Shown: piece after piece, positions 1-16,597 of the stretch
How positions within the stretch are numbered: the stretch's first letter is position 1
Layout of the letters: each line of letters begins with the position of its first letter
Source of the DNA: an uncultured bacterium
Lineage (GTDB): Bacteria; CSSED10-310; CAZUFC01
Reading direction: 5' to 3'
NCBI GenBank assembly: GCA_964619725.1
Contig: CAZUFC010000163.1
Span: 1 to 16,597, forward strand
DNA length: 16,597 nt
Translations under genes and position numbers: made by a program
The notes under the pieces: model-generated
Databases searched by the model: none
Told to the model about the DNA's origin: nothing
The model's input: the letters and a program-made list of their open reading frames with translations, nothing else

Positions 1-284
1 GTCTTGAAGAAGTAGAGAAGTTATTTTCGGATTATCGTCGAAGCCGTAGTCGGGGGAGGATAACGACGCATTTGCGGAGGGAGGAATAAGCTTATTGGCG
101 ACCGGAGAACTTCAGGTGTTGATATGGAACGGCATTCCCGATGCTGCCGGGATGTCGTCGGACTGTCGTCGGGTTTACGGCGGAAGGATGTGAAATTCCG
201 CATATTTTTTTCTTATTTATTCAAAAAAAGCTGAACACACGGTTTTAAGCATGTTATATCTTCTCTTTGAGTAAAGGAGCTGCC

Positions 285-773
285 GTGCGTTATTGCGGCC
301 GAGAATTCAAAGAGGAAGAGATTGAATGGTGCAAATCTGAGGTGTCCGGGAATCCCGGAATCACCCGGAAGGAATTGTCCATCCGCTTTTGCGAGGAGTT
401 CGATTGACGCAAACGGGACGGCGGTCTGAAGGACATGAGCTGCCGCGTGGCTCACTTGCGGATGGAGTGGGACTGTCTGATCAAGCTCCCGCACAGCCGC
501 AGAAAACACTTCAAGCGCCGTAAAAATGTTCGTCGGACGTTGTCGGCCGAACAGCGCCCCGAGATTCTGAAAAAAGCGGGCGAGTTCGACCTTGAATTCG
601 AGTTGGTCGGTAAAAGTCATTCGGCCTTATGGAATGAATATATCGACCGATATCATTACCTTGGATTCACCCCGCTCTTCAGATTCATCGAGAGGATGTC
701 CGCAAAAATCCCGAATTATGGGCGCCGTGGAACTTCAGAGAACGCATACGTAACAAAACGGGATGATTCCTAG
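285..773 (+). pseudogene. DUF4338 (Druantia DruA-like, often IS-associated) pseudogene, with an internal stop and a 3' truncation
   Basis: SD AAGGAG, then GTG at 285, reads VRYCGREFKEEEIEW...ITRKELSIRFCEEFD*RKRDGGLKDMSCRVAHLRME...SALWNEYIDRYHYLGFTPL. The motifs YCGR, W-RK-DG-LKDMSCR and LWNEYIDRYHYLG are typical of DUF4338 proteins as I recall them. An in-frame TGA at 405-407 replaces the expected Trp. Similarity ends at about 677. Confidence 0.8.
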
Positions 774-898
774 AAAAGGGGCTCGAATCAGCCGTCCAGC
801 GTACTGATCTTCCGAGTAAATCCCAAACGTTGCGTTTCAGGCGCGACGCATCGAAGCTTCATAACGGTCAGGCGGGAACAGATTCAATATTATCTCCA

Positions 899-988
899 AG
901 AATAAATGCAGCGCCGAATTATGCTTAGATTATAAACATCTCTCTCATTGGATCGAATTCGACAATTCCAATGCATCGCATTTATTCT
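899..988. repeat. 90-bp segment bounded by a perfect 11-bp inverted repeat, with an internal hairpin
   Basis: AGAATAAATGC (899-909) pairs with GCATTTATTCT (978-988). Inside, CATTGGA...TCCAATG encloses the palindrome TCGAATTCGA. Confidence 0.5.
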
Positions 989-1163
989 AATTTATTGCCG
1001 GAAATCCCGATGACCGGCATAGGACTTCTTCAACTGAAAATTGATTCGTGGACTGAGCACGGCTTTCCCTGGAGAAAAAAATCAGCACTGAGCATGCTTA
1101 CCGGAAGAACACGATGCGCCGCGGTTTGATTTTATGGTCGGTTTATGGGTCATGGCTTTTAAA

Positions 1164-1284
1164 CCGTTGGATTCTGATTGAATGCGCTGCGATTCCCCTG
1201 CAGGCGGGACGCCTGCGGTCCCAGTATCTCTCAACGACGAAACCCTTGCATTCAACGGTTGCCGCTCCTTCGACAATCCAACGG
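1164..1284. repeat. REP-like GC-rich hairpin inside nested inverted repeats, just downstream of the Rpn gene
   Basis: The core hairpin is GCAGGCG-GGA-CGCCTGC followed by GGTCCCAG (1200-1224). Outer pairs are CCGTTGGATT 1164-1173 with AATCCAACGG 1275-1284, and TTGAATGC 1178-1185 with GCATTCAA 1248-1255. Confidence 0.6.
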
Positions 1285-1313
1285 AATGCTTTTGATGACA
1301 TAGCCGAATTTAT

Positions 1314-1559
1314 TTATTCAAACATCTCCTCTATTTCGTGCAATGTAGTAATAAAAATTGATTTTTTATGCAAACTTTTGAGAAAAGCGAGGTCATTAAC
1401 CGCGTTTATCTTTTCGATCAGTTGTGAGGGAACCCGACCGAATCTTGCCTCCAATACATCAATAGTGTTTTCTTTGACCATTCCGACGTTTCCCTCTTTT
1501 CTGCCCTCTTCAATTCCCTCTTTTCTGCCCTTTTCCATCAATTGTTCCGCTATGCTCAT
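1314..1559 (-). CDS. Putative in-frame internal small Rpn protein (RpnS-like, 81 aa)
   Basis: In-frame ATG at 1559 (MSIAEQL), preceded by the SD-like sequence AAAGGGGGTG and then AACTT. This position matches the internal start described for Rpn proteins. Confidence 0.6.
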   Translation of the reverse strand: MSIAEQLMEKGRKEGIEEGRKEGNVGMVKENTIDVLEARFGRVPSQLIEKINAVNDLAFLKSLHKKSIFITTLHEIEEMFE

Positions 1560-2309
1560 AAGTTCACCCCCTTTATCGGCGGAGATGTTTTTTTCGACCA
1601 GTTTTTTCAATTCTTCAGGCTGTAAGTCATCCCTTACGCTGAAGATATACTGTATAAAAACTATGAACCAATCTTCCTCAAGCCTGCTTTCCATTGCCGA
1701 TTTCAACAAGCGGAGTATTTTTTTTAGTCGCGGGACGAAATCAGTCCGCTTTATATATTTCAACATCATTATCGCAGCCCTGAGAAGCTCCAGCCCCTTC
1801 AACTCCTCTTCAGTCAAAACGGTAAGGTCATCAAGAATAAACTGAAAATCAGGAACATAAACTTTCAGCTCTTCTTTGGGGCAACTGACATGGCTATGCA
1901 AGTCGGCGCCGTATTTCCATTTCTCGGTTCCGTGATATATCAGGACCGGTATGATTATGGGCAGAGGATCGCCGGGAGACTGCCTCCAATGAAGGTTCCA
2001 TATTTTCAGCATGTAGTTCAGCAATTGAAGAACCGTTTTTTTGTCCGAATAGCTTTTATGTTCAAAAAGAAAATAGACATAGCCGGTTTCGTCACCTATT
2101 CCGACTTCATACAGAAGATCGGAACGGTATTCTCGATTAGCCTTTTCGATAAAGCTGTCTTTTGATATACGGATATCGTCGAGGTTGATTAAATCACGAA
2201 CATTTTCCGGTATGTAGTTTTTCAGAAAATCACGGGCGATTTCTTTACTGCCGAGTATTTCCTTTATGAATTTATCATGCGGGTTGGGGACTTTTTCCAT
2301 AGTATGCAT
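1314..2309 (-). CDS. Rpn family recombination-promoting nuclease / putative transposase (YhgA-like, PD-(D/E)xK fold) with a DUF4351-like C-terminus
   Basis: Motifs PHDKFIK, SFI...SDLLY, YFLFEHKS and LPIIIPVLIYHG...W, then MSIAEQLMEKGRKEG repeats and the tail LEARFGRVP. The true start may be the ATG at 2300. Confidence 0.93.
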   Translation of the reverse strand: MHTMEKVPNPHDKFIKEILGSKEIARDFLKNYIPENVRDLINLDDIRISKDSFIEKANREYRSDLLYEVGIGDETGYVYFLFEHKSYSDKKTVLQLLNYMLKIWNLHWRQSPGDPLPIIIPVLIYHGTEKWKYGADLHSHVSCPKEELKVYVPDFQFILDDLTVLTEEELKGLELLRAAIMMLKYIKRTDFVPRLKKILRLLKSAMESRLEEDWFIVFIQYIFSVRDDLQPEELKKLVEKNISADKGGELMSIAEQLMEKGRKEGIEEGRKEGNVGMVKENTIDVLEARFGRVPSQLIEKINAVNDLAFLKSLHKKSIFITTLHEIEEMFE

Positions 2310-2657
2310 CTTTTCCCTGAATTTCCGTAAAACATTTCAATTTCACGGGAAGTCTTCGCATTTTGTTTCAACGAAGGCTCCCTTTTTTTATTTTAACGTC
2401 GCCGTCTCTCATTTTCAATAAAACAACCGTTAGGATTATACCTCCAGCATATCCTTTTTTCTTTTGCTTTCGACCTTCTGACATCATTCACATTTTTTCC
2501 GATCATGATGACTTTTCATTTGCTTTCGCGACGCAGCTCCGTCAAGAGCAGCCCACTGCAACACCATTAAAACGAAATTGTGGTAATTCAAATTGAAGAA
2601 CATTGTCAGTCCGTCGTCATTGACCATGGTTGGGGTTTGAGTCATAGGCGAAAACAG

Positions 2658-2733
2658 CGCCAGTCCATAAACTCGAGTCCAGATTCAAATTTCGATTCTG
2701 GACCTGCGCGACGGTTTATAATCCAGAAACGAG
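2658..2733 (+). repeat. Copy A of a 76-bp dispersed palindromic element
   Basis: Aligns without gaps to the reverse complement of 16226-16301 at 58/76 identity (counted by hand). It has an internal GTCCAGA/TCTGGAC stem. Confidence 0.8.
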
Positions 2734-2994
2734 CCAGATTTCGCAAAACAAGAAAAGCAAGGATTTATGAATGAGGAGCGCCTGTCCCGCTGAAGGTTTG
2801 TCGGCATAAGCGGATTATTTGACATGCTTTGCCTGAGCGAATCCAAAGCCTGAGGCAGTATTAGGGAAAATCAGCCTTTTATGGAGAGAACAGAATATGA
2901 AGCAGCGCTTGAAGGTAAGGCGATATGGAACCTCGTAACAGGGGGACTGATCAAACCGGAACTTCTTTCAAAACTTTTGACAGTTTGTTTCAGT

Positions 2995-3054
2995 AATCGG
3001 TATCGGAATCGGAATCGGGGTCGGGGTCGGAATCGGAATCGCAATCGCAATCGA
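2995..3054 (+). repeat. Degenerate hexamer tandem repeat (NNTCGN x10)
   Basis: AATCGG TATCGG AATCGG AATCGG GGTCGG GGTCGG AATCGG AATCGC AATCGC AATCGA, followed by AACAAA. Confidence 0.9.
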
Positions 3055-3296
3055 AACAAATAATTACGAGAAGATGTATTTTGTCTTTATGAGATTTTCA
3101 AGGTTTCTGGATTATTCAAGGCTGCCAAAATTGTAACCTCGAAACACGAATACTTGATCAATGCGCGATATTTGAATTTCCGCTGAAAGAAAAACAATAC
3201 ATAATCATCTTATATAAAACAGGGACGGTTTCATGCGCGCAGACCGTCTGATTATTCGAATGGAATTTCCAATTTTCGCTCAAAGGAGGCGTCAAG

Positions 3297-4730
3297 TTGA
3301 AACAAAAGAATACAAAAAGCTCAGGAATAAAGCTGGTAAAGACGATGGATGAAATTTCTTTTGGAAGCGGTGAATATCTGGAGATCCTGCCGCTTGTGGA
3401 TGAATCGCCGGTGAAGTATTTGTCGAACCGGGGCGGCGGCAATTTGTGGGCGGAGTCTGCTAATTTCGTTCATACAATACTAAAATGCCTTGAAGATGAA
3501 AATGAAATATTCAACATTATGCCTGTGACGCTGGAATTCGCACCCACTCTTGAATGTAATCAGCATTGCAATGAATGTCCTTACAGGGTCGCCAAGAGGA
3601 AGGCCGGGTTGTCCAGGGTTCCGGCGGGACAATTTATCGAATCGGAGGATGGTGTGACGACGGCTGATACCGCTACGGCCCGGTGGATACTCGAATCAGC
3701 CGTGCTGGCCGGCGTCAAAGGCGCATTGTGGACCGGCGGCGGCGAACCGACATTGTGGAAACCGCTGCCGGAGATGATCCGTTATGCCGCCGAGCTGGGA
3801 ATGGCCAACGGGCTTTATACCAACGGCATACAGACCGGTTTTTATCCTGCGCTTGCCGAACTGTTTGCAGCGCCCGAAAATAAGATGGATTTCGTCAGGG
3901 TAAGTCTGAATGCCTTATCGCCGCATACCGTGAAAAAATTTTCCGGCATTTCTCCGAAAATGGCTGAAAAGTCCCTGTTAGGATTAAAAGCGCTGCTCCA
4001 GGCGAGAACCAGGTATTTGCCGGAATATTACCTGTTGAACGTGCGTCCGCCGTCCATACAGGTCAGCGTCATAACTGATGAAAGAAACGTTGATGATCTT
4101 CCTCTGATATGCAGCAGAACAGCCGAATTAATGAACGATTATTCAGCGACGTATCACGGCAAAGAGGACAATTTCGTTGTAAGACCATTAACCAGACATT
4201 GCCGAAAAAATTATTCGACGAAAGACCATGAAGACTCGGTAATCAAAAAAATATTGACACACTGCGGAACAAACGGTCAATGCCGTAAAATCATCGAAAA
4301 CGCCGGCATGAAAACAGCCCTGGGTTTCGGATTGGACCTGATAGAACAATGGGTTTATTCAACTTATGAAGACATAATCCGGGCCGAATATAAACGAAGA
4401 GACCTTTGCTGGAGCAACGGTCTGTTCCTGACGGCAGGTCCGGATGCAGGCGTATATTCATGCTGCGACCGGAACTGCTATCCCGCCTGGTCCGTGGGCA
4501 ACCTGAAAAATCAATCAGTGGAAGAAATCTACCGCAGCGAAAAAAGGAAAAAACTGCTGGACAGAATACATAAACATTCCTGCAACCACACCGTATGCGA
4601 AGCCACCTGCCGAACAGGAAGACTCAACGGAATAGCCAGAGCCCTCATGTCCGGAGAACTGACAGACAAGCACATCGAATTCATTCGCAACATATCGTTG
4701 AAGAATCCCGGATGCCTGCTGTTGTCATGA
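3297..4730 (+). CDS. Radical SAM protein with a C-terminal SPASM/twitch auxiliary Fe-S domain
   Basis: SD AAGGAGG before the TTG start. Core motifs CNQHCNEC (CxxxCxxC), TGGGEPTL, YTNG and RVSLNA. The C-terminus has C...GPDAGVYSCC...VGNLKNQSVEEIY...C-x4-C-x3-CR. Confidence 0.92.
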   Translation: MKQKNTKSSGIKLVKTMDEISFGSGEYLEILPLVDESPVKYLSNRGGGNLWAESANFVHTILKCLEDENEIFNIMPVTLEFAPTLECNQHCNECPYRVAKRKAGLSRVPAGQFIESEDGVTTADTATARWILESAVLAGVKGALWTGGGEPTLWKPLPEMIRYAAELGMANGLYTNGIQTGFYPALAELFAAPENKMDFVRVSLNALSPHTVKKFSGISPKMAEKSLLGLKALLQARTRYLPEYYLLNVRPPSIQVSVITDERNVDDLPLICSRTAELMNDYSATYHGKEDNFVVRPLTRHCRKNYSTKDHEDSVIKKILTHCGTNGQCRKIIENAGMKTALGFGLDLIEQWVYSTYEDIIRAEYKRRDLCWSNGLFLTAGPDAGVYSCCDRNCYPAWSVGNLKNQSVEEIYRSEKRKKLLDRIHKHSCNHTVCEATCRTGRLNGIARALMSGELTDKHIEFIRNISLKNPGCLLLS

Positions 4731-4759
4731 GAGGAATCGCGAATAAAATAAAGACTTTA

Positions 4760-5420
4760 TCTCATTTTATAATACTTTTGTGGTGCTGACGCAGAAAAGG
4801 CGGATTTATTGAAGGTCGCAAATGTTCTTCTTCCTTCAGTTGTAACTCATAAGCAGTTTCACCCCCGATTTTATGAACTTTCGCGGCTCCGACTTCCTTT
4901 CATCCGGCTATACCATTGGGAATTAAGGTCTCCAAAATCTTCTCAACGACATCCGGTCAAAAAACCGTGCTTAATATATTTAATCGCCTCTTCAACTTTA
5001 TCTTTCTTTTCAGAATCAGATTTAAAGCATATGTATGGATCATATTTACACCACAAAGGTTACCGGGGGCAACTTTCGTTGAACTCTACTTCACAATAAT
5101 TCTCCCTGATTATTGCAATTTTATCCTGGTCGTAAACCACTTCTTCCGTTAAGAACTCGATAGCTCTGAAAGCGTGCTGATGAAAATTTATTAACATTTC
5201 CGTATCTCCCGGAAGGTCAATGAATTGCACATACTTTTTTCTGCTGTGAGAAAAAACAATGGCAATAAAAGATGCTGATGACGCTCTTCAGGAAATCACA
5301 ATTTTTTGCTTCTCGTCAAGACCCGCCATTACCTGCTTGCCCGGTCTAGTTTCAAAAGACTGGTATTTTCGCTTTTTCGTATTAGTTTTCCGTCATGTTT
5401 GGGACCCTATGAGCGGAATC
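4760..5420 (-). mobile_element. istA: Degenerate IS21-family transposase (IstA) fragment
   Basis: Minus-strand translation through stops gives KRKYQSFETRPGKQVMAGLDE...FIAIVFSHSRKKYVQF...FHQHAF...EEVVYDQDKIAIIREN...PYICFKSDSEKKDKVEEAIKYIKHGFL...KVH...EEEHLRP, which follows the IstA core motif order. In-frame stops lie at 5288-5290, 5060-5062 and 4943-4945, and there is a frameshift near 4895. Boundaries are approximate. Confidence 0.85.
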
Positions 5421-6857
5421 CATGCACAGCATTGACTGCATCGCCACGGCTATATCATCCGGTAAAATGGGGACGACGCCGTCGCCTTGCTGTTCGCTGC
5501 CTATCAGGTAAACGTCGTCGATTCCATCCATGATGATTCCTTTTAACCGGGTAATCGGCAACGGTTGGTCCAATTTCATTTCCCCGCTTTCAAGCGCCTT
5601 TTGTAATCTGCTCAACGATAAAACGATCCGGCGTATTTCCGACGGCTGCTGGTACGCCAGGCATGCATTCCAGTCATCGGCAGTCGCTCCGGCGTTGAAA
5701 AAGGATGCCGCCAGCCCGATTAATGCCGGAACGAAACACATTTTTCCCTGGAAAGCTGATTTAATCACTATCGATAAATCATGGTTCAAGCATCTTATAC
5801 TCGAAAAATATTTCATCTTCTGAACCTCCTTCAACAGCGCCCAAAGCAGCCTCCCTTTCTTTTTCGACGTTTCCGCTTTCGTCAGTTTCTTCACTTCCCC
5901 GAACCACGCCCAAAACGCCCCCGACATCGCCGGCGCCGCCGTCCGGAGGATCGCCGTAATATTTTTTATCTCTTCCGAGTCGATCATTATCCCGATATAC
6001 AATCGATTGAAATGACTCCCGATAACATCCTCTAATGATCTGACAGCAGTTTCTCCTCCTATTTCAAGCCTGTATCGCCGGCTTGTCTCTTTTGGCGCGA
6101 CCATGTCGTTGTGAGGGCGGGAAACTTTGGCGCCGTCCTCCAGCGATTCAATGACTATCGTTTCAAAATTGACCGGACCGTCGTTAATATGGACTGGTCC
6201 ATGAAAATCGCCTTCGCATGTTACAGTAAAAAGCCTGGTGTGTTCCCCCATTTTATTTAAGGTATCTCTCATTGCGCCGGGCGAAAAGGCAAATACGCCG
6301 TCAATCCTCACTCGATCCAGATCATCATCGGGAAGCAAAACTTTTCTGCCCACGGTATTGCCGTAGGAATAATCTATCATAATGACCCTGGAGTCTTCAC
6401 CGAAGGCATCACGGAATGATTTGACCGCTTCAGCAACCTGCCTGTTTGCCCAATCGGACTGACTATCGCCTTTCAGCCAAAAATCCATCGTGCCTACATC
6501 CATGTCTACATTCAATATGGGATGCCTGTTTTGCGGGTCCCATCCTGGTTTGTAATCATCCACAACTTTGGCCCGGGGTTCGATTCTTGTTGCAAGCTTC
6601 ATAAGATTCTCACCGTTGGAATTTAATCCCGGCACGGTGATTATGAGAACGGGCGGCTCTTCCTGCATGCGTCTCCGCCGTTCTTCTTCCTGTTGCCGCC
6701 TTCGCCGCTGTTCCTCTTCAAGACGACGCAGATATTCCCATTGCCGCCATTCATCGTCCCACGCTTCTGCCGTTAACCACCAGTTGCTTAACAGCAACAA
6801 ACCTGTGACTATCAATAATACTGTTTGCTTGAAGTATTTGCTTTTTTCATGTTTCAC
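5382..6857 (-). CDS. Exported protein: signal peptide, charged helix, alpha/beta-hydrolase-like domain and the start of a DUF1598-like region; probably 3'-truncated
   Basis: SD AGGAGG before the GTG start, which overlaps the upstream gene by 11 nt. The signal peptide ends in AEA. ITVPGLNS and IMIDYSYG resemble the oxyanion loop and nucleophile elbow. The last ~15 codons run into istA-like sequence. Confidence 0.7.
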   Translation of the reverse strand: MKHEKSKYFKQTVLLIVTGLLLLSNWWLTAEAWDDEWRQWEYLRRLEEEQRRRRQQEEERRRRMQEEPPVLIITVPGLNSNGENLMKLATRIEPRAKVVDDYKPGWDPQNRHPILNVDMDVGTMDFWLKGDSQSDWANRQVAEAVKSFRDAFGEDSRVIMIDYSYGNTVGRKVLLPDDDLDRVRIDGVFAFSPGAMRDTLNKMGEHTRLFTVTCEGDFHGPVHINDGPVNFETIVIESLEDGAKVSRPHNDMVAPKETSRRYRLEIGGETAVRSLEDVIGSHFNRLYIGIMIDSEEIKNITAILRTAAPAMSGAFWAWFGEVKKLTKAETSKKKGRLLWALLKEVQKMKYFSSIRCLNHDLSIVIKSAFQGKMCFVPALIGLAASFFNAGATADDWNACLAYQQPSEIRRIVLSLSRLQKALESGEMKLDQPLPITRLKGIIMDGIDDVYLIGSEQQGDGVVPILPDDIAVAMQSMLCMDSAHRVPNMTEN

Positions 6858-9255
6858 TTGCTTCCTCCTGCCGATGCGGTTTTCTGACCAGGATATATCG
6901 TCTCAAGCTGTATTTCCCGTTTTTGTAAACGACCTTTTCGTCCGTTTCCTGGAACGGTTCCATTCCGAAAAGAGCCTCAAAATGGATTTTGCCTTCTTCC
7001 AGGTCCGCCACAGGAATGCGGATTTTGCTTGATGCCAGGACAGTCCAAATCCAGAGACAGAGCAGTAATACTATAAGAAGAATAAGACCCCACCGTATGT
7101 ACCGGGGAATATGAGCCCCGGCGGCGCCCTGTCCGCCTTTATTTCCTGTTCCTTCTTTCGCTTCACCTCCTCCGCCTTTGTCCGCCGTATCCTTGGGGCC
7201 TCCGGCAACGCCCGGACTCGTCTGCGAAGTTTCAAAACCGCTTCCTCCAGCATTGCCGTTCATACTCGTCTCCTTGCCTGCCGCCTCCATTTGTTCCTCC
7301 CGATCACGCTCACCGCTTTCCCTTTCTTGTTTTTCCCTTTCCCTCTTCAGCTTTGCTTCCTCTTCCCTTCTCCGTTTTTCCAGCTCTTCCCGTTCCCTCC
7401 TGGCTTTCTCTATTCGCTCCTTTTCTCTTCGCGCTTCTTCCCTCCTCTGTTTTTCCAGCTCTTCCTCCCGTTTTATCCTGGCTATCCTGGCTTCCTCGAT
7501 TTTAAGCGCCTCCTGGAAATAGTTGCGCACATTCTTCTCAATCTGCTCCTTCATGTATCCGAATAAAGAGGAATACTTCACTGAAGCATAAGGCTCAACA
7601 TTTGATGATGCGCCCCAGATCAGACTCATCCGGTCTTTCGCCCATTCTTTTTCCACATTGTCCGTATAATGGGCTATCCATTGGCCTACAGTCCTGCTTT
7701 TGTGATCCCTGTAAACTTCGCCTCGAACGATGTCTTCATATTTTTTCACCAGGTCTGACTGTCCCTCCCAGGCCCTTTCACCCTCAGAAATAAGCTTCTT
7801 CGTCGTTGATAATACGAGGTTCTGCGCGTCATCCAACAGGATGCCCGCGTCGTATCTTTTGTCCGGGCTCATGATGAAAGGGAGGTCCAGACACTGCTCG
7901 AAACTGTGGACTCCGAAGTTTTCATGCCTTACTTTCTTCAGATAATTTTCTGAGAGTTTCCAGGTACCCTCGTCCAAAGGTTTGAAATATTCTTGCAACT
8001 GTTTTCGAGCGATGACCTCTCTGACATCCTCTAAAGGCCTTCTGACAGCGCTGCCTAAACGCTTTTTTATGGAACTTCTTACTTCCTGATTCGACTCCGC
8101 CAGGTTTCGCAGAAATACCGTAAAATTATCTTTTTCTTCAGGATTGGAAATTCGGGAAGCATAAGAACTTATCGCCGAATCGAGGAAAAAAGGGAAAAAA
8201 TGTTTTGCGCAGAGCTTAACGCTGTCGTTGTATGATTGATGCGCCGCAGTGTTTTTTAAAATAATATTTTTAATTGTTTGTTCTTCAGGTTCAAATTTAA
8301 AACTCTCACAATAATCCCTGAAAAATTCACCCGATTTCCGCCTGGACGTCGTTTGAATTTCTGATTCTATGAAAGAAAAAATTCCGAAGATATTTTGATG
8401 CGGTTCAGCCTTCTGTTCATATCGTTTTCTTGCAGACTCCACATTCTGTTGTACATGATCATAAATGTCAGACGGTAAAATGATCCCATGAGGTATAGGC
8501 GCATCTAAAGCCTTTCGCTGATTAATTATCTGATTCTGAACATCTGCAATTATAACATCAGCGAAAGATGCCGTTTCTTTTTCCACCTCCTCAAGCAACG
8601 AAACGCCGGATTGAGGATGGATACTTTTTTTCACCTTTGTTTTCAGAGCATTCATGAGTTCAGAATTCCATCCTGCAGTTTCAATATGCTCTATCTCCTC
8701 CTCCGTCGGGTATACTCCTTCGGCCAGGTCCTCGAGTTGCCTGTCGATCGCCTGTTTACGAGCGTCCTGGAATATTTTCGACAAACGGCGTTCCGTATAG
8801 ATTTCTATCTGAGTATCACATTTCTCTCCGAATTTTTCTTCGCATTCTTCTTTCAACCACTCCAGGGTAAACCATCTGGAAGATTCATCCGGGGGATTCA
8901 AGCTTTGATGTATTCTTTTCAGGTCTTGCTCCAGCGACCGGAGAAGCAGGACCCTCAAATCATCCTCAACAAGAGTCCTGCTTTCTTCTGCTGTTTTATG
9001 AGCATTAGGATTCTCCGATATACCTGATGAAATTTCAGGAATGAAGTCCCGGGGATCATTTTCAAGGACCTTTTCCACAGCGACTTTAACCGCCTGACGT
9101 GCGGCATATCGAATGCTTATCTTTTTCGCTTCCTCATCCCGGCATGCCGCTTGACTTGAAAATATTGCGGTTACAAGCAGCAGAGCAGTGATTGCAATTG
9201 GAAACAGATTGGAGAATCCCGGCATCAATCTGTGAAATGTATGTTTATTTTTCAT
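6847..9255 (-). CDS. Large exported protein (802 aa): duplicated helical domain, E/R/K coiled coil, Gly-rich linker, C-terminal TM helix and short tail
   Basis: ATG at 9255 follows the SD AAGGGAG, 14 nt after the upstream stop. It has an N-terminal signal peptide (SSQA), REEE-type repeats and the TM segment WGLILLIVLLLCLWIWTVLA. Confidence 0.85.
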   Translation of the reverse strand: MKNKHTFHRLMPGFSNLFPIAITALLLVTAIFSSQAACRDEEAKKISIRYAARQAVKVAVEKVLENDPRDFIPEISSGISENPNAHKTAEESRTLVEDDLRVLLLRSLEQDLKRIHQSLNPPDESSRWFTLEWLKEECEEKFGEKCDTQIEIYTERRLSKIFQDARKQAIDRQLEDLAEGVYPTEEEIEHIETAGWNSELMNALKTKVKKSIHPQSGVSLLEEVEKETASFADVIIADVQNQIINQRKALDAPIPHGIILPSDIYDHVQQNVESARKRYEQKAEPHQNIFGIFSFIESEIQTTSRRKSGEFFRDYCESFKFEPEEQTIKNIILKNTAAHQSYNDSVKLCAKHFFPFFLDSAISSYASRISNPEEKDNFTVFLRNLAESNQEVRSSIKKRLGSAVRRPLEDVREVIARKQLQEYFKPLDEGTWKLSENYLKKVRHENFGVHSFEQCLDLPFIMSPDKRYDAGILLDDAQNLVLSTTKKLISEGERAWEGQSDLVKKYEDIVRGEVYRDHKSRTVGQWIAHYTDNVEKEWAKDRMSLIWGASSNVEPYASVKYSSLFGYMKEQIEKNVRNYFQEALKIEEARIARIKREEELEKQRREEARREKERIEKARREREELEKRRREEEAKLKREREKQERESGERDREEQMEAAGKETSMNGNAGGSGFETSQTSPGVAGGPKDTADKGGGGEAKEGTGNKGGQGAAGAHIPRYIRWGLILLIVLLLCLWIWTVLASSKIRIPVADLEEGKIHFEALFGMEPFQETDEKVVYKNGKYSLRRYILVRKPHRQEEASET

Positions 9256-9269
9256 TGATTTTTCTCCCT

Positions 9270-10162
9270 TTAAGAATATAAACGCAAAATGGAATTCAAT
9301 TCCTGCCAGCATTCATCCAAAAACTCATAGTCATCCCCGGTCAAAAGATTTTTCAATTTTTCGTTGAGTTTTTTATAAAAACTTTCAGCCTTTTCACGTC
9401 TCACACGATCTGAAGTATTCGGATCAAGCATTTTCACGACCAGATTCTTCAGTTCACGGTCCTGGTCTTTCATATCGTATTTCCAATCGTCATAGAGAAG
9501 ACGGATCAACTGCATTTGAAGATTCACAACATCATTTTCCAATCCCTCCGTAAAATCAATGATCCTGTTATGAATTTTCCTGCGGTTTTCAGGAAAGACG
9601 ACATCCGGTTGCGCATCCGCTATATTTCCGAGCCTGATAATTTCCGAATCTGAGATTTTATTCCATCGTTTCACTTGATTGGAGTTTTTGCCCTTTATGC
9701 CCGATTGTTCGAGAATATTTTCGTACATGCCGTTCATAAAAAGCTGTTGTTTACCGGACTTCTCAAAAATTTTATTTGTTTCCTTGCACAAATACTTGAA
9801 ATTGTCATCGCTCAACGTCAATTTATTTCTCCTGACCAGTGAAGCGTCTGAGAACATAGGGATTCTCAATTTTTTGATTTCTTCGTTCTTAATGTTTTCG
9901 AAAGCCAGCAAAAGCTCTAGCAACTGCAGTTCAATTATTTTTTTGTTGAATGCCAGCCGGGAATTAGATGGAGGACCTATAACGTCGATGACTTTTTCAT
10001 AACTGTATTTGTAGGTGAGTATTTGAACGATGATGACGAAAGTAAGAATCAGCACCAGGGGCAGGAGAACCTGCACCAGGATATTCCAAGTCGATTCTTC
10101 GGGTCCGCTGTCTGCATTTTTTCCCGAATCCAGGCATTCGGCTAAATTGTAATTTCTTCCAT
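9270..10162 (-). CDS. Single-TM partner protein in the MotB/ExbD/ZorB gene position, with an all-helical soluble domain; the 5' end appears frameshifted
   Basis: The frame is open from 10166 to 9270 (DGRNYNLAECLDSG...EESTWNILVQVLLPLVLILTFVIIVQI). The ATG at 10162, preceded by the SD-like AAGGGTG, is one base out of frame. The in-frame alternative is GTG at 10076. Confidence 0.75.
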
Positions 10163-10166
10163 CTTT

Positions 10167-11609
10167 TTACACCCTTCGGCTGAACATCTTCAGAATTCGC
10201 CGTCTTAAAGAAGGTTTTCCATTCTCCGCCATTGAACTTGCCCACACTTTTATCGTTTTGCCGCCGTTATCGGAAAATTTTAACGCCCTGTTTAACGCCT
10301 TTTCGAATTGATCAAACGACTGGCCCTGTCTGCGCGCATTATCAGTGAAGGTTTTTTCAAGTTTTTCATATTTTTTTTCCTGCTCTTCGTATATTTGTTG
10401 TAACTTGAACTGTAATCCTTCCAGGCGATCATTTAAGGCGTCGTTCCTTTTTTCCAAACGTACAAACTTCGCCCAACCTTTATTCGCGGTATCATTTAGT
10501 TCATCCATTTTAACTTTTAAAGTTGCATCCCCCTTTTTCACGTCTGCTTGAACTTTTTGAAGCAAACCGGCGAATCCAATCAAACTGCCGCTCAGTTCTT
10601 TATTTGCATCCTTCATGTATTTTGAGAGCTCTTTCATTATATTTGACAATGCCTTCGTCTCATTCACAGCCTCCCTGTTCGAATCAACCAGCTTAACCAG
10701 CAATCCGTTAGTTTCTTCCATTTTATCCGCTGTTTTCTCCATTTTTTCGTTTAATTCAGCGAGAATAACTTCTTGACTCGCCAAGCCTTCTTTAATGGAT
10801 TTACCCAGTTCTGCAAAATAACCAGCAAGGTCCATCTTGTTCAATTGCTCTTTAAAATTACCCAACGAATCGGCAATAGCATTAACTTCCGTGTTTGTGT
10901 TTTTCAGACTATCGGAGAATTCGTCCACATACATCTGAACTTCAGTCAATGAACTTGAAAGTCTTTTATCGGACGGCGGCAAAGGATTCTGCAAAGCCGA
11001 ATCCGGTTTCTGTAAAAGAGTCCTGGCGGTCGTCGTTACGAGCGGTGCGGCTATAAAAGACATGGCGACGCCGGTGAAAGTGCTCAGCAGCGCGGTCCCG
11101 AATGCAGTCACCAGAATGGTCGTACTGTCGGCTTCGATGCCTTCTCTCATGGAGTATCCGATCAATAAAAAGGCGTAAAGCGTGCCGAGCAATCCGAGTT
11201 GTATCCATGTATTTCGATAGTTTTTCGGAAACGGCATGTGATTCATTTGTCTGATTGCCGAACAGCTTGTAATTTTCCCCAGCATAAGAAGAATCGATGT
11301 CCGTGATATGAAAAAGAAGAACATGAGCAAAATAAGGGGCGTTATGGTGGAGGCATCCTGGCTGAACTGATACAGCAAATCGTAATAATCTTCCGGTATT
11401 CCGATCCTTTTGAAGAAATTGAGAACGGCATCGGGCGACATATTCAATTTCTGCCTGATCAATTCCGTTTCACAGACGGCGCGATTAAAATTAACCGTCC
11501 AGTAAGCCAGTGAAGCCGCCGTCAGGGCAACGGCCGTCAATGCAATTATTCCTATGAAGAAATAATATCCGCTTTTCAATTTTAACTTCTCATTTTTATC
11601 CCTGGACAT
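10167..11609 (-). CDS. MotA/TolQ/ExbB proton-channel family protein with a long C-terminal coiled coil (ZorA-like architecture)
   Basis: SD AAGGAGG. Four hydrophobic segments. Channel motifs QLGLLGTL and AFGTALLSTFTG. About 270 aa of heptad-rich tail follow the last TM segment. Confidence 0.85.
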   Translation of the reverse strand: MSRDKNEKLKLKSGYYFFIGIIALTAVALTAASLAYWTVNFNRAVCETELIRQKLNMSPDAVLNFFKRIGIPEDYYDLLYQFSQDASTITPLILLMFFFFISRTSILLMLGKITSCSAIRQMNHMPFPKNYRNTWIQLGLLGTLYAFLLIGYSMREGIEADSTTILVTAFGTALLSTFTGVAMSFIAAPLVTTTARTLLQKPDSALQNPLPPSDKRLSSSLTEVQMYVDEFSDSLKNTNTEVNAIADSLGNFKEQLNKMDLAGYFAELGKSIKEGLASQEVILAELNEKMEKTADKMEETNGLLVKLVDSNREAVNETKALSNIMKELSKYMKDANKELSGSLIGFAGLLQKVQADVKKGDATLKVKMDELNDTANKGWAKFVRLEKRNDALNDRLEGLQFKLQQIYEEQEKKYEKLEKTFTDNARRQGQSFDQFEKALNRALKFSDNGGKTIKVWASSMAENGKPSLRRRILKMFSRRV

Positions 11610-11624
11610 TCTTTGCTCCTCCTT

Positions 11625-12932
11625 TTATAGTTTTGATAAAAGACTGCGCGCCATATCGGAATAATCTCCGCCTATCCTTAATACTTCCATGAAGTCCTGC
11701 CTCGCCGGTTCTTTCCTGTTGTAAAGCTGCAGGCATAAACCCCGGTGAAAATATGCCGCGGCGAATCCGGGCGACTGTTTTATAGCCCGGGTGAACAAAT
11801 CGATCGCTCGCTTAGTATCGCAGTCCGCATAACATCTGCCCAAATAATACAAGCTTTCATGGGATTGAGGGTTCTTCTCCAGAGTCGCCTTCAAATGGGC
11901 TATCGCCTCCTCCTTCTTTCCCCTGCGGAACGCAACTTTTCCCAGTTCCAGCCCCGCTTCCCAACTGTCCGTCTTTTCATATTCCCGCCGGAAGCATTCC
12001 TCCGCTTCAGCAAGTTCCATCAGGTATAGATGCGCCTGGCCCAACTGATGCAGATTGTGAGCGGCAGGGTTCCGTTCGACCCTTCTTTTCCAATACTCCG
12101 TACCGGTCCGTAACTTTATTTTCAATATATGTTTTGACTCGGGATAACCCGAAAGAAACTCCAGATAACCCGAAAAAGTATCCTGCTTTAGAGCCCTCTC
12201 AACAGCTTCAAGCTCCCTGAGTCCTCTTTCGGCTTCTCGCCTGGCGCTTCCCGGATACTCGCCGTATTCGGCAATGTAAGCCGCATAAGCTTCCTTCGTT
12301 TCCTGTTCAACCGCCCGTTTCCAGCATATCTCCTCTGCTTTTCTTATCAGTTTTTCCTTCTCCGGATGGTTGGGAAATTCATCAATAAAATTGGTCAAAT
12401 CGTCCTCATTACCCGACTTGACCGCCTTTTTATACTTCAGGTCCATGATCAACCGCTGAGCCTGCAGAACCCGTCCGGATGCAGAACACTTTTTGATGAA
12501 GCCTGAGTATGATTCGACGCTGTTTTCCGTCACCGCTTTTCGCCACAACACTTCGCATGGACTTACAATCGATGCTGTATCCGTATTTTTGCCGCTTTTT
12601 CCTTCCTTTTCCGGACGACGCTCTTCAGCTTCAGGCATCGTAACAATTTCATCTTCATGTCGCTGCGATTCCAGAGCTGGTTGAACTTCCCGTCGAGAAG
12701 AGGCCGGCGATATTGTCGGAGTAACGGCAGGAACAGGCGCAGAGACGGTCGGAGTCTCCTGTTCCATTGGTTCGGAAGTTTGTTCAGAAGTGTTATTCGT
12801 CACTTCAGTTCGTTTCGGGGCAACATCATGACCGGACGACGGAACTCGCCGGGCACAACCGTTGCCGAGACATGTCAAAATGACCTCGACGATTATCAGA
12901 AGCGAAAAAAGAATCTCTTTACGTGTCGGCAT
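11625..12932 (-). CDS. Tetratricopeptide-repeat lipoprotein
   Basis: SD AAGGAG. A hydrophobic leader ends in the lipobox-like LGNG-C26, followed by a P/T/E-rich linker, four short helical repeats (W/Y-x2-A...Y-x2-F/Y-x3-YP-like) and about four TPRs (LGQAHL, LGKVAF, LGRCYA, RGLCLQ). Confidence 0.88.
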   Translation of the reverse strand: MPTRKEILFSLLIIVEVILTCLGNGCARRVPSSGHDVAPKRTEVTNNTSEQTSEPMEQETPTVSAPVPAVTPTISPASSRREVQPALESQRHEDEIVTMPEAEERRPEKEGKSGKNTDTASIVSPCEVLWRKAVTENSVESYSGFIKKCSASGRVLQAQRLIMDLKYKKAVKSGNEDDLTNFIDEFPNHPEKEKLIRKAEEICWKRAVEQETKEAYAAYIAEYGEYPGSARREAERGLRELEAVERALKQDTFSGYLEFLSGYPESKHILKIKLRTGTEYWKRRVERNPAAHNLHQLGQAHLYLMELAEAEECFRREYEKTDSWEAGLELGKVAFRRGKKEEAIAHLKATLEKNPQSHESLYYLGRCYADCDTKRAIDLFTRAIKQSPGFAAAYFHRGLCLQLYNRKEPARQDFMEVLRIGGDYSDMARSLLSKL

Positions 12933-12991
12933 CGATCAAACTCCTTTCTTGAAAAGTTTGAAAGTTCTCTTTACTGAGAGTGTGAATGAGT

Positions 12992-13003
12992 TGAAATATT
13001 TCA
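12992..13003. promoter_or_regulatory. Perfect 12-bp palindrome, a candidate operator in the divergent promoter region
   Basis: TGAAATATTTCA lies 60 nt upstream of the operon start at 12932. Confidence 0.35.
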
Positions 13004-13040
13004 GTTGGGAGTGGATTTTTTTTGGGGGTGGAATTTTTTC

Positions 13041-13070
13041 TTGACTTTGCTGTAACCGAAGGTTTATTTT
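13041..13070 (+). promoter_or_regulatory. Possible sigma70-type promoter for the small plus-strand locus
   Basis: TTGACT-N18-TATTTT lies upstream of the SD AAGGAG and the ATG at 13105. Confidence 0.3.
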
Positions 13071-13104
13071 AACCTGCGGTATCAATTTGAAAGGAGCTTC
13101 GGAA

Positions 13105-13433
13105 ATGAAATTCGAAGACGAAGGGATAAAAAAAATACATGTATCATTGCCGAAAGACGTTCACCGGTATCAGTATTTGAATTTGAAACCGTGTTGTATG
13201 ATCATGCAAGGTATTATTGGAAGTGGAATAAGAGGAACAACCTGGAAGGTTTCTCCAGAAGTATTGGTGATCATGTATTCACATGGCAGCCGCATGGTTC
13301 TCAGTTTACCATTATCGAAAAAGTTTCGCCCGACAGATTATCCATAAGGATCAAAAAACCGCCGAAGTTGGATCGTGATCACGTTCTTGATTCGATTAAT
13401 TTCAACGAATCCTGGATTACACTTATTGAATAG
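13105..13433 (+). pseudogene. Chimeric remnant: ribbon-helix-helix-like N-terminus joined out of frame to the C-terminus of a probable type II restriction endonuclease
   Basis: 13105-13167 reads MKFEDEGIKKIHVSLPKDVHR, a beta-strand plus helix pattern typical of RHH proteins. From 13173 another frame reads VFEFETVLYD...WKWNKRNNLEG...HVFTWQPHGSQFTII...WITLIE*. I recall this motif from restriction-endonuclease C-termini but cannot name the enzyme. Confidence 0.5.
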
Positions 13434-13661
13434 AATAATCAATCGTAAAATGACATAATGAATATCAATTTTTGTCTTAACTGCCAGGAAAAAAATTACT
13501 GATTAAATTGCGGCGACAGTAATTTTTCGATCGGTTGTAGTTTTTTAGTCAAAGATTTCACAATTTTTTATCATTCAATGTCAGGAGATGTGAATTTATG
13601 GAGACAATAATTTCACCGGTCTCTGCCGCGTAAGAGAAGCGCAAAAATTGAAACAGGCCGA

Positions 13662-15926
13662 TCACCTTCTATTTTTTATCATCAACATTTCAGGCGATTC
13701 AGCGGTCACGGTCAGTTTATTCAGCGCTTTATGATTCTTTTTATAGAACTGCAGAAAAGCTTTCGATGCCAGTGTCCTTCCATGCTCAAATATTCTTCTG
13801 GCCCCGAAGGAGGTTACCTGTCCCTTTATGCCTTTCAGGAGGGTTTCTCCTGTGCCTTTTATGACTGTTATGCGGACGTTGGGGTTGTTGAAACGTTCTG
13901 CTGCGGATTTAATGGAATCTTTTACTGATTTTTCTATGATGGCTGCGAGCGTTTCTTTACTCAGCGGATCGAACAGTATGGGCGTTCCAATGCGGCTCAG
14001 GAATGCAGAGCTGAGCATGTTTTTAATTTCCGTTTCCACTTTTTTGCTGATGTCCAGGCGGTTGGGCGTGCCGGCGAAGCCCATTGATTTTCTGACGGAT
14101 TCGTCGAGGCCGTCGGGGAGGTTCATGGTGAAGGCTAAAATGAGGTTAGCGCAGGAGAACATGGAGCCGGCAGCGCTTTGGGCTTCACCCAGGTCGAGGG
14201 TTTGCAGGAAAAGGTCGGCCAATGCTGATCTGACCTGTGGAGCGGCATGGTCAAGGTCGCTGATTTCCATCAGGGCTCCGGCGTGGTGCTTGGCGGCCTG
14301 TTCCAACCTGCCGCTCTGGTAACTTCCGACAAGCCCTCTGCCTGACCCCAGCAATTGAGCGGAAGCTGTATAATAATCGGGAAGACTGGCGGCATCTATG
14401 TTGATATAAGGTATTTCCAGCCGTTCGGCCAGCATCCGGGCGCTTTCTGATTTGCCTGTACCCGGAGTGCCCTGGGTGCAGTATCTTATCGGTTGATGAA
14501 GAGGCCTGGTCAGAATTTCCATTTGCAGCCTCATGGTCAGTTCATCTAATGCTTCATCCTGTCCCAGCAATTTCTGTTTGAGAAACGAGAGCAAACCACG
14601 GTCAGTCAGGACCTGAATAAACTTTTCCTGAACCTTTGGGGAACGTTTTGCTCCCGGTTTGTCTCCCAGTCCCGTCAGAGTGACGTTATTGCCGGCTATT
14701 TTTTCAGCGAAACCGGATAAATCTTTCGTTCCGATTTTACGCCAGTTATTGACCATTCTGGCGGCCACGGGCGTCAATATGCGTTTTTGTTCATCTTCTG
14801 TTCTGCCTGATAAAAAGGAATTCGTTTTATCGCTTAAACTGCGCACGACTTCCGACGGCAAACCGCCTCCCCTGCAGCCGCAATTTGCTATGCTGAACCG
14901 GATGAGGTTCTCTATATTCAGCATATCAGTGGGAATCGTCCGAACAACCGGAAAAAGCGGGTCGCTTTTGCCTCCCTGACCGCCGTGAAACACGGACTGC
15001 AGGTCGTCGAAACTGCCCGTGAATATGCCCGGCAAGTTCAGCGACGACAGGGACCTCAGTAAAGCCCGCGTCTCGTTTCCGATCTCGTAAGGATTCGTTC
15101 CCATGCTCATCGCGGCAGCAGGTACCACCACATACCCCGGAGCTTTCCTGAATATTTCCGGCAGCCGCCTTGTCGCTGCAGAAGGCGCGGTATATACGCC
15201 CAAAGAACTGTCCGCCTGCATGCAAACCTCCGCTATGGCCGACAACGCAGCAGCCTCCAGCGCCGGATAATCGCTCGAAACAGCGACCGACAATGACGCC
15301 TCAAGATACTCCACCGTCTCATAAGCCCAGCTCATTAAAGACTGCAACGCATCATCCTCGCAATTCGATATTCCCATCACAGGCGACAGGCTATCCGCAT
15401 ACGGCTCATATTTCTTGATCAAATCTCCTTTCGAAAGCCTCTGAGGCGAATGCTTCTGCATCTTCCCCGCTATGTCGTTCAATCCCCGCAACTCCGCTTC
15501 CAACCTGACTATCCTCGCTCCCGAACATCCATTCACCGGAATCTCTATGCACACCCATAATGAACTCGTCTTCCCGTCAGTGTTCTCCACGGAAGGTAAT
15601 ATGAACATATCTCTGCTTAATTGCGCCATGCATGCGGAAAACAGATGTACCGGTATGCGCGCTTCCCACGGCGCCCTTAACATCTCGCATTTCAAATGTA
15701 TCGCCGTCCCCTGCAATATATCGCACCGCATGGAAAGAATTCCAGCGACGCCGACGGATTCGCCGGAAGAACACGCTGAAAATATGCCGCCTCCCGCATT
15801 AAATTTTACCTTCAATCCTGTTACAGCCTCAATCACACCCGATGCCTCCTGAAGAAAGCTCATAAGCGACATCCGCTCTGACCGCGAACTCGATGAATTG
15901 CTTCTGCTCGTTTTACCTATGTTCAC
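13662..15926 (-). CDS. ClpA/ClpB-like AAA+ protein (754 aa) with a degenerate first module and an atypical Walker B
   Basis: A strong SD (AAGGAGGT) precedes the GTG at 15926. The second-module motifs appear in ClpB order: [54 protein letters not shown] and FGARRI. Confidence 0.87.
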
Positions 15927-16034
15927 TGCTTTAACCTCCTTTTTGGATTCAAATTCAACCCGTCTCATAATGTTAGACGAAAGAGACACGCTTTTTTTCA
16001 CTTGTTTCGGAAGAAGGACGGCGAAGGGATCGGG

Positions 16035-16141
16035 GAATGGAAGATTGGAAGAATGGAAGATTGGGTGAGCGGAAGATTGGATGAGTGGATGGAAGGATGG
16101 ATCGATGGGTGGAAGGAAGGATGGATGGGTGGATGGGTTGG
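16035..16141 (+). repeat. Purine-rich degenerate GGA(A/T) tetramer/octamer repeat
   Basis: GGAAGATT GGAAGAAT GGAAGATT GGGTGAGC GGAAGATT GGATGAGT GGATGGAA GGATGGAT and so on, with very few C. Confidence 0.85.
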
Positions 16142-16225
16142 CATGTTCTTTGGGACTTTGCAGCGGTAAACGATAATTTATCTCGTTGACGTCTTATTTT
16201 TCCTCTTTCTGTCGTTACTGGTTAA

Positions 16226-16301
16226 CTCGTTTATGGATTAAAAACCGCAGCGCCTGTCCAGCATTAAATTTTGAATTGAAATTCGAGTTTGCGGACAGGC
16301 G
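16226..16301 (-). repeat. Copy B of the 76-bp dispersed palindromic element
   Basis: The reverse complement matches 2658-2733. It contains a perfect 9-bp inverted repeat, CGCCTGTCC (16251-16259) with GGACAGGCG (16293-16301). Confidence 0.8.
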
Positions 16302-16332
16302 TCAATTCTTCCGGATATCCCATAATTTTGTT

Positions 16333-16362
16333 TCGATTTCGATTTCGATCCTGATACCGACC
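16333..16362 (-). repeat. Second hexamer array (5 units)
   Basis: The minus strand reads GGTCGG TATCAG GATCGA AATCGA AATCGA and then AACAAA, the same ending as the array at 2995-3060. Confidence 0.8.
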
Positions 16363-16429
16363 CAGATTAATCAAACAAATTGTCACAAGTCTTGAAAAAA
16401 GTGTAACCCCGGTTTGATCATTCCCAGAT

Positions 16430-16545
16430 AACCCAACAAAATCCCCCAACCCAATAAAAACCCAACCATACCCCCAACCAACCAAAAAAAACCCACTCTG
16501 ACCCAAAAACAAGCCCAAAAAAAACCCATCTGACCCAAAAACAAG
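16430..16545 (+). repeat. C/A-rich low-complexity tract with a near-tandem 31-32 bp direct repeat
   Basis: CCAAAAAAAACCCA(C)TCTGACCCAAAAACAAG occurs at 16482-16513 and again at 16515-16545. Confidence 0.8.
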
Positions 16546-16597
16546 AACTTCGCGCCGGCCGCAATCGCGATCCGCCCGAGCCCTCCCTTCTGTTCAC

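Follow-up and report, generated by a model that had tools for sequence, protein, structure and literature searches.

A preliminary description, made from the sequence alone, had proposed that five genes in a 16,597-nt stretch of DNA from an uncultured bacterium (contig CAZUFC010000163.1; hereafter the window) form an envelope operon built around a non-canonical MotA/ZorA-like motor, raising the question of whether such a machine is encoded here and to what class it would belong. We read the locus, with a probability of about one half, as a single instance of an accessory module that is rare and undescribed, has four envelope genes plus a variable fifth gene, and is stator-like and trans-envelope in character. 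The core of the earlier proposal, a conserved operon with a non-canonical MotA/ExbB/ZorA-like subunit that matches no described system, stands; the remainder of its interpretation is supported in part.

A conserved four-gene module with an optional fifth gene

The open reading frames of the window and their translations place five co-oriented ORFs on the minus strand within 5382..12932. These are g1 (11625..12932, 435 aa), encoding an exported TPR protein and probable lipoprotein; g2, or A (10167..11609, 480 aa), a membrane subunit of the MotA/ExbB/ZorA superfamily with an extra N-terminal transmembrane (TM) helix and a ~280-aa helical C-terminal tail; g3, or B, a predicted single-pass partner first assigned to 9270..10162, with an intact ORF at 10076-9270 (268 aa from GTG); g4 (9312/9255-6847; 821 aa, or 802 aa from the second Met); and g5 (5382..6857, 491 aa), an exported chimera. 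The five ORFs were recovered, and so were their reported spacings (three gaps, of 15, 4 and 14 nt, and one overlap of 11 nt) provided that g3 starts at ATG 10162 and g4 at ATG 9255, but g3 did not prove to be an intact gene. SD-like motifs, reported for each gene, precede g1, g2, g4 (at 9255) and g5, but the motif is weak at ATG 10162 and absent at GTG 10076. In the window copy g1, A and g4 are intact.

The A family comprises 290 representatives at E ≤ 1e-3 among 1.84 billion, and the order g1-A-B-g4 recurs in genomes and metagenomes wherever contigs reach. Among loci with room, g1 lies upstream of A in 17/18, B is present in 18/18 and g4 follows B in 15/15. Named carrier genomes span four phyla and include Bacteroidota, Alphaproteobacteria, Acidobacteriota and Planctomycetota, with pairwise blastp E values between relatives of 1e-12 to 1e-38 and identities of 20–35%; retention of the four-gene order across phyla at such identity implies that the set is under selection. 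Four of the five genes expected to co-occur in other genomes thus do so, in the same order, but the fifth is optional: the conserved unit is g1, A, B and g4, and the fifth gene of the window is atypical. The A profile was found in 1/41 genomes around the window's genome, 1/81 genomes of the order of the Pelagibius genome and 1/201 genomes of the phylum of G044, the source genome being the sole match each time; because 8 to 20 candidates were scored per genome, these absences are soft. The membrane part of A had no match in plasmids. The sporadic distribution among genomes suggests an accessory module.

Family-level tests place A in the MotA/ExbB/TolQ/ZorA superfamily

The window A protein scores below the cut-off of the PF01618 (MotA_ExbB) model (E 0.025; 14.8 bits against 22.9), whereas 58/98 of its relatives match this model at E ≤ 0.01, the best at 1.1e-9. 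Five canonical PF01618 genes are located elsewhere in the window's genome. Comparison of the A family with these five paralogues by hhalign gave a probability of 85.2% (E 6.1e-6) over columns 123-183, where the LGLLGT and ALxTT motifs align. The MotA/ExbB-type subunit with a long tail that had been described is therefore borne out by family-level tests only (58/98 for PF01618, 85% by hhalign and a fold Z of ~8), and it is in such tests that A, though diverged, falls within the MotA/ExbB/TolQ/ZorA superfamily.

Residues 84-201 (11007..11360, minus strand) form a three-helix membrane core equivalent to that of ExbB, TolQ and ZorA, and a further N-terminal helix brings the predicted total to four. 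Invariant in the core are D85 and S87 (each 98/98) and G139, G142 and S176 (each 100% of the 98 members), with T143 (97%), T172 (98%) and T177 (88%) near-invariant, so that the family has Gly-x-x-Gly-Thr in one core helix and the Ser/Thr pair of the polar ring in the next. The AF2 model of A has pLDDT values of at least 88 in residue blocks 11-150 and 171-200 and of 80–89 in 151-170. In VIA alignments of residues 84-201, the closest structure was type II ZorA (8vvi_C; Z 8.5, rmsd 3.2, 96 residues, 19% identity), followed by TolQ (9kq0_A; Z 8.2) and ExbB (9ddo_E; Z 7.9); overall, the core fold reached Z 7.5–8.5 over 96–115 residues against these families, a level to be read against the Z of ~8 that helical bundles attain by chance. 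Foldseek with the same model returned no match at E ≤ 0.001, the E values being at least 0.09 overall and at least 0.12 for motor families.

The tail, residues 202-480 (10170..11006, minus strand), is helical, rich in K, L and E and predicted to be cytoplasmic; AF2 places helices at 213-479 with pLDDT ~45–80, and the median tail length is 255 aa in the 51/98 relatives that could be measured. Its only matches are coiled-coil and ZorA-tail models, and sequence matches of A to solved structures are coiled-coil noise only. The ZorA-model matches of the window A (19.4 bits for ZorA_1, against a cut-off of 190) carry little weight because they fall in this tail, where coiled-coil composition alone scores. 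The NCBIfam ZorA_4 model is touched by 11/98 relatives at E ≤ 1e-3.

The partner B lacks the motor aspartate

The interval 9270-10162 assigned to g3 is 893 nt long, not a multiple of 3, and does not hold an intact gene. Translation from ATG 10162 reads MEEITI and then meets a TAG after six codons (10144-10142). The conserved B frame is open through 10166-10077 but contains no ATG, GTG or TTG there, its first start being GTG 10076; conserved in-frame coding nevertheless reaches at least 10133 and includes the W-N motif of the family upstream of GTG 10076. As the conserved frame lacks a start before GTG 10076 yet encodes this motif, we place a frame break at 10142..10147 (minus strand), with the conserved frame continuing from 10145. 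In a second sample, taken in the same study, a contig shows the identical break (9932-10227; 0 differences, 0 gaps).

Alignment and a motif scan locate the TM helix of B, which begins WNILVQVLLP, at 10014..10088 on the minus strand. Its Q21 and P25 are invariant, and Asp and Glu are absent from the membrane core in 25/25 sequences. Models of ExbD, MotB and OmpA match 0/15 B proteins, and the B family matches no curated Pfam, NCBIfam or PADLOC model; the AF2 model of B is all-helical, and nothing stands out among PDB folds compared with it (best Z 6.6). Across 19 sequences the N-flank of the helix holds 35 K+R and 62 D+E and the C-flank 48 K+R and 44 D+E, a distribution that mildly favours an orientation opposite to that of MotB. 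For B, whose topology is ambiguous by flank charge, the extracytoplasmic location earlier given to every accessory protein is not borne out. B would be a partner of A solely by gene adjacency and its predicted single-pass form.

To our knowledge, all described flagellar stator relatives share an ion-binding Asp on the central subunit. In the 5:2 ion-driven motors MotAB, ExbBD, TolQR, AglRQS and ZorAB this residue lies midway in the partner TM helix, whereas B has no Asp in its membrane core; a canonical ion-driven mechanism therefore cannot apply, and the term motor is unproven. The Asp defines the known B-type subunits (PMC9389320, PMC11890865) and is described as conserved in PMC9389320.

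These features also fit an explanation without any motor-type complex, in which A would be a degenerate MotA-like anchor for a coiled-coil scaffold, B and g4 unrelated operon-mates and the window operon a decaying remnant without function. B has neither the Asp nor a detectable relation to B-subunit families, the sequence of A finds nothing beyond coiled-coil noise among solved structures, g3 is frame-broken in two samples, and g5 ends where its relatives run 260–640 residues further, with no more homology downstream. The channel-lining residues of A, however, are kept more strictly than a mere anchor needs (G139, G142, S176, T143 and T172 at the values above), the membrane Gln and Pro of B are invariant, the conserved gene order implies selection on the whole set, and the window still has g1, A and g4 intact; we consider this explanation improbable. 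The break at codon 7 of B and the short g5 argue that the window copy of a stator-like module is probably impaired.

Envelope partners, neighbourhood and candidate functions

The description of g1 as a TPR lipoprotein agrees with its matches to TPR_16 (E 2.7e-12) and other Pfam TPR families over residues ~290-430. A lipobox-type Cys after an N-terminal hydrophobic stretch, read by eye, occurs in 10/13 g1 homologues and likewise in the window g1, which suggests that g1 is an exported TPR protein and probably a lipoprotein. The 802-aa form of g4 opens with a signal-like segment, continues through ~600 aa of conserved helical sequence and a linker that is charged and Gly-rich, and closes with a TM segment and a short tail, with hydrophobic segments at residues 10-28 and 716-734, and it matched nothing in Pfam, NCBIfam, PADLOC, PDB or Atlas. 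Curated Pfam, NCBIfam and PADLOC models all miss the B and g4 families, so that present annotation does not reveal the module. For g5, the exported nature of the protein holds, whereas its description as hydrolase-like rests on leads to a lipase-like alpha/beta-hydrolase domain at residues ~114-253; residues ~367-489 match an optional family, g5b, over its first part only. Proteins of the g5 type are exported, 401–883 aa long and variable in their domains.

Such partners would suit a force or export device akin to Ton, Tol or T9SS, in which the inner-membrane core energises g4 as a long periplasmic transducer and, with g1 at the outer membrane, exports, places or activates g5-type cargo. The TPR lipoprotein and the g4 layout (signal-like N-terminus, helical stretch of ~600 residues, membrane anchor) resemble TolA/CpoB-type arrangements, the exported g5-type proteins vary as cargo might, the window one being fused to its lipase-like domain, and in locus L003 the RHS-repeat protein encoded immediately upstream of the module also contains a g5b segment (E 5e-8). 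We nevertheless give this device little credence: of the related loci whose contigs extend far enough past g4, just 4/9 have g5b, neither secretins, porins and TonB-box receptors nor known secretion components are conserved alongside the module, the TonB/TolA C-domain is absent, the missing Asp of B speaks against a canonical PMF motor, and the cytoplasmic tail of A would have no explained role.

No full model of Zorya, Tol/Exb, Agl-Glt or GldLM matches the operon in Pfam, NCBIfam or PADLOC, and no OmpA/peptidoglycan-binding, ZorC/D/E or TonB/TolA model matches any of the five proteins, as the preliminary description had stated. The channel motifs of ExbB-ExbD and TolQ-TolR align with A (fold Z 7.5–8.2), and the TPR protein and long periplasmic membrane-anchored protein loosely recall CpoB and TolA. 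ExbB and TolQ, however, have a large cytoplasmic domain between core helices 1 and 2, where A has a loop of ~20 residues, and A carries a long C-terminal tail; B is unlike ExbD or TolR (0/15 Pfam matches), and the module has no TonB/TolA C-domain protein, TolB or Pal. GldL-GldM and PorL-PorM resemble the module in that the C-terminal region of the A-type subunit is helical and cytoplasmic and the partner has a long non-OmpA extramembrane domain; GldL/PorL also set a precedent for a key carboxylate on the A-type subunit. Yet the GldL model matches A weakly and in the tail only (E 0.0068; 16.3 bits against a cut-off of 68.3), GldM models do not match B, and no other T9SS genes accompany the module; A has four helices and ExbB-type motifs, and B is all-helical and unmatched. 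PMC12204202 describes uncharacterised modules of PVC bacteria with TPR, tolQ-like, two tolR-like and vWA genes, proposed as a new motor-driven transducer. Like the present operon, they are motor-like and headed by a TPR gene, but they combine two tolR-like proteins with a membrane-tethered vWA protein, whereas here B is single and of an unrelated family, vWA is absent and the large partner differs.

A further parallel is Zorya (ZorA-ZorB; PDB 8qyd, 8vvi and 8vvn; PMC11890865). A shares with ZorA the three-helix core, for which type II ZorA is the nearest structure, and the long helical tail; the Ser/Thr polar ring, a single-pass partner immediately downstream and a sporadic, accessory distribution are also common to both. 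According to PMC11890865, the Asp and the peptidoglycan-binding domain of ZorB are both essential, whereas B has neither feature and an invariant Gln. A is further predicted to have one more TM helix, at its N-terminus, and a loop on the periplasmic side in which an Asp is invariant. The ZorC/D/E effectors are missing from the window and from the flanks of related loci, and the conserved partners here are a TPR lipoprotein and a ~800-aa exported protein matching no family.

A Zorya-like sensor of phages or other invaders, in which the A-B core would detect disturbances of the envelope by way of g1 and g4 and signal through the A tail to effectors elsewhere or of unrecognised kind, is an unlikely candidate. 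Beyond the ZorA-like build of A, the ZorA_4 matches and the sporadic distribution, it draws on conflict-type neighbours: TIR (L008), caspase and CHAT (L014), MazF (L004), PIN and PDC-S70 (L020), the RHS protein (L003) and, in the window, Rpn and an AAA+ protein. Of the window neighbours reported earlier, only Rpn/YhgA was recovered; DUF4338 and restriction genes were not found among the 12 flanking ORFs scanned. The suggestion that the neighbours mildly favour defence is a weak link, since just 4/58 flanking proteins in related loci match PADLOC and many neighbours are housekeeping genes (OTCase, FTHFS, Nuo, peptidases). The module has no conserved nuclease or helicase companion, whether ZorC/D/E or another, the ZorA-model matches of the window A are confined to the tail, and its membrane part is unmatched in plasmids. 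Among related loci no conserved cytoplasmic effector was found, which leaves the A tail without a known target.

In the stator-like reading that we prefer, A keeps the channel-lining Gly/Thr/Ser hairpin, adds an N-terminal helix and a periplasmic loop with the invariant D85, and ends in a ZorA-like helical cytoplasmic tail. It may encircle single-pass B as the outer ring of an inner-membrane complex of stator type, and this core could couple to the exported, membrane-anchored g4 and the TPR lipoprotein g1 to yield a trans-envelope transducer; the gene set and its conservation, the superfamily membership of A, the frame break and the absence from B of a membrane Asp and of any known domain are shown, whereas the assembly, stoichiometry, B topology, coupling and function are inferred. 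Coupling must be non-canonical, because B has invariant Gln and Pro and never the Asp of MotB, ExbD, TolR, AglQ/S or ZorB: either A would supply the carboxylate (D85), or conformational change would be transmitted without ion-driven rotation. From its sporadic distribution, the module would have an accessory and not a housekeeping role, possibly one in conflict or envelope defence. More speculative, and unlikely taken as a whole, is a new stator-type class in which the central subunit has an invariant Gln for the universal ion-carrying Asp and is maybe N-out, the sole invariant carboxylate (D85) sits on the ring subunit at the periplasmic face, ions are coupled by a mechanism not seen in MotAB, ExbBD, TolQR or ZorAB or signalling is non-rotary, and the function is mobile and accessory, serving variable g5- or RHS-linked cargo or the sensing of envelope attack.

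What sets the family apart is that A keeps the channel residues of a ring subunit while its partner B has neither the Asp nor a cell-wall anchor, and that two conserved envelope proteins, of the g1 and g4 types and of unknown families, accompany them. The locus L003 lies in a cultured carrier, Pelagibius sp., which makes the question directly testable. If the module is active, a 5:2 architecture could be coupled differently or serve as a non-rotary transducer, and a new trans-envelope system would join the short list of Mot, Ton, Tol, Agl, Gld and Zor.

Operon layout and the reading frame of B

Analysis of the open reading frames in the window gave five minus-strand genes in head-to-tail order: g1 (12932–11625, 435 aa), encoding a TPR protein; g2 (11609–10167, 480 aa), encoding a MotA/ExbB/ZorA-like protein that we call A; g3 (ORF 10076–9270, 268 aa from a GTG), encoding its single-pass partner B; g4 (9312–6847, 802 aa if the second Met, at 9255, is the start), encoding a large exported protein; and g5 (6857–5382, 491 aa from a GTG), a variable fifth gene. 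With starts at ATG 10162 for g3 and ATG 9255 for g4, the analysis reproduced the spacings of 15, 4 and 14 nt and the 11-nt overlap given in the preliminary description. SD-like motifs lie ahead of g1 (AAAGGAG), A (AAGGAGG), g4 at 9255 (AAGGGAG) and g5 (GGAGGA); the motif ahead of ATG 10162 is weak, and none was found upstream of GTG 10076. Scanning for promoters and terminators returned sites no more numerous than in shuffled sequences.

The third gene had been described as a single interval, 9270–10162, which does not hold: the interval is 893 nt long, not a multiple of three, and translation from ATG 10162 yields MEEITI followed by a TAG. The long B frame is open between the TAA of A (10167–10169) and GTG 10076, with no ATG, GTG or TTG in that interval. 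The stretch upstream of GTG 10076 is protein-coding: it can be aligned to the N-terminal tails found in 14 homologues, and it includes the Trp-Asn that the B family conserves just ahead of the membrane helix. In homologues, this Trp is preceded by 15–41 residues. The simplest reading would be an ancestral start of B at ATG 10162 and a break of the frame near 10142–10147. Alternatively, B may be translated from GTG 10076, or by recoding. The frame break is not an error private to one assembly: in another sample from this microbial-mat study, a contig spans 9932–10227 with 0 differences and 0 gaps relative to the window. Both are low-depth assembled contigs, and the first of the two runs may itself be where this DNA came from. 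A and B also share a reading frame, in which only one TAA (10167–10169) and 30 sense codons (10077–10166) without a start codon separate them. An A–B fusion produced by read-through of this TAA was considered and rejected, as in at least one homologue, that of the related locus L002, the two genes overlap in different frames; for the same reason, we judged the shared frame to be a coincidence of the frame break.

Assignment and conserved residues of A

Searched alone, A came only marginally close to PF01618 (residues 137–194, E = 0.025), scoring 14.8 bits where the cut-off is 22.9, and its remaining model matches were to coiled coils and lay in the tail. In an exhaustive profile search of 1.84 billion proteins, the A family comprised 290 representatives at E ≤ 1e-3, of which 162 reached E ≤ 1e-10 and 53 reached E ≤ 1e-30; of 150 listed relatives, 98 were aligned after exclusion of short or multi-domain ones. 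PF01618 was matched by 58 of these 98 at E ≤ 0.01 (best 1.1e-9). Five canonical PF01618 genes are located elsewhere in the window's genome, and hhalign of the A family against a profile of these paralogues gave a probability of 85.2% (E = 6.1e-6), pairing LGLLGT and ALxTT with A residues 138–143 and 173–177. The AF2 model of A had a mean pLDDT of 77, with values of at least 88 in residue blocks 11–150 and 171–200 and of 80–89 in 151–170. Residues 84–201 of the model aligned with type II ZorA 8vvi_C (Z 8.5, rmsd 3.2, 96 residues, 19% identity), type I ZorA 8qyh_A (Z 8.2), TolQ 9kq0_A (Z 8.2) and ExbB 9ddo_E (Z 7.9), a tie within 1 Z at a level, Z ~8, that is not decisive for helical proteins. 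Foldseek returned nothing for the model at E ≤ 0.001, and A profiles searched against the sequences of solved structures gave coiled-coil noise only. Together, the PF01618 matches among relatives, the profile–profile match and the structural alignments make it likely that A is a divergent member of the MotA/ExbB/ZorA superfamily, in agreement with its earlier designation as a MotA/ExbB-type subunit.

The channel residues of A are under strong constraint. Across the family, D85, S87, P126, G139, G142 and S176 are identical in all 98 aligned sequences, and T172 (98%), T143 (97%), T177 (88%), N40 (84%) and T90 (81%) follow. D85 is the sole conserved acidic residue across the 98 sequences. Compared with ExbB, A has an additional N-terminal helix (13–47) and a loop of ~40 residues, which we read as periplasmic from its charge pattern; the cytoplasmic loop between the core helices comprises only ~20 residues. 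The long tail already attributed to A was borne out, as it is helical and ~280 aa long; among the family members in which a motif permitted measuring (51 of 98), the median is 255 aa.

Conservation of the module and features of its partners

Pattern-seeded scans yielded six related loci in species-representative genomes and 16 in metagenomes, the metagenome scan being seeded with a 14-sequence A alignment, and all ORFs of these loci were searched with a profile for each of the window genes. Where the contig left room, a g1-type gene occurred upstream of A in 17 of 18 loci (the exception being L020, whose upstream ORF had no match), B directly after A in 18 of 18 and g4 after B in 15 of 15; since the loci were found via A, these counts describe the partners kept by A's relatives rather than the frequency of such partners in the absence of A. 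The five-gene unit of the preliminary description therefore recurs as g1–A–B–g4, and g5 falls outside the conserved core: g5b, an optional gene family after g4, was present in four of the nine related loci that extend 1.5 kb or more past g4 (L002, L003, L013 and L014). One candidate, L007 (Sandarakinorhabdus, E = 4e-4), matched no module profile and was dropped, being regarded as a false positive due to coiled-coil similarity. L018 and L019 have three flanking proteins in common at 100% identity and are probably one locus sampled twice; both were kept in the locus counts. Named carriers are a Roseivirgaceae MAG, Pelagibius sp., a Thermoanaerobaculia MAG, a Pseudomonadota MAG and a Planctomycetota MAG, and pairwise identities are 21–35% (E = 1e-12 to 1e-38). 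The A profile was searched in three genome samples: 41 genomes surrounding that of the window, 81 from the order to which the Pelagibius genome belongs and 201 from the phylum of the carrier genome G044. In each sample it was found in the source genome only, so the module is sporadic, with absence being soft at no more than 8–20 candidates scored per genome. A plasmid collection searched with A residues 1–215 gave no match.

The g1 protein contains TPRs in its C-terminal third and is a probable lipoprotein, because 10 of 13 homologues have, by eye, a Cys after the N-terminal hydrophobic stretch. The B and g4 families match no curated family model. None of 15 B proteins matched Pfam ExbD, MotB_plug or OmpA, the window B matched nothing in NCBIfam or PADLOC, and of seven B homologues from the large database two are named 'hypothetical protein' at source and the others are nameless. 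The AF2 model of B is all-helical (pLDDT 84.5); Foldseek gave no match at E ≤ 0.001, and the best score in an exhaustive VIA search, Z 6.6, was below helical noise. The g4 protein had no match in Pfam, NCBIfam or PADLOC and no usable match in the ESM Atlas, and neither the B nor the g4 profile found anything meaningful among solved-structure sequences. The membrane helix of B starts with W-N-x-x-x-Q-x-x-x-P, in which the Gln and the Pro are invariant (15 of 15), and no Asp or Glu occurs at the third to twentieth helix residues in 25 B sequences. Summed across 19 sequences, the 15-residue flank ahead of the helix contains 35 K+R and 62 D+E and the 15-residue flank behind it 48 and 44, a mild bias that would favour an N-out orientation, opposite to that of MotB.

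The g4 protein has a signal-like N-terminus, as do 9 of 11 homologues, and ~600 conserved helical residues; a charged, Gly-rich linker then leads to a hydrophobic segment, which in 9 of 11 lies in the C-terminal third. Behind the C-terminal membrane segment of g4 (window 6850–7040; homologues in L006, L012, L018 and L022), several homologues have in common a conserved tail of ~50 residues with the motif hydrophobic-x-V-x-D-hydrophobic ... K/R-x-G; by topology this tail should be cytoplasmic. In g5, the C-terminal end (~367–489) matches only the first 90–120 residues of the g5b family, relatives of which extend 260–640 residues beyond the end of the window g5, and no further g5b homology was found downstream of it. 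One exported protein of 324 aa is matched by g5 residues 114–253 (E = 1e-24), and the Atlas places residues 60–300 near the alpha/beta-hydrolase clusters Lipase_3, DUF676 and DUF900 (scores 0.90–0.93); for the hydrolase-like character previously ascribed to g5, we take these as leads only.

Two distant carriers, L003 (16560–20959) and L013 (9473–14071), have three further co-oriented genes in common after g5b, encoding proteins of 143/138, 474/470 and 832+/916 aa with 34–43% identity and no match in Pfam, NCBIfam or PADLOC, possibly an extended eight-gene form of the module. Directly upstream of the L003 module (2058–7448) is a gene for a 1796-aa RHS-repeat protein, a segment of which (~821–977) resembles the g5b family (E = 5e-8 to the g5b of L014), a hint that polymorphic-toxin-like proteins also contain g5b-type domains.

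Genomic neighbours, known motors and a possible mechanism

The flanks vary between loci. Conflict-type neighbours comprise RHS (L003), caspase, CHAT and TraB-like (L014), TIR (L008), MazF (L004), PIN (L020) and FGE-sulfatase/PEGA proteins (L019, L020 and L022); housekeeping neighbours include OTCase, FTHFS, Nuo and peptidases. PADLOC matches at E ≤ 1e-5 were limited to 4 of the 58 proteins in the flanks. In L014 (1183–8362), the caspase-domain, CHAT-domain and TraB/PrgY-like proteins are encoded immediately upstream of the module. In the window, a minus-strand gene at 13662–16001, 730 nt upstream of g1, encodes a 779-aa protein whose last ~300 residues form an AAA+ ClpA/ClpB D2-like ATPase (AAA_2, E = 1.4e-9; ClpA model, E = 1.3e-25, partial) and whose first ~470 residues had no match; it has weak PADLOC matches to DolB and PDC-M37B (E ~1e-8), and a neighbour of this kind is absent from the related loci. 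A plus-strand gene at 3297–4730 encodes a 477-aa radical-SAM and SPASM protein with weak viperin-like PADLOC matches (E = 9e-8). The minus-strand Rpn/YhgA-type gene (Transposase_31, E = 2.3e-57) at 1314–2309 is overlapped on the other strand by a 243-aa ORF that is probably spurious.

At the helix position where B has neither Asp nor Glu, a conserved Asp is present in MotB, TolR and AglQ/S (PMC9389320) and in ZorB (PMC11890865). ExbD has a conserved Asp there as well. ZorAB is the closest of the known motors in build, with a tailed ring subunit and a single-pass partner like A and B. However, the ZorB Asp and the peptidoglycan-binding domain are both absent from B, and the module is without any of the Zorya effectors. 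By the same kind of test, it belongs to none of Ton, Tol, Agl and Gld, and the initial view that it fits no known motor stands. Searches of a largely open-access literature found no description of the gene set, and in Kaur et al. 2020 (PMC7159879) a search for the terms MotA, ExbB and Zorya found none of them.

The module thus comprises four conserved envelope proteins around a MotA-superfamily subunit. By analogy with its relatives, A would form a ring around B, and its tail would project into the cytoplasm like that of ZorA; g4 and the putative lipoprotein g1 may extend the complex through the periplasm. B carries Gln where all described partners carry Asp, which rules out the canonical protonation cycle. 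Either the invariant D85 of A would provide the carboxylate, or the complex would be a non-rotary transducer. A ring subunit that bears a key acidic residue has a precedent in GldL. The patchy distribution suggests an accessory role for the module, and defence is one weak possibility.
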